DNA of 64,000 bases. It comes from Actinomycetota bacterium (lineage in GTDB: Bacteria; Actinomycetota; Thermoleophilia; Gaiellales; F1-60-MAGs149). Below the pieces are notes generated by a model. The model searched no databases. It was given only the letters and a program-made list of their open reading frames with translations, and was not told the origin of the DNA. Where the stretch lies: contig VFJZ01000005.1 of the NCBI GenBank assembly GCA_009885805.1, positions 74,999 to 138,998 of the forward strand. Reading direction: 5' to 3'. Positions 1 to 64,000 of this stretch are shown here, in pieces (the first letter of the stretch is position 1; every line of letters starts with the position of its first letter). The position numbers and the translations under genes were made by a program.

Positions 1-476
1 GCCGGGCCGAGTGGCAGGAACCCGTCCTGCCCCTTCACGCGGAGCATGGAGCCGCGGTCAGCGTGCCGGAAGTCATGCAGGCCGACGTCGTTCGCGGGCG
101 CGAACCCGTAGACGTAGTCGGGCACGTCCTCCAGCGCAACGCCCTTCATCCGCCGGCCGATGACGACCGCCACCTCGCCCTCGTAGTTGAGGAAATGCGC
201 CCCGCGCGGGCGGCGGATCTCGCCGAGATGGCCGTTCAGCGCGGTCGGCGGCATCATGAAGTACGACGGTTCGGACGGCATGCGCGCGACCTGGTACTCG
301 ACGAGCCGCGAACGCGTCGTCAGGTGGACGGCGACGATCTTCGTCGGCTCGGCCGGCGCCAGCCAGGAGACGTTCGCGACTGCGAGACGAACGCCGCCGC
401 CGTCCAGCACGACCTCGTCGCCATCGAGACGGCCCCAGTCCGGGGAGCCGTCATGGAGAATTCTCACCCTTCGCAT
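1..476 (-). CDS. Fumarylacetoacetate hydrolase (FAH) family protein, N-terminal part; the gene runs off the left edge
   Basis: Absent from the ORF track because it is open at the window edge. My minus-strand translation from the ATG at 476 reads MRRVRILHDGSPDWGRLDGDEVVLDGG...PSYFMMPPTALNGHLGEIRRPRGAHFLNYEGEVAVVIGRRMKGV...ANDVGLHDFRHADRGSMLRVKGQDGF, which is typical FAH-fold hydratase/isomerase text. Confidence 0.75.
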   Translation of the reverse strand, partial: MRRVRILHDGSPDWGRLDGDEVVLDGGGVRLAVANVSWLAPAEPTKIVAVHLTTRSRLVEYQVARMPSEPSYFMMPPTALNGHLGEIRRPRGAHFLNYEGEVAVVIGRRMKGVALEDVPDYVYGFAPANDVGLHDFRHADRGSMLRVKGQDGFLPLGP

Positions 477-858
477 GATTGGATACATTATCCCGACGGA
501 GCGCGTCGTGCAACATTCGAGCGCCAATCAGCGCCAGGAGGGCGGCGAACGCCAGGCGAAGTGCTTCCTCCGGGAGGGCCAGCGCCAGGCCGGAGCCTCC
601 CGCGGCGCCCGCGGCGCCGAGCAGGCCGATCAGGAGACCGGTGCGGAGGCCTGAGACGTGCCGCCGCCGTAGGGTCAGCGTGGCCACGACGGCGACGGGT
701 AGCACCATCAACAGCGAGGTGCCCTGCGCCTCGTGCTGCGTCAGTCCGCCGACGAGCACCAGCCAGGGGATGACGAGAGCGCCGCCACCGATACCGAGCA
801 CGCCGCTGACGACGCCGGCGGCCAGGCCGAAGGCGGCGGTGGCGATCAGCAGCGTCAC
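451..858 (-). CDS. TSUP (TauE/SafE) family membrane transporter, C-terminal half-size ORF
   Basis: 135 aa and hydrophobic, with the 'GVLGIGGGALVIPWLVLVGGL' motif typical of TauE/SafE repeat units. The GTG start overlaps the upstream stop (GTGA at 855..858). Confidence 0.8.
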   Translation of the reverse strand: MTLLIATAAFGLAAGVVSGVLGIGGGALVIPWLVLVGGLTQHEAQGTSLLMVLPVAVVATLTLRRRHVSGLRTGLLIGLLGAAGAAGGSGLALALPEEALRLAFAALLALIGARMLHDALRRDNVSNHAKGENSP

Positions 859-1250
859 TCCAGGGCCGTCACGATCGCGATCACGATCAGGAACGCGCCG
901 AACAGGCCTTTCAGCAGCCGCTCGTCAAGACGCGCAAGCAGCGAGGCGCCGGCGAACGACCCGACCACGGCGCCGGCCGCGAGCGCGGCGCCCAGTTCGT
1001 AGTCGGCCTCCCCCGCGCCGCCGTAGACCAGCAGCGCGACGGCGACGATGGGAATCACCGCAGCGATCGAGATCGTCTGCGCCTCGCGCTGGGGGCGACC
1101 GAGCCAGAGGACGAGGAGCGGCACCATGATCAGCCCGCCGCCGACGCCGAGCAGCCCGGCGAGCACACCGCCGGCGAGCCCGACTGCGAGAAGACGCGGG
1201 TCGAGGGAATGTCGCACGGCGGCGGACATCGTCGCAGGTACCGGCGACAA
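855..1250 (-). CDS. TSUP (TauE/SafE) family membrane transporter, N-terminal half-size ORF
   Basis: About 125-131 aa with 'GLLGVGGGLIMVPLLVLWLG' and 4 predicted TM stretches. The track start at 1250 is TTG. An in-frame ATG at 1229 (MSAAVRHS...) is an equally good start. Confidence 0.8.
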   Translation of the reverse strand: MSPVPATMSAAVRHSLDPRLLAVGLAGGVLAGLLGVGGGLIMVPLLVLWLGRPQREAQTISIAAVIPIVAVALLVYGGAGEADYELGAALAAGAVVGSFAGASLLARLDERLLKGLFGAFLIVIAIVTALE

Positions 1251-1260
1251 TCACCGGACG

Positions 1261-1578
1261 ATGCCGGATCGCTCGCTGCTGAGGAAGGCGGACGTCGAAT
1301 CGGCGCTGAACGACCTCGTCCCATTCGCGCTCCGGGAAGGCCGCCTGCACGCCGAGTTCCTGTTCCCGACCTTCGCGGAGGCCTTCGCGTTCATGACGGC
1401 GGTCGCAGCCGACGCCTCCGAACTCGACCACCACCCGGACTGGTCGAACAGCTACCGGCGTGTGACGATCGACCTCGTCACGCACAGCGCCGGCGGCGTC
1501 ACGGCGCTCGACCTGGAGCTGGCGCGGCGGATCTGCGCGCGATTCGACACCGACGCGCGTACCATCCCGCCACCGTGA
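1261..1578 (+). CDS. Pterin-4-alpha-carbinolamine dehydratase (PCD/DCoH family)
   Basis: The internal ATG at 1261 of track ORF 1048..1578 gives 105 aa: MPDRSLLRKADVESALNDLVPFALREGRLHAEFLFPTFAEAFAFMTAVAADASELDHHPDWSNSYRRVTIDLVTHSAGGVT. The HHPDW core is the family signature. Confidence 0.85.
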   Translation: MPDRSLLRKADVESALNDLVPFALREGRLHAEFLFPTFAEAFAFMTAVAADASELDHHPDWSNSYRRVTIDLVTHSAGGVTALDLELARRICARFDTDARTIPPP

Positions 1579-2672
1579 GCGCCACCAACCGCCGCGTCCG
1601 GCTCCCAAGCGACGTTTTCGACCTCCCCGTCGAGAAGATCCGCGACGGCTATTACTCCGACGCGTACTTCAACTACACGAAGGAGATCCTCGACCGCGAC
1701 GGCCGTCGGCCGGCGGTGCTGCTGCAGGTGTTCCAGCGTAAGCACGCGGTGCTGGGCGGCATGGACGAGGCGATCGCGATCCTGCGCGAGTGCAGCGGCG
1801 ACCACGACGCGGCGGGCGCGTGGCGACCCGGCTGGGACGCGCTCGAGGTACACGCCCTCCACGACGGGGACGAGATCGAGCCGTGGGAGAGCGTGCTGAC
1901 CGTGGAGGGCGACTACCGCCTCTTCTGCCACCTCGAGACGACGTTCCTCGGCGGCCTCGCGCGCCGGACGCTGATCGCGACGAACGTCCGCGAGGTCGTC
2001 GCCGCCGCACACGGCAAGCCGATCCTCTACTTCCCGGCCCGGCACGACCACTACCGCGTCCAGACCGGCGACGGCTACGCCGCGCACATCGCGGGCGCGA
2101 TCGGCGTCTCGACTGACGCGCAGGCCTCGTGGTGGGGCGGCCGCGGACTCGGCACCGTCCCGCACGGGCTGATCGCGGCGTACGGCGGCGACACCGTGGC
2201 AGCCGCCGAGGCCTTCGCCCGGACGATCGACGAGGACGTCAACATCGTCGTGCTGGTCGACTACGACAACGACAGCGCCGGCACCGCAGTCGCGGTCGCG
2301 CGCGCTCTCGGGCCCCGTCTGTGGGGCGTGCGGCTCGACACCTCGAACACCATGGTCGATCGCTCGCTCTGGCCGCAGATGGGCCGCTTCGATCCGCGCG
2401 GCGTCAATCCGCAACTCGTCCACAACGTGCGCGAGGCGCTGGATGACGCTGGCTTCGGCGCCGTCAAGATCGTCGTCTCCGGCGGGTTCACGGCAGAGAA
2501 GATCCGCGCGTTCGAGGCGGGCGGGGTCCCCGTCGACTCCTACGGTGTCGGCTCGACGCTGATCCGCGGCGAGAACGACTTCACGGCTGATGTCGTGCTC
2601 GTCGACGGTCAGCCGCGCGGGAAGGCCGGTCGCGCGTACCAGCCGACCGACCGGCTCGAACGCGTCCTCTGA
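1575..2672 (+). CDS. Nicotinate phosphoribosyltransferase family protein (type II PRTase)
   Basis: The GTG at 1575 overlaps the PCD stop (GTGA). Sequence 'EKIRDGYYSDAYFNYTKEILDRDG...VSTDAQASWWGGRGLGTVPHGLIAAYGG...VRLDTS...KIVVSGGF' matches the archaeal/actinobacterial NAPRTase family. The upstream part of track ORF 1209..2672 is a shadow over PCD. Confidence 0.85.
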   Translation: MSATNRRVRLPSDVFDLPVEKIRDGYYSDAYFNYTKEILDRDGRRPAVLLQVFQRKHAVLGGMDEAIAILRECSGDHDAAGAWRPGWDALEVHALHDGDEIEPWESVLTVEGDYRLFCHLETTFLGGLARRTLIATNVREVVAAAHGKPILYFPARHDHYRVQTGDGYAAHIAGAIGVSTDAQASWWGGRGLGTVPHGLIAAYGGDTVAAAEAFARTIDEDVNIVVLVDYDNDSAGTAVAVARALGPRLWGVRLDTSNTMVDRSLWPQMGRFDPRGVNPQLVHNVREALDDAGFGAVKIVVSGGFTAEKIRAFEAGGVPVDSYGVGSTLIRGENDFTADVVLVDGQPRGKAGRAYQPTDRLERVL

Positions 2673-2776
2673 TCGGGCGCGGGCCGCACCCAGACGCCGT
2701 CGCCGAACGTCGCGACATAGAGGTAGTTGCCGGCCGGAACGCCATCGGTGACGAGCGGCAGTGACGGCGGAGCGGC

Positions 2777-2809
2777 GTGAAAGAACGGGATCTGATCCTT
2801 TTCTTTCAC
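2777..2809. repeat. 33-bp near-perfect palindrome (9+5 bp arms) in an unusually AT-rich patch
   Basis: The sequence gtgaaagaa-cg-ggatc-t-gatcc-tt-ttctttcac was read directly. The outer 9-bp arms are perfect complements and the inner GGATC/GATCC arms are too. It lies about 100 nt downstream of the NAPRTase stop. Confidence 0.9.
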
Positions 2810-2852
2810 GGAGTCGTGACGCTCGCGACGAGCGCCGGGGCGCCGAGCGGGG

Positions 2853-3429
2853 GTGCTGTTCCTCGCGGCGGACGGCGGCGTCCATCGACTGCGCTATGGC
2901 AACTCCACCGTCGTCGCGACAGTGCCGGGCGGAACTGATCTCGCCTGGTCGCCGGACGCGTCCGCGATCGTCGTCGCCGCACGACTCTCGACCCGGACGG
3001 ACTCGGGAGGGTCTCCTTGCCGTCCATCGCCGGATGGTGCCGCTGACAGCCGGACCTCGCCGGGCGGCGCCGGCCTATCCGGGGCATGCACCGTCTGCTC
3101 GCGCTCCTCGGCCCCCTGCTGGTTGCGCCACCGCACGCCGTCGTGGCAAGTGGGCCGCTGACGTGGCGGCTTACCCGGCGGAGGCGGACGAGCCGATGAT
3201 CGGCTATCCGATGTCGCGGGTAACGGTCGGCAGCCGCGTGTTCACGCTCTACGAGGGCGAGAAGCCGTTCGTGCACGCGCTCGACACCGTCGCCGGCACG
3301 GCTCGCTGCATCGATCTCGAGGGCATGCCGACGGGTCTCCGGCTGAAGCTGGAGCCGTACGGTCGCCCGAGCGGCGTCCGCGTCGTCGCGACCGGGTCAC
3401 ACGAGGTCGCTCGACTGCCACTACGGTGA
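2853..3429 (+). pseudogene. Possible frameshifted remnant of a beta-propeller-like secreted protein
   Basis: Protein-like text sits in two different plus frames. The frame of 2853 reads 'LFLAADGGVHRLRYGNSTVVATVPGGTDLAWSPDASAIVVAA'. The frame of 2761 reads 'MSRVTVGSRVFTLYEGEKPFVHALDTVAGTARCIDLEGMPTGLRLKLEPYGRPSGVRVVATG'. No single ORF joins them, and the text between them is Arg/Pro-rich junk. Confidence 0.3.
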
Positions 3430-3433
3430 GACG

Positions 3434-4957
3434 GTGCCGCTACTCATCGACGCCGCGGGCATCCTCGGTGAGGTTCGCGACGTCCTCATCACCTGGCTGC
3501 CGATCCTCCTGATCGTCGCGCTGCTGTACTTCATGTGGCGCGCCGTCTCGATGATGCCGCGGACCAAGCCACGCGAGGTGAAGCCCGACTCCGCGTCTCT
3601 GGTCAGCTGGGACGAGATCGCCGGCCTCGACGAGGCAAAGGACGAGCTGCGCGAGGTCGTCGACTTCCTGCGCGAACCCGAGCGGTTCGCGAAGCTCGGC
3701 GCGCGCGTGCCGAAGGGAATCCTTCTGTACGGCCCGCCCGGGACCGGCAAGACGCTACTCGCGAAGGCCGTCGCGCACGAGTCGGGCGCTGCGTTCTTCT
3801 CGCAGTCGGCATCGTCGTTCGTGGAGATGTTCGCGGGCGTCGGTGCGGGACGGATCCGAAAGCTCTTCGAGACGGCGCGCAAGCACGCGCCCGCGATCGT
3901 GTTCATCGACGAGTTGGACGCGGTGGGCGCGGCCCGGTCCGTCAACAGCTTGAACCGCGAGCAGGACCAGACGCTGAACCAGCTGCTGGTCGAGCTCGAC
4001 GGCTTTGTCGCCGATCCGCGCGTCGTCGTGCTCGCCGCGTCTAACCGCCTCGATGCGCTCGATCCCGCGCTGTTGCGCCCGGGCCGTTTCGACCGGCAGG
4101 TGCTCGTCTCGACCCCCGACCTCGCCGGCCGCAGTGCGATCCTGAAGGTCCACACGCGGGCAAAGCCGATCGGTCCCGACGTCGATCTCGAGATCGTCGC
4201 GCGCCGCACCGCCGGGCTCGGCGGTGCCGACCTCGAGAACATCTGCAACGAGGCGGCGATTCGCGCCGGCCGCACGGGTCGCCAGGTGATCGAGGCCGAG
4301 GACTTCGACTGGGCGCTCGAGCGGATCATGGCCGGCCTGCAGACGAGCCGCATCCTCACCGAGAAGGAGAAGCGCGTCGTCGCCTACCACGAGGCCGGGC
4401 ACGCCCTTGTCGGGCACCTCCTCGGCGACACGACCGCGCTGCAGAAGGTGACGATCGTCCCGCGCGGCCATGCGCTCGGATACGTCCTCAACCTTCCCGA
4501 CGAGGATCGCTACATCCGCACGCGCGAGGAACTGGTCGACGAGATCACGATGCTCCTCGCGGGTCGCGCGGCGGAGGTCGTGACCTTTGGGCGCATCTCG
4601 ACCAGCGCCGCCTCCGACCTCGAACGCGTCACCGCGATCGCGCGCGCGATGGTGTTCGAGTACGGCATGGGCGAGACGGTTTCCGCGCGGACGATGCGCG
4701 CCGACAACTACGCGTTGTCAGAGGCGACCAAAAGGCTCCGCGACGCCGAGCAGGCGCGGATCGCCGACGAGGCGTACGCCGACGCGCTCGCGCTCTGCGA
4801 GGAGCATCGCGCCGCGCTGGAGCGTCTCGCGGTCGCTCTACTGGACCGCGAGACGCTCGATCGCGCCGACGTGAAACGCCTGCTCGCCGACGTTCCGCAG
4901 CGCGCGTCGTCGGGCTCCGCCGTCGGCGTCGCCCGCGCTCAGCCCTACGACTCCTGA
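3434..4957 (+). CDS. ftsH: FtsH-family AAA+ zinc metalloprotease paralog with a short N-terminus
   Basis: 507 aa with Walker A 'GPPGTGKT', Walker B 'IVFIDELDA' and the zinc site 'HEAGHALVGH'. There is a single N-terminal TM (ITWLPILLIVALLYFMW) and no periplasmic domain. Confidence 0.9.
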   Translation: MPLLIDAAGILGEVRDVLITWLPILLIVALLYFMWRAVSMMPRTKPREVKPDSASLVSWDEIAGLDEAKDELREVVDFLREPERFAKLGARVPKGILLYGPPGTGKTLLAKAVAHESGAAFFSQSASSFVEMFAGVGAGRIRKLFETARKHAPAIVFIDELDAVGAARSVNSLNREQDQTLNQLLVELDGFVADPRVVVLAASNRLDALDPALLRPGRFDRQVLVSTPDLAGRSAILKVHTRAKPIGPDVDLEIVARRTAGLGGADLENICNEAAIRAGRTGRQVIEAEDFDWALERIMAGLQTSRILTEKEKRVVAYHEAGHALVGHLLGDTTALQKVTIVPRGHALGYVLNLPDEDRYIRTREELVDEITMLLAGRAAEVVTFGRISTSAASDLERVTAIARAMVFEYGMGETVSARTMRADNYALSEATKRLRDAEQARIADEAYADALALCEEHRAALERLAVALLDRETLDRADVKRLLADVPQRASSGSAVGVARAQPYDS

Positions 4958-5235
4958 GCCGGCTCCTCGTCGCCGACGGCGTCGATCTCCGCCTGCTTCG
5001 CCGCAACCGCGGCCGTCGCGTCCCGGACAGCCTGCGCCTCGGACCCGAGCCCGTCTGCTGAGAGTGTCCCGCCTTCGGCGGCCGCAAACGCGGCGCGGCC
5101 GTACGCCGAGAACGCATCGTCGAGTTGCCCGTCGAGCTTCTTCAGCTCGAGCTTGAGCTGCTGGGTCTTGGCGAGCTCCTGGCCCTTCTCGAGCCCTTCG
5201 CTGGCCACAGCCTTGACGCGGTCGAGAAATCCCAT
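4945..5235 (-). CDS. Small coiled-coil hypothetical protein
   Basis: 96 aa with a non-shadow-like composition (K/E/Q-rich: 'EKGQELAKTQQLKLELKKLDGQLDDAFSAYG'). It is convergent with ftsH. Confidence 0.55.
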   Translation of the reverse strand: MGFLDRVKAVASEGLEKGQELAKTQQLKLELKKLDGQLDDAFSAYGRAAFAAAEGGTLSADGLGSEAQAVRDATAAVAAKQAEIDAVGDEEPAQES

Positions 5236-5299
5236 GCCAGCCTCGCTTTCCTTCGGTTTCGCCGCATTGTCGCACTCCGAGGCAGTACGATGGGCACCC

Positions 5300-5719
5300 G
5301 TGACGGGGACGCGTGGGATTCACCACATCGGCGTCGCCGTCCACGATGTTGCGGCGGCGGTCGAGCGGTATGCGCTGCTCGTCGGCGCGACCGTCGACCA
5401 CGAGGCGGTGGTCGACGAACAGGGCGTCCACGCGGTGGCGCTGCGCGCTGGCGACGGTCCCCTGATCGAGCTGCTCGCGCCGACCGGCGACGATACCCCG
5501 GTCGGCCGATTCCTGGCGAAGAGGGGCGAGGGAATGCACCACGTCGCGTACGAGGTGGATGACCTCCGAGCACACCTCGAGCGCCTGCGAGCAGAGGGCG
5601 TCGAGCTGATCGACGCCGAACCGCGGAACGGCCTGTTCGGCATGCAGGTCGCGTTCATCCACCCCGAGGCCGCCTTCGGCTGCCTCGTCGAGCTCGTCCA
5701 ACCAAAGGAGCACGCATGA
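5300..5719 (+). CDS. mce: Methylmalonyl-CoA epimerase (VOC/glyoxalase family)
   Basis: In-frame GTG at 5300. Sequence 'IHHIGVAVHDVAAAVERY...GDGPLIELLAPTGDDTPVGRFLAKRGEGMHHVAYEVDDL...GVELIDAEPRNGLFGMQVAFIHP' is the classic epimerase pattern. Confidence 0.85.
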   Translation: MTGTRGIHHIGVAVHDVAAAVERYALLVGATVDHEAVVDEQGVHAVALRAGDGPLIELLAPTGDDTPVGRFLAKRGEGMHHVAYEVDDLRAHLERLRAEGVELIDAEPRNGLFGMQVAFIHPEAAFGCLVELVQPKEHA

Positions 5720-5937
5720 GTGAAGGTAACGGCAGCCGCTTCGACCTGGGTTTCGTCGGCGGCGGCACGACCTCCGGCACCGTTGACGAGGCCGAATGGG
5801 CCCGGCTGCAGGCGGCGTTCGCGAGCGGCGGCGACGCGGTGATCGAGGTCGAGGAGGCCAGCTCGCGCCTCTGGGTGCGCGCCTCGCAGGTCGCCTGGGC
5901 GCGACTCCACACCCGCGACGCGCGGGTCGGCTTCTGA
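5716..5937 (+). CDS. Small hypothetical protein, translationally coupled to mce
   Basis: 73 aa with an ATGA overlap on the mce stop (5716..5719) and a protein-like composition. No family recognised. Confidence 0.5.
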   Translation: MSEGNGSRFDLGFVGGGTTSGTVDEAEWARLQAAFASGGDAVIEVEEASSRLWVRASQVAWARLHTRDARVGF

Positions 5938-6410
5938 GTCTCGATCGAGATCTCCTGCACGCGGTCGCCCGGCTCCGCCGCCCCTGGCTCAACCGGCTGG
6001 TCGCGTGGTACTCGTTGCTCGGGAACCAGGGCGCGGTGTGGGTCGCCGCCGGCGGTGCGCTCGCGCTCGATCGCGGCTCACCGCGAACGGCCGTCGCCGT
6101 GGCGGCCACCGTCTGGGGAACGCTCGGCGCGAACTACGCCGTCAAGCGAGTCGTACGCCGCGAGCGGCCGGCCGGCGAGGGACTCCCGCCCGCGCTGATC
6201 CACGCGCCGCCGAGCCCGTCGTTTCCCTCCTCCCACGCCGCGATGGCGGCCGCGGCCGCGGTCGTGCTGCCGGTCGCCGCGATTCCCGCTGCCGTGGTGA
6301 TGGCGGTGAGTCGCGTCTACCTCGGCGTCCACTATCCGTCCGACGTCGTCGGCGGCTGTGTGGTCGGCGTCGCCTGCGGCGGCATCGCCGCTATGCTCGG
6401 CGCGCGATGA
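5934..6410 (+). CDS. PAP2 family phosphatase (undecaprenyl-diphosphatase-like); start uncertain
   Basis: Motifs 'KRVVRRERP', 'PSFPSSHAA' and 'SRVYLGVHYPSDVVGG' correspond to the C1/C2/C3 acid-phosphatase motifs. The conserved N-terminal text starts at 'LSLDRDLLHAV'. No canonical start codon lies just upstream (CTG at 5934), and the ATG at 5796 would overlap the 73-aa ORF out of frame. Confidence 0.8.
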   Translation: MSLDRDLLHAVARLRRPWLNRLVAWYSLLGNQGAVWVAAGGALALDRGSPRTAVAVAATVWGTLGANYAVKRVVRRERPAGEGLPPALIHAPPSPSFPSSHAAMAAAAAVVLPVAAIPAAVVMAVSRVYLGVHYPSDVVGGCVVGVACGGIAAMLGAR

Positions 6411-7000
6411 CCGCCATCCACATCCCGGCCCGGGAGGGCCGCGCCTTCCGCATCCGCGCCGGCCAGGAGTTCCGGGTGATCGACCCCGAAGGCGAGCAGG
6501 TTGCCGACCTCTTCTGCTTCGTCGACGGCGACGTCTCGGAGTACCTGTCGGCGGAGCACACCCGCGTCGCGCTCGGCCGCCTGTGGCCGCGGATCGGGGA
6601 GTCGTTCGTCACCAACCGCCGCCGCCTCCCGGTCCTCACCTGGATCGCCGACGACTCGCCGGGCGTGCACGACATGCTCTGCGCGGCCTGCTCGCAGGAG
6701 CGCTACGCGCTGCTCGGGCACGTCGGCCACCACGCGTCGTGTGAGGAGAACCTCCGCCTCGCGATGGCCGCGCTCGGCCACTCGCAGATCGACGTCCCGC
6801 AGCCGGTCAACATCTTCGAGGCGAACCCGATCGAGGCGGACGGCACGCTCGGGATCGAGCCGGCTCCGACGATGCCCGGTGACTCGGTGACGCTGCGGGC
6901 GGAGATGGACGTGATCGTCGCCGTCACCGCCTGCCCGCAGGACATCACGCCGCTGTGCGGCGGCACGCCGACCGCGATCGACGTCGAGTTGTCGGGCTGA
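6407..7000 (+). CDS. DUF1989 (urea-carboxylase-associated) family protein
   Basis: The ATG at 6407 overlaps the PAP2 stop (ATGA). Sequence 'MTAIHIPAREGRAFRIRAGQEFRVIDPEGEQVADLFCF...DMLCAACS...VTACPQDITPLCGG' is characteristic. Confidence 0.8.
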   Translation: MTAIHIPAREGRAFRIRAGQEFRVIDPEGEQVADLFCFVDGDVSEYLSAEHTRVALGRLWPRIGESFVTNRRRLPVLTWIADDSPGVHDMLCAACSQERYALLGHVGHHASCEENLRLAMAALGHSQIDVPQPVNIFEANPIEADGTLGIEPAPTMPGDSVTLRAEMDVIVAVTACPQDITPLCGGTPTAIDVELSG

Positions 7001-7884
7001 CCGGGACGTCCGAGGCGCACGGCGACCGGCGTGCCGTCGCGGAGGTGCTGACCGCCGCCGTCCTGTTCGGCACCACCGGGACGGCGCGGGCGCTCGGCGC
7101 CGCTGCCGCGAGCCCCGTCGGCGTCGGCGCCGCTCGCCTGGCGGTCGGTGGTGCGGCGCTGGTGTGGCTCGCCCGCCGCGCGCAAGCGCACGTCCCGGCT
7201 CACGTGCCGCGCCGCCTACTGGTGCTCGCCGGCCTGCTAACCGCCGCGTACCAGCTCGTCTTCTTCGCCGGCCTCGACCACGCCGGCGTCGCGATCGGCA
7301 CCGTCGTGACGATCGGCTCCGGACCGCCGCTCGCCGGGCTGTTCGCGATCCTCGCCGGCCAGGGCCGACCGACCGCGCACTGGGCCGTCGCGACCGGGCT
7401 GGCGCTCGCCGGCGTCGTGCTCCTCGCCGGCCCCGCCGGCGACACCTCCGCGCTCGGCGTCGCCCTGGCGCTGCTGTCCGGCGCCGGCTACGCTGGTTAC
7501 ACCGTCGCCGCGAAGGAACTGCTCGATCGCGGCGCGCCGAGCGGTGCGGTGATCGCCTGGGCGTTCGGGATCGGCGGGCTGACGCTGCTGCCGGCGCTCG
7601 TCCTCACCGATCCCGCCTGGCTCGCCACCGGCAGCGGATTCGTCACGGCGCTCTACCTCGGCCTCGGCCCCACCGCCGTCGCCTACATCCTCTTCGCCCG
7701 CGGCCTTCGCCGGCTTTCGGCGGCTACCGTCACCACGCTCGTCCTCGCCGAACCGGTGGTGGCCTCCGTGCTGGGCGTCGTGGTCCTCGACGAGCGCCTG
7801 TCCGCCACCGCCGTTGCCGGCTGCGGTCTGGTGCTCGCGGGTCTGGTCGTCATCACACGCCGCGCCGGTACGCTGCCCGGATGA
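6955..7884 (+). CDS. EamA/DMT family transporter
   Basis: 10-TM-like hydrophobic text with two EamA repeats ('LFGTTGTARAL...', 'AGYAGYTVAAKEL...LAEPVVASVLGVVVLDERL'). The start is either the ATG at 6955 or the GTG at 7045. Confidence 0.8.
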   Translation: MRRHADRDRRRVVGLTGTSEAHGDRRAVAEVLTAAVLFGTTGTARALGAAAASPVGVGAARLAVGGAALVWLARRAQAHVPAHVPRRLLVLAGLLTAAYQLVFFAGLDHAGVAIGTVVTIGSGPPLAGLFAILAGQGRPTAHWAVATGLALAGVVLLAGPAGDTSALGVALALLSGAGYAGYTVAAKELLDRGAPSGAVIAWAFGIGGLTLLPALVLTDPAWLATGSGFVTALYLGLGPTAVAYILFARGLRRLSAATVTTLVLAEPVVASVLGVVVLDERLSATAVAGCGLVLAGLVVITRRAGTLPG

Positions 7885-8108
7885 GTGGCCCGCCGCGGAT
7901 CGTCCGGCGCTGGGAGGCGCTCGAAGGTGGTCACCAGGCCGCGATCGCGCTGCCGGTGCTCAGCGTGGTCCTCTTTCTTGCCCACCTCGGCCCACTCAAC
8001 CAGCCGATCGGCCGGGCGATCGGCTACGGCATCTTCTGGGCGATCCCGGCGACGTGGGTGGTCGTGACGGCCTCGCAGTACGAGCGCCGCAAGCGCGAGC
8101 GCGAGTGA
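7881..8108 (+). CDS. Small membrane protein
   Basis: 75 aa with two hydrophobic stretches. It has an ATGA overlap with the EamA stop and a GTGA overlap with the downstream MFS start, which argues that it is translated. Confidence 0.5.
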   Translation: MSGPPRIVRRWEALEGGHQAAIALPVLSVVLFLAHLGPLNQPIGRAIGYGIFWAIPATWVVVTASQYERRKRERE

Positions 8109-9574
8109 CCGTTCAGCGGGCGAACCACAAGTGGTGGACGCTGTTCGCGATGTGCTTCGCGCTGTTCATGATCATGCTCGACAACACGATCGTGAATGTC
8201 GCGCTGCCGACGATCCAGCGCGAACTCGACGCGACGCCGGCGAACCTGGAGTGGACGGTGAACGCGTACGTGCTGACGTTCGCGGCGCTGATCCTCTTCG
8301 GCGGCAAGCTCGGCGATCGCTTCGGGCGCAAGCGGATGTTCCTCGTCGGCGTCGCGCTCTTCACGCTGTTCTCGATCGCGTGCGCGCTGTCCGAGACGGA
8401 CACACAGCTGATCATCGCCCGCGCACTGCAGGGCAGTGGAGCGGCGCTGCTGAATCCGCTCAGCCTGTCGATCCTCGTCAACGTCTTCCCGCGGGAGCAG
8501 ATCCCGGTAGCAATTGGCGTCTGGGCGGGCATCTCCGGCCTCGGCATCGCGATCGGACCGCTGATCGGCGGCGTCCTCGTCGAGCACGTCGGCTGGGCGT
8601 CGGTGTTCTGGGTGAACGTCCCGATCGGTGTGATCGCGATCGCGGTCTGCGTCTGGGCGGTGAGCGAGTCGCGCGACCCGAGCGCGACGACGATGGACGT
8701 GGTCGGCACGAGCCTCGTCACGGCCGGCCTGTTCGCGCTGACGTACGGGCTCATCCGCACGACCGAGCACGCGTGGCTGTCGCCGTCGGTCCTGGCGCTG
8801 CTCGGCGGCGCCCTCGTGCTCCTCTGCGCCTGGCTGTTCTGGGAGGCGCGCGTGACCGAGCCGATGGTGCCGCTGGAGTTCTTCCGCATCCGATCATTCG
8901 CGGCGGCCAACGTGGTCGCGCTGCTGGTCGGCGTGGCGCTGTTCGGCTCGCTGTTCTTCGTCACGCTCTACTTCCAGAACATCCGCGGCTACTCGGCGCT
9001 GGAGGCGGGCGTTCGCTCGATGCCGATGACGCTGATGATCATGTTCGTCGCACCGATCGCCGGGCGCCTCAACATGAAGGTCGGCCCGCGGCCGCTGATG
9101 TCCCTCGGTATGGCCCTGGCAACGGTCGGGATGATCGGCCTCGCGCTCGTCGGCGCGTCATCGAGCTATCACGCGATCTGGCCCTACCTGGTCGCCCTCG
9201 GCGCCGGCGTCGCGATGACGATGCCGTCCCTGTCGAGCGCGGCGATGAGCGCGGTCGAGCCGGCCCGCTCCGGTATCGCCTCGGGCGTCGTCAACTCGGC
9301 GCGGCAGGTCGGCGGTGCGATCGGCATCGCCGTGATGGGCTCGATCGTCGCCAAGCTCGCGCTCGGCTCCTTCGGACCCGCGCCGGAGGAGGTAGAGCAC
9401 CTCGTCGTCGGCGGCCAGACGGCGCTGATCGGGGTCACCGCCGGCCCGGACGTCGCGGCGCGGGCGGCGGACGCGTTCGTCGCCGGCATGCACGGCGCGA
9501 TGCTGGCAGGCGGCGCGCTCACCTTCGCGGCGATGCTCGTGTCCGTGTTCTGGCTGCGCCCCGGCGTTCAGTAG
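8105..9574 (+). CDS. MFS transporter, DHA2 (EmrB/QacA, 14-TMS) family
   Basis: From the GTG at 8105: 'HKWWTLFAMCFALFMIMLDNTIVNVALPTIQRELDAT...WTVNAYVLTFAALILFGGKLGDRFGRKRMF' is the canonical DHA2 N-terminus. Confidence 0.9.
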   Translation: MTVQRANHKWWTLFAMCFALFMIMLDNTIVNVALPTIQRELDATPANLEWTVNAYVLTFAALILFGGKLGDRFGRKRMFLVGVALFTLFSIACALSETDTQLIIARALQGSGAALLNPLSLSILVNVFPREQIPVAIGVWAGISGLGIAIGPLIGGVLVEHVGWASVFWVNVPIGVIAIAVCVWAVSESRDPSATTMDVVGTSLVTAGLFALTYGLIRTTEHAWLSPSVLALLGGALVLLCAWLFWEARVTEPMVPLEFFRIRSFAAANVVALLVGVALFGSLFFVTLYFQNIRGYSALEAGVRSMPMTLMIMFVAPIAGRLNMKVGPRPLMSLGMALATVGMIGLALVGASSSYHAIWPYLVALGAGVAMTMPSLSSAAMSAVEPARSGIASGVVNSARQVGGAIGIAVMGSIVAKLALGSFGPAPEEVEHLVVGGQTALIGVTAGPDVAARAADAFVAGMHGAMLAGGALTFAAMLVSVFWLRPGVQ

Positions 9575-10329
9575 AGCGCGGAGGCGAGCCGGCGGCGGTA
9601 CTTCATCACCAGCGGGTCGTCGTTGCCGCGCTCGCCGAAGATGCCGATCATCACGCGCCGGAGCCGGTCGCGACGCTCCGGCGGCGCCGCGGTGATCACC
9701 TCGATCAACCGCTCCATGGCTGCCTCGGGGTCGTCCTCCAGCCCGGCGACAGCGGCGGCGGCTTCCGGGTCGAGCTCCGGATTCGCCTGCAACTCGGCCC
9801 GCGCCAGCAGACCCGCGCCGACGGCGTCGTGCGCAGCTTCGCGCAGGACCTCGACCGCCTCGGCGGGCACCGCGCGGCGGATCAAGACCCGCCCGAGGGC
9901 GAGGCGGGCTTCGAGATGTCGCGGCTCATGAACAAGCGCGTCGCGCAGCGCCTGCTCGTCGCCCGACTGCACAGCGAGGTCAGCGGCGGTGGGAACGAGG
10001 GCATCGAGGAAGGCGTCGACCTGTTGCCGAGGCAGGGCGCCGGTGAACTCGTCAACGAGCCGACCACCGCGGAAGGCCTTGACGTTCGGGATGCCACGGA
10101 TGCCGTAGTCGGCGGCGAGCCGCTGGTTCGCATCGGTGTCGACCTTGGCGAGGCGGACGGCACCCACGCGCGCCTCGACGGCCGCCTCGAGCACGGGCGT
10201 CAGCAATCGGCAGGGGCCGCACCAGGCCGCCCAGAAGTCGACGAGAACGGGCACCTCGTGCGAGGCGTCGAGCACGACCTGCTGGAAGTCAGCCTCGGTG
10301 GCATCGAAGACGTTCGGCACGCGTCTCAT
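9568..10329 (-). CDS. Thioredoxin-domain protein with a C-terminal TPR-like domain (YbbN/CnoX-like)
   Basis: 253 aa from the ATG at 10329, with 'VLVDFWAAWCGPCRLLTPVLE' (WCGPC active site) followed by a helical-repeat tail. It is the real C-terminal part of the 813-aa track ORF 9568..12009. Confidence 0.85.
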   Translation of the reverse strand: MRRVPNVFDATEADFQQVVLDASHEVPVLVDFWAAWCGPCRLLTPVLEAAVEARVGAVRLAKVDTDANQRLAADYGIRGIPNVKAFRGGRLVDEFTGALPRQQVDAFLDALVPTAADLAVQSGDEQALRDALVHEPRHLEARLALGRVLIRRAVPAEAVEVLREAAHDAVGAGLLARAELQANPELDPEAAAAVAGLEDDPEAAMERLIEVITAAPPERRDRLRRVMIGIFGERGNDDPLVMKYRRRLASALY

Positions 10330-10850
10330 TGTACGGAGCGGCGGTAGAGCACATGCCGCTGCAGGCGGTGCCCGGCGTGCAGACGGGGATGGTCGAACTC
10401 GCCGTCGCGGCGCATCCCCAGCCGTTCCATGACGGCAATCGAGCGGACGTTCGTCAGCGCCGTGAACGACACGATCTCGTCGAGGCCAGCGCGCTCGAAC
10501 CCGTCCGCGCAGGCGGCCTGCGCCGCCTCGGTCGCGTAGCCGTGCCCCCAATGCGCCGCAGCAAGCCGCCAACCCACCTCCACGCACGGCATGAACGACG
10601 CCTCGAACGTCGGGCGGGCGAGGCCGACGAACCCGACGAACGGCTCCTCGTCGACGACCTCGACCGCCCAGAGGCCAAATCCGTCGCGGTCGAAGTCGGC
10701 TTCGATCCGATCGACGGAGGCGTGAGACTCCGCCGCCGTGAGCGGCGCCGGGAAGTGCTCCATCACGACGGGATCGGCGTTGAGCGCCGCGAACGGCACC
10801 CGGTCGGATGCGCGCCAGCGCCGCAGGACCAGGCGCTTCGTCCGGATCAT
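10326..10850 (-). CDS. GNAT N-acetyltransferase (RimJ/RimL-like)
   Basis: 174 aa: 'RTKRLVLRRWRASD...GFGLWAVE...VGWRLAAAHWGHGYATEAA...'. ATGA overlap with the thioredoxin start. Confidence 0.85.
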   Translation of the reverse strand: MIRTKRLVLRRWRASDRVPFAALNADPVVMEHFPAPLTAAESHASVDRIEADFDRDGFGLWAVEVVDEEPFVGFVGLARPTFEASFMPCVEVGWRLAAAHWGHGYATEAAQAACADGFERAGLDEIVSFTALTNVRSIAVMERLGMRRDGEFDHPRLHAGHRLQRHVLYRRSVQ

Positions 10851-10872
10851 CGGGCCGCCCGCTGGTGTAATC

Positions 10873-10886
10873 TGAACACGTGTTCA
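10873..10886. promoter_or_regulatory. Perfect 14-bp palindrome TGAACACGTGTTCA in a divergent promoter region; candidate TetR operator
   Basis: Read directly. It lies 23 bp from the GNAT start (10850) and 29 bp from the acyl-CoA dehydrogenase start (10915). The downstream operon encodes a TetR regulator. Confidence 0.5.
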
Positions 10887-10914
10887 AAATACAAGACAAC
10901 TGTTCGGCGACCTG

Positions 10915-12075
10915 ATGGACCACCGCCCGCTCGACCTGACCGACGAGCAGCGCGCCCTCGTCGAGGTCTGCCACGACTTCGCCGAGCGTGAGCTCCGCCC
11001 CGTCGCACGCCTCTACGACAGCGACCATGACCATCCCGACCCGCGGCCGCTGCTGTACCGCGCCGCCGAACTCGGACTGCCAAGCTACTCCCTGCCCGCG
11101 GAGTACGGCGGCGGCGGCATCGATGACGTCTTCACCGCCTGCCTCGTCTCGGAGGAGCTCTCCTGGGGCGACGACGCGCTGTCGAGCCTGCTCTGTTCCG
11201 GCAGCTTCTTCGCGCACACCATCATCGCGCTCGGCGACGAGGAGCAGAGGCGCCGCTTCGTACCGCCGCTCTGCGGCCCGACGCCCGTCTTCGCCGCGCT
11301 CGCGACGACCGAGCCGGGCGCGGGCTCCGACGCCGCCGCGATCACGACCCATGCCCGCCGCGTCGACGGCGGCTACGAGTTGACCGGGCAGAAGACGTGG
11401 ATCTCGAACGCGCCGATCGCCGACCTCTTCATCGTCTTCGCCACCGTCGCCCCGGGCACGCGCTCGCGCGGGGTGACGGCGTTCGTGGTGGAGCGCGACG
11501 ACGCCGGGCTGACGGTCGGGCCGCCGATGGCGAAGCTCGGCCAGCGGGCGATCCCGACCGCCGAGCTGTTCCTCCAGAACTGCTTCGTCGCCGACGACCG
11601 TCGCATCGGCGAGGAGGGCCAGGGGTTCTACGGGCTGATGGAGACATTCGACGCGGCGCGGATCACGCTGGCTGCATCCGCCGTCGGCGCCGGCCGCGCC
11701 GCCGTCGAGTACGCCATCGCCTACGCCCGCGAGCGACAGGCGTTCGGCCGGCCGATCGCCGACTACCAGGCCGTTTCGTTCCGCATCGCCGACGCGGCGA
11801 TGAAGGTCGACCAGGCGCGCCTGCTCACGCACCACGCGGCGCGGCTGTGCGACGCGGGCCGTCGCGTCGCGAAGGAGGCGGCGATGGCGAAGCTCGCGGC
11901 CTCCGAAGCGGCGTCGTTCGCTGCCGACGCCTGCGTGAAGACGCTCGGCGGCTACGGCTACTCGCCCGAGTACCCGGCGGAGAAGTGGCTCCGCGACTCG
12001 AAGCTTCACGAACTCTGGGAGGGGACGAGCGACATCATGCGCCTGATCGTCTCCCGCGAACTCCTGAAGGGATGA
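10915..12075 (+). CDS. Acyl-CoA dehydrogenase
   Basis: 386 aa: 'ALATTEPGAGSDAAAITT...GQKTWISNAP...' with the C-terminal 'YEGTSDI'-like 'WEGTSDIMRLIVSRELL'. Confidence 0.9.
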   Translation: MDHRPLDLTDEQRALVEVCHDFAERELRPVARLYDSDHDHPDPRPLLYRAAELGLPSYSLPAEYGGGGIDDVFTACLVSEELSWGDDALSSLLCSGSFFAHTIIALGDEEQRRRFVPPLCGPTPVFAALATTEPGAGSDAAAITTHARRVDGGYELTGQKTWISNAPIADLFIVFATVAPGTRSRGVTAFVVERDDAGLTVGPPMAKLGQRAIPTAELFLQNCFVADDRRIGEEGQGFYGLMETFDAARITLAASAVGAGRAAVEYAIAYARERQAFGRPIADYQAVSFRIADAAMKVDQARLLTHHAARLCDAGRRVAKEAAMAKLAASEAASFAADACVKTLGGYGYSPEYPAEKWLRDSKLHELWEGTSDIMRLIVSRELLKG

Positions 12076-13247
12076 CGATGGACATCACGCTCACCGGGCG
12101 CCACCGCGAGATCAGCGCGAACGCGCGGCGCTACTGCGACACGTACCTGCTGCCGCTCGAGATCGCCTGCGACGAGCAGGACGGTCTACGCGCCGACCAG
12201 CTCATCGAGGCGCGCGCGGCCGTCGTCGAGCTGCGGCTGAACGGCATCAACATGCGGCCCGAGTGGGGCGGGCAGGGCTACAGCTCGTTCGAGCAGATGC
12301 TCACGCACGAGCAGCTCGGACGGGCCACGAACGCGCTCTGGGACGTGCCGTGGCGGCCGTCGAACGTCCTCAAGTACGCGTCGCCGGCCCAGGTGGAGGA
12401 GTACGTTCGACCGGAGATCGCCGGCCGGCGCCGCCATGCCTACGCGATCACGGAGGAGGGCGCGGGCTCCGATCCGTCCGTGCTCGAGACAAGAGCGGTG
12501 CGCGACGGCGCCGGCTGGCGAATCAACGGCACGAAGTGGTTCGTGACGACGGGTGACATCGCCGACTACTTCATCGTCGTCGCCGACGCCGAGGGCCACG
12601 GCCTGACGAGCTTCCTCGTCGACAAGCACCGCGACGGCGTCTCGGAGAAGCGACGGCCGCGATTCATGCACGCGTTCGTCTTCGAACATCCCGAGTTCAC
12701 GTTCGACAACGTCTACGTCGACGACACGAAGATCCTCGGCGGGCTGGGCCGCGGGCTCGAGCTGACCAGGGAGTGGTTCATGGACGAGCGGCTGCTGATC
12801 GCCGCGCGCAGCCTCGGCGGCGCCGAACGGTGCCTCGACACGGCCCTCGCCTACGCGCAGGAGCGGCGGCAGTTCGGCAACCTAATTCTCGACTACCAGG
12901 GCGTCTCGTTTCCGCTCGCAGACTGCGCCGTCGAGCTGCAGGCGGCGCGCGCGCTGACCTACCAGGTGGCCTGGGAGATCGACCGCAAGCAGGTCGATCC
13001 GAAGACGCTGCACGCGAAGGCGGCGTCGGTGAAGCTGTTCGCGTCGCAGATGGCAAACCGCGTCGCAGACCGCTGCGTGCAGGTCCTCGGCGGCCGCGGC
13101 TACATGCGCGAGAACCCGGTCGAGCGGCTGTTCCGGGATCTGCGTGTCGATCGCATCTGGGAGGGGACCGACGAGATCCAGAAGGTGATCGTCGCGAACG
13201 AGCTCGCAAAGCGCGGGCGCGCCGGCCTCTGCGCCTGGCCGGGCTGA
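12072..13247 (+). CDS. Acyl-CoA dehydrogenase (second, divergent paralog)
   Basis: The ATG at 12072 overlaps the upstream stop (ATGA). Sequence: 'YAITEEGAGSDPSVLETRAVRDGAGWRINGTKWFVTTG...IWEGTDEIQKVIVANEL'. Confidence 0.9.
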   Translation: MTMDITLTGRHREISANARRYCDTYLLPLEIACDEQDGLRADQLIEARAAVVELRLNGINMRPEWGGQGYSSFEQMLTHEQLGRATNALWDVPWRPSNVLKYASPAQVEEYVRPEIAGRRRHAYAITEEGAGSDPSVLETRAVRDGAGWRINGTKWFVTTGDIADYFIVVADAEGHGLTSFLVDKHRDGVSEKRRPRFMHAFVFEHPEFTFDNVYVDDTKILGGLGRGLELTREWFMDERLLIAARSLGGAERCLDTALAYAQERRQFGNLILDYQGVSFPLADCAVELQAARALTYQVAWEIDRKQVDPKTLHAKAASVKLFASQMANRVADRCVQVLGGRGYMRENPVERLFRDLRVDRIWEGTDEIQKVIVANELAKRGRAGLCAWPG

Positions 13248-13843
13248 TGCCGCGGCTGTCGGTCGAGGCGATCCGGCGCGAGCAGCTGCTCGACGCCGCG
13301 ATCGGGCTCGTCGCGGCGAAGGGGTACGAGGCGACGACCGTCCGCGACATCGCCGCCGCGGTCGACGTCGCACCGGGCACCGTCCTCTACTACTTCGAGG
13401 GCCGCGACGACCTGATGCAGGCGGCGCTCGTGGAGGCGGCTCGGCGCTTCGGCGCCCGCCTCGACGACGCGCTCGCCGAGGCCGACGGCCCGGCCGAGGC
13501 GATCGCGATCCATGCCGTCGTCGCCACGCCCCGCACGACCGAGGAACGCGCGGCGCAGACGCTGTGGATCGAGTTCTGGCGACAGGCAGTGCGCAACGAG
13601 GGGCAGCGCGCTCTGCACGAGCGGCTGTACGACTCGTGGCGGGCGCGGATCGCGGCGACGGTCCGCGAGGGCGTCGCCGGCAGCGTGTTCCGCCGCGACG
13701 TCGCGCCGGAAGACTGGGCGCGGCGGTTCGTCGCGCTCCTCGACGGCCTCGGCCTGCACGTCGTGCTGCACCCCGGATCGGTCGGCGCCGACGTGATGGA
13801 GCGGGCTTGCCGGGAGCACGTCGCAGCGACACTGCTGCGGTGA
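13247..13843 (+). CDS. TetR family transcriptional regulator
   Basis: The ATG at 13247 overlaps the stop by 1 nt (TGATG). The N-terminal HTH is 'REQLLDAAIGLVAAKGYEATTVRDIAAAVDVAPGTVLYYFEGRDDL'. Confidence 0.85.
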   Translation: MPRLSVEAIRREQLLDAAIGLVAAKGYEATTVRDIAAAVDVAPGTVLYYFEGRDDLMQAALVEAARRFGARLDDALAEADGPAEAIAIHAVVATPRTTEERAAQTLWIEFWRQAVRNEGQRALHERLYDSWRARIAATVREGVAGSVFRRDVAPEDWARRFVALLDGLGLHVVLHPGSVGADVMERACREHVAATLLR

Positions 13844-14967
13844 CCAGGCCGGACCGCTTCGCCACCCTCCCGCTCCACCTCGGCGGGTTCATCGGGCCGT
13901 TCGGCGGGGCCGTCCTGGTGGTGCTCGTGCCGGAGCTTCGCGAGGCGTTCGACGCCACCACCGGGGAGGTCGCGCTCGCCGTCCCCGCCTACTTCGTGCC
14001 GTTCGCGCTGCTGCTCCTCGTCTCCGGGACGATCGGCGAGCGGATCGGTCGGCGCCGCGTTGTCCGCCTCGCCTACCTCGCCTACGCGGCCGCGTCCGTG
14101 TTGACAGCGATCGCGCCGACGATCGAGTTGCTGCTCGTCGGCCGCGCCGCGCAGGGCGTCGCGAACGCCTTCACGACACCGCTCGTGATGGCGGCGCTCG
14201 CGGACGTCGTGCCGCGCGCGCGGCTCGGTCGGTCGATCGGCACCTTCGCCGGCGTGCAGGCGGCCGCGATCTTGTTCGCGCCGCTGATCGGTGGGCTGAT
14301 GGCGGAGGTCTCATGGCGACTGGCGTTCCTGGCGCCAGCCGTCGTCGCCGTGGCGCTGGCGCTGATCCCGCCCGCCGACCCGATCGGCGACACGGCGCAG
14401 GTTCGGCCGTCGCTTCGCGAACTGGCGACGCCGCGCGTCGGCCGGCTCGCGCTCGCCGCCACCGCCGGCTACGTCGGGTTCACCGGGATGCCGTTCCTCG
14501 TCTCGCTGCGGATCGACGACGCCTTCGCGCTCGGCGCGTCCTCGCGCGGCCTGATCCTCGCCGCGTACGGCGCCGCCGGGTTCGCGCTCGGCACCGCCGG
14601 CGGCCACCTCGTGGAGCGGATCGGCGGACGCCGTGGCGCGATCGTCGGCGCCGTGCTCGGCGCAGCGTTCATGCTCCCGATCGGCGTCGCCGGCACACCG
14701 CTGCTGCTGGCCGCCGCCTGGACGCTCGGCGGCGCCGCCTCCGCCCTCCTCTGGGCCGGCCTCAACACCCTCGCCATCGAGACCTCCGACACGAACCGCG
14801 CCGGCATCGTCAGCGCCTACCAGGCGTTCAAGTTCATCGGTACCGCGGCCGCGCCGATCGTCTGGCTCCCGGTCTACCACGCCTCGGCAGGCGCCGCGTT
14901 CGCCGCCGCCGCCGCCGTGACGCTCATCGTCTGTGTCGCCGCGCCGCACGACCTGCGCCGAGGCTGA
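13840..14967 (+). CDS. MFS transporter
   Basis: The GTG at 13840 overlaps the TetR stop (GTGA). 12-TM-like text includes 'GTIGERIGRRRVV' (the MFS loop 2-3 motif). Confidence 0.85.
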   Translation: MTRPDRFATLPLHLGGFIGPFGGAVLVVLVPELREAFDATTGEVALAVPAYFVPFALLLLVSGTIGERIGRRRVVRLAYLAYAAASVLTAIAPTIELLLVGRAAQGVANAFTTPLVMAALADVVPRARLGRSIGTFAGVQAAAILFAPLIGGLMAEVSWRLAFLAPAVVAVALALIPPADPIGDTAQVRPSLRELATPRVGRLALAATAGYVGFTGMPFLVSLRIDDAFALGASSRGLILAAYGAAGFALGTAGGHLVERIGGRRGAIVGAVLGAAFMLPIGVAGTPLLLAAAWTLGGAASALLWAGLNTLAIETSDTNRAGIVSAYQAFKFIGTAAAPIVWLPVYHASAGAAFAAAAAVTLIVCVAAPHDLRRG

Positions 14968-15035
14968 CGGCCGGCCGTTCCATTGGGCGCCGTCCGCAGC
15001 GGGAGTACACTCGGACTGCCGTCGGAAGTGATCGC

Positions 15036-15650
15036 ATGGTTCCGGCCCGAGCCCTTCGCTCGCTGGTACTGATCTGTGCGTTCGTCCTGCCCGGGACGGC
15101 TGTGGGCGCGAGCAAACCAGCGTGTACGGCCTCCCAGGCCGCGGACATCGCGATCGACAGCTTCGCGGCGTGGGACGCCGGAGACGTTGACGGAATCGTG
15201 GTCTCGGTCAACCAGACACTCGGCCCGTTCGGCATCGCTCTGCCGCGCCGGAAGGGGCGTCCCTGGCCGAGCGACGTAAGGGGTTACGACTCGAGCCATG
15301 GCGAACGCGCCGAACTGCTGCGCTGGCTGCATCGTCGCGTGCCGCTCGGCGATCGCGTTCGCCTGCTCGAGCTCAAACTCATCCATGAGGCGGCGGCCGG
15401 CGACGACCATTGGGGGTTCGATGGCTCCTTCCGCCGCCGCGCGCCGGACATCGCCGGGTCGCGCCGCTTCTACGTCGGCCACTCGAAGCTGGCGGTCGAC
15501 TGCCGCGGACTGCTCGCTCTCGGCGCCGGCCGCTCCTACTGGCATCGGAGTCCTCGGCAGCATGCCTGTGGACCGACGGCCAAGACCGTTCGCCGCGTTC
15601 GCAGCTGCGGCTTCGCCCACCACCCAACGTACGGGCCGCCGCTGCCTTGA
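15036..15650 (+). CDS. Secreted hypothetical protein
   Basis: The ATG at 15036 gives the signal-peptide-like 'MVPARALRSLVLICAFVLPGTAVGASK'. No family recognised. The upstream part of the track ORF is shadow. Confidence 0.5.
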   Translation: MVPARALRSLVLICAFVLPGTAVGASKPACTASQAADIAIDSFAAWDAGDVDGIVVSVNQTLGPFGIALPRRKGRPWPSDVRGYDSSHGERAELLRWLHRRVPLGDRVRLLELKLIHEAAAGDDHWGFDGSFRRRAPDIAGSRRFYVGHSKLAVDCRGLLALGAGRSYWHRSPRQHACGPTAKTVRRVRSCGFAHHPTYGPPLP

Positions 15651-15689
15651 GGTTCGGCGTCGCAGGGCGTCGCGTGTACGCTCGTCCCC

Positions 15690-17756
15690 GTGCCGCGCGA
15701 CCCACGCCACGACGTCCTCTTCGAGCCCGTCCAGATCGGCCCGAGGACCCTGCGCAACCGCTTCTACCAGGTGCCGCACTGCACCGGCTTCGGCACCGGT
15801 AAGCCCCTGTCGCAGGCGAGGCACCGCGGGGTCAAGGCGGAGGGCGGCTGGGCGGCTGTCTGCACCGAGTACGCCGCGGTCTCCCCCGACTCCGACGAGG
15901 CGCCGTTCGCGCACGTCCGGATCTGGGACGACGACGACATCCCGCTGATCCGCCCGACGGCAGAGGCGGCGCACGCCCACGGCGCACTGGCCGGGATCGA
16001 ACTGTTCCACGGCGGCGTCCACGGCCACAACGCCGACTCGCGGCTCCCGCCACTTGCGCCATCGCAGATCGCCGGCGACTACAACGGCCAGGTGCCGAAA
16101 GCGATGACGCAGAGCGACATCCGCCGCGTCCAGACCGAGTGGGTGCGGGCCGCGGAGCGCTCTCGCGACGCCGGCTTCGACATCGTCTACGCCTACGGCG
16201 GCCACACCTACCTGCTCGGCCAGTTCCTCTCCCCCTACTACAACCAGCGCAGCGACGCCTACGGCGGGTCGTTCCTGAACCGGGCCCGCTTCTGGCTGGA
16301 GCTGCTCGAAATGCTCGACGACGCAGTCGGGGAGGACTGCGCGATCGCTGCGCGGCTCGCGATCGCGGCGGGTGGCGCGGACGCCGGCGTCTCGCTCGAC
16401 GAGGGGCTCGAGTTCGTCCGCCTGGCCGACCGCCATGTCGACCTCTGGGACGTCAACATCAGCTCGATCTCCGAGTGGTCGCGCGACTCCGGCGTCTCCC
16501 GCTTTTTCAAGGCGGGCTGGCAACTCGAGTGGACGGGAGAGGTGCGACGCGCCACCGCGAAACCGATCGTCGGCGTCGGCCGCCTCACGGACGCCGACCA
16601 GATGGCGGCGATCATCCGCTCCGGCGTGTGGGACCTGATCGGAGCGGCGCGCCCATCGATCGCCGATCCGTACCTGCCGCGCAAGATCGAGGAGGGCCGC
16701 CTCGACGAGATCCGCGAGTGCATCGGCTGCAACATGTGCGTCGTCAAGGGCGACGGCAACGGCCACCTCGGCTGCACCCAGAACGCGACGGCGGGCGAGG
16801 AGTACCGCCGCGGCTGGCACCCCGAGCGCTTCGCGCCGGCGGCCAACCGGACGAAGGACGTCCTCGTCGTCGGCGCCGGACCGGCCGGCATGGAATGTGC
16901 GATCGTCCTCGCCCGGCGTGGCTTCGGGCGCGTCCACCTCGCAACCCGAGACACCGAGATCGGCGGAATCATGCGCTGGGTGCCCCGCCTACCCGGGCTC
17001 GGCGAATGGGGTCGCGTCCTCGACTGGCGTCGGATCCAACTGGAGAAGCTGCGCCGCCAGGTCGAGATCGTCACCGCCACCGACCTGGATGCCGCAGCGG
17101 TCCGCGACTACGGCGCCGAGATCGTCGTCGTCGCCACCGGCGCGCAGTGGTCGCCGGTCGGCCTGAACGGAATCACCCGCGGCCCGATCCTCGGCGCTGA
17201 CGCGCGGCTGGCGCACTGCCTCACACCCGAGCAGGTGATGCTCGACGGCAAGCGCCCGCCGGGATCACGCGTCGTCGTCTACGACTGCGAAGGCTGGTAC
17301 GCCGGCGCCGGTATGGCCGAGTTGCTGCGTGCCGAACGCTGCGAGGTGACGATCCTGACCCCACACGAGCGCGTCGCCCACGAGACCGACGCCGCCCTGG
17401 AGGGGCCGATGCTGCGTCAGCATCTGCACGACCTCGGCATCCGCCTGCGGCCGGGCCGGACGGTGACGACGGTTGCGCCCGAGGGTGTCAGCGGCACCGA
17501 CGAGTTCGGCGTGCCCTTCGAGCTCGCCTGCGACGCGGTCATCCTGACGACGCAACGCGTCTCGGACGGCGCGCTGTTCGCCGCTCTTGACGACGAGCCG
17601 GGGACGCTGGAGGCGGTCTACGCCGTCGGCGACTGCGTAGCGCCGCGCGTCATCGCCGACGCGATCTTCGACGGCCACCGCCTGGCCCGCGAGATCGACG
17701 CCGCCGACCCCGCCCGGCCGCTGCCCTGGCGCCGCGAGCGAGCGGCGCTCGCGTGA
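15690..17756 (+). CDS. Trimethylamine/dimethylamine/histamine dehydrogenase family flavoprotein (FMN + 4Fe-4S + ADP-binding)
   Basis: 688 aa with close colinearity to TMADH as I recall it: 'RDPRHDVLFEPVQIGPRTLRNRFYQVPHCTGFG' (includes the Cys used for 6-S-cysteinyl-FMN), 'CIGCNMCV...GCTQNATAGEEYRRGWHPE' (4Fe-4S cysteines) and 'VLVVGAGPAGME'. Confidence 0.9.
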   Translation: MPRDPRHDVLFEPVQIGPRTLRNRFYQVPHCTGFGTGKPLSQARHRGVKAEGGWAAVCTEYAAVSPDSDEAPFAHVRIWDDDDIPLIRPTAEAAHAHGALAGIELFHGGVHGHNADSRLPPLAPSQIAGDYNGQVPKAMTQSDIRRVQTEWVRAAERSRDAGFDIVYAYGGHTYLLGQFLSPYYNQRSDAYGGSFLNRARFWLELLEMLDDAVGEDCAIAARLAIAAGGADAGVSLDEGLEFVRLADRHVDLWDVNISSISEWSRDSGVSRFFKAGWQLEWTGEVRRATAKPIVGVGRLTDADQMAAIIRSGVWDLIGAARPSIADPYLPRKIEEGRLDEIRECIGCNMCVVKGDGNGHLGCTQNATAGEEYRRGWHPERFAPAANRTKDVLVVGAGPAGMECAIVLARRGFGRVHLATRDTEIGGIMRWVPRLPGLGEWGRVLDWRRIQLEKLRRQVEIVTATDLDAAAVRDYGAEIVVVATGAQWSPVGLNGITRGPILGADARLAHCLTPEQVMLDGKRPPGSRVVVYDCEGWYAGAGMAELLRAERCEVTILTPHERVAHETDAALEGPMLRQHLHDLGIRLRPGRTVTTVAPEGVSGTDEFGVPFELACDAVILTTQRVSDGALFAALDDEPGTLEAVYAVGDCVAPRVIADAIFDGHRLAREIDAADPARPLPWRRERAALA

Positions 17757-19114
17757 GCTCGCTCTGGCTGCGCGAGGCGCTCGGCGACGTGCCCAGGCGC
17801 CCGCCGCTCGATGGCGACCGCCGCTGCGACGTCTGCATCGTCGGCGGTGGCTTCACGGGTCTGTGGACGGCACTCGCGATCCACGACCTGGAGCCGTCGG
17901 CCGATGTCGTCCTGGTCGAGGCCGACGTCTGCGGCGGCGGCGCGAGCGGGCGCAACGGCGGCTTCGCGATGACGCTGTGGTCGAAGTTCGGGACGTTGAA
18001 GAAGCTCGGCCCGACAGCGGAAGCCGTCTGGCTCGCGCGCCAGGCGGCCGAGTCGGTGTCGGCGATCGGCCGCTTCTGCGACGAGAACGGCATCGACGCG
18101 GCGTACCGGCGCAACGGTTGGGTCTGGGCCGCGACGAGCAAGGCCCAGCTCGGCGCGTGGGACGACACCGTGGAAGCACTCGCGGCGGCCGGCGTCGGCG
18201 AGGCGCTCGAACCGCTGGAGCCGGCCGACGTCGCCCGCCTCGCCGGCTCCGACGTCCACATCGCCGGGGTCTTCGATCCCGACGTCGCCCACCTGCAGCC
18301 AGCCACCCTCGCGCGCGGGATGGCGCGGGTGGCGGAGGCGCGCGGCATCGTCATTCACGAGGGCACGCCGATGACCTCGCTCGGCCGCACGGCGACACCG
18401 AGCGTGACGACGCCCGGTGGCACCATCCACGCCCGCGCGGTCGTCCTCGCCCTGAACGCGTGGTCGGCCCGGCTGCCCGAGGTCCGCCGCGCGCTCGTCG
18501 TCACCTCGTCCGACATCGTCGCGACGCCGCCGATCGACCGTGACTGGGAGCACGGCCCGTGCGTGTCGGACTCGCGCCGGCTCGTCAACTACTACCGCCC
18601 CACCCGCGACGGACGGCTGGTGTTCGGCAAGGGCGGCGGCAGCCTCGCCCTCGGCGGCCGCGTCGGCGCAGCGTTCGAGGGCACCTCCCACCGGGCCGAC
18701 GTCGTCCTCTCCCACCTGCACCGCAGCTATCCGCAGCTCGCGGAGGTCGAGGCCGCCGAGAGCTGGCGCGGGCCGATCGACTACGCGCTCGACGGGCTGC
18801 CGTTCCTTCACCGCCTGCCCGCCGCCCCGGCGGTGATCGTCGCCGCCGGCTTCTCCGGCAACGGCGTCGGCCCCTCCCACACGGCGGGCCGGGCGCTCGC
18901 CTCGATGGCACTGCGGCGTGACGACGACTGGGCGCGCACGCTGCTCGCCCGCGCGCCCGCCGGTCGGTTGCCCCCGGAGCCGATCACCTGGCTCGGCGGT
19001 CAGGTCGTCAAGCGTGCGATCCGCCGCGGCGAGGACGCCGAGGACCGCGGCGGCCGCACCGACGCCGTCACACGGCGCGTCGCGGCGATGGACCCGACGA
19101 GCTTCGTGGGTTAG
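17753..19114 (+). CDS. FAD-dependent oxidoreductase (DAO family, gamma-glutamylputrescine/sarcosine-oxidase-like)
   Basis: The GTG at 17753 overlaps the upstream stop (GTGA). Contains the 'DVCIVGGGFTGLWTALAI' dinucleotide fold. 453 aa. Confidence 0.85.
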   Translation: MSSLWLREALGDVPRRPPLDGDRRCDVCIVGGGFTGLWTALAIHDLEPSADVVLVEADVCGGGASGRNGGFAMTLWSKFGTLKKLGPTAEAVWLARQAAESVSAIGRFCDENGIDAAYRRNGWVWAATSKAQLGAWDDTVEALAAAGVGEALEPLEPADVARLAGSDVHIAGVFDPDVAHLQPATLARGMARVAEARGIVIHEGTPMTSLGRTATPSVTTPGGTIHARAVVLALNAWSARLPEVRRALVVTSSDIVATPPIDRDWEHGPCVSDSRRLVNYYRPTRDGRLVFGKGGGSLALGGRVGAAFEGTSHRADVVLSHLHRSYPQLAEVEAAESWRGPIDYALDGLPFLHRLPAAPAVIVAAGFSGNGVGPSHTAGRALASMALRRDDDWARTLLARAPAGRLPPEPITWLGGQVVKRAIRRGEDAEDRGGRTDAVTRRVAAMDPTSFVG

Positions 19115-19117
19115 CCT

Positions 19118-20287
19118 GTGCCGCCAATGGACGTCATCGTCGTCGGCGGCGGGCTGATGGGGCTCGCCACCGCTCTCTACCTGGCGCGGGACGGCCACGC
19201 CACGACGCTGCTCGAAGCGCGCTCGGTCGGCCACGACCAGGGGTCGTCGCACGGGCCGAGCCGGATCATCCGCCTCACCTACCAGTCCGAGGACTACATC
19301 GCGCTTGCACGCGAGTCGTACCGGCAGTGGGGCGAACTCGCCGAGGAGGCCGGCGAGGCCCTCCTCGTCCCCTGCGGCGGGCTCGACTTCGGCCCGCCCG
19401 ACGCGACCTACCTGGCCGAGATGCGCGCCGCGATGGGCCTCGCCGGCGTCCCGTACGAGGCGGTCGACGCTGCCGAGATCCGCCGCCGCTTCCCGCAGAT
19501 CACTCCGGCAGACGACGCCGTCGGCTTCTATCAGCCGGACTTCGCGATGCTCCGCGCCGACCGCTGCATCGCCGCGCTCCACGCGCGTGCCGTCGCCGCC
19601 GGCGCGGTCGTGCGGGAGGGAGCTGCCGCCATCGCCGTCGCGCCCGACGGCGACGGCGTCCGCGTCACGACCGCGTCGGGCGACCTCACCGCCGACGCCT
19701 GCGTGCTTGCCGCCGGCTCGTGGGTGGGACCGCTGCTCGCGGGGCTCGGCCTCCATCCGCCGCTCACGGTCCTGAAGGAGCAACTCGCGTTCTTCGAGGC
19801 GGCCGATCCGACCGGCTTCATGCCCGGCCGCTTCCCGCTCTTCATCTCCCGCCTTCCGGGGACGACCACGCTCGGCTCGGCGTTCCCGATCGAAGGGGAG
19901 CCGAGCGGCGTCAAGTGCATGCTCGACCGGATCGGGCCGGAGGTCGCGTCGCCCGACGACGACGATCGCGCGATCGTCCCCGACGTCCGGCGTCGTCTCG
20001 ACGAGTGGGTGGCCGCGACGATCACGGGCCTGACGGGCCGCGTCGTCGCGGACGTCTCCTGCCGCTACACGATGACGCCCGACGAGCATTTCATCCTCGA
20101 CCGCCATCCGCTGCACCGGCAGATCGTCGTGGCGTCGGCCTGCTCCGGGCACGGCTTCAAGTTCGGGATCGTGATCGGGCGGATCCTCGCCGACCTCGCA
20201 ACGCGCGGCGCGACGGCGCACGACATCGACCGCTTCCGGCTCGACCGGCCCGCGCTAACCACCACCTGGGAGAACACGTATGCCTGA
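19118..20287 (+). CDS. Monomeric sarcosine oxidase / N-methyl-amino-acid oxidase family
   Basis: 'MDVIVVGGGLMGLATALYLARDG...SSHGPSRIIRLTY...' and 'ASACSGHGFKFG' (the Cys position used for covalent FAD in MSOX, as I recall). The start is the GTG at 19118 or the ATG at 19127. Confidence 0.85.
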   Translation: MPPMDVIVVGGGLMGLATALYLARDGHATTLLEARSVGHDQGSSHGPSRIIRLTYQSEDYIALARESYRQWGELAEEAGEALLVPCGGLDFGPPDATYLAEMRAAMGLAGVPYEAVDAAEIRRRFPQITPADDAVGFYQPDFAMLRADRCIAALHARAVAAGAVVREGAAAIAVAPDGDGVRVTTASGDLTADACVLAAGSWVGPLLAGLGLHPPLTVLKEQLAFFEAADPTGFMPGRFPLFISRLPGTTTLGSAFPIEGEPSGVKCMLDRIGPEVASPDDDDRAIVPDVRRRLDEWVAATITGLTGRVVADVSCRYTMTPDEHFILDRHPLHRQIVVASACSGHGFKFGIVIGRILADLATRGATAHDIDRFRLDRPALTTTWENTYA

Positions 20288-21065
20288 CGGCCGCCTGCAG
20301 GGCAAGGTCGCGATCGTGACGGGCGCGGCGAGCGGCATCGGCCGCGCGATCGCCGAGCGCTACGGCGCCGAGGGTGCGGCGGTCGTCGTCGCCGACCGAA
20401 ACGAGCCGGGAGCCGAGGCGGTCGCGGCGGGGATGGACGAGGCCCTCGGCGTCGCCTGCGACGTCGCCTCGCGGCCCGACTGCGACCGCCTTTTCAAGGC
20501 GACGCTCGCCCGCTTCGGTACCGTCGACGTGCTCGTCAACAACGCCGCGCTGACCGCAACGGAGCGTCACTTCCTCGAGGCCGACGACGACTGGTGGGAC
20601 TCGATCGTCGCGGTCAACCTGACGGGCGTCTACAACACGTCCGTGCGCGCCGCCCGGCTGATGGCCGCGAACCGCTCCGGCGTCATCATCAACCTGTCCT
20701 CCGGCGGCGCCTCGCGTGCCCACCGCGGCAACGCCGCCTACGACGCGGCCAAGGGCGGCGTCGAGGCGCTGACGCGCGCGCTCGCGCTCGACCTCGGCCC
20801 GTACGGCGTCCGCGTCTGCACCCTGATCCCCGGGTCGATCGACACGAAGGGACTGCCCGACGAGACCCGCCGCCAGCGCGGCGTCAACATCCCGCTGGGA
20901 CGCGTCGGCGAGCCGGACGAGCTCGCGGGACCGGCGGTGTTCCTCGCCTCCGACGACGCGCGCTACGTGACCGGCTCGACCGTGATGTCGGACGGCGGCA
21001 TGCTCGCCCAGCAGCGCTCCGCCACCGTCGACATCTTCGGGCTGGAGAAGTTCCCGGGCCTGTGA
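20280..21065 (+). CDS. Short-chain dehydrogenase/reductase (SDR)
   Basis: 'GKVAIVTGAASGIGRAIA', 'NNAA' and 'YDAAKGGV' motifs. 261 aa. Confidence 0.9.
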   Translation: MPDGRLQGKVAIVTGAASGIGRAIAERYGAEGAAVVVADRNEPGAEAVAAGMDEALGVACDVASRPDCDRLFKATLARFGTVDVLVNNAALTATERHFLEADDDWWDSIVAVNLTGVYNTSVRAARLMAANRSGVIINLSSGGASRAHRGNAAYDAAKGGVEALTRALALDLGPYGVRVCTLIPGSIDTKGLPDETRRQRGVNIPLGRVGEPDELAGPAVFLASDDARYVTGSTVMSDGGMLAQQRSATVDIFGLEKFPGL

Positions 21066-23119
21066 GGCGCGCGGGCGCCGACATCGGCGGCACGTTCACC
21101 GATCTGATCCTCGTCGACGACGACACCGGCTCGTTCCGGGTCGCGAAGGCGCTGACGACGCCCGACGACCCGTCGCGCGCCGTCGAGGAGGTACTCACGA
21201 GCGCCGCCGCCGCCGCGGGCGTGTCCGTGTCCGCGATCGACCAGGTGATCCACGGCACGACGCTCGTCACCAACGCGATCATCGAACGCAAGGGCGCGAT
21301 GACCGTGCTCCTCGCGACGGCCGGCTTCCGCGACGCGATCGAGATCGGCCGCGAGGCGCGGTTCGAGCTGTACGACATCGACCTCGAGCTGCCCGAGCCG
21401 CTCGTGCCGCGCTACCTGCGCTTCGACGTGCCCGAGCGGACGCTCTCGGACGGAACAACGCTGCGCGAGTTGGACGTCGCGTACGTGGAACGACTCGCCG
21501 CGGAGCTCGCCGAGGCCGGCGTCGAGGCGGTCGCGATCGCCTTCCTGCACAGCTATCTGAACCCCGCGGCCGAGCGCGCAGCCCGGGAGGCGATCGCCCG
21601 CGTCGCGCCGGCGCTGCGCGTCTCGATCTCCTCGGAGGTGGTCGCGGAGCTGCGCGAGTACGAGCGAACGTCGACAACGATTGCCAACGTGTACGTTCAG
21701 GGTCGCACAGAGGAATACCTCCGCGGGCTGCAGGCCCGTCTCGCCCGGCTCGGCTTCACCGGCGCCTTCCGCCTGATGCTGTCGGCGGGAGGGATCGCGA
21801 CGCCGGAGACGGCGATGCGCTTCCCGGTGCGCCTGCTCGAGTCCGGCCCCGCCGCCGGCGCCCTCGCCGCCGCCCATCACGGCACGGCGGCCGGGATCGA
21901 CGACCTGCTCAGCTTCGACATGGGCGGCACGACCGCGAAGTTCGCCGTCATCGTCGACGGCGCGCCGCTCACCGCCGGCGAGTTCGAGGTCGACCGCCGT
22001 TACCGCTTCAAGCGGGGTTCCGGCCTGCCCGTCAAGGTCGAGGTGATCGAGATGATCGAGATCGGCTCCGGCGGCGGTTCGATCGCGCGGATCGACTCGC
22101 TCGGATTGCTCCGGGTCGGGCCCGACTCGGCGGGCGCCGCACCCGGCCCGGTCGCCTACGGCCTCGGCGGCAGCGAGCCGACGGTGACCGACGCCGACCT
22201 CGTCCTGGGCTACCTCGACCCGGACTGGTTTCTCGGCGGCCGGATGGCGCTCGATCTCGCCGCGGCGCGCGAGGCGATCCGCACGCGCATCGCGGAGCCC
22301 CTCGGTCTCTCCACCGAGGCTGCGGCCTGGGGCATCCACCAGGCGGTGAACGAGTCGATGGCGAACGCGGCCCGCGTCCACGTGCTGGAACGCGGGCGTG
22401 ATCCGCGCGGCCTGCCGGTGCTCGTCTTCGGCGGGGCCGGCCCGGTCCACGGGCACCGTGTCGCGAAGGCGCTCGGCGCGCCGGCGATGATCGCGCCGCT
22501 CGGCGCGGGCGTGCTGTCCACCGTCGGCTTCCTGGTCGCGCCGCTGGCGTTCGACTTCGTCCGCTCCTGGCCGGCCGCGCTCGCGGGGCTCGACTGGACG
22601 CGGGCGCGCGCCCTGCTCGCGGAGATGGAGGCCGAGGGCGCGGCCGTGCTCGCGACGTCCGGCGTCCCCGCGGCGGAGACCACGCACGTCCGCGAGGCGG
22701 ACATGCGCTACGCCGGGCAGGGACACGAGATCCGCGTGCCGTGGCCGGCCGGGGACGATCCGGCGGCGGTGCGGGAGGCGTTCGAGACCGAGTACCGGCG
22801 ATTGTACGGACGGCTCGGCCCGGACGGCGTCGCGCTCGAGATCGTCTCCTGGCGTGTGCGGTCGAGCGGGCCACGACCGTCGGTCAACCTCGTCGTCGTC
22901 GGCGAGGCGGGCGAGGCGCGCAAGGGCACCCGTGACGCCTGGCATCCGGAGCGCGGCGGGATGGCGCCGACGCCGGTCTTCGACCGCTACCGGCTCGCGC
23001 GCGGTGCGACGCTCGAGGGGCCGGCGATCGTCGAGGAGCGCGAGTCGACGGTCGTGGTCGGCCCGGACACCTCCGCCCGGGTCGACGAACGTTGGAACCT
23101 GATCGTCACGCCGCGCTGA
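21062..23119 (+). CDS. hyuA: Hydantoinase A / oxoprolinase family (HyuA, N-methylhydantoinase A-like)
   Basis: The GTG at 21062 overlaps the SDR stop (GTGA). Sequence: 'GADIGGTFTDLILVDDDTGSFRVAKALTTPDDPS...LLSFDMGGTTAKF...'. 685 aa. Confidence 0.9.
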   Translation: MRRAGADIGGTFTDLILVDDDTGSFRVAKALTTPDDPSRAVEEVLTSAAAAAGVSVSAIDQVIHGTTLVTNAIIERKGAMTVLLATAGFRDAIEIGREARFELYDIDLELPEPLVPRYLRFDVPERTLSDGTTLRELDVAYVERLAAELAEAGVEAVAIAFLHSYLNPAAERAAREAIARVAPALRVSISSEVVAELREYERTSTTIANVYVQGRTEEYLRGLQARLARLGFTGAFRLMLSAGGIATPETAMRFPVRLLESGPAAGALAAAHHGTAAGIDDLLSFDMGGTTAKFAVIVDGAPLTAGEFEVDRRYRFKRGSGLPVKVEVIEMIEIGSGGGSIARIDSLGLLRVGPDSAGAAPGPVAYGLGGSEPTVTDADLVLGYLDPDWFLGGRMALDLAAAREAIRTRIAEPLGLSTEAAAWGIHQAVNESMANAARVHVLERGRDPRGLPVLVFGGAGPVHGHRVAKALGAPAMIAPLGAGVLSTVGFLVAPLAFDFVRSWPAALAGLDWTRARALLAEMEAEGAAVLATSGVPAAETTHVREADMRYAGQGHEIRVPWPAGDDPAAVREAFETEYRRLYGRLGPDGVALEIVSWRVRSSGPRPSVNLVVVGEAGEARKGTRDAWHPERGGMAPTPVFDRYRLARGATLEGPAIVEERESTVVVGPDTSARVDERWNLIVTPR
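22991..23090 (+). repeat. Direct repeat copy 1 (the functional 3' end of hyuA)
   Basis: My ungapped hand alignment to 23931..24030 (offset exactly 940 bp) gives 85/100 identical bases. Confidence 0.85.
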
Positions 23120-23434
23120 GCAGTTCGACCGCGCGGCGGATGCCGAGCGCGGCGGCGATCCTCACAACCCGCAGGGGCGCCCGCCTTGGAGCCTGAGCCT
23201 CGAGCGTCCCGGGTCATCCATGGCGCCCTTCCGGTGGTATCGTCCCGAACGGCTTCGTGGAAACGCTCGACGAACATCCGAGCGCGTCGGGTGGCACTGT
23301 CATTGCTGCGACTGCGGGTGGCCATCGATGACGCCGCGTCGGATGTGCAGCGCGATCAAGTCGCGGCGCTCCTACGACGAGGCCGCTCCGCTGATCCTCG
23401 AGCGTGTCGCCGACCGCGCGGCTCAAGGAGTGGC

Positions 23435-23674
23435 GTGAGCCCGACCGTCTTCCGTGAAGGCCCGTTCCGGTTCTTCTTCTTCTTGCGTGAGGAGTCGCGA
23501 CTGCACATTCACGTTTCCTCGGCAGACGGCGAGGCCAAGTTCTGGCTCGAGCCCACGATCGAGGTTGCGCGCAGTCACGGGCTCACCGCCCTCGACCTGC
23601 GACGCGCGACGGAAGCAATCGAACGACACGAGGAGAAGATCCGGGATGCCTGGACCAGTCACTTCGGCACCTGA
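23435..23674 (+). CDS. DUF4160 domain protein (putative toxin-antitoxin-like pair member)
   Basis: The GTG at 23435 gives 79 aa: 'VSPTVFREGPFRFFFFLREESRLHIHVSSADGEAKFWLEPTIEVARSHGLTALDLRRATEAIERHEEKIRDAW'. The 'HIHV...AKFWL' core is typical of DUF4160. Confidence 0.8.
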   Translation: MSPTVFREGPFRFFFFLREESRLHIHVSSADGEAKFWLEPTIEVARSHGLTALDLRRATEAIERHEEKIRDAWTSHFGT

Positions 23675-24362
23675 GGTAACTAACATCTCGCTGCATGGCT
23701 TCTGGCTGTTCATCGACGAACGTGAACTCTTCCTGCCCTTCGATAACTTCCCGTGGTTCAGGCGCGCCGCAATCGACGCGATCCTGCGCGTTGAGCGGCC
23801 GCATCCCGACCACCTCCGTTGGCCGGATCTCGATGTTGACCTGACAATCGATTCTCTCGAGCACCCCGGGGACTACCCCCTTGTGGCGAAAATCTGAGAC
23901 GAGAAGTCCCGCACGAGTCATCCAAAGCCTCGGCTCGCGCCCGGCGCGACGGTCGGGGGCTCGGCGATCGTGGAGGAACGCGAGTCGACAGTCGCGGTCG
24001 GCCCTGACACCTCGGCGCTGGTCGACGAGCACGAGCGGGCAGTCGAGGTCCTCAGCGAGGGCGACATAGGCCGCGGCGTAGGCGGTCAGGTTGTTGCGGA
24101 GCGCCCAGACGCGCGAGGCGCGCGGCGTCACTGGAAAGCGGCGAATGCGAGCGCGCCGAAGATCCTCGATCGCGAATTCGGCGCGCGACCGGTCGAGTTG
24201 CCCACCGCGGACCTGCTCGCGAAGCAGATTCAGTACCTCGTAGTCGATGAGGTCGGGAGCGGTGATCGATCTGGCGCGCCGAACGCGCACCCACACGCCG
24301 TCGCCGTAGGGCCCGTCGTCGGCGAGCACGGGGCCGAGCACCGAGGCGTCGATGACGATCAC
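23583..24362 (-). CDS. vapC: PIN-domain VapC toxin; native C-terminus apparently replaced, so the ORF reads through antisense DNA
   Basis: The GTG at 24362 overlaps the vapB stop (GTGA). Sequence 'VIVIDASVLG...DLIDYEVLNLL...LTAYAAAYVALAEDLDCPLVLVD' carries the PIN acidic residues. From about residue 111 the ORF is antisense to hyuA repeat copy 2 and then to DUF2442, ending only at 23583 (259 aa against about 130 expected). Confidence 0.7.
   Translation of the reverse strand: MIVIDASVLGPVLADDGPYGDGVWVRVRRARSITAPDLIDYEVLNLLREQVRGGQLDRSRAEFAIEDLRRARIRRFPVTPRASRVWALRNNLTAYAAAYVALAEDLDCPLVLVDQRRGVRADRDCRLAFLHDRRAPDRRAGREPRLWMTRAGLLVSDFRHKGVVPGVLERIDCQVNIEIRPTEVVGMRPLNAQDRVDCGAPEPREVIEGQEEFTFVDEQPEAMQRDVSYLRCRSDWSRHPGSSPRVVRLLPSRVAGRGR
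23646..23897 (+). CDS. DUF2442 domain protein (partner of DUF4160)
   Basis: 83 aa from the ATG at 23646, overlapping the upstream gene by 29 nt: 'VTNISLHGFWLFIDERELFLPFDNFPWFRRAAIDAILRVERPHPDHLRWPDLDVDLTIDSLEHP', the typical DUF2442 pattern. Confidence 0.75.
   Translation: MPGPVTSAPEVTNISLHGFWLFIDERELFLPFDNFPWFRRAAIDAILRVERPHPDHLRWPDLDVDLTIDSLEHPGDYPLVAKI
23931..24030 (+). repeat. Direct repeat copy 2 (displaced, diverged remnant of the hyuA 3' end)
   Basis: It translates in the hyuA frame as 'RLAPGATVGGSAIVEERESTVAVGPDTSALVDE', against 'RLARGATLEGPAIVEERESTVVVGPDTSARVDE' in hyuA. Homology stops at 24030, 29 nt short of the equivalent of the hyuA stop. Confidence 0.85.
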
Positions 24363-24595
24363 CGGGACGGATCGTCGCGGTCGGCGCGAATGAGACGCAC
24401 CGCGTCCTCGCCGGAGAGCGATCCGCCGCGCCTCGTCTCGATACGCGCGAGCCACTCCGCGACCGTCGGCTGCGTCGCCCGCTCCTCGAGGTGGAGGCGG
24501 AGCAGTTCCTGAAGGCTCTGCCCGTTGGCCGCCGCGCGCACCCGGAGCCGGCGCGCGGCATCCTCGGAGACGTTTCGTACCTGGAGTGTCGCCAT
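24359..24595 (-). CDS. vapB: VapB antitoxin (ribbon-helix-helix, Arc/FitA-like)
   Basis: 78 aa from the ATG at 24595: 'MATLQVRNVSEDAARRLRVRAAANGQSLQELLRLHLEERA'. Confidence 0.8.
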   Translation of the reverse strand: MATLQVRNVSEDAARRLRVRAAANGQSLQELLRLHLEERATQPTVAEWLARIETRRGGSLSGEDAVRLIRADRDDPSR

Positions 24596-24632
24596 GCATG
24601 CAATCGAGCGCTGTTCGCGCGTCTTTGCAACC

Positions 24633-26411
24633 ATGGCATCATCCCGCCCGATGGACGTCCTGCGCCTCGAGATGCTCTGGAACCGGCTGCTGTCCGTCGT
24701 CGACGAGCAGCAGGTGACGCTGATGCGAACGGCGTTCTCGACGGTCGTGCGCGAGTCGCAGGACCTCGCCTGCGGCGTCTTCGACCGGCGCGGGAACATG
24801 ATGGCCCAGTCGATGACCGGCACGCCCGGCCACATCAACACGATGGCGACCGGCATGCGCCACTTCCTCGCGGCGCACCCGCCGGACACGCTCGACGAGG
24901 GCGACGTCCTGATCACCAACGACCCCTGGCAGACCGCCGGACAGATCAACGACATGACGGTCGTCACACCGGTCTTCCACCGCGGCCGCGTGGTCGCCTT
25001 CTTCGCCTCGTGCTGCCACTCGCCGGACGTCGGCGGGCGCGTCTACGGCGGCGCCGCGAACGAGATCTACGAGGAGGGCATCCGGATCCCGATCATGCAC
25101 CTCGTTCGGCGCGGCGAGCCGAACGCGACGCTGGTCGCGATGATCCGCGCGAACGTCCGCGTGCCGGCGGAGACGATCGGCGACCTGTGGGCGCAGATGG
25201 CCTGCAACGACGTCGGCGGGCGCGACCTCGTGCGCTTCCTGGAGGAGTTCGACCTCACCGACTGCGAGGAGCTGTCCGACGAGATCCTGCGCCGCACCGA
25301 GGCTGCGCTGCGCGCCGCGATCCGGGCGTTGCCCGACGGCACGTACCGCAACGAGGCCTGGTCGGACGGGTTCGGCGGCGAGCCGGTGCACATCGTCGTC
25401 GCCGTCACGATCGACGGCGACGCCGTGCAGATCGACTACGCCGGCTCGTCGCCGCAGAGCCCGTCCGGCATCAATGTCGTCCTCAACTACACGCAGGCGT
25501 ACTCGTCGTTCGCGATCAAGGCGGCTCTGAACCCGGAGGTGCCCCACAACGAGGGCGCGTTCCGGCCGGTGACGACGACGGCGCCAGCGGGGTCGATCCT
25601 CAACTGCCTCGAACCGGCCGCGGTCGCCGCCCGGCACCTCGTCGGGCACCTGTTGCCATGCACCATCTTCGGTGCGCTCGCGAAGGCGATGCCGGGGCGG
25701 CTGATGGCCGGTGGCGCCGAGGCGAGCTGGCTGACCGTGTGGCGCGGCACCTGGCCCGGCCGCGACGACCTGTTCACGTTCACGCTCTTCCAGTCGGGCG
25801 GTGCCGGCGCCCGGGCAGCGAAGGACGGCCTGCAGACGAACGGCTTCCCGAGCGGTGTCGCCGGCGTCCCGGCCGAGGTGTACGAGACGCGGACGCCGCT
25901 CGTGATGCACCGCAAGGAACTGCTGATGGATTCGGGCGGGGCGGGGCGCTGGCGCGGCGGCCTCGCGATGCAGACCGAGTCGAGCTACCGCGGCGATGGA
26001 CACTGGGGCGTGTCGACCCTGGTCGAACGGACGCGGTTCGCCGGCCAGGGGATCGACGGCGGCCGGCCGGGCGCGCTCGGGGAGTACGTGCTCGGCGACG
26101 GTGAGCATCCGCCCGCCAAGACGATGGTTCGGTTGGCTAATGACGCGCACGTGCATCTGCGACTACCCGGCGGCGCCGGCTACGGCGACCCGCAGCTTCG
26201 CCCGCCAGCCGACGTCCTGCGCGACGTCGTGCACGGCTACGTGTCGCTCGACGCTGCTGCCGCCGAGTACGGTGTCGTGATCAGGTACGGCGGCGGCGAT
26301 CGCCTCGTTCGGCTACCGCACCACTACGCCGTCGACGAGACGGCGACCGCCCTGTTGCGGAACGAGACTCACGGGACCCGCACATCGACGCCCGTCGCCG
26401 ACGCGACGTAG
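24633..26411 (+). CDS. hyuB: Hydantoinase B / oxoprolinase family (HyuB, N-methylhydantoinase B-like)
   Basis: 'MASSRPMDVLRLEMLWNRLLSVVDEQQVTLMRTAFSTVVRESQDLACGVFD...ITNDPWQTAGQINDMTVVTPVF...GGAGYGDP'. The start is the ATG at 24633 or at 24651. Confidence 0.9.
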   Translation: MASSRPMDVLRLEMLWNRLLSVVDEQQVTLMRTAFSTVVRESQDLACGVFDRRGNMMAQSMTGTPGHINTMATGMRHFLAAHPPDTLDEGDVLITNDPWQTAGQINDMTVVTPVFHRGRVVAFFASCCHSPDVGGRVYGGAANEIYEEGIRIPIMHLVRRGEPNATLVAMIRANVRVPAETIGDLWAQMACNDVGGRDLVRFLEEFDLTDCEELSDEILRRTEAALRAAIRALPDGTYRNEAWSDGFGGEPVHIVVAVTIDGDAVQIDYAGSSPQSPSGINVVLNYTQAYSSFAIKAALNPEVPHNEGAFRPVTTTAPAGSILNCLEPAAVAARHLVGHLLPCTIFGALAKAMPGRLMAGGAEASWLTVWRGTWPGRDDLFTFTLFQSGGAGARAAKDGLQTNGFPSGVAGVPAEVYETRTPLVMHRKELLMDSGGAGRWRGGLAMQTESSYRGDGHWGVSTLVERTRFAGQGIDGGRPGALGEYVLGDGEHPPAKTMVRLANDAHVHLRLPGGAGYGDPQLRPPADVLRDVVHGYVSLDAAAAEYGVVIRYGGGDRLVRLPHHYAVDETATALLRNETHGTRTSTPVADAT

Positions 26412-27040
26412 GCGACGGCGGCCATGCCGACGAACAGGCCGTGACCGGCGACGCCCGGGATCGCCGAGATCGCGGTCGCCAGGGCGTCGGGATCCTCGAT
26501 CGGGTCGAAGCGGCAGTCGAGGATGACGTTCCCCTCATCCGTCGTGAACCCGTCCCGCCGGGTCGAGTCACCGCCCAACGCTGCGAGCAGGCGAGCGCAG
26601 ACCGGTTCGGCGAAGCGGATCACCTCGACGGGTAGCGGCGCTCGCTCTCCGAGCCGGCCAACGCACTTCGACTCATCGACGACGACGACGAACCGGTCCG
26701 CCGCGACCGCCACAACCTTCTCCCGCAGCAGCGCGCCACCGAGTCCCTTCGTCAGGGCGAGGCCCGGCCCGATCTCGTCCGCGCCGTCGAGGCAGACGGC
26801 GAGGCGCGGGCGCTCGGCGAGGGTCGCGAGCGGGATGCCGTGCGTGCGCGCGAGCACCGCCGTCGCCTCGGAGGTCGGGACGCCGACGACATCGCGGAGC
26901 CGGCCGTCGCGCAGGCGCTCGCCGATCGCGATCACGACGAACGCCGCCGTCGACCCCGAACCGAGGCCCACCGTCATGCCGCTCCGCACCTCGGCAGCCA
27001 CGGCCGCCTCGGCGGCACTGCGCTTCGCCGCTCCACTCAT
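26369..27040 (-). CDS. rpiA: Ribose-5-phosphate isomerase A
   Basis: 223 aa from the ATG at 27040: 'GMTVGLGSGSTAAFVV...DGADEI...LTKGLGGALLREKVVA...'. It is convergent with hyuB and overlaps its 3' end by 43 nt. Confidence 0.85.
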   Translation of the reverse strand: MSGAAKRSAAEAAVAAEVRSGMTVGLGSGSTAAFVVIAIGERLRDGRLRDVVGVPTSEATAVLARTHGIPLATLAERPRLAVCLDGADEIGPGLALTKGLGGALLREKVVAVAADRFVVVVDESKCVGRLGERAPLPVEVIRFAEPVCARLLAALGGDSTRRDGFTTDEGNVILDCRFDPIEDPDALATAISAIPGVAGHGLFVGMAAVAYVASATGVDVRVP

Positions 27041-28068
27041 GGCCGGTAGCCGGCTGCGAAGTGACGCGCCGTTCGCGGCGTCGGACCGGCGCCGATGCGC
27101 GCGAAGCGGAGCGCCGCCTCCTCCGCCCCGGCCGGAACCTGGCCGAACCGAGCACGAACGAGGTCGAGGACGATCTCGAGGTACCACTGCTCGCCGCGCA
27201 CGTCGAAGCGGACGCGACGGCCGAACCGGTTCGCCAGCGCCACCTTCTCACCGCGCGCCTCCTCCGGATCGATCTCGTCGGCCCGCTCGGTGTGGGTCTG
27301 GTGCGTCATGTTGAGACGGTTCGAGGTGGCCCACACCAGCACGTTGCGCGGCCGACCGACGACGCCGCCTTCGAGCGCCGCCCGCAGCGCCCGATCGGCC
27401 CGACCGGCGTCGTCGAAGACGAGGTCGTCGAGATACAGCAGACACCAGGGCGCATCGCCGTCGACGGCCGTGAACACGGCGTCGAGATGTTCCAGTTCGT
27501 CGTGCGCGACCTGGATCAGGCGCAGGCCACGGTCGGCGTACGCCGACGCGCACGCCCGCACGGTCGCGGACTTCCCCGTTCCCGGCGGCCCGTACAGCAG
27601 GGCATCATTCGCCGGCTCGCCACGCGTGAAGGCATCGAGATCGGCGAGCAGGTCGGCGCGCAACTCTGGCCGGCCGACGAGATCGTCGAGCGTGATCGGA
27701 TCGGGCTTCTCGACGCCGTGCAGGCCCCGCGCGTCCGCGACCAGCACGCGGTGGACGGCGAGCGGCCCGAGCCCCTCCCGCCGGTACCAGTCCGCGAGCG
27801 CAACCGCGTCGACAGCAAGGCCGGGGACGGCGGCGGCGAGCCGGCCGAGCTCGGCGTCGGCCCGGTCGAGGCGCCCGCGATCGGCGAGGCCGGCCCGTGC
27901 GGCTCGTGCGAACGGTCCGGACGACGCCCGCAGCCGCTGCGACACGGCGCCCGCCAGGTCTCCAGGCGCCGCGAACAGCTCCCGCTCGACGCCGACCGCG
28001 TCGCCGGCGAGGACTGCGGCGACCAGCGGCTCGTCGGCGAGATCGGCGAACGCGACGAGCTCGATCAC
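27037..28068 (-). CDS. DUF815 family AAA-type ATP-binding protein
   Basis: The GTG at 28068 overlaps the agmatinase stop (GTGA). Sequence: 'LDDLVGRPELRADLLADLDAFTRGEPANDALLYGPPGTGKSATVRA...LLYLDDLVFD'. The stop overlaps the rpiA ATG (ATGA). Confidence 0.8.
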   Translation of the reverse strand: MIELVAFADLADEPLVAAVLAGDAVGVERELFAAPGDLAGAVSQRLRASSGPFARAARAGLADRGRLDRADAELGRLAAAVPGLAVDAVALADWYRREGLGPLAVHRVLVADARGLHGVEKPDPITLDDLVGRPELRADLLADLDAFTRGEPANDALLYGPPGTGKSATVRACASAYADRGLRLIQVAHDELEHLDAVFTAVDGDAPWCLLYLDDLVFDDAGRADRALRAALEGGVVGRPRNVLVWATSNRLNMTHQTHTERADEIDPEEARGEKVALANRFGRRVRFDVRGEQWYLEIVLDLVRARFGQVPAGAEEAALRFARIGAGPTPRTARHFAAGYRP

Positions 28069-29048
28069 GATCGCTCGGGCCGCGCCGGACGACCGCTGCG
28101 CCGCAGCGCCAGGCCGGACAGCGTCTCGTAGACGACGCGGTGGCCGGCCATCGCCGTGATGTTGGCGTGGTCGTACGGTGGCGAGACCTCGACCAGATCC
28201 ATCGCGCAAAGGTCGACCTCCGAGGCGATCGCGCGCGCCGCAAAGAGCAGCTCGCGCGTCATCAGACCGCCGGGCTCGGCCGTCCCCGTCCCGGGCGCGA
28301 ACGCCGGGTCGAGGACGTCGATGTCGATCGTCAGATAGGTGCGCGGTGCCCGCGCCCGGGCGAACTCGATCGCCTCGCGCACGACGGCGCCGATGCCAAG
28401 TTCGACGACCTCGCTCATCGTCCGCCAGCGGAAGCCCTGCTCACGCATCCAGTCGAACTCGTGCGGATAGGGCCAGTTCCCGCGCAGGCCGATCTGCATG
28501 ATGTTCGAGCCGAGCAGGAATCCCTCCTTGACGCCGGTCGAGAAGGGAATCGCGTGCGGCGTCGTGTCGTCGAGACCGGTGTCGGCGTGCGTATCGAAAT
28601 GGATGACGGAGTAGCCGTCAGCGCCATGACGGTCGGCGATCGCCTGCATCACGGGGGTCGACAGCGAGTGGTCGCCGCCGAGGACGATTGCGACGGCGTC
28701 GGCAGCCAGCACCTCGGACACCCGTGCGCGGAGCGCCGCGTGCGACTGCTGAAGGAACGCCGGCGCGACGTCGACGTCGCCGGCGTCGACCACGCGCAGC
28801 GCCGTGAACGGGTCGATGCCGAGCTCCATGTTCGGCCGGCCGGCGGGCGCCCCGACGTCCTCGGCCTGGCGGATCGCGCGCGGGCCGAAGCGCGTGCCCG
28901 GGCGGAAGGACACGCCCTCGTCGAACGGCGCTCCGACGATGACGACGTCGGCGTCGGCGAACTCGGCCGGATCGATCGCGAACGGCACGCGGCCGTACGT
29001 CAGGCCAACGCCTGCGTACCCTGCCTCGTAGGGGCGGTTCGGCTGCAT
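28065..29048 (-). CDS. Agmatinase / guanidino-acid hydrolase (ureohydrolase family)
   Basis: 327 aa with the Mn-binding motifs 'GGDHSLS', 'HFDTHADT' and 'DIDVLDPAFAPGTGTAEPGG'. Confidence 0.9.
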   Translation of the reverse strand: MQPNRPYEAGYAGVGLTYGRVPFAIDPAEFADADVVIVGAPFDEGVSFRPGTRFGPRAIRQAEDVGAPAGRPNMELGIDPFTALRVVDAGDVDVAPAFLQQSHAALRARVSEVLAADAVAIVLGGDHSLSTPVMQAIADRHGADGYSVIHFDTHADTGLDDTTPHAIPFSTGVKEGFLLGSNIMQIGLRGNWPYPHEFDWMREQGFRWRTMSEVVELGIGAVVREAIEFARARAPRTYLTIDIDVLDPAFAPGTGTAEPGGLMTRELLFAARAIASEVDLCAMDLVEVSPPYDHANITAMAGHRVVYETLSGLALRRSGRPARPERS

Positions 29049-29058
29049 GGCGCGGATG

Positions 29059-29520
29059 CTACAGGCGCCGTACGTACAGGGTGGCCGGGTTGTCCGGTCC
29101 CCAGATCGCCAGCTCCTGCAGCGGCTCGAACCCGCAGGCGACGTAGAAGGCGCGCGTCGCGTCGTAGGGGGCGTAGTCCGCCGTGACCGACAGGGTCTTC
29201 ACCGTCAGCCACCGCTCGGCCGGGCTCGACGCGACCAGGGCCTCGATCAGCGCCCTCCCGACGCCCCGTCCGCGCTCTTCGGCCGCCACCGCCAGCCAGG
29301 TGATCTCGACCGACCCGGGATGGTGCCGCTTCCACGTGAGGAACCCGATCACGACGCCCTCATCGACGTAGATCAGGCCGCACTGGGCGCGGACGGCCTC
29401 GGCGCACTCGCGGATGCCCTCGTCGTTGGCGAACCAGAGCGGCAGCGTCAGCACGATCGCATCGCACCGACCCGCATCGTCCGGGGCCAGCGGCCGGATC
29501 ACTCCTCCGAGATCTGCCAA
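29059..29520 (-). CDS. GNAT family acetyltransferase
   Basis: 153 aa: 'LAVAAEERGRGVGRALIEALV...RAFYVACGFEP' (acetyl-CoA-binding motif A). Confidence 0.8.
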   Translation of the reverse strand: MADLGGVIRPLAPDDAGRCDAIVLTLPLWFANDEGIRECAEAVRAQCGLIYVDEGVVIGFLTWKRHHPGSVEITWLAVAAEERGRGVGRALIEALVASSPAERWLTVKTLSVTADYAPYDATRAFYVACGFEPLQELAIWGPDNPATLYVRRL

Positions 29521-29942
29521 TCCACCAGCACCGGAGCGGTCGAGGTGGCAGAGATGAAGCAGTCACGCTCCGCCTTCGGCGTCAGGGCGTTCGCGGCCTC
29601 TGCCTGACCGCCCGCAACCAGCACCCGTGGGGTCAGTCGCAGCTCGACGAAGGCGTAACGGCCATCGCGCTCCCGGCGCGTGATCGTGCCCGACACGTCG
29701 GCCTCGTAGGAGCGCACGTCGATCTCCGCCTTCGTCGCATGGGCGAGGAATGACAGCAAGGTGCACGAGGACAGCGACGCCAGGAACAGGTGCTCGGGGC
29801 TCCACTGGCTCGCGTCGCCGCCCGGGAAGCCCGCCGGTGGCGCCATCGCCAGTACCGGTCGCTCGCCGGCCGTCGCGATCGCCGCGCGGCCGCCGGCCCA
29901 CGTCAGGCCGACGTCGTACCCGAACGTCTTCGCCACCCGCAT
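29499..29942 (-). CDS. osmC: OsmC/Ohr family peroxiredoxin-like protein
   Basis: 147 aa from the ATG at 29942: 'WSPEHLFLASLSSCTLLSFLAHA...KAERDCFISATS' (the two conserved Cys). It is the real C-terminal part of track ORF 29499..31079. Confidence 0.85.
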   Translation of the reverse strand: MRVAKTFGYDVGLTWAGGRAAIATAGERPVLAMAPPAGFPGGDASQWSPEHLFLASLSSCTLLSFLAHATKAEIDVRSYEADVSGTITRRERDGRYAFVELRLTPRVLVAGGQAEAANALTPKAERDCFISATSTAPVLVDWQISEE

Positions 29943-29994
29943 CGTGATGATCGTAGCGGCAGGGGACGGGCCGCCACCGGAGAACCAGGTTGGC

Positions 29995-30834
29995 ATGGTG
30001 ATGGTTCTCCGTTTCGCCCTGGCCGCGGTGCTCGTCTTCGCGGCGCTCGGCAAGCTGCGCGATCGCCGCGTCGTCGCGGCGCGGCTCGGGCTCGGAGCAA
30101 CCGTCGCCGCCGTCCTCGCCGAGGGAGCCGTCGGTGTCTGGCTAGCGTCCGGCCTGGCTCCCGGGGCCGCCGGCGCCGCGGCCGCCCTTCTCTTCGCGCT
30201 GTTCACGGTCTGGCTCCTGCGGCGCCGCGCGGCCGGAGCGCGACGCCTGCCCTGCGCGTGCTTCGGCGCCGGACCGGAGCGACCGACCTGGCTCCTCGCG
30301 ACGCGGGCGGGAGCGCTCGCCCTCCTCGCAGCCGTCGTCGCCTGGTCGCCGGCGACGCCCGCGCGGGAGACGGCAGTGGCGATCGCGGTCGCCCTCCTGG
30401 TCGTCGCCGTCGCCGCCCTGACGGTGCTCGTCCTCGCGCTGTACCGCCAGGTCGGCCTCCTGACGCTGCGACTCGGCCCGCGGTCGGCGCTCGAGTTGGC
30501 GGAGGAAGGTCCCGAACTCGGCCGCGATGCACCCACGCTCGACGGTCTCGGCCGAGCCGGTAGCGAACTGGTCGCCTTCATCGGCGAGGGCTGCCCCGTC
30601 TGCCACGACCTCGAACCGTCTCTACGCGCGCTCGCGCGCGAGGGCATCGCCCTCCGCCTCGTCGTGGACGTCGACGAGCCCGACGTCATCGAGCGCTGGG
30701 AGGTTCCGGGCACGCCGTTCGTGGTCGTCGTGGAAGACGGCATCGTCGCCGCGAAAGGCACCGTGAACACGCTGGAGGAGATCGAGGGCCTCATCGACCG
30801 CGCGCGTGCGCGAGTGGCGTATGCGGCGGCCTGA
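29995..30834 (+). CDS. MauE/DoxX-like membrane domain fused to a thioredoxin-like (MauD-like, CPVC) domain
   Basis: The ATG at 29995 gives 279 aa. The N-terminal 4-TM region contains 'RRLPCACFG' (the CxCFG motif I associate with the MauE family). The C-terminal domain is 'LVAFIGEGCPVCHDLEP...WEVPGTPFVVVVEDGIV', a thioredoxin fold with CxxC. Confidence 0.8.
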   Translation: MVMVLRFALAAVLVFAALGKLRDRRVVAARLGLGATVAAVLAEGAVGVWLASGLAPGAAGAAAALLFALFTVWLLRRRAAGARRLPCACFGAGPERPTWLLATRAGALALLAAVVAWSPATPARETAVAIAVALLVVAVAALTVLVLALYRQVGLLTLRLGPRSALELAEEGPELGRDAPTLDGLGRAGSELVAFIGEGCPVCHDLEPSLRALAREGIALRLVVDVDEPDVIERWEVPGTPFVVVVEDGIVAAKGTVNTLEEIEGLIDRARARVAYAAA

Positions 30835-31402
30835 TCCGGACTCGCTCGCGATGCGTCTCGCCGCGGGGCGGACGCGACGGTCCTTCCTGGCCCGGGTCGG
30901 CGCGGCGACGTTCGCGGTCGTCGGCGGCCGCCTGGTTGCGGCCGCGGTGGCGCCGGAGGAGGCGCAGTCGTTTCACTTCTGCGGCCACATCTGGACGACC
31001 GGGTCCTGTCCGCATCCCGGGAAGCTGCCGCGCGTCGATCGACGCGGCCGGCCGGTGCGGACGAGTGATGGCCGGCCACTGGACAACCTCGGACGCCTGG
31101 TCAACGGCGAGGGCTACCCCGTCGACGAGGCCGGCGTCCGCCTGCTCGGCCCCGACGGCCAGCCGTTGCCGCGGGCGCCGCGCACGCGCCTGTGCGACGA
31201 CTGGGTGACGGAGCAGTACGGATTCGACGCGCGCCTCCAGGGGTCGTGGTTCCGCTGCTGCGGCAACCAGATCCGCAAGCTCCTCGACTGCTGCGCGACG
31301 AGCGACCGCCGCATCAACGGCGACCGCGCGCTCACCGGCTACTGCTGGGGCAATCGGAAGGTGTTCTGCGTGGTCTACCGGGACACGGGCCTGCCATGCT
31401 GA
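30821..31402 (+). CDS. Methylamine dehydrogenase light-chain (MauA)-like, Tat-exported Cys-rich protein
   Basis: The twin-arginine signal is 'GRTRRSFLARVGAATFAVVGG'. The mature part has 10 Cys: 'FCGHIWTTGSCPHPG...LCDDWVTEQ...GSWFRCCGNQIRKLLDCCATS...GYCWGNRKVFCVVYRDTGLPC'. The 'xxCCG' and Trp-containing blocks are colinear with MADH/AADH small subunits as I recall them. In-frame start candidates are 30806, 30821 and 30851. Confidence 0.75.
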   Translation: MRRPDPDSLAMRLAAGRTRRSFLARVGAATFAVVGGRLVAAAVAPEEAQSFHFCGHIWTTGSCPHPGKLPRVDRRGRPVRTSDGRPLDNLGRLVNGEGYPVDEAGVRLLGPDGQPLPRAPRTRLCDDWVTEQYGFDARLQGSWFRCCGNQIRKLLDCCATSDRRINGDRALTGYCWGNRKVFCVVYRDTGLPC

Positions 31403-31473
31403 CCATCGCGCTCCTCTGCACGGCCGGGCTGATCGCGGGCGTGTCGGGCGCCTGGTCACCCTGAGGACTGTCG
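31396..31473 (+). other. In-frame upstream extension of the next CDS: 22 hydrophobic codons, TGA (31462..31464), then 3 codons before the ATG
   Basis: The ATG at 31396 overlaps the MauA-like stop (ATGCTGA). It reads MLTIALLCTAGLIAGVSGAWSP-TGA-GLS-MMETIG... in the same frame as ORF 31474..32745 (78 nt = 26 codons). Confidence 0.8.
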
Positions 31474-32745
31474 ATGATGGAGACCATCGGGCCCGCCGTG
31501 TGCGGGTCGAAGAGCCGCACCGCCCTCGCCCTGACCTGCTTCGCGATCGGTGCCGTCGGCGTCGCCGCCGCCGTCGGGCTGGCGCTGGGCCTGATCGGCT
31601 CGCCGGCCCTGCTCCCACTCGCCATCGGCGTCGCGATCGCCGGTGCGCTGCGCGAGGCGGGGTTCGTACGCCTGCCACTGCCGCAGCTCCGCCGCCAGGT
31701 GCCTGAGCGCTGGCACCACGAACTGCCGCTGCCGATCTGGGCGGCGGGGTACGGAGCCGGCCTCGGCGCGGGGCTGCTGACCTTCCAACCCGTCGCGACC
31801 TTCATCGTCGTCGCAGTCGCCGCGGCGGCGTCCGGCCCGACGGCGGCTGCCCTGGCGCTGGCCGCGTTCGGCGTCGGGCGTGCGCTGGCCGCCGCCCTGC
31901 CGGGCCGGTTCATCGAGCGGATGGCGGGCCTGCTCGTCGGGATGCGCCGCGCGAACGCACTCACCCTCGCCCTGGTCGCGCTGGTGCTCGTGGTCGCGCC
32001 GGCCGGTGCGGCGCCGCTCGATCTCGGCGCCGGCAGTCAACTCGACCCGGCGGTCGGGGACGACGGCGCGCTTGCCTTCTCGCAGCGCAACGACGACGGC
32101 ACGACGGCCGTCGTCATCCACCCGCGGAGCGGAGCGCCGATCGTGATCGCGGGTGCCTCCGAGCCCAGCCTGCGCGACGAGTACCTCGCCGTCCGTGACG
32201 CCGCCGGCATCGTCGTCACGCGCTGGGCGACGGGCGAGATCGTCGGTCGCCTCGACGGCGCCTGGTCGAAGCCCGCGCTCGCGTGGCCGTTCATCGTCGG
32301 CGTGCTCGATCGCGGCTCACGGCGCCGCCTCGTCGTCGTCGACCTGCGCACGCGGAAGGGTCGGCAGATCGATGTCGTCAACCAGGGCGATGATCTCGGC
32401 AGGCCATCGATCGACCGCCATTACGTCGTCTGGCACCAGGCGACGCGGACGGCGTCGCGAATCCGGCTCGCCGACATCCGCACCTTCAGGACCTCGACGA
32501 TCCGCCGCTCGCGCCGGGTCCTCGTCTCGAATCCGTCGCTGCGACGAGGCACCGTCGTCTGGGTGGAGCAGAGTCTCGGCGTCTCGCGGCTCATGCAACG
32601 ACGGTTCAGTGGTGGACGGATCCGCGCGCGCCGTCTGGTGCGGTCGCCGCGGCTGTACTGGACGACGGCGATCGGCCCCGGCGGGGTGTATGTGACCACC
32701 TGGAACACGGCTCTGGGCCGGGCGCAGATCGAGCGGATCCGATGA
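31474..32745 (+). CDS. Membrane protein with a C-terminal extracytoplasmic repeat (beta-propeller-like) domain
   Basis: 423 aa. The N-terminal ~170 aa is polytopic membrane text. The C-terminal ~250 aa carries repeated blade-like units ('PSLRDEYLAV', 'PALAWPFIVGV', 'PSIDRHYVVWHQ', 'PSLRRGTVVWVEQ', 'GGVYVTTW'). The conservative start is the ATG at 31474, with an SD-like GAGGA 6 nt upstream. A possible extension to 31396 runs through the TGA. Confidence 0.8.
   Translation: MMETIGPAVCGSKSRTALALTCFAIGAVGVAAAVGLALGLIGSPALLPLAIGVAIAGALREAGFVRLPLPQLRRQVPERWHHELPLPIWAAGYGAGLGAGLLTFQPVATFIVVAVAAAASGPTAAALALAAFGVGRALAAALPGRFIERMAGLLVGMRRANALTLALVALVLVVAPAGAAPLDLGAGSQLDPAVGDDGALAFSQRNDDGTTAVVIHPRSGAPIVIAGASEPSLRDEYLAVRDAAGIVVTRWATGEIVGRLDGAWSKPALAWPFIVGVLDRGSRRRLVVVDLRTRKGRQIDVVNQGDDLGRPSIDRHYVVWHQATRTASRIRLADIRTFRTSTIRRSRRVLVSNPSLRRGTVVWVEQSLGVSRLMQRRFSGGRIRARRLVRSPRLYWTTAIGPGGVYVTTWNTALGRAQIERIR
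31490..31508 (+). other. GC hairpin downstream of the in-frame TGA (bSECIS-like geometry, unproven)
   Basis: GGCCCGC-CGUGU-GCGGGUC: a 7-bp stem including one G.U pair and a 5-nt loop. The loop starts 33 nt after the TGA. Paired by hand. Confidence 0.4.
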
Positions 32746-33242
32746 CGGTCGCCGAGGCGATCCGGGGTCGCCGAACGGTGAAGGAGTTCGGCCCGGACGA
32801 GGTGCCGCGTGCGCTCGTCGCGGATCTTCTCGACCTCGCCGTCTACGCCCCCAACCACCACCGGACCGAGCCCTGGCGCTTCGTCGTCGCCGGTCCCGAG
32901 GCGATCCGCGCCCTCGCGGACGCAACCGGCGACGCCAAGCTGCTGCGGTCGAGGACCGCGATCGTGGTGGCGCAGGTGGTTGCCGACGACGCGGTCGTCG
33001 CGCGCGAGGACTTCGCGGCCTGCGCGTGCGCGATCCAGACGCTGATGCTGGCAGCGCGGGCGCTGGGGCTGGCGTCGTACTGGCGGACACCGAGGGCGCT
33101 GCAGACAGCGGCGGCAGCGGACGTCCTCGGACTCGAGGCCGGCACCGATCCGGTTGGCATCGTCCACCTCGGACATCCGGCCGGCCCGTTCCCCACCCCG
33201 CCCGTGCGCGCGGCCGGCACTCGGACGCGCTGGCTGCCGTAG
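32742..33242 (+). CDS. Nitroreductase family flavoprotein
   Basis: The ATG overlaps the upstream stop (ATGA). Sequence: 'AIRGRRTVKEFGPDEVPRALVADLLDLAVYAPNHHRTEPWRFVV...QTLMLAARALGLASYW'. Confidence 0.85.
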   Translation: MTVAEAIRGRRTVKEFGPDEVPRALVADLLDLAVYAPNHHRTEPWRFVVAGPEAIRALADATGDAKLLRSRTAIVVAQVVADDAVVAREDFAACACAIQTLMLAARALGLASYWRTPRALQTAAAADVLGLEAGTDPVGIVHLGHPAGPFPTPPVRAAGTRTRWLP

Positions 33243-33255
33243 ACTTCCGGGTGAG

Positions 33256-33480
33256 ATGGAAGCCTCCGCCACCACCAAGAATGCCAGCGTCTTCATCTGC
33301 AAGGACGGCCATCGCACCGTCGCGCTGTGGTCGACGCCTGACAGCTGCCGCCACGTGCGCGTACGCGCTCAGGGACCCTGCGGCCTGCCGGTCGTGCCGC
33401 TCGGCGACGCGCCGGCCGATGCCAAGGAGAAGATGCTGAATCCACTCAAGGCATCGAAGAAGGCGGCGAAGAAGAAGTGA
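33256..33480 (+). CDS. Small Cys/His-containing protein with a lysine-rich tail
   Basis: 74 aa from the ATG at 33256, 13 nt after the nitroreductase stop: 'FICKDGHRTVALWSTPDSCRHVRVRAQGPCG...KASKKAAKKK'. No family recognised. Confidence 0.5.
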   Translation: MEASATTKNASVFICKDGHRTVALWSTPDSCRHVRVRAQGPCGLPVVPLGDAPADAKEKMLNPLKASKKAAKKK

Positions 33481-33731
33481 GTGCGGCGACGCGCTCGTTC
33501 GGCTGGATGTCCGGCCTCGACGACGCCGAGCGCGGTTCGGTCGCCTACTCCGAGCCCGGGACGATGCTCACCGACGGCGACGACTATCTCGACGCGACGT
33601 CGCCCAAGCGAGGCGCCGTGCGCGCCCTGGAGGGTGAACGCGTGCCGGAGGGCGGCGTCTACGTCTGCCGCAGCGCGGTCGGCGACGCGCTCTTCGACCG
33701 CCTGACGCAGGCCGCGTCGGGCAAGATCTAG
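33477..33731 (+). CDS. Small acidic hypothetical protein
   Basis: 84 aa. The GTG overlaps the upstream stop (GTGA). Composition is protein-like ('FGWMSGLDDAERGSVAYSEPGTMLTDGDDYLD'). No family recognised. Confidence 0.5.
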   Translation: MSAATRSFGWMSGLDDAERGSVAYSEPGTMLTDGDDYLDATSPKRGAVRALEGERVPEGGVYVCRSAVGDALFDRLTQAASGKI

Positions 33732-34774
33732 GCCGCGTTCCCCGCGAGCCAGAGCTCGAGTGTCGCGGTGACGTTCGCGACCGCGTCGAGGTGCGCGATC
33801 TCGCAGCCGTGCGTGTTGTCGGTCGCGATCGCCACGCAGGCAGCCCGGCCGACGCCCCCGTCCGAGTAGGCGCTCGACCCGTCGGACGCATAGCGGTCGA
33901 GCACGACGTGCCGCGGCTCCAGCGAGAGGGAACGGGCGGCGGCCGCGATCTCCTCGGACAACGCGTGATCGAGCGTCGAGCGAACGTCGGCCTCGACCAG
34001 GACCGGGTCGGCGACGGCCGACAGGCCGTACTCGACGGCGGTCGGCGCGACCTCGATGGCGACGAGCCGGTCGATCTCGCTGCGGCGCGCGTAGTAGCGG
34101 GCGCCCATGCAGCCCGTTTCCTCCCGGCTCGTGAAGACGAGGTCGACGTCGCCGGCCGGAGCCGTGAGCCGCTCCGCGAGAAGGAGCAGCACGGCGCAGG
34201 CGATGCGATCGTCGAGGTTCGAGGCGGCGACGAACTCCTGCTCGCTGCCGAGTCGGATGGGGAGGCGCCGGGCGGCGCCGAGCACGGCACGCGTCCCCGG
34301 CCGGACACCGGCGGCGGCCAGGTCCTCGGCCGTCCTCTTCGTCTCGGCCCACACGTCGCGCCAGGAGATACCGCCGGTACCGTCGACCGCTGGCCGCTGC
34401 GGCGATTCCGCCGAGACGTGCCGCGAGCCGAACGAGAGTACCGCGGGAATCGTCCCGCCGTCGACCAGCAGGTCGAGCGGCCCTTCACCCCACACCCAGG
34501 GATGGGCGTCACCGACGGCGACGAGACGGACGCGACCGTCGTCGGAGACGCGCTTGACGATCGCGCCGATCTCATCCTTGTGGGCGGCCAGCGCCGTCGC
34601 TGGACCGTCGCCGCGGCCGGCGATCCGCACGATCCGATTCCCCGCGCCGTCACTGCGCACGCCGAGTGCGGCGAGCCGCCGGTCGAGGTACGCGTCGAAC
34701 TCCTGCTCGGCGCCCGAGGGCGCGCGAAGCGAGAGCAGCTCCGCCAGCAGGGAGAAGGTCGAATCGCGATCCAC
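33728..34774 (-). CDS. M42 family peptidase (glutamyl aminopeptidase / FrvX-like)
   Basis: From the GTG at 34774: 'LLAELLSLRAPSGAEQEF...LAAHKDEIGAIVKRVSDDGRV...ASNLDDRIACAVLL...FTSREETGCMGA'. Confidence 0.85.
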   Translation of the reverse strand: MDRDSTFSLLAELLSLRAPSGAEQEFDAYLDRRLAALGVRSDGAGNRIVRIAGRGDGPATALAAHKDEIGAIVKRVSDDGRVRLVAVGDAHPWVWGEGPLDLLVDGGTIPAVLSFGSRHVSAESPQRPAVDGTGGISWRDVWAETKRTAEDLAAAGVRPGTRAVLGAARRLPIRLGSEQEFVAASNLDDRIACAVLLLLAERLTAPAGDVDLVFTSREETGCMGARYYARRSEIDRLVAIEVAPTAVEYGLSAVADPVLVEADVRSTLDHALSEEIAAAARSLSLEPRHVVLDRYASDGSSAYSDGGVGRAACVAIATDNTHGCEIAHLDAVANVTATLELWLAGNAA

Positions 34775-34804
34775 CCGGCAAGCGTACTCGCGTACCCTGC
34801 GCGA

Positions 34805-35602
34805 GTGCCGCTGACACCGGAGCAGGTGAACTACTCCGCCGAGTTGCTCGCCGAGGCCCGTCACCGCGTCGCGACGATCCCCGCGCTGCCGGCCGCGTGC
34901 CGGCCGGCCGACCTCGCCGACGCCTACGCGATCTGCGACCGGCTCGATGAGATCCTCGGGTGGGAGGTCGCCGGCTGGTACCTGGGCGCGACCAACGTCG
35001 AGATCCAGCGTCTGCTCGGGCTCGACGGTCCGTACATGGCGCGCCTGTACGCGCGGCTCGCGATCGCGAGCCCGGCTCGACTCGACGCCTCGGCCTACCC
35101 GCCGATGGTGCTGGAGTGCGAGTTCGCGTTCCGGCTCGGCCGCGATCTGCCCGCCCGCGACACCCCCTACGACCGGGCGGACGTCGCCGCCGCGATCACG
35201 ACCGTCCACCCGTCGATCGAGGTCGTCGCCGGCCACATCGCCGACTGGACGGAGCAGGACGTCTGGTCCGTGATCGCCGACAACGGCACCGACGGCGCAC
35301 TCGTCTACGGCGAGGGCGTGACCGACTGGCGCACCATCGACCTGCGGGGCGTCGACGTCGTGCTACGGGTGAACGGCGAGATCGTGCGTAAGGGTCGGGG
35401 AGAGGCCGTGCTGGGCGATCCGCTCGATGCCATGGTGTGGCTCGCGAATGCCCGACGAGCCGCCGGAGACGGTCTGCGCGCCGGCATGATCTGCAACACG
35501 GGCACGGCGACGTCGATCTGCCCCGTCGCGGCGGGCGATCGGGCGGAGGCGACGTTCAGCTCGCTCGGCAGCACCGCGCTGACGGTGGTGCTGGAACCCT
35601 GA
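34805..35602 (+). CDS. 2-keto-4-pentenoate hydratase family protein (MhpD/HpcG-like)
   Basis: From the GTG at 34805: 'GWEVAGWYLGATN...LECEFAFRLGRDL...PSIEVV...ADNGTDGALVYGE...VLGDPLDAMVWLANARRAAGDGLRAGMICNTGT'. Confidence 0.8.
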   Translation: MPLTPEQVNYSAELLAEARHRVATIPALPAACRPADLADAYAICDRLDEILGWEVAGWYLGATNVEIQRLLGLDGPYMARLYARLAIASPARLDASAYPPMVLECEFAFRLGRDLPARDTPYDRADVAAAITTVHPSIEVVAGHIADWTEQDVWSVIADNGTDGALVYGEGVTDWRTIDLRGVDVVLRVNGEIVRKGRGEAVLGDPLDAMVWLANARRAAGDGLRAGMICNTGTATSICPVAAGDRAEATFSSLGSTALTVVLEP

Positions 35603-36858
35603 TGCTCCGCCGGGTCGCGGTCGACCTCTCGCCGCTCCGCGACGCGCCAGCGTTCCGCCGCCTCCTCGCCGGCCAGGCGTTCGAGACGATCGCCGGGTTC
35701 ATCGTCTACGTCGCGATCCCGATCCAGGTCTACGACGAGACCCGCTCGACGCTCGCCGTCGGCCTGCTCGGCATCGTCGAGCTCGGCCCGCTCCTGGCGG
35801 CGTCGATCATCGGCGGCGGGATCGCCGACGCCGTCGACCGCGTCCGCGTGATCGTCCGGGTCGAACTCGGCGTCATCGCCGTCGCCGTCGCCCTCGCCGT
35901 CAACGCCTTCACCGGCACGCAGGTGTGGCTCCTCTACGTCCTCGCCGCCGCCTCGACGGGGATCGGGGCGCTCGGCTGGCCGGCCGCCCGGGCGCTGCTC
36001 CCCCGCTATGTGCCGCCGGAAGCGCTCGCGCCGGCCAACGCCCTGAACGGCACCGTCCTCAACTTCGGCGCCGTCGCCGGCCCCGGCCTCGGCGGCGTGC
36101 TCGTCGCGTTCCTCGGCGCCGGGGGTGCCTATCTGATCGCCGCCGCCCTCGCCCTCGCGGCGGTCGCGGCCTTCACGGGCCTGCCGTCCACGCCGCCGCT
36201 CGCAGGCGAGGGTGCGGCCGAGCGGGTGTCGGTCGGATCGATCGTCGCCGGGTTCCGCTACGTCCGCACGCAACCGGTGATCCTCGGCGTCTTCCTCGCC
36301 GACTCGACGGCGATGGTCTTCGGCATGCCACGCGCGCTCTTCCCGGCCTACGCCGACGACCTCGGCGGCGCCGCAACCGCGGTCGGCCTCCTCTACGCGA
36401 TGCCCTACGCAGGCGCCCTGCTTGCGAGCCTCATGAGCGGCTGGACGAACCACGTGGTCCGTCAGGGCCGCTGGGTGAACGGGATGATCGTGCTCTGGGG
36501 TTTCGCAATCGCCGGGTTCGGGCTCCTCGGCAACGTCTGGCTCGCGCTCGCCTGTCTCGCGATCGCCGGTGGCGCCGACACCATCTCGGCGATCTTCCGG
36601 TCCGTCATCGTCCAGCGCGAGACCCCCGACGCGATGCGCGGCCGGGTATCGGGGATGGAGCTGGCGCAGGTCGCCGCGGCGCCGATGATCGGTGACTTCG
36701 AAGCGGGTCTCGTCGCCTCGCTGACGTCCGTGAAGGTGTCGATCGTGTCGGGCGGCGTCGCCTGCGTCGGCGTCATCGCCGCCCTCGCCGTCGTCGTCCC
36801 GGCCCTCGATCGCTATCGCCGGCCCACGGTGGGCCGTTTGCCGACCGATGCTGTTTAA
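35602..36858 (+). CDS. MFS transporter (EntS/MFS_3-like)
   Basis: The ATG at 35602 overlaps the stop by 1 nt (TGATG). Sequence: 'FRRLLAGQAFETIAGFIVYVAIPIQVY...', 12-TM-like. Confidence 0.85.
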   Translation: MLRRVAVDLSPLRDAPAFRRLLAGQAFETIAGFIVYVAIPIQVYDETRSTLAVGLLGIVELGPLLAASIIGGGIADAVDRVRVIVRVELGVIAVAVALAVNAFTGTQVWLLYVLAAASTGIGALGWPAARALLPRYVPPEALAPANALNGTVLNFGAVAGPGLGGVLVAFLGAGGAYLIAAALALAAVAAFTGLPSTPPLAGEGAAERVSVGSIVAGFRYVRTQPVILGVFLADSTAMVFGMPRALFPAYADDLGGAATAVGLLYAMPYAGALLASLMSGWTNHVVRQGRWVNGMIVLWGFAIAGFGLLGNVWLALACLAIAGGADTISAIFRSVIVQRETPDAMRGRVSGMELAQVAAAPMIGDFEAGLVASLTSVKVSIVSGGVACVGVIAALAVVVPALDRYRRPTVGRLPTDAV

Positions 36859-36875
36859 CCCGGAGGGAGGACCAC

Positions 36876-38346
36876 ATGGCACGACGGATCCTGATCGTGC
36901 TCGCAGCGGCGCTGGCGCTGGCGGCCGCGGCCGGCACATCGACCGCGAGCGCCGAACGCGGACACCCCGACCGCGATCGCGGTGAGCGCACGCGACCGAC
37001 GCGCGTCCTGATCGTCGTGTTCGACCAGATGCGGCCGGAGTACGCCGACCGCTTCAACATGGTCAACTTCAAGGCGCTCCGCGACGGCGGCACGAACTTC
37101 AAGAAGGCGTTCCTCGGCCACATGGGCTCGGAGACCGTCATCTCCCACAACGTGATGGTCTCGGGCCAGTCGCCCCGCAACGTGGGCTAAGTCGACGAGG
37201 TCTACCGCGCCGAGCAGAACCTGCTCGGCGCGGCGCCGGCAAGATGCGGGTGACCGGCGGCCTGACGCTGGCGCAATTCGAGATCATCGGCAACGCCGAG
37301 GGCTACCCGAAACTCTCGGACTACCTCCACACCAGGAGCCCGGGCAGCAAGTTCATCGCTGTCGGCGAGAAGTCGCATGCCGTGGAGTCCGTGATCGCCG
37401 GCACCGGCGATAGCGGCGTCCGCATGTCGAGCCGCCGCGCCGCCGCGGGGACGGCAATCGCTTCGTGCCCGGCAACGACCCCGCGCATCTCGCCGGCGAC
37501 GTCTGGGTGGCGGACGCGGCGATGGCGATGATGGAGAAAGAGCCCTGGAGCGGCATGCTCGTCACGCTCGGCGGCATCGACAAGGGTGGCCACATGTGGG
37601 GCGGCGACCAGGACACGGCGACGCCGATCCGGCCGTCGACCCGACCGACGTGCCGTACCTGGCCAAGGTCGCCGACGACCAGCTGGGGCGGATGGTCGCC
37701 AAGCTGCAGGCGCTCGGCCAGCTCGATGACACGCTGATCGTGCTCACCGCCGACCACGGCGTCACCCACGGCGCCGAGTTCTACGGCAACACCGGACCGG
37801 TCGACCAGGGCAACTTCAACTGGTACTACGGCGACAGCGTCAACGACGGGCCGTTCCTGCAGCCGTCGCCGCCCGTCGCGGCCCTGCAGACCGCCCTCGG
37901 CGGCAACATCCCCGTCGCGAAGAAGCAAGAGGCCGCCAAGGCGCTGCGCAGCGCACCCGGCGTGATCGCCACCTACTGGCGGGACGGCGACCGGTACGTG
38001 CTCGACTCGAAGCGGACCGACCGGAAGATGACCCGAGCCGAGCGGCGCTGGTTCAAGAAGAACGCCCGCGCGATCGTGAACTCGATGGCCGCAGACAACG
38101 GCCCGGACGCGGTCGGGCCGTTCGGCGACAACGTCACCTGGAGCGTCTACGGCGACCACGGCGGCCATTCCGAGGAGGCGCAGCGCGTCCCGCTGGTCTT
38201 CTGGAGCGCCGGCATGGCGGACGAGTCCTCATCCACACCGTTTCCGCACCGTCGACATCCTGCCGAGGATCCTGCGCACGATGGGGATCTCCAGGACGCA
38301 TGTGATGGACGGGCGCGCCCGCAAGCTCGACATCGACGACGACTGA
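36876..38346 (+). pseudogene. Alkaline-phosphatase-superfamily (nucleotide pyrophosphatase/phosphodiesterase-like) secreted enzyme, heavily decayed
   Basis: A signal peptide and 'VLIVVFDQMRPEYADRF' are followed by an in-frame TAA at 37188..37190. Family text then continues in alternating frames: 'GYPKLSDYLHTRSPGSKFIAVGEKSHA', 'EKEPWSGMLVTLGGIDKGGHMWGG', 'DDTLIVLTADHGVTHG...GDHGGHSEEAQRVPLVFWSAGM' and 'VDILPRILRTMGISRTHVMDGRARKL...*'. That is at least 4 frameshifts plus 1 nonsense codon. Confidence 0.8.
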
Positions 38347-38373
38347 TCCGACCCGAAGCGACGCCGGGGGCGG

Positions 38374-39021
38374 CTATGGCCGCTCCCGGCGGAGCACCCG
38401 TGGACGGCGCGCCTCGAGCAGGTGCCGCCAGTCGAGGCGAGCGATCACGACAATCGGGACGATCGCGATGACCAGGCCGATCGCGAGCGGCAGAGGGGTG
38501 GCTCGCTCCCGCACGACCCGTTCGATCGAGCTCGCCGCGAAGGCGGCCGTCCCGACCGCCCAGCCGTAGACGAGCAGACGGCCGCTCGCGTAACAGCAGG
38601 CGATCGGCATCAGCCGGAGCCGCAGCGCACCGGCGGTGACGAAGATCGCGAGCGCCGGGTTGACCGGCGAAGCTGAGAGCAGCGCGAGGAACCTCGTCGC
38701 GTGCGAACGCGCACCGACGTACTCGGTGAGGAACTGCACGTTCGCGGCCAGCGCGCCGCGGACGAATCGCAGCGCACCGTGCCGCACGGCGATTGCCAGG
38801 AGCAGCCGACCGATGGTGGCGCCGGCCGCGCCCACCACGACGGCCTCGACATCACCGACGCCGTCCCTGAGCGCGACGACGGCGACGACCGCCGCCGTCG
38901 CGATCGCGGACGGGACGAGGTTGAGGAGAACGCAGATCCCGAGCAGCACCGCGAGCGTGAGCACCGCTGGCACGGTACCCGCGGGGAAGAACGGACGACG
39001 CTCCGACGTTATCCTTCGCAC
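38374..39021 (-). CDS. Integral membrane protein (DedA/VTT-like); start uncertain
   Basis: Hydrophobic text of 215-234 aa. The GTG at 39021 avoids an overlap with the lon start. Family assignment is tentative. Confidence 0.6.
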   Translation of the reverse strand: MRRITSERRPFFPAGTVPAVLTLAVLLGICVLLNLVPSAIATAAVVAVVALRDGVGDVEAVVVGAAGATIGRLLLAIAVRHGALRFVRGALAANVQFLTEYVGARSHATRFLALLSASPVNPALAIFVTAGALRLRLMPIACCYASGRLLVYGWAVGTAAFAASSIERVVRERATPLPLAIGLVIAIVPIVVIARLDWRHLLEARRPRVLRRERP

Positions 39022-39044
39022 ACCTGGTAACAGAAGGAAACTGG

Positions 39045-41353
<2,309 letters not shown>

Positions 41354-41357
<4 letters not shown>

Positions 41358-41716
41358 GCCTCGATCCGAACTGCGTCGGACGGGTCTGCGGCCGCTATCA
41401 CGCGGCCGCAGATCTCCTCTGCAAGCGTTGGTCGGTCAGCGTCGTCGCGGTGCTCATCTCGTCCGAAACGATCCGCTTCAACCAGCTGCGGGACGCCGTG
41501 CCTGGCATCTCGCCGAAACTGCTCGTCGAGCGCCTGCGCGAGCTGGAACGTGCAGGCGTCGTCGAACGCCGGATCACGGCGTCGCATCCGATACTGGTCG
41601 AGTACCGGCTGACGGAGAAGGGGCACGCCCTGCGTGAGATCGTCCACGCGATCCAGGTCTGGGCCGACAGATGGGGCCCGTCCGTGAGGGCAGAGGGCGA
41701 ACGGACGCGCCGGTGA
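41354..41716 (+). CDS. HxlR family transcriptional regulator
   Basis: The GTG overlaps the lon stop (GTGA). Sequence: 'LLCKRWSVSVVAVLISSETIRFNQLRDAVPGISPKLLVERLRELERAGVVERR...VEYRLTEKG'. Confidence 0.85.
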
Positions 41717-42475
41717 CTACATGGAGGCGATCGACTCGACGACCCGGGTCGGCGCGGCGCCGGTCCAGGCTCTGAGTTCGGCCTCGCCCGTCGAGCCGGT
41801 GAGGACGAGCACCGTCTCGATGCCCACCGCGGCGGCGCCGGCAATGTCCGCGTCGAGCCGATCGCCGACCATCACGTAGCGGCCGGCTCCGAGGCGTCGC
41901 CGGGCCTCCTCGAACATCGCCGACTCGGGCTTGCCAGCGCACCGCGCAACCGCGCCGGATCCATACTCGACGGCCGCGATCAGCGTCCCAGCGCCGGGCG
42001 ACGGTCCGTCGGCCGCCGGGAACGTCGCGTCGCGGCTCGATCCGTACAGGACCGCGCCGCCGATGACGGCTCTGATCGACAGCTCCAGTTCGCGGTAGCC
42101 GAAGGAGGGGTCGCCGCCGAGCGACACGACATTGGCCGCGGCACCGTCCTCGACGAGCTCGAGGCCGGCGGATCGGTGAGCGGCCGACCACGCCGGCGAG
42201 CCGAGCGCGAGGACCCGCGCGCCCTGCTGCTCGACCGCGATCAGGCTAGCCGTGGCGTCGGCGCAGGTCACGATCTCCCGCTCGGCCGCGGCGATCCCGA
42301 TCGAGCCGAGGCGGATGACGAAGTCGGCGGCGGACCGGACCGGATCGTTGCTGACGAACGCGAGGCGGACACCTGCGGCGCGGAGGCGGCCGATCGCCTC
42401 GGCAGCCCCGGGCACCACCCGTTCGCCGACGTAGACGGTGCCGTCGAGGTCGAGCAGGACGCGGTCGTACGTCAC
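41717..42475 (-). CDS. HAD-IIA family hydrolase (NagD-like sugar phosphatase)
   Basis: 'VLLDLDGTVYVGERVVPGAAEAI...AFVSND...MVGDRLDADIAGA'. Confidence 0.85.
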   Translation of the reverse strand: MTYDRVLLDLDGTVYVGERVVPGAAEAIGRLRAAGVRLAFVSNDPVRSAADFVIRLGSIGIAAAEREIVTCADATASLIAVEQQGARVLALGSPAWSAAHRSAGLELVEDGAAANVVSLGGDPSFGYRELELSIRAVIGGAVLYGSSRDATFPAADGPSPGAGTLIAAVEYGSGAVARCAGKPESAMFEEARRRLGAGRYVMVGDRLDADIAGAAAVGIETVLVLTGSTGEAELRAWTGAAPTRVVESIASM

Positions 42476-45096
42476 TCGGTGTCTGGGGCGGGCGGCGGCG
42501 CGGCGGCGCCAGGGCGGCGGCGACGCCGGCGGCGCTTGCGCTTCCGTGCCGCTGCGTCAACGAGGCTCTCCGCCGCGTCCGGCTCCGCGCCGTCGGCGTC
42601 GGGCGGCGACTCGCCGACGACGGGCGCCGGCTGAGCCTTCTTGGAGGCCGGTCGACGCTGCTGTGGTCGCGGGCGAGGACCACGCGGCAGGGGGATGTTC
42701 GCGGCGAGCGCGGCAGCGAGCGCGGCCGCGTCGACCGACAGACGCTGCGTGGCCTCCTCGAGGATGCGACTCGCGCCCGGGTCGGTCGTGTGGACGACGG
42801 CGAGGAGCGCCGTGCCGAGGTCGAGCGGGCTCGTCAGGGCGGTCGCCGCAACCCCGTGCGCAGCCTTCAGGAGATCGTCGCCCGACTTGCCGGCGAGGGC
42901 GCGGGCGAGCTCGCGGCCGGCCTCGTGTCCGACCACGAGACGCCGGAACTGTGCCTCCCGAGATGCCTTCGCCAGGCGCCAGGCCCACGCCACCATCTGG
43001 TGCTCGGAGGCCTCGACTCGCCGGTCGCCGAGCGCGAGCAGCAGCGTGCGCGCGCCCGGCGCCCGGTCGAGCCGCCAGGTCGGCGCTGCCTCGACCAGCT
43101 GCACCGCGCGTTGGAAGACGTTCGAGCTGGGACGGTTCTGGGCGAGGTCGCCGAGCGCAACGAGCCGCAGCTGCCGATGCTTGTTCTCGGCCGCACAGGT
43201 GGCGAAGAACAGCATCCGCGGGCCCTCGGAGATCGACGCGAGCACTCGCGCCAGCCGCTGCAGGTCCTTCTGTCCGACGCGACGGCCGGCGTTCTCGGCC
43301 CACATCCCCTGCTCGTCCGGTGGCAGGCGCTCGATCGCGATCTGCTTCCAGTCGCGGAGGATGATCTCGCTCCGGCGGACCGGGTCGGCGGTCACCGGGA
43401 CGAGCCAGCCGGCCTCGCGGACAAGCGGCTTGGCGAGGCGACGCCACCGCTGTCGCCGCCGTGGCGACCGTGGCGTGACGAGCGCGCCGGGATGGTACGT
43501 GTCGACGCCGAGCAGCGAATGGACGGTGACGGTGCGGTCGGAGTGCGGCGCCGTCGCCTCCGCGAAGTCGACGACGACACCGGCTTCCTTGCGTCGGTGG
43601 AGGCGCATGATCCGGCCGATGCGCTGCTGGTAGACCCGCTTGCTCGCGGTCGGCGCCAGATGCATGCAGACCGTTGCGCGCGGCGCGTTCCAACCCTCGG
43701 CGAGGAGCTGCGCGTTGACGAGGACGTTGATCTCGCCGCGCTCGTAGGCGGCGAGCGTCGTCGCCAGCTCACGCGGCGGCGTCCGACCGGAGACGGCGGC
43801 AGCCTTCAGCCCGACCGCCCGCATCGCGGCCGCGACCCGGACTGCGTGGTCGACGCCGGCGGAGTAGACGATTCCCGGCCTGGCACCGAACATGTCCGAG
43901 TAGTACATGGCGGCCGCCATGTTGAGGGCGTCGTGATCGAGCGCCTGGGCGAGTTCCTGCTGGTCGTAGTCGCCGCCCACGATCTTCACGCGCTTCAGGG
44001 AGGCCCCCGGGCGGACGCGGATCGAGCGGAGCGGGGCGACGACCCCGGAGCGGACGGCATCGGCGAGCGGGAAGTCGGCCACCTCGGCCGGGAACACGTC
44101 ACCGACGTGCTTCTGCAGCAGTTGGTCGGTCGCCGTCATGCCGATGTAGGTGGGCGTGTCGAACGAGCGGATCGCCGCCGCCGTCTTGTCGCCGAGCGCG
44201 GTGTGCGCCTCGTCGCACAGCACGACCCCGTAGACGTCGCGGTTGATCTCGCCGACGTTGCGGATGAACCACGCGTACGTCTGCACCGTCACCGGCGGGC
44301 GCAGCGGCCCGCGCTGGCGCCCGAGGACGGCGTCGTGGAGACGCTCGCCGTAGCCCTGGTCGACGAGGTCGCGACGGAACTGGTCGACGAGCAGGCGGCG
44401 GTGGGTGAGGATCAGGACGCCCGTGATGCTGGCGGCATCGACGAAACCCGCGGCGGCGATCGTCTTGCCCGAGGCGGTCGGATGCTTGAAGCGGTAGCGA
44501 CGCGCAGCGCCCGGGTCGTGGAGCGGCTCGGTCGGTTCCTCATCATCGTCGCCATCGTCCTCGTCGGCGACGGTGTCGACGTCGTCCTCGTCGTCCTCGT
44601 CGACCTCGAAGTCGACCGTGATCGTCACGTCGTCGGCCGGCGTCAGAGCATCGTCGGCCAGTGGCGGCGGCACCTCGTGATCGTCGTCGTCGTCGCCGCC
44701 GTTGCCATTGGCGTCCCCGCTGCCATCGGCGTCCTCCCAGTTGCGCTGCGCATCGCCGAGCAGCGCCGCGAGCATCCCGGCCAGCGCGTCGCACTGGTGC
44801 TCGCGCAACTCGAGGCCGTTCGCGAGCCGCGGGCGCGCGTCGGCGAGGATCCGCTGCAGCCCAAGCAGGAGCGCGAACCGACGTCGCCACTCGACCGAAG
44901 GCGAGGCGAGTCCGGCCGCGATCTCGGCTCGGGCCTCGTCGTAGGCAGCCCTGAACGCCGTTCCCGCGGCGAGCGCCTCGTCGAGGTCGTCGCCCTGCGT
45001 GACCAGGCTTTCACCCGCCCATTGTTCGACCTGTTCGAGCTCGGCCGGCGTCATGCCCGGAACCTCGTTGACCACCGCGGAGTCCGAATCCGGCAA
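42472..45096 (-). CDS. Superfamily 2 DEAH-box helicase with an acidic insertion and a long C-terminal domain
   Basis: 874 aa: 'LREHQCDA' ... 'HPTASGKT' (motif I), 'LCDEAH' (motif II), 'MTAT' (motif III), 'AQLLAEGWNAP' and 'QQRIGRIMR' (motif VI). It also has a C-terminal ~370 aa of unknown function and an Arg/Lys tail. Confidence 0.85.
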   Translation of the reverse strand: MPDSDSAVVNEVPGMTPAELEQVEQWAGESLVTQGDDLDEALAAGTAFRAAYDEARAEIAAGLASPSVEWRRRFALLLGLQRILADARPRLANGLELREHQCDALAGMLAALLGDAQRNWEDADGSGDANGNGGDDDDDHEVPPPLADDALTPADDVTITVDFEVDEDDEDDVDTVADEDDGDDDEEPTEPLHDPGAARRYRFKHPTASGKTIAAAGFVDAASITGVLILTHRRLLVDQFRRDLVDQGYGERLHDAVLGRQRGPLRPPVTVQTYAWFIRNVGEINRDVYGVVLCDEAHTALGDKTAAAIRSFDTPTYIGMTATDQLLQKHVGDVFPAEVADFPLADAVRSGVVAPLRSIRVRPGASLKRVKIVGGDYDQQELAQALDHDALNMAAAMYYSDMFGARPGIVYSAGVDHAVRVAAAMRAVGLKAAAVSGRTPPRELATTLAAYERGEINVLVNAQLLAEGWNAPRATVCMHLAPTASKRVYQQRIGRIMRLHRRKEAGVVVDFAEATAPHSDRTVTVHSLLGVDTYHPGALVTPRSPRRRQRWRRLAKPLVREAGWLVPVTADPVRRSEIILRDWKQIAIERLPPDEQGMWAENAGRRVGQKDLQRLARVLASISEGPRMLFFATCAAENKHRQLRLVALGDLAQNRPSSNVFQRAVQLVEAAPTWRLDRAPGARTLLLALGDRRVEASEHQMVAWAWRLAKASREAQFRRLVVGHEAGRELARALAGKSGDDLLKAAHGVAATALTSPLDLGTALLAVVHTTDPGASRILEEATQRLSVDAAALAAALAANIPLPRGPRPRPQQRRPASKKAQPAPVVGESPPDADGAEPDAAESLVDAAARKRKRRRRRRRPGAAAPPPAPDTE

Positions 45097-45227
45097 CCGC
45101 GCTCCTCGGGACGGCCATACGCCGTCGCGCCCTCCGCAGGGCAGGCATATGGCGCTTCGATTGCGCTCGCGACGAGCTTCCGATCCGGAAACCCATCAGC
45201 GCCGGTGGGACCGGCACAGACCGAACC

Positions 45228-45971
45228 TTAGCAGTCGTCGCGGGATGCAGTGGCGATGGTCGCGATCGCCTCATCCGGGTCGTCCGTCAGCGTGATCAGC
45301 GCGAGATCCGACTCCGCAATCCGGCCGTCCGCCAGCGCGTCCTCCCGCAGCCACTCGATCAGGCCGCGCCAGGTCGAGCCGCCCATCAGCACGAGCGGGA
45401 AGCGGCCGATCTTTCCGGTCTGGATCAGGGTCAGCGCCTCGAACAACTCATCGAGAGTGCCGAATCCGCCCGGCAGCACGACAAAGCCCTCGGCGTACTT
45501 GACGAACATCGTCTTACGGACGAAGAAGTAGCGGAAGTCGATCGAGACGTCGAGGTACGGATTCGGCGCCTGCTCGTGCGGCAGTTCGATGTTGCAGCCG
45601 ACCGAGAGGCCGCCGGCGTCGCGGGCGCCGCGGTTCGCCGCCTCCATCAGCCCCGGCCCGCCGCCGGTGATCACGGTCAGTCCGGCGCGGGCCGCCGAGC
45701 GGCCGACCTCTCTCGCCAGGCTGTAGAGCGGGTCGTCTTCACCGAGGCGGGCGCTGCCGAACACCGACACCGCGCGGCCACAACGTGACAGGGCGTCGAA
45801 GCCGTCGACGAACTCGCCGAGGATCCGCAGGGCACGCCAGGGGTCGGTGTGCACGAACGACGGGTCGATCGTCGAGCGCAGGAGTCCCTGGTCGGCAATG
45901 CCGACGACGTCGCGCGCGTGATCGCCCGTGACGCGGACGCGCCCTGCTCGGAAATTGCGGTCTGAATCCAT
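45228..45971 (-). CDS. LOG family (TIGR00730) nucleotide phosphoribohydrolase
   Basis: 'VITGGGPGLMEAANRGA' and 'VVLPGGFGTLDELFEALTLIQTGK' motifs. Confidence 0.9.
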   Translation of the reverse strand: MDSDRNFRAGRVRVTGDHARDVVGIADQGLLRSTIDPSFVHTDPWRALRILGEFVDGFDALSRCGRAVSVFGSARLGEDDPLYSLAREVGRSAARAGLTVITGGGPGLMEAANRGARDAGGLSVGCNIELPHEQAPNPYLDVSIDFRYFFVRKTMFVKYAEGFVVLPGGFGTLDELFEALTLIQTGKIGRFPLVLMGGSTWRGLIEWLREDALADGRIAESDLALITLTDDPDEAIATIATASRDDC

Positions 45972-45993
45972 GGTTGGGTGCTAGCCTCTCGCC

Positions 45994-47061
45994 ATGGAGT
46001 TCGCCTTTCACGGCGCCGTCCCTCCGGCGCTCCAGGCCTTTCGCGAAGGGCTCGAAGCGGCCCTGGTTCGGCGCGGCTACACGTACCTCGCGGCGCCCGA
46101 CGACGCCACGCTGGTCTGCAACTTCGTCGACGCGGCGCGGCCGCGACCGTATCGCCGGACGAACAAGTGGACGTTTGTCGCCTCGTTCTGGCACGCGGCA
46201 GCACCGCCGGACGACTTCGTCCGCATCGGCTATCCGGTCCTCCTGAAGGCGCTGTCGAACCTCTCCGTCTGCGTCGTGCCGGAGCTGATGGCGCGCTTCC
46301 TGACCCTGGAGCAGGGCAACTACGAAGTGCACGTGGACGCCGATCCAGCCACGTACTTCGACCGCATCGTCGATCGGCTCGCTCCGCTCGCCGAGTCGAA
46401 CCTCGTGATCGAGAACATCTGGACACCCGACCTCGAGCCCGAACTGTGGGACGGCGACGAGATCTCCGCGACGCTGACCGCGGCGGGCGAGCGGCTCGAG
46501 GAGCTTCACCTCCACCCCGCCCCGTGGCCGATCGAGGACATCCTCTCGCCGCGCGATCTGGCGCACGTGAAGCGGCTCTACTCGATCGGCGGCCTCTCGT
46601 ACGGCAACCTCTCCGCCCGCAAGGACGACACCCGGTTCTGGATGAGCGCGTCGGGCGTCGACAAGTCGAATCTCCGCGAGATCGGCCGCGACATCCTGCT
46701 CGTCACCGGCTACGTCCCGGAGCAGCGGGCGATGGTGCTCTCGGTCCCGCCCGGCATCGAACCACGGCGCGTGTCCGTCGATGCGATCGAGCACTGGAAG
46801 ATCTACCAGGAGCACCCTTCGGTGGGCGCGATCATGCACATCCACGCGTGGGTCGACGGCATCGAGGCGACGGAGTTCAACTTCCCCTGCGGCACGGCCG
46901 AGTTGGCCGACGCGGTCGCCGAGATCATCCGCCGGGCGCCCGACCCGGCGCGCGCGATCGTCGGGCTGAAGAACCACGGCCTGACGATCACCGGCCCGAG
47001 CCTTGGCGAGATCTTCGAGCGCGTCGGTCCGCACATCCAGCGCCAGGTGCCGATGAGTTGA
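45994..47061 (+). CDS. Class II aldolase/adducin-domain protein with an N-terminal extension of unknown function
   Basis: The C-terminal ~170 aa reads 'GNLSARKDDTRFWMSASGVDKSNL...IMHIHAW...GLKNHGLTITGPSLGEIFERV'. The N-terminal ~180 aa has no family I recognise. Confidence 0.8.
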   Translation: MEFAFHGAVPPALQAFREGLEAALVRRGYTYLAAPDDATLVCNFVDAARPRPYRRTNKWTFVASFWHAAAPPDDFVRIGYPVLLKALSNLSVCVVPELMARFLTLEQGNYEVHVDADPATYFDRIVDRLAPLAESNLVIENIWTPDLEPELWDGDEISATLTAAGERLEELHLHPAPWPIEDILSPRDLAHVKRLYSIGGLSYGNLSARKDDTRFWMSASGVDKSNLREIGRDILLVTGYVPEQRAMVLSVPPGIEPRRVSVDAIEHWKIYQEHPSVGAIMHIHAWVDGIEATEFNFPCGTAELADAVAEIIRRAPDPARAIVGLKNHGLTITGPSLGEIFERVGPHIQRQVPMS

Positions 47062-47071
47062 CGCCGACGGG

Positions 47072-49615
47072 CTACTCGTACTGGAGGGCCTGGAGCACGT
47101 CCAGCCGCGCCGCGCGGCGCGCGGGGAGGATCGCCGCCAGCACGCCGCAGACGACGGCGGCGAGCAGGTAGATGACGATCTGCGCGACGGGTAGGACGAA
47201 CCCGAGCCCGTCGACCGCGCGCGTCGCGAGGAAGCCGAAGACCATCCCGACGGCGACGCCGATGACCGCGCCGATGACCGCTGTGATGACGCTCTCGTAG
47301 CGCACGATCCAGCGCAGCTGCCGTCGCGTCGCGCCAACTGCGCGGAGCAGACCGATCTCACGCGTCCGCTCGTAGATCGACAGGACAAGGGTGTTCACGA
47401 GGCCGAGCAGTGAGATCACCACGCTGAAAGCGAGTAGCGCGTAGAGCAGTGCCAGGAACTGGTCGAGCTGGCGCTCGAAGCGCTGGAGGGCTGCGCGGTT
47501 CGACTCCGCCCGGACCTGCGGGAACGCAGTCTCGAGCGCGTCCACCACCGCCTGATCCGTCGCCTTGCGATCGACGCCCTCGCCAAACCGGACGAACGCG
47601 ATCCCGATCTCCGGCTTCTCGCCGAGTGAGTCGTACGCGTCCCGCGAGACGATGAACGTCTTGAAGATGGTCGGGGCGGAGTAGACACCACGAACGGTGA
47701 ACGTCGCCGAACGTCCCGATTCGGTGGCGACGGCAAACGTCGAGCCGACCGTCAGCGATCGCCCCTTCGCCCACTCCCTCTCGACGAGCGCGCCGTCGGC
47801 GCCCAGTTGCGTCACGAGGCTGTCGTCGCCGTTGACCCAGTCCATGCGATACGACTTCGTCAGCTCCGGCCCGGTCGCGGCGAGGGTGTCGTCGCGGCCG
47901 TCGATTCGCACCGCGAGCGTCTCGACCGCCACGACGGCGGACACACCCTCGACGCCCGCGACCGTCCCGATGACATCGGGCGGCATCACGTCGAACGACT
48001 TCGACTGGACGAGCATGTCCGACAGCAACGACGTCGAGAGCGTGCTGCGGAGCTGCTCCTTGAAGCCGGTCGTGAAGATCGCCGCCCACGTGATGAGCGC
48101 AACGGAGATCATCAGCGCCGCTGCCGTCACCGCCGTCCGGCCGGGGTTGCGGACGGTGTTCTCCGTCGCAATTCGCCCGGGCAGACCCGCCGCGCGAAGC
48201 GACCGACCGATGAGCCGCGCGAGTGGTGGGACGAGCCAGCGAGAACCCATTGCGACGCCGACCATCGTCAGCAGGACGCCAGCTCCCATCGCCGCGAGCG
48301 CCTGCCGGGGAGTACCGTCCGTGAAGAAGCCGATCGACGCCACGCCAAGGCCGAGCAGCACCATGACGGGTGCCAGCCAGGGCACGAACCGACCGCCGCG
48401 GGCCGGTGGCGGCGCGGTGCCCTCGCGGACGGCGGCGATCGGCGGGACGCGAGTCGCACGCAGGCCGGGTGCGAGGGCGGCGGCCAGCGTCACACCGACG
48501 CCGACAAGGAGGCAGATCGCGACGGTCCGCGGCGCGATCGCGAGATCGGCGCCCGGCAGACCGAACCCGAGGGCATCGAAGGCGACCAGGAGTAGGCTCG
48601 CAAAGCCGAGGCCGGCGACGATGCCGACCACCGTCGCGACGAGCGATACGACGATCGCCTCCCCGAGAACGCTCGCGAGGATCTGTCGGCGCGTCGCGCC
48701 GAGCGTCCGCAGCATCGCAAGCTCGCGGACGCGGTGGCCAATCGTCATCGAGAAGGCGTTGAAGATGATGAAGGCCGAGACGAAGATCGCGACGCCCGCG
48801 AAGGCGAGGAGGGCGGGACGGAGGAAGCCGTTGATCGAGTCGGAGATGCGCCTGGCCTCGGCGACGGCACGCTCACGGCCGGTCTCGACCGTGAGGTCGG
48901 CGGGCAGGGCCGCGGTGAGCCGTCGCCGCAACTCCTCGACCGAGACACCCTCGTCCGCGGCGACGTCGATCTCGTGGACCAGCCCCCGGCTGCGGAACCA
49001 CCGCTGCACGTCGTTGATGTCGGCCAGCACGACGGTCGCCCCGCCGAAGTCAACAGCTGACGTGAAGATGCCGACGATCGTCACCGGCTGTGCCCGCTGG
49101 TCGGTCGCCATCAAGGCGGTGTCGCCGACGCGGAGGTCACCGCGATCGGCGACCGACTTGAGGATCGCGACCTCACCCGGCGCCTCGACCTGCCTCCCCT
49201 CGATGTAGGTGCCGGTGTCGAACGGCGCGCCGGTCGAGTTGAAGACGAGCGGCGGCGCTCCGCCCGTCGGACCGAGGAACTTCGACTCGCCATCTCGCTC
49301 GATGACGAGGCCGCCGAAGCCCTGGATGAGTGGCTGCGCGACGGCGACACCGTCCACGGCAATGACGTCGATCAGCACCGACTGGTCGAACGGGACGATG
49401 TCAGCGTTGTCGTCCGTCGCGAACGCGGCTGCTTTCGTCACGACGATATCGGTCGTGGCGCGCGTCTCGACGAAGATGTTCTCGAACGCCGTCCCGATCT
49501 GGTCGGTCAGCGCGAAGGTGCCGGAGATCATCGCGACGCCGAGGACGATCGCGAGGGTTGTCAGGGTGCTGCGCAGCTTCCGCGCGAGCATTCCCCGCAG
49601 CGTCACGCGCCGCAC
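47072..49615 (-). CDS. ABC transporter permease, double FtsX domain (MacB-like), tandem copy A
   Basis: 847 aa from the GTG at 49615 (homologous to the start of copy B). By eye it is roughly three quarters identical to copy B along its whole length. Confidence 0.85.
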   Translation of the reverse strand: MRRVTLRGMLARKLRSTLTTLAIVLGVAMISGTFALTDQIGTAFENIFVETRATTDIVVTKAAAFATDDNADIVPFDQSVLIDVIAVDGVAVAQPLIQGFGGLVIERDGESKFLGPTGGAPPLVFNSTGAPFDTGTYIEGRQVEAPGEVAILKSVADRGDLRVGDTALMATDQRAQPVTIVGIFTSAVDFGGATVVLADINDVQRWFRSRGLVHEIDVAADEGVSVEELRRRLTAALPADLTVETGRERAVAEARRISDSINGFLRPALLAFAGVAIFVSAFIIFNAFSMTIGHRVRELAMLRTLGATRRQILASVLGEAIVVSLVATVVGIVAGLGFASLLLVAFDALGFGLPGADLAIAPRTVAICLLVGVGVTLAAALAPGLRATRVPPIAAVREGTAPPPARGGRFVPWLAPVMVLLGLGVASIGFFTDGTPRQALAAMGAGVLLTMVGVAMGSRWLVPPLARLIGRSLRAAGLPGRIATENTVRNPGRTAVTAAALMISVALITWAAIFTTGFKEQLRSTLSTSLLSDMLVQSKSFDVMPPDVIGTVAGVEGVSAVVAVETLAVRIDGRDDTLAATGPELTKSYRMDWVNGDDSLVTQLGADGALVEREWAKGRSLTVGSTFAVATESGRSATFTVRGVYSAPTIFKTFIVSRDAYDSLGEKPEIGIAFVRFGEGVDRKATDQAVVDALETAFPQVRAESNRAALQRFERQLDQFLALLYALLAFSVVISLLGLVNTLVLSIYERTREIGLLRAVGATRRQLRWIVRYESVITAVIGAVIGVAVGMVFGFLATRAVDGLGFVLPVAQIVIYLLAAVVCGVLAAILPARRAARLDVLQALQYE

Positions 49616-49617
49616 TG

Positions 49618-49653
49618 CTACTCGAGCCCCATGACGACGTCCCGGATCTGATC
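49618..49653 (-). other. Vestige of the ABC ATPase 3' end carried along by the tandem duplication
   Basis: The minus strand reads 'gat cag atc cgg gac gtc gtc atg ggg ctc gag tag' = DQIRDVVMGLE*. The real ATPase ends 'DQILDVVKGLE*' at 52247. Both are followed 2 nt later by the permease GTG. Confidence 0.7.
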
Positions 49654-49706
49654 GGCGATGGCGGCCGAAGGAGGCATGGAATGAGCTTACAGCGGCCCCG
49701 CCGCCG

Positions 49707-52244
49707 TCACTCGTACTGCAGGGCGTGGAGGACGTCGAGCCTGGCCGCCCGCCGAGCCGGGAGAATCGCAGCGAGCACTCCACAGACGACGGCCGCGACG
49801 AGGAACAGCACGACCTGCACCACCGGCACGACGAAGCCGAGTCCGTCGATCGCCCGGGTCGCGAGGAAGCCGAAGACCATCCCGACCGCGACGCCGATGA
49901 CGGCGCCGATGATCGAGGTGATGACGCTCTCGTAGCGGACGATCCGGCGCAGCTGGCGACGGGTCGTGCCGACGGCGCGAAGCAGGCCGATCTCGCGGGT
50001 TCGCTCGTAGATCGCCAGCACGAGCGTGTTGACGAGCCCGAACAGGGAGATCACGACGCTGAAGGCGAGCAGGGCATACAGCAGCGCGAGGAACTGGTTC
50101 AGCTGACCCTCGAAGCGATCGAGGGCAGCGCGGTTCGACTCGGCACGAACCTGCGGATAGGCGGCGTCAACGGCAGCGGTGACAGCCTTTTCCGTGCTCG
50201 CCGCATCGATGCCTCCGGCGAAGCGGACGAACGCGATGCCGATCTCGGGTTTCTCGGCGATCGCCGCGTACGCGTCCCGGGAGACGATGAACGACTGGAA
50301 GAAGGTTGCGTCGGAGAAGACGCCCTGCACGGTGAACGTCGCGGAGCGTCCGGCCTGCGTGTCGACGGCGAAGGTCGACCCGATCGCCAGGGAGCGGGTC
50401 TGGGCCCAGTCCTTCTCAACGAGGGCGCCGTCCACGCCGAGCCGCGCCACGAGGCTGTCGTCGCCGGTGACCCAGTCGATCTTGTACGCCTCCGTCAGCT
50501 CGGGCCCGGCGGCCGCGAGCGTGTCCTCGGTGCCGTCCACACGGACTGGCGTCGCCTCGATCGCCACAACGGTCGAGACCCCCTCGACAGCGGCCGCGAC
50601 GTCGACGACGCCGGGCGGCATCGCGCCGAACGACTTGGACTGGATCAGCATCTCGGAGGTGAACGAGGTGCCGAGCGCGCTGCGGATCTGCTGCTTGAAG
50701 CCAGTCGTGAAGATCGCTGCCCAGGTGATCAGGGCGACCGTGATCATGAGCGCAGCGGCCGTGACGGCGGTGCGACCGGGGTTCCGCACGGAGTTCTCGG
50801 TCGCGATCTGTCCCGGCAGGCCTCGCAGTGGGCGGCCGACGAGCCGCGCGATCGGTGGGACGAGCCATCGCGATCCCATCGCGACCCCGACCATCGTCAC
50901 CAGCACGCCGGCACCCATCGCGAACAGCACCTGCTGCGCGGTGCCGTCGCCGAAGAAGCCGATCGAGGTCACGCCGACGCCGATCAGCACGAGCAGCGGA
51001 GCCAGCCACGGGACCAGTCGTCCCGAACGTGCGACGGGAAGCGCGGCGCCCTCACGCACGGCCGCGATCGGCGGTACGCGCGTCGCGCGCAGCCCGGGCG
51101 CGAGCGCGGCCGCCAGCGTGACGCCGACACCGACCGCGAGGCAGATCGCGACCGTTCGGGGGGCCACCGTGAGATTCGAGCTGGGCAGGCCGAACCCAAC
51201 CGCATCGAACAGCGCCAGGAGCACCGAGGCGAAGCCGAGGCCGGCGACGATGCCGACGGCGGTCGCGAGGAGGGAGACCACGACCGCCTCCGCCATGACG
51301 CTGCCGAGCACCTGGCGGCGCGTCGCGCCCAGCGTCCGCAACATCGCGAATTCACGAACGCGCTGCCCGATCGTCATCGAGAAGGCGTTGAAGATGATGA
51401 AGGCCGACACGAAGACCGCGACGCCGGCGAAGGCCAGCAGCGCCGGGCGCAGGAAGCTGTTGATCGAGCCGGAGATGCTCGCTGCCTCGGCGAGACCGCG
51501 TTCACGCCCGGTCTCGACGGTGAGGTCGGCCGGCAGGGCGGCGGCGATGCGGGACTTCAACACCTCACCCGCGACGCCGTCCTTCGCGGCCACGACGATC
51601 TCGTGGGCCTTGCCCTCGCTGCGGAACCACCGCTGCACGTCGGTCGTCTCGCCGAGCACTACCGTCGCTCCGCCGAAGTCTGCCTTCGACGTGAAGACAC
51701 CAACGATCGTGACGGGTTCGGCACCCGTGTCCGTCGCCATCTGCGCCGCATCGCCGACGCCGACGTCGCCGCGGTCGGCGACCGCTTTCAGAATCGCGAC
51801 CTCACCGGGCGCAGCGACCGGGCGGCCCTCGATGTAGGTGCCCGTATCGAATGGCGGTCCGGCGGAGTTGAAGACGAGCGGCGGGGCGCCGCCGGTCGCG
51901 CCCAGAAACTCGGGCTTGCCGTCCTTGACGACGATCAGTCCGCCCAGGCCCTGGACGACGGGCTGCGCGACCTCGACACCCTCGACGGCCCGCACCTGCT
52001 CGATCAGCGACTCGTCGAAGGGCACGATGTCGCCCGTCTCGTCACTCGAGAACGTCGCCGCCTTCGTCACGACGACGTCGGTCGTCGCCCTCGTCTCGAT
52101 GAAGATGTCCTCGAAGGCCGACCCGATCTGGTCGGTCAGCGCGAACGTGCCGGAGATCATCGCGACGCCGAGGACGATCGCGAGGGCGGTCAGGGTGCTT
52201 CGCAGCTTGCGGGCAAGCATCCCGCGCAGGGTCACGTGCCGCAC
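49707..52244 (-). CDS. ABC transporter permease, double FtsX domain (MacB-like), tandem copy B
   Basis: 845 aa: 'MLARKLRSTLTALAIVLGVAMISGTF...' and 'LRAVGTTRRQLRRIVRYESV...'. It starts 2 nt after the ATPase stop. Confidence 0.9.
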   Translation of the reverse strand: MRHVTLRGMLARKLRSTLTALAIVLGVAMISGTFALTDQIGSAFEDIFIETRATTDVVVTKAATFSSDETGDIVPFDESLIEQVRAVEGVEVAQPVVQGLGGLIVVKDGKPEFLGATGGAPPLVFNSAGPPFDTGTYIEGRPVAAPGEVAILKAVADRGDVGVGDAAQMATDTGAEPVTIVGVFTSKADFGGATVVLGETTDVQRWFRSEGKAHEIVVAAKDGVAGEVLKSRIAAALPADLTVETGRERGLAEAASISGSINSFLRPALLAFAGVAVFVSAFIIFNAFSMTIGQRVREFAMLRTLGATRRQVLGSVMAEAVVVSLLATAVGIVAGLGFASVLLALFDAVGFGLPSSNLTVAPRTVAICLAVGVGVTLAAALAPGLRATRVPPIAAVREGAALPVARSGRLVPWLAPLLVLIGVGVTSIGFFGDGTAQQVLFAMGAGVLVTMVGVAMGSRWLVPPIARLVGRPLRGLPGQIATENSVRNPGRTAVTAAALMITVALITWAAIFTTGFKQQIRSALGTSFTSEMLIQSKSFGAMPPGVVDVAAAVEGVSTVVAIEATPVRVDGTEDTLAAAGPELTEAYKIDWVTGDDSLVARLGVDGALVEKDWAQTRSLAIGSTFAVDTQAGRSATFTVQGVFSDATFFQSFIVSRDAYAAIAEKPEIGIAFVRFAGGIDAASTEKAVTAAVDAAYPQVRAESNRAALDRFEGQLNQFLALLYALLAFSVVISLFGLVNTLVLAIYERTREIGLLRAVGTTRRQLRRIVRYESVITSIIGAVIGVAVGMVFGFLATRAIDGLGFVVPVVQVVLFLVAAVVCGVLAAILPARRAARLDVLHALQYE

Positions 52245-52246
52245 GA

Positions 52247-52998
<752 letters not shown>

Positions 52999-53069
52999 GC
53001 CCGCAGGGTACCGCCGGTCGACGGCACGGAACGTCGTCCGAGCGGCTGATCTGCCTCGTTCTTGCGGCT

Positions 53070-53164
53070 GATCAGCGGTACACGTACACCGTCTCGCCGA
53101 CGGGCGACTGGCGGTAGAGCCAGTCCGCCGCCCACATCGGGACGCGCGCGCAGCCGTGGCTGGC
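53070..53164 (-). repeat. Direct repeat copy 1: displaced remnant of the L,D-transpeptidase 3' end
   Basis: My ungapped alignment to 54372..54466 (offset 1302 bp) gives 86/95 identical bases. It still encodes '...HGCARVPMWAADWLYRQSPVGETVYVYR*'. Confidence 0.85.
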
Positions 53165-53208
53165 GATGCTGTTGTTGATGTGATACTCTTTACATGAACT
53201 ACTGAAAT

Positions 53209-53218
53209 GGGGGGGGGG
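53209..53218 (+). repeat. G10 homopolymer immediately upstream of the islet's first gene
   Basis: Counted directly: g at 53209-53218, followed by 'agcacaATG' (ATG at 53225). The tract ends in an SD-like GGAG. An upstream ATG at 53207 would read through it as MGGGST. Confidence 0.95.
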
Positions 53219-53224
53219 AGCACA

Positions 53225-53758
53225 ATGAAGATCCTTTCCAAGCGCAATGCCGTGGTCGTCGCGGTTGTCGTTGTCGGTTCCATCGCCGCGTTCGGGTCGG
53301 CACTCGCCTCGTCCGAGGACGAGGACGTCAAGGTCGATGCGTCGTGGGCGGTCGAGGCGGTGGCCACGCAGCGCGCAGCGGAAGAAAACCTGCCGCCGTC
53401 GCCGCCGGCCGCTGCGACGGCGGTGGGCGCGGAACTCGCGGCTCTCGAGGCGGCGAACGGGCACGCCGCGCCACCGCTTCTCCCGCCCACCGTTGACGAG
53501 AACGGCCTCGAGGTGAAAATCGGGAGCGCGCAGGAACCGCCGCGATTCGTTCCTGGCGGTGCGGTGCGTATCTACCCGGATACGCCCGAAGGTCTCAAGT
53601 ACGGCCTGACCGGAGCGCTTGAGGACCAGACGACGCTGCTCTGCAGGTATCCGAACGGCAACCTCGGGGGCATGGAGATCCTGCGGCGGGCAGGCGCGAC
53701 GGGTGACCCGTTCCCACCGCAGAACCCCAATGCCCGGAGTTGGGAGCGGCCATGCTGA
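53225..53758 (+). CDS. Secreted/membrane-anchored hypothetical protein (islet cargo)
   Basis: 'MKILSKRNAVVVAVVVVGSIAAFGSALASSEDED...' looks like a signal peptide or anchor. A Pro/Ala-rich linker follows, then a ~90-aa domain with no family I recognise. Confidence 0.65.
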   Translation: MKILSKRNAVVVAVVVVGSIAAFGSALASSEDEDVKVDASWAVEAVATQRAAEENLPPSPPAAATAVGAELAALEAANGHAAPPLLPPTVDENGLEVKIGSAQEPPRFVPGGAVRIYPDTPEGLKYGLTGALEDQTTLLCRYPNGNLGGMEILRRAGATGDPFPPQNPNARSWERPC

Positions 53759-54307
53759 GCTGCCGGCCTCGCCTCACGCTCTGCATGTTCGCACTGCTCG
53801 GACTATCACTATCGGCGCCTACGGCGTCGGCCATACACCCCGGGCCCGGTCACCTTGCAACCTTGGGGCTGGCTGTTCCGCGGGTCTACTTTGTCGACAC
53901 GACAGGCCCGAACTGGCCGGTCACGGCGGCGGCGCAGAAATGGAACGAATCGACTGCCGTCGGCGCCTATCGCGTGTCTGCCTGCCCGTCGACGTCCTAC
54001 TACTGCCTGCCCACCGTAGCCGTAAACCTGGGGACCTCTCCATGCGATGGCTCGATCGACGGCGTGTTCTTGTTCAACGTGTCGTCGGCGGGCCACTGGA
54101 TGCGTGACAGCCGGTTCAGACATCGTGTTCTGTAACGACACGCCGTCGGATCGCCGCCTGTCGACCGCGTGCCACGAGGAAGGCCACCCTCTCGGGCTAG
54201 GCCACAGAGGAAACGTCCTTGGCACCTGCATGAGGACTGGAACTATCTACCCGCAGTACCCGGACGCTCACGACTACGCACAGCTGGTGTCCGTCTACAA
54301 CCACTGA
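53752..54307 (+). pseudogene. Secreted metzincin-type zinc metalloprotease, split by one frameshift
   Basis: The ATG at 53752 (ATGCTGA overlap with the upstream stop) gives the signal peptide 'MLSCRPRLTLCMFALLGLSLSAPTASA', and this frame ends at 54135. A second frame (54047..54307) carries 'IVFCNDTPSDRRLSTACHEEGHPLGLGHRGNVLGTCM', that is HExxHxxGxxH plus a Met-turn-like 'CM'. The frame switch lies somewhere around 54070-54110. Confidence 0.7.
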
Positions 54308-54371
54308 TCGTCCCCGTCGGTGGCGCGAACTCCCCCGGTGGGGGTTCGCGCCATCGACTGGGCGCTGCCTG

Positions 54372-54466
54372 GATCAGCGGTAGACGTAGACGGTCTCGCC
54401 GACCGGGGACTGGCGGTACAGCCAGTCCGCCGCCCACATCGGAATCCGCGCGCAGCCGTGGCTGGC
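54372..54466 (-). repeat. Direct repeat copy 2: functional 3' end of the L,D-transpeptidase gene
   Basis: See 53070..53164. It encodes '...HGCARIPMWAADWLYRQSPVGETVYVYR*'. Confidence 0.85.
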
Positions 54467-55534
54467 CGGGTAGGCGGGCACCGGCGCGAAGCCGTGGATG
54501 GCGAAGCTGTTCCCCTTGAACGTCAGCGTCCGGTAGAGGATCGCCGGCCCGAGCCACGTGCGGGTGCTCGGCGCCTTCCAGCGGATGCGGTGGCGGCCCT
54601 CGGGCGTGTTCCCCGTCGCGCCGGTCGAGGTCGGGATGACGTGCCGGACACGACCGTTCCTGACGACGAGCAGGACCTGCCGGGTCTTGTCGATCTCGAT
54701 GTGGAGACCGTGGCCCCGGAAGCGCGGCCGGATCCGTCGCGCGGTCTGCAGCTTGCGCCAGTCGTCCGCGTCGATCACGTAGGTGCGGGGCAGGCGGTAG
54801 GCCTTCTGGAAGGCGACGACCGCATCGGTCGCGTCGCGGGAAAGGATCGAGGCGATGCCCGGCGTGTGGAACCCGAGTTCCTCGAGTCGGCGCAGCAGGG
54901 CCCGCACGTCGGCGCCGCGCGAGCCGGCCGCGAGCCGGCGGCCAGCGGCGCGGAAGGAGCGGTGGACGGTGCGTGCGGCGAGCCCGTCGGACGCCGGCAC
55001 CTCGACCTCGGCTCGGAAGCGCTCGACGCCGGGGGCGGAGAGCCGTACCCGCGCCCGCCCGTCCCGGATCTGCACTCGCCGCGCCGCGAGACGGTTCGAG
55101 CCGCGCAACGTCCGCGCGATCACCTCGCCGGTCCAGGTCGAGGGCTGGATCTGGATGTGCAGCGTCGCGCCGAGGTACGCGTTCGCCTTCGTGATGCGCG
55201 TGATCACCCGCGGCACGACCACCAGTGCGGCCGGCGTGCTGACGGCGCCGTCCGCCAGTCGCGCCGTGACGGCGCCGCCGCGGCTCGCCTGGAACGTCGC
55301 GGCAAACGCCCCGGCCACATCGGTCATGGTCGTTCCGACGTCCGTCCCGTCAATCGCGATCGTCAGCGTGAGGCCGGCGACGGCTGGCTGGACCGCACCC
55401 GAGAGGTCGACGGGGCCGTGCCACTCGACCTCGGGCGCGGGCAGCGAGATCGAGATGGTCTCCCCGGCCGCGGAGGCGGCGGCCGGGAGTCCGAGCGTGA
55501 GGAGCAGGGCGATCAGGGTCCGTTGCACGGTCAC
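54374..55534 (-). CDS. L,D-transpeptidase (YkuD domain) with a peptidoglycan-binding domain
   Basis: GTG at 55534 or 55528. The signal peptide is 'QRTLIALLLTLGLPAAASAAG'. The PG-binding-like segment is 'GSRGADVRALLRRLEELGF...AVVAFQKAY', and the catalytic 'SHGCARIP' is present. The upstream part of track ORF 54374..56320 is shadow over the next gene. Confidence 0.85.
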   Translation of the reverse strand: MTVQRTLIALLLTLGLPAAASAAGETISISLPAPEVEWHGPVDLSGAVQPAVAGLTLTIAIDGTDVGTTMTDVAGAFAATFQASRGGAVTARLADGAVSTPAALVVVPRVITRITKANAYLGATLHIQIQPSTWTGEVIARTLRGSNRLAARRVQIRDGRARVRLSAPGVERFRAEVEVPASDGLAARTVHRSFRAAGRRLAAGSRGADVRALLRRLEELGFHTPGIASILSRDATDAVVAFQKAYRLPRTYVIDADDWRKLQTARRIRPRFRGHGLHIEIDKTRQVLLVVRNGRVRHVIPTSTGATGNTPEGRHRIRWKAPSTRTWLGPAILYRTLTFKGNSFAIHGFAPVPAYPASHGCARIPMWAADWLYRQSPVGETVYVYR

Positions 55535-55594
55535 CAGATCGGCGAGAGGGGCCCTGGGGTTGAGCACGAGTGATCGGCGTGCTACACCGGCGGT

Positions 55595-56494
55595 ATGGAA
55601 CGCCCCATCGGCCTGATCGGCCTCGGCATGCTTGGCACCATTTTCGCCGGCCACCTCACACGCGACGGTCGCCGTGTGCTCGCCTACGACCAGGATCCAC
55701 AGCGGTCGCATCCGGACGTCGAGCGCGTCGCCGACGTCGCGGCGGTGGCGCGGTCGTGCAACGTGATCGTGCTCTCGCTCCCCGATCCGCCCGCGGTCGA
55801 TGCGGTGATGGCGGCGATCCTGGGCGCGGCCGGGCCGGGAATCGTTGTCGTCGACACGAGCACGATCGACCCGCCGACGGCACGTCGCTCGCACGCGGCG
55901 GCGGCCGCGGCGGGTATCGGCTACGTCGAGGCGCCGATCTCCGGCGGTGAACCGCTCGAGGGCGGTACCGACGGTGCCCGCGCCGCCTCGGTGACGTTCA
56001 TGGTCGGCGGCGAGGCCCACGATCTCGCGCTGGCCGAACCGGTCCTGCGTCTCCTCGGTCGCCACATCTTCCACCTCGGTCCGGCCGGCGCCGGCGCCGA
56101 GGTGAAGCTGATCTCCAACATGTGTTCGGGCGCATACGCGCTCGTGACCGCCGAGGCGTTCGCGGCTGGCGCCGCGCTCGGCATCGCCCCCGAACGGCTG
56201 GTCGAGGTCTTCCGGCACACCGACGCGAAGAGCTACTTCATGACCGACTACCTGCTCCCACGGCTCGTCGGCGACCGCTACGACGACGGCTTCGCCGTCC
56301 GGCTCCAGCTCAAGGACCACCGGTTGTTCGGAGCGATGGCCGACGAGCTCGGTCTGGCAACACCGGTCAACGATCTCGCGACGGCCGCGTACACCGAGGC
56401 GCTCGCGGCCGACGGCGACCGTGACGTCACCAGCGTCGTGGAGCGCGCGATCAGCCGGGCGCGGCCGTCGGCGGATCGAGATCGGCCGGCGTGA
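55595..56494 (+). CDS. NAD(P)-dependent 3-hydroxyisobutyrate/6-phosphogluconate dehydrogenase-like oxidoreductase
   Basis: 'IGLIGLGMLGTIFAGHL...DTSTIDP...EAPISGG...GAGAEVKLISN'. Confidence 0.85.
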   Translation: MERPIGLIGLGMLGTIFAGHLTRDGRRVLAYDQDPQRSHPDVERVADVAAVARSCNVIVLSLPDPPAVDAVMAAILGAAGPGIVVVDTSTIDPPTARRSHAAAAAAGIGYVEAPISGGEPLEGGTDGARAASVTFMVGGEAHDLALAEPVLRLLGRHIFHLGPAGAGAEVKLISNMCSGAYALVTAEAFAAGAALGIAPERLVEVFRHTDAKSYFMTDYLLPRLVGDRYDDGFAVRLQLKDHRLFGAMADELGLATPVNDLATAAYTEALAADGDRDVTSVVERAISRARPSADRDRPA

Positions 56495-57170
56495 CCTCGG
56501 TCGTCACGGAGCGGGCGAGGACGGAGACACCGGGGACGGTCAGCTCCGTGATGAACCCCGAGCGCGAGACGCAGAGCCGCGACCCGGAGGTAGCGAGGCA
56601 CGAGACGGCGATCTCGCCGGCCTGCAGATCGGGGCCGACACCGACATCGGCCGTCTTCGCCGCCACGGGCGCGAAGCTGGCGACGACGAAATCGTTGCCG
56701 ACCAGCCGGGCGATCGCGTCGGCGATGCGCGACGCGCCGCCGTCGGGGTCGCCGTCGACGCATTCGGGCGCCTGACCGACGGGCGCGGTGCAGGTGTACG
56801 TGACGACGCGCCCGTTGAGATCGAGCCCGACCCACGTGTCGCCCTCGGCAAGCGACTGGTGGAGGCGCGCGCGGAGATCGTCACTGCCGATCTCGACGGT
56901 GTACGTCGCGGGCGGCTCGGCATCGCTGCCGGCGAGCGCGACGTCGTACGCAACGATCCCGGCGGGTCGTTGGGCGGCGAGCGCGAGCACGCCGGCGCCG
57001 GTCGTTGCCGGGAAGGCGACCTCCTCGCGCGCCTCCACCTCGCCCGCCGTCGCAGCAGCCGTCGGCGCGGCCGGCTCCGGGGCGGTGACAGCCGGCGCCG
57101 TCGCGCTGCCGCCGCCACAGCCGGCTGCGACGAGCAACGGCAGCGCAAGCAGGATCGCGGCGGCGCGCAC
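56451..57170 (-). CDS. Lipoprotein of unknown function
   Basis: 'MRAAAILLALPLLVAAGCGGG' has a lipobox (VAAGC). 239 aa. No family recognised. Confidence 0.65.
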   Translation of the reverse strand: MRAAAILLALPLLVAAGCGGGSATAPAVTAPEPAAPTAAATAGEVEAREEVAFPATTGAGVLALAAQRPAGIVAYDVALAGSDAEPPATYTVEIGSDDLRARLHQSLAEGDTWVGLDLNGRVVTYTCTAPVGQAPECVDGDPDGGASRIADAIARLVGNDFVVASFAPVAAKTADVGVGPDLQAGEIAVSCLATSGSRLCVSRSGFITELTVPGVSVLARSVTTEVTPADLDPPTAAPG

Positions 57171-57204
57171 GGCGGCATCCTACCGGGCTGTAGTCTTCGA
57201 ATCG

Positions 57205-58017
57205 TTGAGCGCCACCGTCCCCGACCTCGTCGCCGACCTCGCTGCGCTGCGGAGCCGCCCTGAGCTCGGGTCGACGATGTGGCGCCACCCGGCGCTCGTG
57301 CTGCGGGTGCTGCAGCCGGCCGTCGCATTCGCGCTGCGCGCGGCAGAGGGTCGCCGACGGGCCCTCGACGTCGGCGCCGGGTACGGCAGCGTCGCCCTGG
57401 AGCTGGCGCGCGCCGGCCACGAGGTCACGGCGATCGACGCCAACGCCCACGTCTGCACCGTCGCGCGGGCGACCCTGGCGAGCGTCGAGGCAACGGTGAT
57501 CGAGGCGGCGTTCGGCGACGACGGGCTCGCCGACGGGACGTTCGACGCGATCCGCTTCGGCCGCTCCCTGCACCACCTCGACGTCGATGCCGCCGCCGAA
57601 CGCGCGGCGCTGCTGCTCGCACCCGGCGGAGTCGTGATCGTCGACGAGTTCTGCGGGGAGCGGATCGACCGGGCGACGGCGACCTGGCTCGCGACGATCG
57701 GATCGTCCCTGGCGGCAGCCGGCGCGATCGACGCCTCCGCGATCGGCGACGCCGACCAGATCCTCGACGTCTGGGTCGGCAAGCGCGCCGGCCACGGCCT
57801 CGCAACCGGCGAGCAGATGTGGCGCGCACTCGAGGCGCGCTTCGTCCTCGACGAGCCGTTCTGGTACCCCTACCTCTGGAAAGAGGCGGCGAAGCACGTC
57901 GCCGACCCGTCGCTCGCCTCGCTGGTCGCGAAGCAGGTCGAGGCGGCCGAGGCGGCGCTGATCGCGGCCGGCACGATCCCCGGCGTCGCGTTCCGCGCCC
58001 GCGGCGTCGTGCGCTGA
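57205..58017 (+). CDS. Class I SAM-dependent methyltransferase; start uncertain
   Basis: 'ALDVGAGYGSVALELARAGHEVTAIDAN' (motif I) and 'LLAPGGVVIVDEF'. The start is the TTG at 57205 or the ATG at 57277. Confidence 0.75.
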   Translation: MSATVPDLVADLAALRSRPELGSTMWRHPALVLRVLQPAVAFALRAAEGRRRALDVGAGYGSVALELARAGHEVTAIDANAHVCTVARATLASVEATVIEAAFGDDGLADGTFDAIRFGRSLHHLDVDAAAERAALLLAPGGVVIVDEFCGERIDRATATWLATIGSSLAAAGAIDASAIGDADQILDVWVGKRAGHGLATGEQMWRALEARFVLDEPFWYPYLWKEAAKHVADPSLASLVAKQVEAAEAALIAAGTIPGVAFRARGVVR

Positions 58018-58023
58018 GCCGCT

Positions 58024-58911
58024 TCAGGCGCGGCCGAGACGACCGGGGTGCGCGCCGTAGGCGGCGATGAGCTCGGACGGGCCGGCGACCGTGCCCTCCG
58101 CAACGAGCCCGACCGACGCGGCGAGGGCGCCGACGACCGCCGCCGGCGTCGCACCGGCGTCGCGCAGGGAGGCGATCGTCTCCGCTCCGTGCCGCTTCGC
58201 GAGGCGCTCGCCGTCGAGGGCATAGAGAAGCGGCACGTGCGCGTACTGCGGCGGCGGCAGAGCGAGGAGACGGTGCAGCACGATCTGGCGGGGCGTCGAC
58301 GGCAACAGGTCGTCGCCGCGGAGGACGTGCGTCACGCCGGCCGCGCCGTCATCGACGACCACGGCGAGCTGATAGGCGTGCAGGCCGTCCGCCCGGCGCA
58401 CCACGAAGTCGCCGAGCGCCGCGACGTCGAGCTCGGTCGACCCGAGGACGAGGTCCTCGAACGCGACCGTCTCCGGCTCGACGCGGAGCCGAAGCGCCGG
58501 GCGGCGTCCGGCCGCCAGCCGCGCGGCCCACGCGGCGGCGGAGAGGTCCCGGCACGTCCCCGGGTACACCGGCTCGGGACCGTGCGGCGCCGAGGCGGCC
58601 CGCACCTCGGCGCGCGTGCAGAAGCACGGGTAGAGGCGCCCACCGGCGTCGAGGCGTCGGATCGCCTCGTCGTAGATCGCGCCCCGCTCGGACTGCCGCT
58701 GCTGCTCGCGATCCCAGTCGAGGCCCAGCCACTCGAGATCGACGCGGAGGGCGCTCTCGAACTCGGGCCGGCACCGATCGCGGTCGAGATCCTCGATCCG
58801 CAGGACGATCTCGCCGCCGACGGCGCGCGCCTGCAACCAGGCGAGGAGCGCGGTGCGCGCGTTGCCGCGGTGCATCCGTCCGGAGGGCGAGGGGGCGTAG
58901 CGTGCGAGCAT
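58024..58911 (-). CDS. gluQ: Glutamyl-Q tRNA(Asp) synthetase
   Basis: 295 aa, a truncated GluRS-like protein: 'RYAPSPSGRMHRGNARTALLAWL', 'LRIEDLD', Zn-site Cys 'YPCFCTR...YPGTCR', and 'VVVDDGAAGVTHVLRGDDLL'. No anticodon-binding domain. Confidence 0.85.
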   Translation of the reverse strand: MLARYAPSPSGRMHRGNARTALLAWLQARAVGGEIVLRIEDLDRDRCRPEFESALRVDLEWLGLDWDREQQRQSERGAIYDEAIRRLDAGGRLYPCFCTRAEVRAASAPHGPEPVYPGTCRDLSAAAWAARLAAGRRPALRLRVEPETVAFEDLVLGSTELDVAALGDFVVRRADGLHAYQLAVVVDDGAAGVTHVLRGDDLLPSTPRQIVLHRLLALPPPQYAHVPLLYALDGERLAKRHGAETIASLRDAGATPAAVVGALAASVGLVAEGTVAGPSELIAAYGAHPGRLGRA

Positions 58912-58920
58912 ACCGGCGGC

Positions 58921-59250
58921 ATGGTGTCGGACAGCCGCCCCGTCTACTCCACCGAGGGTGGCGATCTCCGCAAGACCGCCGGCGAACGGCGGCTGCCGGA
59001 GCGCGAGCCGCCGGGTGACGGGATCGTCCGCATCTTCCGGGAGAAGAGCCAGCGCGGCGGCAAGGTCGTGACGGTGATCCGCGGACTGCCGCGGTCAGAC
59101 CTCCGTGACGTCGCCTCCGACCTCAAGCGCCGCTGCGGCTCGGGTGGCGCCGTCAAGGACGACACGGTCGAGATCCAGGGCGACCACCGCGAGAAGATCG
59201 CGGCCCATCTCGCGTCGCTCGGCCATCGGGTCAAGCTCGCGGGCGGGTAG
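58921..59250 (+). CDS. yciH: Translation initiation factor SUI1/eIF1 family (YciH)
   Basis: 109 aa from the ATG at 58921: 'VRIFREKSQRGGKVVTVIRGL...LKRRCGSGGAVKDDTVEIQGDHREKIAAHL'. Confidence 0.85.
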   Translation: MVSDSRPVYSTEGGDLRKTAGERRLPEREPPGDGIVRIFREKSQRGGKVVTVIRGLPRSDLRDVASDLKRRCGSGGAVKDDTVEIQGDHREKIAAHLASLGHRVKLAGG

Positions 59251-60109
59251 CGGCACCACCCGGCGTTTCAGCGACGAACGTCGTCTCGCTGTACGGTTGG
59301 TAGCCGAGCGTCTCGTTCAGGTGGCGGATCGGCGCGTTCCGCAGCTCGTTCGAGGTGACGAGGAGCCGGAAGCCCGCATCGCGGGCGGCGGCGATCTGCG
59401 CCAGCTTCAGCGCTCGCGCGATGCCGCGCCCGCGGGCGGCGCGGGCGACGCCGGTCATGCCGTGGTCGCAGCGGTCGCCGGGTCCGGCGTGGAGGATCGC
59501 GTAGCCGACGACGACGTCTGCCTCCCTGGCGATGAACGTCAGCTCCGGCCGCCGCGCCGGGCGGCCGAGGTTGAGCGCGAACCACTCGTCGAACGTGCCC
59601 GGCCCGCGCGGCTCGTCGGCCGGGATGTCGAGGTCGGCCTCGAGCGCGACGCCGTACATCGCTCGCTCGAGGCCGGGGGCGTCAGCGCGGCGGACGATCG
59701 TCACGCCCGGCGGCGCCTCGGCCGGCGCCGGTCTGGCCGTGGCGAGGTCGAGCGCCACGTCCGCCTCGTGACCGACGACGACGAAGCTGCGCGCGAGCGC
59801 GAACGCGAGCCCCTCCTCCGACCGCGTCTCACCGACGAGCCGGGCGCCTGCGGCATGACGGCGGAGATCGTCGAGGAGGGCCGCTGCGAGGCCACGGCGG
59901 CGTGCGTCGGGATGGACGTGGATCGCCGCCTCGAACTCATCCGGGCCGGACGGCGCGGCGAACGCCCAGGCGACGATCCGCTCGTCCTCGTATCGGAGAA
60001 GATCGATACGACCAGCGGTCGTGCGCGCGAGGTGCAGAACGTCGTCGATGTCCCAGTCGTACAGGGGGTCGGTCAGCCGCGCGAGCGCGACGGCCGCCTC
60101 GAGGGTCAC
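59231..60109 (-). CDS. GNAT family acetyltransferase (two-domain)
   Basis: 292 aa: 'IHVHPDARRRGLAAALL' and 'TGVARAARGRGIARALK' (two acetyl-CoA-binding motifs). Confidence 0.75.
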   Translation of the reverse strand: MTLEAAVALARLTDPLYDWDIDDVLHLARTTAGRIDLLRYEDERIVAWAFAAPSGPDEFEAAIHVHPDARRRGLAAALLDDLRRHAAGARLVGETRSEEGLAFALARSFVVVGHEADVALDLATARPAPAEAPPGVTIVRRADAPGLERAMYGVALEADLDIPADEPRGPGTFDEWFALNLGRPARRPELTFIAREADVVVGYAILHAGPGDRCDHGMTGVARAARGRGIARALKLAQIAAARDAGFRLLVTSNELRNAPIRHLNETLGYQPYSETTFVAETPGGAATRPRA

Positions 60110-60933
60110 GCGATCCGTTCAAGCAGGGCCTGAAGCACCGTCGGCGCGGCACCGCACTGGCCGAGGCAGATCCCGAACTCCTCCCCGGCCGGGCCGTGGT
60201 AGTCGGAGCCGCCGGTGGCGAGGAGTCGGTGTCGCGCGGCGATCGACGCGAACAGCTCGAGCTCGGTCGCGCGGAGACCGATGCGAACGACCTCGACGGC
60301 GTCGAGGCCGACGGCAGCGAGTTCGGCGACGAGCCGGTCGAGGACGTCGGGCTCCAGCAGGAGCGTCGCCGGGTGGGCGAGCGTCGCGGCGCCGCCGCAG
60401 GTCTTGACGAGGCGGACAGCCTCGATCGGGTCGAGAGCGCCGGCCGGGACATGGGCCGGCTGGCCGTCGCCGATCAGCCGGTCGAAGGCGTCAGTGACAT
60501 CGCTCGCGTGCCCGGCCTCGACGAGGGCAGCCGCGATGTGCGGCCGCCCGATCCGTCCGCTCGCGTACGCCGCGACGGCCTCGGGGTCGAGCGGCGCGCC
60601 CAGCACGGCGAGGCGGGCGAGGATCATGGCGTTGCGCCGCTCGCGAGCCGTCGCGATCTCGTCCATCCGGGCGACGAGCGGCGCCGGCGCCGACGTCGCG
60701 AAGTGGCCGAGCAGGTGGAACGTCCCGCGGTCGGTGCGGACCGAGAGCTCGATCCCGGGAACGAGGCGAATTCCGGCCGTGGCGGCCGCGACGAGCGCCT
60801 CGTCGCAGCCGGCGAGCGTGTCGTGATCGGTCAGCGCGAGCACCGTGACGTCCGCCGCCGCGGCACGCGCGACGAGCGCTGCGGGCGCAAGTGCACCGTC
60901 CGACGCGGTCGAGTGCGCGTGGAGCTCGATCAC
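60106..60933 (-). CDS. PHP-domain metal-dependent phosphoesterase (TrpH/YciV-like)
   Basis: From the GTG at 60933: 'IELHAHSTASDGAL...LALTDHDTLAG...GIELSV...ATGGSDYHG'. The stop overlaps the GNAT start. Confidence 0.8.
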   Translation of the reverse strand: MIELHAHSTASDGALAPAALVARAAAADVTVLALTDHDTLAGCDEALVAAATAGIRLVPGIELSVRTDRGTFHLLGHFATSAPAPLVARMDEIATARERRNAMILARLAVLGAPLDPEAVAAYASGRIGRPHIAAALVEAGHASDVTDAFDRLIGDGQPAHVPAGALDPIEAVRLVKTCGGAATLAHPATLLLEPDVLDRLVAELAAVGLDAVEVVRIGLRATELELFASIAARHRLLATGGSDYHGPAGEEFGICLGQCGAAPTVLQALLERIA

Positions 60934-60972
60934 GCTGACACCGTATCGGCGGGCCCGGCGTACGATGCCGCC

Positions 60973-61272
60973 GTGGCCGACCTCCAGACCGGCACGCTCC
61001 TCCGGCTTCCCGCCGGCGCACGCGGCCCCTTCCACGTCTTCGTGAACGGCGCCGAGCAGCGCGAGGGCAGCGACTACGCCATCGACGGTGACGGTCTACG
61101 GTTTGCCGTCCCGCTGCGGTTCGCCGGGCGCGAGGGGCTGTGGAAGAAGCTCGTGATGTCGACGGCCGGGATCGGCTTCTACGGACGCGGCGATGCGATC
61201 GACGTGCACTACACGGCTGCCGACGGCGCGACGGCGGTCGGTACCGGCCTGCAGGTCGAGCCGCGGTCATGA
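60973..61272 (+). CDS. Small hypothetical protein, translationally coupled to nudC
   Basis: About 99 aa from the GTG at 60973. Its stop overlaps the nudC ATG (ATGA at 61269..61272). No family recognised. Confidence 0.45.
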   Translation: MADLQTGTLLRLPAGARGPFHVFVNGAEQREGSDYAIDGDGLRFAVPLRFAGREGLWKKLVMSTAGIGFYGRGDAIDVHYTAADGATAVGTGLQVEPRS

Positions 61273-62081
61273 GATTCGAGCCGCTGCTCGACCTGCCGGG
61301 CGTCCTCGAGCCGGACGCGCTCGTCTTCGCCTTCGCCTCCGAGCGGCTCCTCCTGATCGGCAACGACCTGCCCAGCCTCGCCCGGCTGGGCCCGCTCGAC
61401 CCGCTGCCGCTCGGGCGGCTCGACGGCCGGCTCTGCCTGGCGGTGGCGCTCGATCCGACCCACGAACCCGAGTCGGGCACCTCGCTCGACGCCCTGCGCG
61501 ACGCCTGGGGCCGGCTCGACGAGCCGCTCTGGACGATGGCGGGGCGCGCCCTGCAGACACTGGCATGGGCCCGCGACCATGCTCACTGCGGACGCTGCGG
61601 CACGCCGACCGCAAAGCTCCCAGGCGAGCGGGCCCTGGCGTGCACCTCATGCGGCGTCGCCGCGTATCCTCGCCTGTCGCCGGCGATCATCGTCCTCGTC
61701 CGGCGCGGCGACGAGGTGCTCCTCTGCCACGGCACCCGCTTCCCGTCCCGGATGTACTCCTGCCTGGCCGGCTTCGTCGATCCGGGCGAGTCGCTGGAGG
61801 AGGCGGTGCATCGCGAGATCCGCGAGGAGGCCGGGATCGAGATCGACGACGTGACGTACGTGTCGTCCCAGCCCTGGCCGTTCCCGAACTCGCTGATGGT
61901 CGGTTTCACGGCGCGGTACGCGGGAGGCGACCTGACGCTCGACCCGTCGGAGATCGTCGACGGCGGCTGGTTCTCCCGCGAGGCGCTGCCCGAACTGCCG
62001 CCGTATCCGTCGATCGCGCGCCACCTGATCGACGGCTGGATCGACGGTGCCGACGCGCCTGCCGCTCAGCGCACGTCGTAG
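61269..62081 (+). CDS. nudC: NADH pyrophosphatase (Nudix, zinc-ribbon type)
   Basis: 'HCGRCGTPTAKLPGERALACTSCG' (zinc ribbon) and the Nudix box 'GFVDPGESLEEAVHREIREEAGI'. Confidence 0.85.
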   Translation: MRFEPLLDLPGVLEPDALVFAFASERLLLIGNDLPSLARLGPLDPLPLGRLDGRLCLAVALDPTHEPESGTSLDALRDAWGRLDEPLWTMAGRALQTLAWARDHAHCGRCGTPTAKLPGERALACTSCGVAAYPRLSPAIIVLVRRGDEVLLCHGTRFPSRMYSCLAGFVDPGESLEEAVHREIREEAGIEIDDVTYVSSQPWPFPNSLMVGFTARYAGGDLTLDPSEIVDGGWFSREALPELPPYPSIARHLIDGWIDGADAPAAQRTS

Positions 62082-63700
62082 ACGATGACGCCGTCGATCG
62101 GGCGCCCGGTCAGCCCGGCTTCCCGCAGCAGCGCGGCGTAGGTGAACCCATGGCGGGCGTCGACGATCACGTGCGTCACGTGCTTGGCGGCGAGGAGGCG
62201 TCGTAGCCCGGCGCTGTCAACGGCCGGCCGCGTGACGTCGTACAACTGCGGGAGGATCGGCTCGGACGAGTACCACGTCGGCACGACGCTCGACGCGTAG
62301 CCACCAGCCTGGCGGAACGCCATGCCGGTCTTCGCCTGCCAGTACATGCCGTTCGCGAGGAACCCGTACGGCAGGAGCAGGACGACCGGTTCGCGGCCGA
62401 GCGCCGTCTCGGCGCGGCCGTTCAGGAAGAAGGCCGGTGGCTCGAGCCGGTGCCACCAGAAGCCGGCCGCAAGCGTCGGCGTCAGCATCACGATGCCGAG
62501 CAGCGCGACGGCCGAGCGGACGACGCCGAGGCGCGCCGGTGTCGCCAGCATGAGCGCCACCATCACCGCCAGCGCGAGCCAGGCATGGACGACGAACCGC
62601 GTCGGCAGGGCGAGGTCGAGCAGCGGCAGGTCGTCGACGAGGCCCCACGGGAGCGGCGGCCCGACCGACCCCGCCACGACGAGGCGCGAACCGAGCGCGC
62701 AGACGACGGCGACCAGCGCCACCAACGGCAGCAGGCGACCGGCGAACGTGCGGCGGGCCGTGACGGCGAACGCCACCGCCAGTCCGAGCAGTGGCAGTGG
62801 CATGTAGCCGAGTTGCTCGGTGACGTTCCCGGTGAAGCGCGCACTGGTCGGGGCGAGGAGCCCGCCGCCGATCTCCGTCACCCCGGTCGGAACGACGAGG
62901 TTGGCGAGGTCGAGGACGTAGAAGCCCGGACTGAGGCGGTCGGCGATCGGATTCGGATGAGCGAAGGCCGCGTACAGGTACGGCGAGACGACGGCCATCG
63001 CAACCAGCCCGCCGGCAGCAATCCGGACCGCCGTCCGCACGAGTGTCGGTCGCAGATCGGGTCCGGCGAGGACGATCGCGAGGAGACCGGCGAGGCCCCC
63101 GAACAGAACGAGGCCGAGCAGCATCTCCGTGAAGATCAGGAACTGCGCCACGAAGACGGCGGCGATCGCGAGCACGAACCGCCGATCGCCGATCCGTCCT
63201 GAGGCGTGCCGCAGTACGAGCAGCGCTGCCAGTGGCAGGGGGAAGACGAGCGCGAGGTTGAGGTGGTTCTGCATCTCGACCGTCACGTAGCTGGAGAAGC
63301 CGAACACCGCCCCGCCGGCGAGCGCCGGCCCGACCCGACCGCATGCCTCGCGGCAGAGCAGGTAGCAGCACCAGGCCGCCAGGGGCGGCGCGGCCAACGC
63401 GAGGAGGTTGTAGGCGACCTCCGGTCCAGCCGTCGCCGTGACCGGTGCCATCAGCACGGCCGGTAACGGAATGACCGTCGCCCAGGCGAGGTTGAAGCCC
63501 TCCGGGGAGAAGATCAGATCGGTCAGGAACGGACTCTCGGCACCCTGGAGAACGCGCTTCCAGTGCACCAGGCTCCACATGAAGAAACCCTGATCCGAGC
63601 CGAAGCGGCCGACGACGGTGTCGCTGGCGTCGCCGAACACGATCCCGCGCCCGAAGAGCAGGACCGACCCGACGGTGTAGAGCGCAAGTGCCCGCACCAT
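62066..63700 (-). CDS. Large polytopic membrane protein (possible GT-C-type glycosyltransferase)
   Basis: 544 aa, with about 12 or more hydrophobic segments followed by a soluble C-terminal domain. The functional call is tentative. Confidence 0.65.
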   Translation of the reverse strand: MVRALALYTVGSVLLFGRGIVFGDASDTVVGRFGSDQGFFMWSLVHWKRVLQGAESPFLTDLIFSPEGFNLAWATVIPLPAVLMAPVTATAGPEVAYNLLALAAPPLAAWCCYLLCREACGRVGPALAGGAVFGFSSYVTVEMQNHLNLALVFPLPLAALLVLRHASGRIGDRRFVLAIAAVFVAQFLIFTEMLLGLVLFGGLAGLLAIVLAGPDLRPTLVRTAVRIAAGGLVAMAVVSPYLYAAFAHPNPIADRLSPGFYVLDLANLVVPTGVTEIGGGLLAPTSARFTGNVTEQLGYMPLPLLGLAVAFAVTARRTFAGRLLPLVALVAVVCALGSRLVVAGSVGPPLPWGLVDDLPLLDLALPTRFVVHAWLALAVMVALMLATPARLGVVRSAVALLGIVMLTPTLAAGFWWHRLEPPAFFLNGRAETALGREPVVLLLPYGFLANGMYWQAKTGMAFRQAGGYASSVVPTWYSSEPILPQLYDVTRPAVDSAGLRRLLAAKHVTHVIVDARHGFTYAALLREAGLTGRPIDGVIVYDVR

Positions 63701-64000
63701 CAGCTCCAGGTGAGTTCGACCGCAGCGAGCAGGCTGTCGCCGCCGTCTCCCTCGACGGGCGCGATGACCCGGAGCGCTATCGCGCCCGGCGCGACCTGGA
63801 GGTCGCGCTCGGCCTGTTCGGGCGGGACGACCGCGACGCGCGGGACGCGGCCAGCGACCCGACCGAGCCCGAGCACGTCCGAGCGGGCGCCCTCGATGAC
63901 GTAGAACGCCGCCAGCACGAGCGCGATCAGGTACGGATTGTCGCGCTGGTCGCCGAACGCCAGCCGCTCCCGCGTCCGCTGGGTCGCGTCGACGAGGAAC
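63700..64000 (-). CDS. Hypothetical protein, C-terminal part (gene runs off the right edge)
   Basis: The reading frame is open to the window edge. Its stop overlaps the downstream ATG by 1 nt (TGATG at 63698..63702). No family recognised. Confidence 0.4.
   Translation of the reverse strand, partial: FLVDATQRTRERLAFGDQRDNPYLIALVLAAFYVIEGARSDVLGLGRVAGRVPRVAVVPPEQAERDLQVAPGAIALRVIAPVEGDGGDSLLAAVELTWS

Follow-up and report, generated by a model that had tools for sequence, protein, structure and literature searches.

A G10 tract in the leader of a horizontally acquired secreted metzincin module looks more like a ribosome-binding element than a proven phase-variation switch

The segment under study forms the left end of a 1.2 kb islet in a 64-kb stretch of actinobacterial DNA (the window), in which two plus-strand genes for secreted proteins are enclosed between direct repeats. 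The entire upstream region of this two-gene operon is a single-copy leader of ~60 nt (53166-53224, plus strand), comprising an AT-rich part (53166..53208), the sole place that could accommodate the operon's promoter, and a homopolymer of ten Gs. A sequence-only reading of this DNA had placed such a run directly upstream of the first start codon, and it is indeed there: the G10 run occupies 53209-53218 on the plus strand and ends 6 nt before the ATG at 53225-53227, the intervening nucleotides being AGCACA. The sole other carrier of the islet that was recovered is a 5.4-kb JGI metagenome contig (L001), which shows the same synteny as the window (ABC ATPase, partner, metzincin, L,D-transpeptidase and 3-hydroxyisobutyrate-type dehydrogenase) and likewise has the leader and 96-nt direct repeats. 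No further carriers of the leader were found in metagenome contigs, either by an exact-pattern scan or by a protein-alignment scan.

The first gene of the operon (53225..53758, plus strand, from the ORF list) codes for a protein of 177 aa, here called the partner protein. The NCBI gene call also starts it at the ATG at 53225, and both this ATG and the signal peptide that follows it are kept in L001. In the partner protein a signal peptide (MKILSKRNAVVVAVVVVGSIAAFGSALA|SS) leads into a linker rich in Ala and Pro, behind which lies a conserved C-terminal domain with RPC as its final residues. Only two homologues were recovered among 5.8e9 proteins, the only other resembling sequence being on L001; no Pfam or NCBIfam match was obtained, and the AF2 model (pLDDT 42) was unusable. 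The second gene (53752..54307, plus strand) begins within the end of the first, the start codon of the one overlapping the stop codon of the other in the sequence ATGCTGA, and it codes for a small secreted metzincin with its own signal peptide; the signal peptides of both products were judged by eye to be of the Sec type. The zinc motif reads HEEGHPLGLGH in the window and HESGHGLGLTH in L001. Three-frame translation indicated that the window copy carries a +1 frameshift near 54121, on account of which it is called as a 127-aa truncation, whereas the orthologue in L001 is intact at 184 aa. The family to which these proteins belong has ~273 cluster representatives, in which alignment position C159 is an invariant Cys and position M160 a nearly invariant Met. 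A structural model of the intact orthologue (AlphaFold, AF2; pLDDT 91.8) recovered matches in Foldseek to the catalytic domains of MMPs (MMP-7), snapalysin and serralysin. Hence, the HExxHxxGxxH motif, the Met-turn and the fold are all those of the metzincins, the window copy being frameshifted, and judging by the modelled fold the second gene product is an uncharacterised small metzincin, for which no curated family reaches its cut-off. Exact-protein look-ups of the window's own gene products gave no record.

Distant homologues of the partner protein precede related metzincins, again as overlapping genes, in several other loci (L056, L057 and L060/61). Like it, they begin with a signal peptide and continue with a Pro-rich stretch that links to the conserved C-terminal domain, whose last residues are RPC in most copies. 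The recurrence of the pair in these loci and in L001 indicates that the two genes form a conserved module, and this partner-metzincin gene pair is previously undescribed. These distant copies are preceded by ordinary Shine-Dalgarno (SD) sequences (GGAGGAG-ATG in L056; GGAGGG), and homopolymers of six bases or longer are absent from them. Conserved regulation of the module thus does not involve the tract, which, as far as the sequences compared here extend, appears to be peculiar to the lineage of the window and L001.

The position of the islet is defined by its flanking repeats. The left repeat, R1 (53070..53165, minus strand), is a displaced and non-functional copy of the last 31 codons and the stop of an L,D-transpeptidase gene, while the right repeat, R2 (54372..54466, minus strand), is the functional 3' end of that gene. 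A repeat search recovered the two in the window as a family (D1) of 95 nt with 91% identity; across the window and L001 the direct repeats that flank the islet are 95-96 nt long and 91-93% identical. R1 ends exactly where the AT-rich leader starts, and in a six-way alignment homology stops at 53165/53166. The L,D-transpeptidase gene itself (54374..55570, minus strand, start approximate) combines YkuD and PG_binding_1 domains (Pfam), with its 3' end being the insertion target. On the other side of the islet lies an ABC-transporter ATPase gene (52247..52998, minus strand), which is frameshifted at a 4-base run (52616-52619). Between the stop of the metzincin gene and R2 there is an inverted repeat (I4; 54312..54362) with 23-nt arms that are 87% complementary; this hairpin is likely to be a terminator for the convergent genes. 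L001 also has a hairpin at this position, but one of different sequence.

Orthologues of the L,D-transpeptidase were recovered in L001, L002 and L025. When the same protein was used as a query against one genome per species, the best matches showed 66-67% amino-acid identity, the closest being uncultured Actinomycetes MAGs and the next Thermoleophilia and Gaiellaceae MAGs. The two closest, L002 and L025, preserve the dehydrogenase-transpeptidase-ABC (HIBDH-LDT-ABC) synteny without islet or repeat and thus represent the empty site; here an unrelated spacer of 330-370 nt lies between the ABC ATPase gene and the stop codon of the transpeptidase gene. This comparison implies that the leader and its G10 run belong to the insert. 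Consistent with a foreign origin, third-position GC content is 0.77-0.80 in the islet genes as against 0.87-0.93 in host genes, and a frame model trained on the host reads the whole islet as non-coding, i.e. non-host-like. With both duplicated target sequence and an empty site in related genomes at hand, we conclude that the operon is horizontally acquired, with the final 96 nt of the L,D-transpeptidase gene as the target of its insertion. The 1.2-kb insert contains no recombinase or integrase, only the two genes for secreted proteins, and neither protein nor DNA searches of viral contigs and plasmids gave any match to it. The insertion might have come about by integration of the att type, the element having been lost afterwards, or, as another possibility, by homology-facilitated illegitimate recombination. 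Several other explanations of the junction were entertained and set aside. The two repeats are not a template and variable repeat of the DGR type, because their differences are not adenine-specific, fall at third codon positions in 8/9 cases and are unaccompanied by a reverse transcriptase. No terminal inverted repeats were seen, and the idea that the leader is the terminus of a repeated or mobile element was rejected. A tRNA-fragment att site in L056 was likewise discarded, as ARAGORN finds no tRNA there.

Comparison of the window with L001 revealed a sharply uneven divergence along the locus. Values of dS are 0.08 for the 5' half of the ABC ATPase gene and 0.06 for the signal-peptide codons, 0.30 for both the transpeptidase and the dehydrogenase, 0.86 for the mature partner protein and 0.85-0.97 for the metzincin. 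Deeply divergent alleles of the mature-protein part (dS ~0.9) are thus found behind a near-identical leader and signal peptide (dS ~0.06). In the islet genes dN/dS is 0.31-0.45, which points to purifying rather than diversifying selection. The two leaders differ by two substitutions and one indel in 60 nt, the AT-rich part being identical at 41/43 positions. These 3/60 differences are to be set beside 5/95 in R1 and 5/71 in the spacer upstream of the ABC gene, and by such counts the leader appears no better conserved than the adjoining non-functional R1 copy. The tract of L001 (1526-1535) is a G10 of identical length. The sequence-only reading had itself named an invariant tract length across strains as evidence against a switch, and the only other carrier does show the same length (n=2), although the non-coding block around it has diverged by ~5% and dS is ~0.9 for the genes downstream. 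However, the leader belongs to a block that the two lineages shared recently (dS 0.06-0.08), which limits the independence of the two tracts as samples. Were slippage as frequent as in mycobacteria, ~5% neutral divergence would be a long time for a G10. In a phylum with poor repair of indels in runs, its exact retention over that distance suggests that the length itself is under selection, and a length selected in this manner is also what the ON-length of a switch would look like.

Several apparent frameshifts call for caution about single-base run lengths in the window. The 52616-52619 run of the ABC ATPase gene is C4 in the window and C5 in L001, and the gene is split in the former. The extra base of the metzincin gene sits in non-repetitive sequence, and in a phosphodiesterase-like gene (36.8-38.4 kb) the frame shifts four times or more. 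Related MAG loci also show splits, namely in the ABC ATPase of L002 and the HIBDH of L025. The frameshifts of the window might be either real pseudogenes or residual indel errors of MAG assembly. The G10 run is nonetheless credible through its agreement with L001. That its length is an artefact of sequencing or assembly, with a true sequence that differs, is hardly to be believed: the frameshifts in the window (ABC ATPase, metzincin and the 36.8-38.4 kb gene) and in its MAG relatives would favour it, but L001, an independent assembly from a different source, has the same G10 at the same place, and the presence of a long run is certain, leaving an uncertainty of at most +/-1.

The run is also exceptional against its genomic background. 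It is the only homopolymer longer than six in the 64-kb window, the next longest being two G6 runs (51158 and 52978). On composition alone such a run would not be improbable, as dinucleotide shuffles yield ~3 matches to G8 per window. In 514 kb of related actinobacterial MAG loci, however, we counted 74 G/C runs of length 6, eight of 7, one of 8 and one of 10, the single 10-run being the homologous tract in L001. As the clade's own run-length distribution is nearly empty at seven and above, the G10 is a genuine outlier, and long runs are strongly avoided by the real DNA of this clade. A G-quadruplex was rejected on reading the sequence, given that four G-tracts cannot come from one G10 run. 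Likewise, a minus-strand ORF (53072-53464) that runs in frame through the complementary C10 into R1 was dismissed, because it contains stops in L001, has a GC3 of 0.71 that is not host-like and is antisense to a conserved gene.

Inspection of the region around the start codon clarifies what the tract may contribute to expression. The earlier proposal that its last bases form an SD-like GGAG agrees with the sequence: the final Gs together with the following AG give this element at 53217-53220, and with more of the run included the 3' end of the tract and the AG at 53219-53220 spell the putative SD GGGGAG. Its distance to the conserved ATG is 4 nt in the window and 3 nt in L001, i.e. a purine-rich element of the GGAG type is found within the 3-9 nt expected of an SD leader. 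The G run would be able to pair, G-U wobbles included, with the pyrimidine-rich 3' tail of 16S rRNA in several registers; the 64-kb window contains no rRNA gene, 16S included.

The AT-rich half of the leader had been called the most AT-rich and promoter-like sequence of the window. The first part of this description holds, in that the 40-mers of lowest GC content (32.5% vs 71.5% overall) start at 53169/53170. The second is less clear, as a scan of the leader for sigma-70 consensus promoters gave no match, while by eye a candidate extended -10 element, TGaTACTCT, can be discerned at 53181-53189. L001 has TGaTACTTT and so retains the TGnTAnnnT pattern, but in the window as a whole this pattern is not enriched (4 matches vs 6.2 expected). 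At least two of the other three matches sit in segments that the frame model reads as non-coding. As the ATG follows the insertion junction at a distance of only 60 nt, the promoter most probably lies within the AT-rich part, and this element is the best candidate for it. If used, it would place the transcription start near 53196 and the G10 within a 5' UTR of about 29 nt. An Rfam search of the leader at permissive E-values recovered no known RNA element, nor was any family found in the whole window.

This arrangement bears directly on the mechanisms that had been suggested for switching, namely a shift of ribosome-binding-site spacing, a shift of promoter spacing and the toggling of an N-terminal extension by an upstream ATG. 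Because the putative SD is the downstream end of the tract, bases would be gained or lost only on its 5' side, and the spacing between SD and AUG would stay fixed under slippage. Similarly, the tract begins only after the end of the best promoter candidate, and the spacing between -35 and -10 would hence be unaffected. Two of the three mechanisms would thereby fall away. Leaders with G5 to G14 were modelled and the energy needed to open positions -12..+13 around the AUG was computed. From G7 to G14 the predicted opening energy is flat (window, 11.2-11.7 kcal/mol; L001, 12.7-13.4 kcal/mol), from which one would expect a change of length to be without effect on initiation. A stable leader structure, with predicted pairing between the G tract and AUCCUUUCC (codons 3-5) around the enclosed AUG, was rejected because its z-scores (0.13 to -0.96) are no better than those of shuffled sequences.

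What is left of the proposed length dependence concerns the upstream ATG (53207..53209, plus strand), which abuts the tract and shares the first G of the run. It does read through the tract in frame in the window (MGGGST-MKIL...), starting 18 nt before the main ATG, as had been noted, and its frame would cycle with a period of three as the tract changes in length. In L001, by contrast, the corresponding ATG is out of frame at G10 and opens a 6-codon uORF (MGGGST*), whose UGA overlaps the main AUG. This is due to the single indel between the two leaders, CAATG vs CATG, which lies outside the tract. Hence the N-terminal extension has not been conserved, and the frame relation has been altered by a mutation elsewhere, with the supposedly hypermutable tract remaining unchanged. 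Direct reading found no SD-like sequence before the upstream ATG. The sole remaining digital effect of tract length is thus on the frame of an upstream AUG that lacks an SD and whose frame already differs between the two carriers.

The reading that best accommodates these observations, to which we would give a probability of about one half, is that the segment is the promoter and G-rich SD leader of an acquired two-gene secreted metzincin module, situated at the left junction of the islet. The tract would then be a length-tolerant G-rich element of the SD and 5' UTR, which still numbers ten Gs in both known carriers. Although potentially hypermutable and intrinsically prone to slippage, it has the look of a G-rich leader for ribosome binding rather than of a proven switch, and none of the observations shows it turning expression ON and OFF. 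Against this reading stand the negative promoter scan, the lack of enrichment of the extended -10 pattern and the suggestion of selection on tract length. Of the case originally made for phase variation, the long tract, the secreted gene and the islet all stand; the constancy of the G10 (n=2) and the weakness of the proposed mechanisms speak against it.

Two other readings are unlikely but deserve to be weighed in full. In the first of these the locus is a true contingency locus, in which slipped-strand mispairing at the G10 would cycle the upstream AUG through three states: an in-frame extension, a 6-7-codon uORF with its UGA on the main AUG, and an out-of-frame overlap of 95-132 codons. The uORF might permit termination-reinitiation, the long overlapping ORF would interfere with initiation, and the outcome would be heritable and reversible changes in the output of the secreted metzincin module. 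The gross features are those of such loci: a long mononucleotide run in the promoter, 5' UTR or 5' coding region is supplied by the G10, which abuts an ATG and offers the period-three cycle of states in both genomes, and both downstream products are secreted. The acquired islet with its deeply divergent alleles (dS ~0.9) is also of a kind common for contingency genes. Slippage is plausible in this setting, since many actinobacteria lack MutSL and NucS-type repair does not correct 1-2-nt indels (PMC11551767), and in the window itself a 1-nt difference in run length apparently inactivates the neighbouring ABC ATPase gene. Precedents are furthermore available from actinobacteria (PMC11898584, PMC4746626, PMC9187656). 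Against this, both known carriers have G10, the upstream AUG is without an SD of its own, the SD-AUG spacing and the predicted accessibility of the start are independent of tract length, and no tract is present in other copies of the module. Nor does the frame of the upstream AUG appear constrained, in that the carriers are in different states at G10 owing to an indel outside the tract.

The other reading, which we regard as improbable to the same degree, holds that the tract is a functionless relic that arrived with, or arose beside, the insertion junction, and that its length has been kept because too little time has elapsed or slippage is slow. This would accord with a leader that is no better conserved than adjacent non-functional DNA, with the youth of the shared block (dS 0.06-0.08), with the absence of the tract from other copies of the module and with the apparent decay of the operon in the window, where the metzincin is frameshifted. 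However, runs of seven or more are almost absent from the DNA of the clade, implying that long runs are normally removed. Further, no SD-like sequence other than that supplied by the tract's 3' end precedes the conserved start codon, and the tract lies 44 nt inside the junction rather than at it.

A more specific proposal, and a very doubtful one, is that the G10 is length-selected and that ±1 slips cause a three-state translational phase variation of the secreted partner and metzincin module in this uncultured soil actinobacterium, the states being the in-frame extension, an AUGA-coupled mini-uORF and the long interfering overlap.

Should the tract switch after all, homopolymer contingency would extend beyond the host-associated actinobacteria (Mycobacterium, Cutibacterium and Bifidobacterium) to an uncultured environmental lineage, and it would do so by an unusual mechanism, the phasing of a uORF, as opposed to a change of promoter spacing or a frameshift in the main ORF. 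As matters stand, the main value of the locus is as a clean description of a small acquired islet with a 96-nt target duplication in an L,D-transpeptidase gene, in which a leader of 60 nt must hold all of the islet's expression signals. It also serves as a caution that a long run beside a gene for a secreted protein is not in itself evidence of phase variation.

In the contingency loci of Gram-negative bacteria such as Neisseria, Haemophilus and Campylobacter, the tract lies between the -35 and -10 elements or inside the ORF, and a change of +/-1 is directly digital. The present locus resembles these in having a long mononucleotide run before a gene for a surface or secreted protein in a variable islet, but its G10 follows the best promoter candidate and precedes the fixed end of the putative SD, so that neither spacing would change. 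The sequence-only reading had remarked that long homopolymers of this type are not commonly described in high-GC actinobacteria, a view outdated by cases in Mycobacterium tuberculosis, Cutibacterium (Propionibacterium) acnes and Bifidobacterium breve. In B. breve an intragenic G tract serves as an ON/OFF slippage switch of sortase-dependent pilus genes by frameshifting of the main ORF, with length heterogeneity measured by maximum-depth sequencing (PMC9187656). The two loci share G tracts of about ten bases beside genes for exported products in Actinomycetota; the tract of B. breve, however, is inside the coding sequence, while the G10 is outside the main ORF. In C. acnes 54 variable tracts have been described, 96% of them consisting of G/C; of those that are intergenic, two-thirds precede genes (PMC4746626). 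Their length polymorphism across 90 genomes follows clades, which the authors take as slow accumulation rather than active switching, and one tract overlaps a mapped -10 element (PMC4746626). The parallels are G/C runs situated mostly upstream of 5' gene ends, in some cases before genes for secreted proteins, and a slow clade-wise variation that matches the stability of the G10. The differences are that the present comparison comprises two genomes without polymorphism and that the transcription start of our locus is a predicted one. In M. tuberculosis a G7 run is found in glpK and a variable run in the 5' UTR of espR; the latter varies recurrently among clinical isolates, and experiments showed that a +1 G raises translation through the leader structure (PMC11898584). 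The G10 departs from the espR tract in showing no variation (n=2), in a folding prediction of no length effect and in apparently forming the SD itself. In position, nevertheless, the espR case appears by analogy to be its closest counterpart: in both a G run precedes the start codon within a transcribed leader (a predicted one here) of a high-GC actinobacterium, and any effect would be exerted via translation, through the leader or ribosome-binding region, rather than via a coding frameshift.

The secreted partner and the metzincin encoded in the islet constitute a two-gene secreted module without a family annotation, which is conserved across three loci carrying distant copies of the pair (L056, positions 209-1221; L057, 64-1025; L060, 655-1625) and the metagenome contig L001 (1541-2544), the only other known carrier of the islet. 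The partner protein is typified by a signal peptide, a proline-rich linker and a C-terminal domain, which in most copies terminates in RPC, and its gene overlaps the start of the metzincin gene of about 185 codons. In P0004 and P0007, the first histidine of the HExxH motif is replaced by glutamine. The metzincin gene of the window has one extra base at about 54118-54121, in non-repetitive sequence (ttcagaCatc versus ttcaggatc in L001), and the only NCBI call for it is a 127-aa truncation (P0005). Between the metzincin stop and the right repeat of the islet lies a hairpin with 23-nt arms that are 87% complementary (54312-54362); at the equivalent place L001 has a different hairpin, which cannot be aligned with that of the window.

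Apparent frameshifts are also present elsewhere. The gene for the ABC ATPase (52247-52998, minus strand) is broken by a -1 frameshift at 52616-52619, where the run on the coding strand is C4 in the window versus C5 in L001, and L002, an islet-free MAG relative, has a +1 indel no more than a few bases from this spot. Either the run has truly slipped or the homopolymer was misread in sequencing. Separately, a phosphodiesterase/alkaline-phosphatase-like gene (36700-38470) shows at least four apparent frame changes in 1.6 kb; if it is not a pseudogene in advanced decay, the consensus is locally poor here. Two tandem paralogous genes for MacB/FtsX-type permeases of about 850-900 aa each (47072-49783 and 49707-52244, minus strand) show 79% and 87% nucleotide identity, respectively, to a permease fragment in L001. 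A MacB-type permease is also encoded near the metzincin module in L057.

On either side of the 1.2-kb islet, in which no recombinase was found, the 3' end of the L,D-transpeptidase gene is directly duplicated over 95-96 nt (R1 and R2; 53070-53165 and 54372-54466 in the window, 1387-1482 and 2655-2750 in L001). R1 and R2 differ at nine positions, eight of them third codon positions, and share both a TGA stop, which is TAG in the islet-free outgroups L002 and L025, and a GATC starting 2 nt past it. At 53034-53076, an imperfect direct repeat with a unit of 21 nt (TCGTCCGAGCGGCTGATCTGC / TCGTTCTTGCGGCTGATCAGC) and a spacing of 22 nt enters the left edge of R1 and may be a small junction-linked duplication. 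In the empty site, the spacer between the transpeptidase and ABC ATPase genes contains a repeated motif resembling GTGCCAGGCACCGATCCGCCAGAAGG (L002, 7170-7390; L025, 7190-7330), which may represent an operator array lost by the islet-bearing lineage. Far from the islet, at 10860-10900, lies the site that ranks second in AT content within the window. It includes a perfect 14-nt palindrome, TGAACACGTGTTCA (10873-10886), adjoining TGTAATCT, and probably represents a promoter together with its operator.

Comparison of synonymous divergence between the two islet carriers (window 52485-54371 versus L001) revealed a strong mosaic pattern along the locus. Divergence is 0.06-0.08 across the 5' half of the ABC ATPase gene, R1, the leader (53166-53224) and the signal peptide, versus 0.86-0.97 in the metzincin and the mature part of the partner protein; the core genes flanking the islet stand at 0.30. 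The break falls at about 53330, directly 3' of the signal peptide. Judging from these sequence comparisons, the leader and signal-peptide block looks to have been exchanged recently, in front of old, divergent alleles of the cassette.
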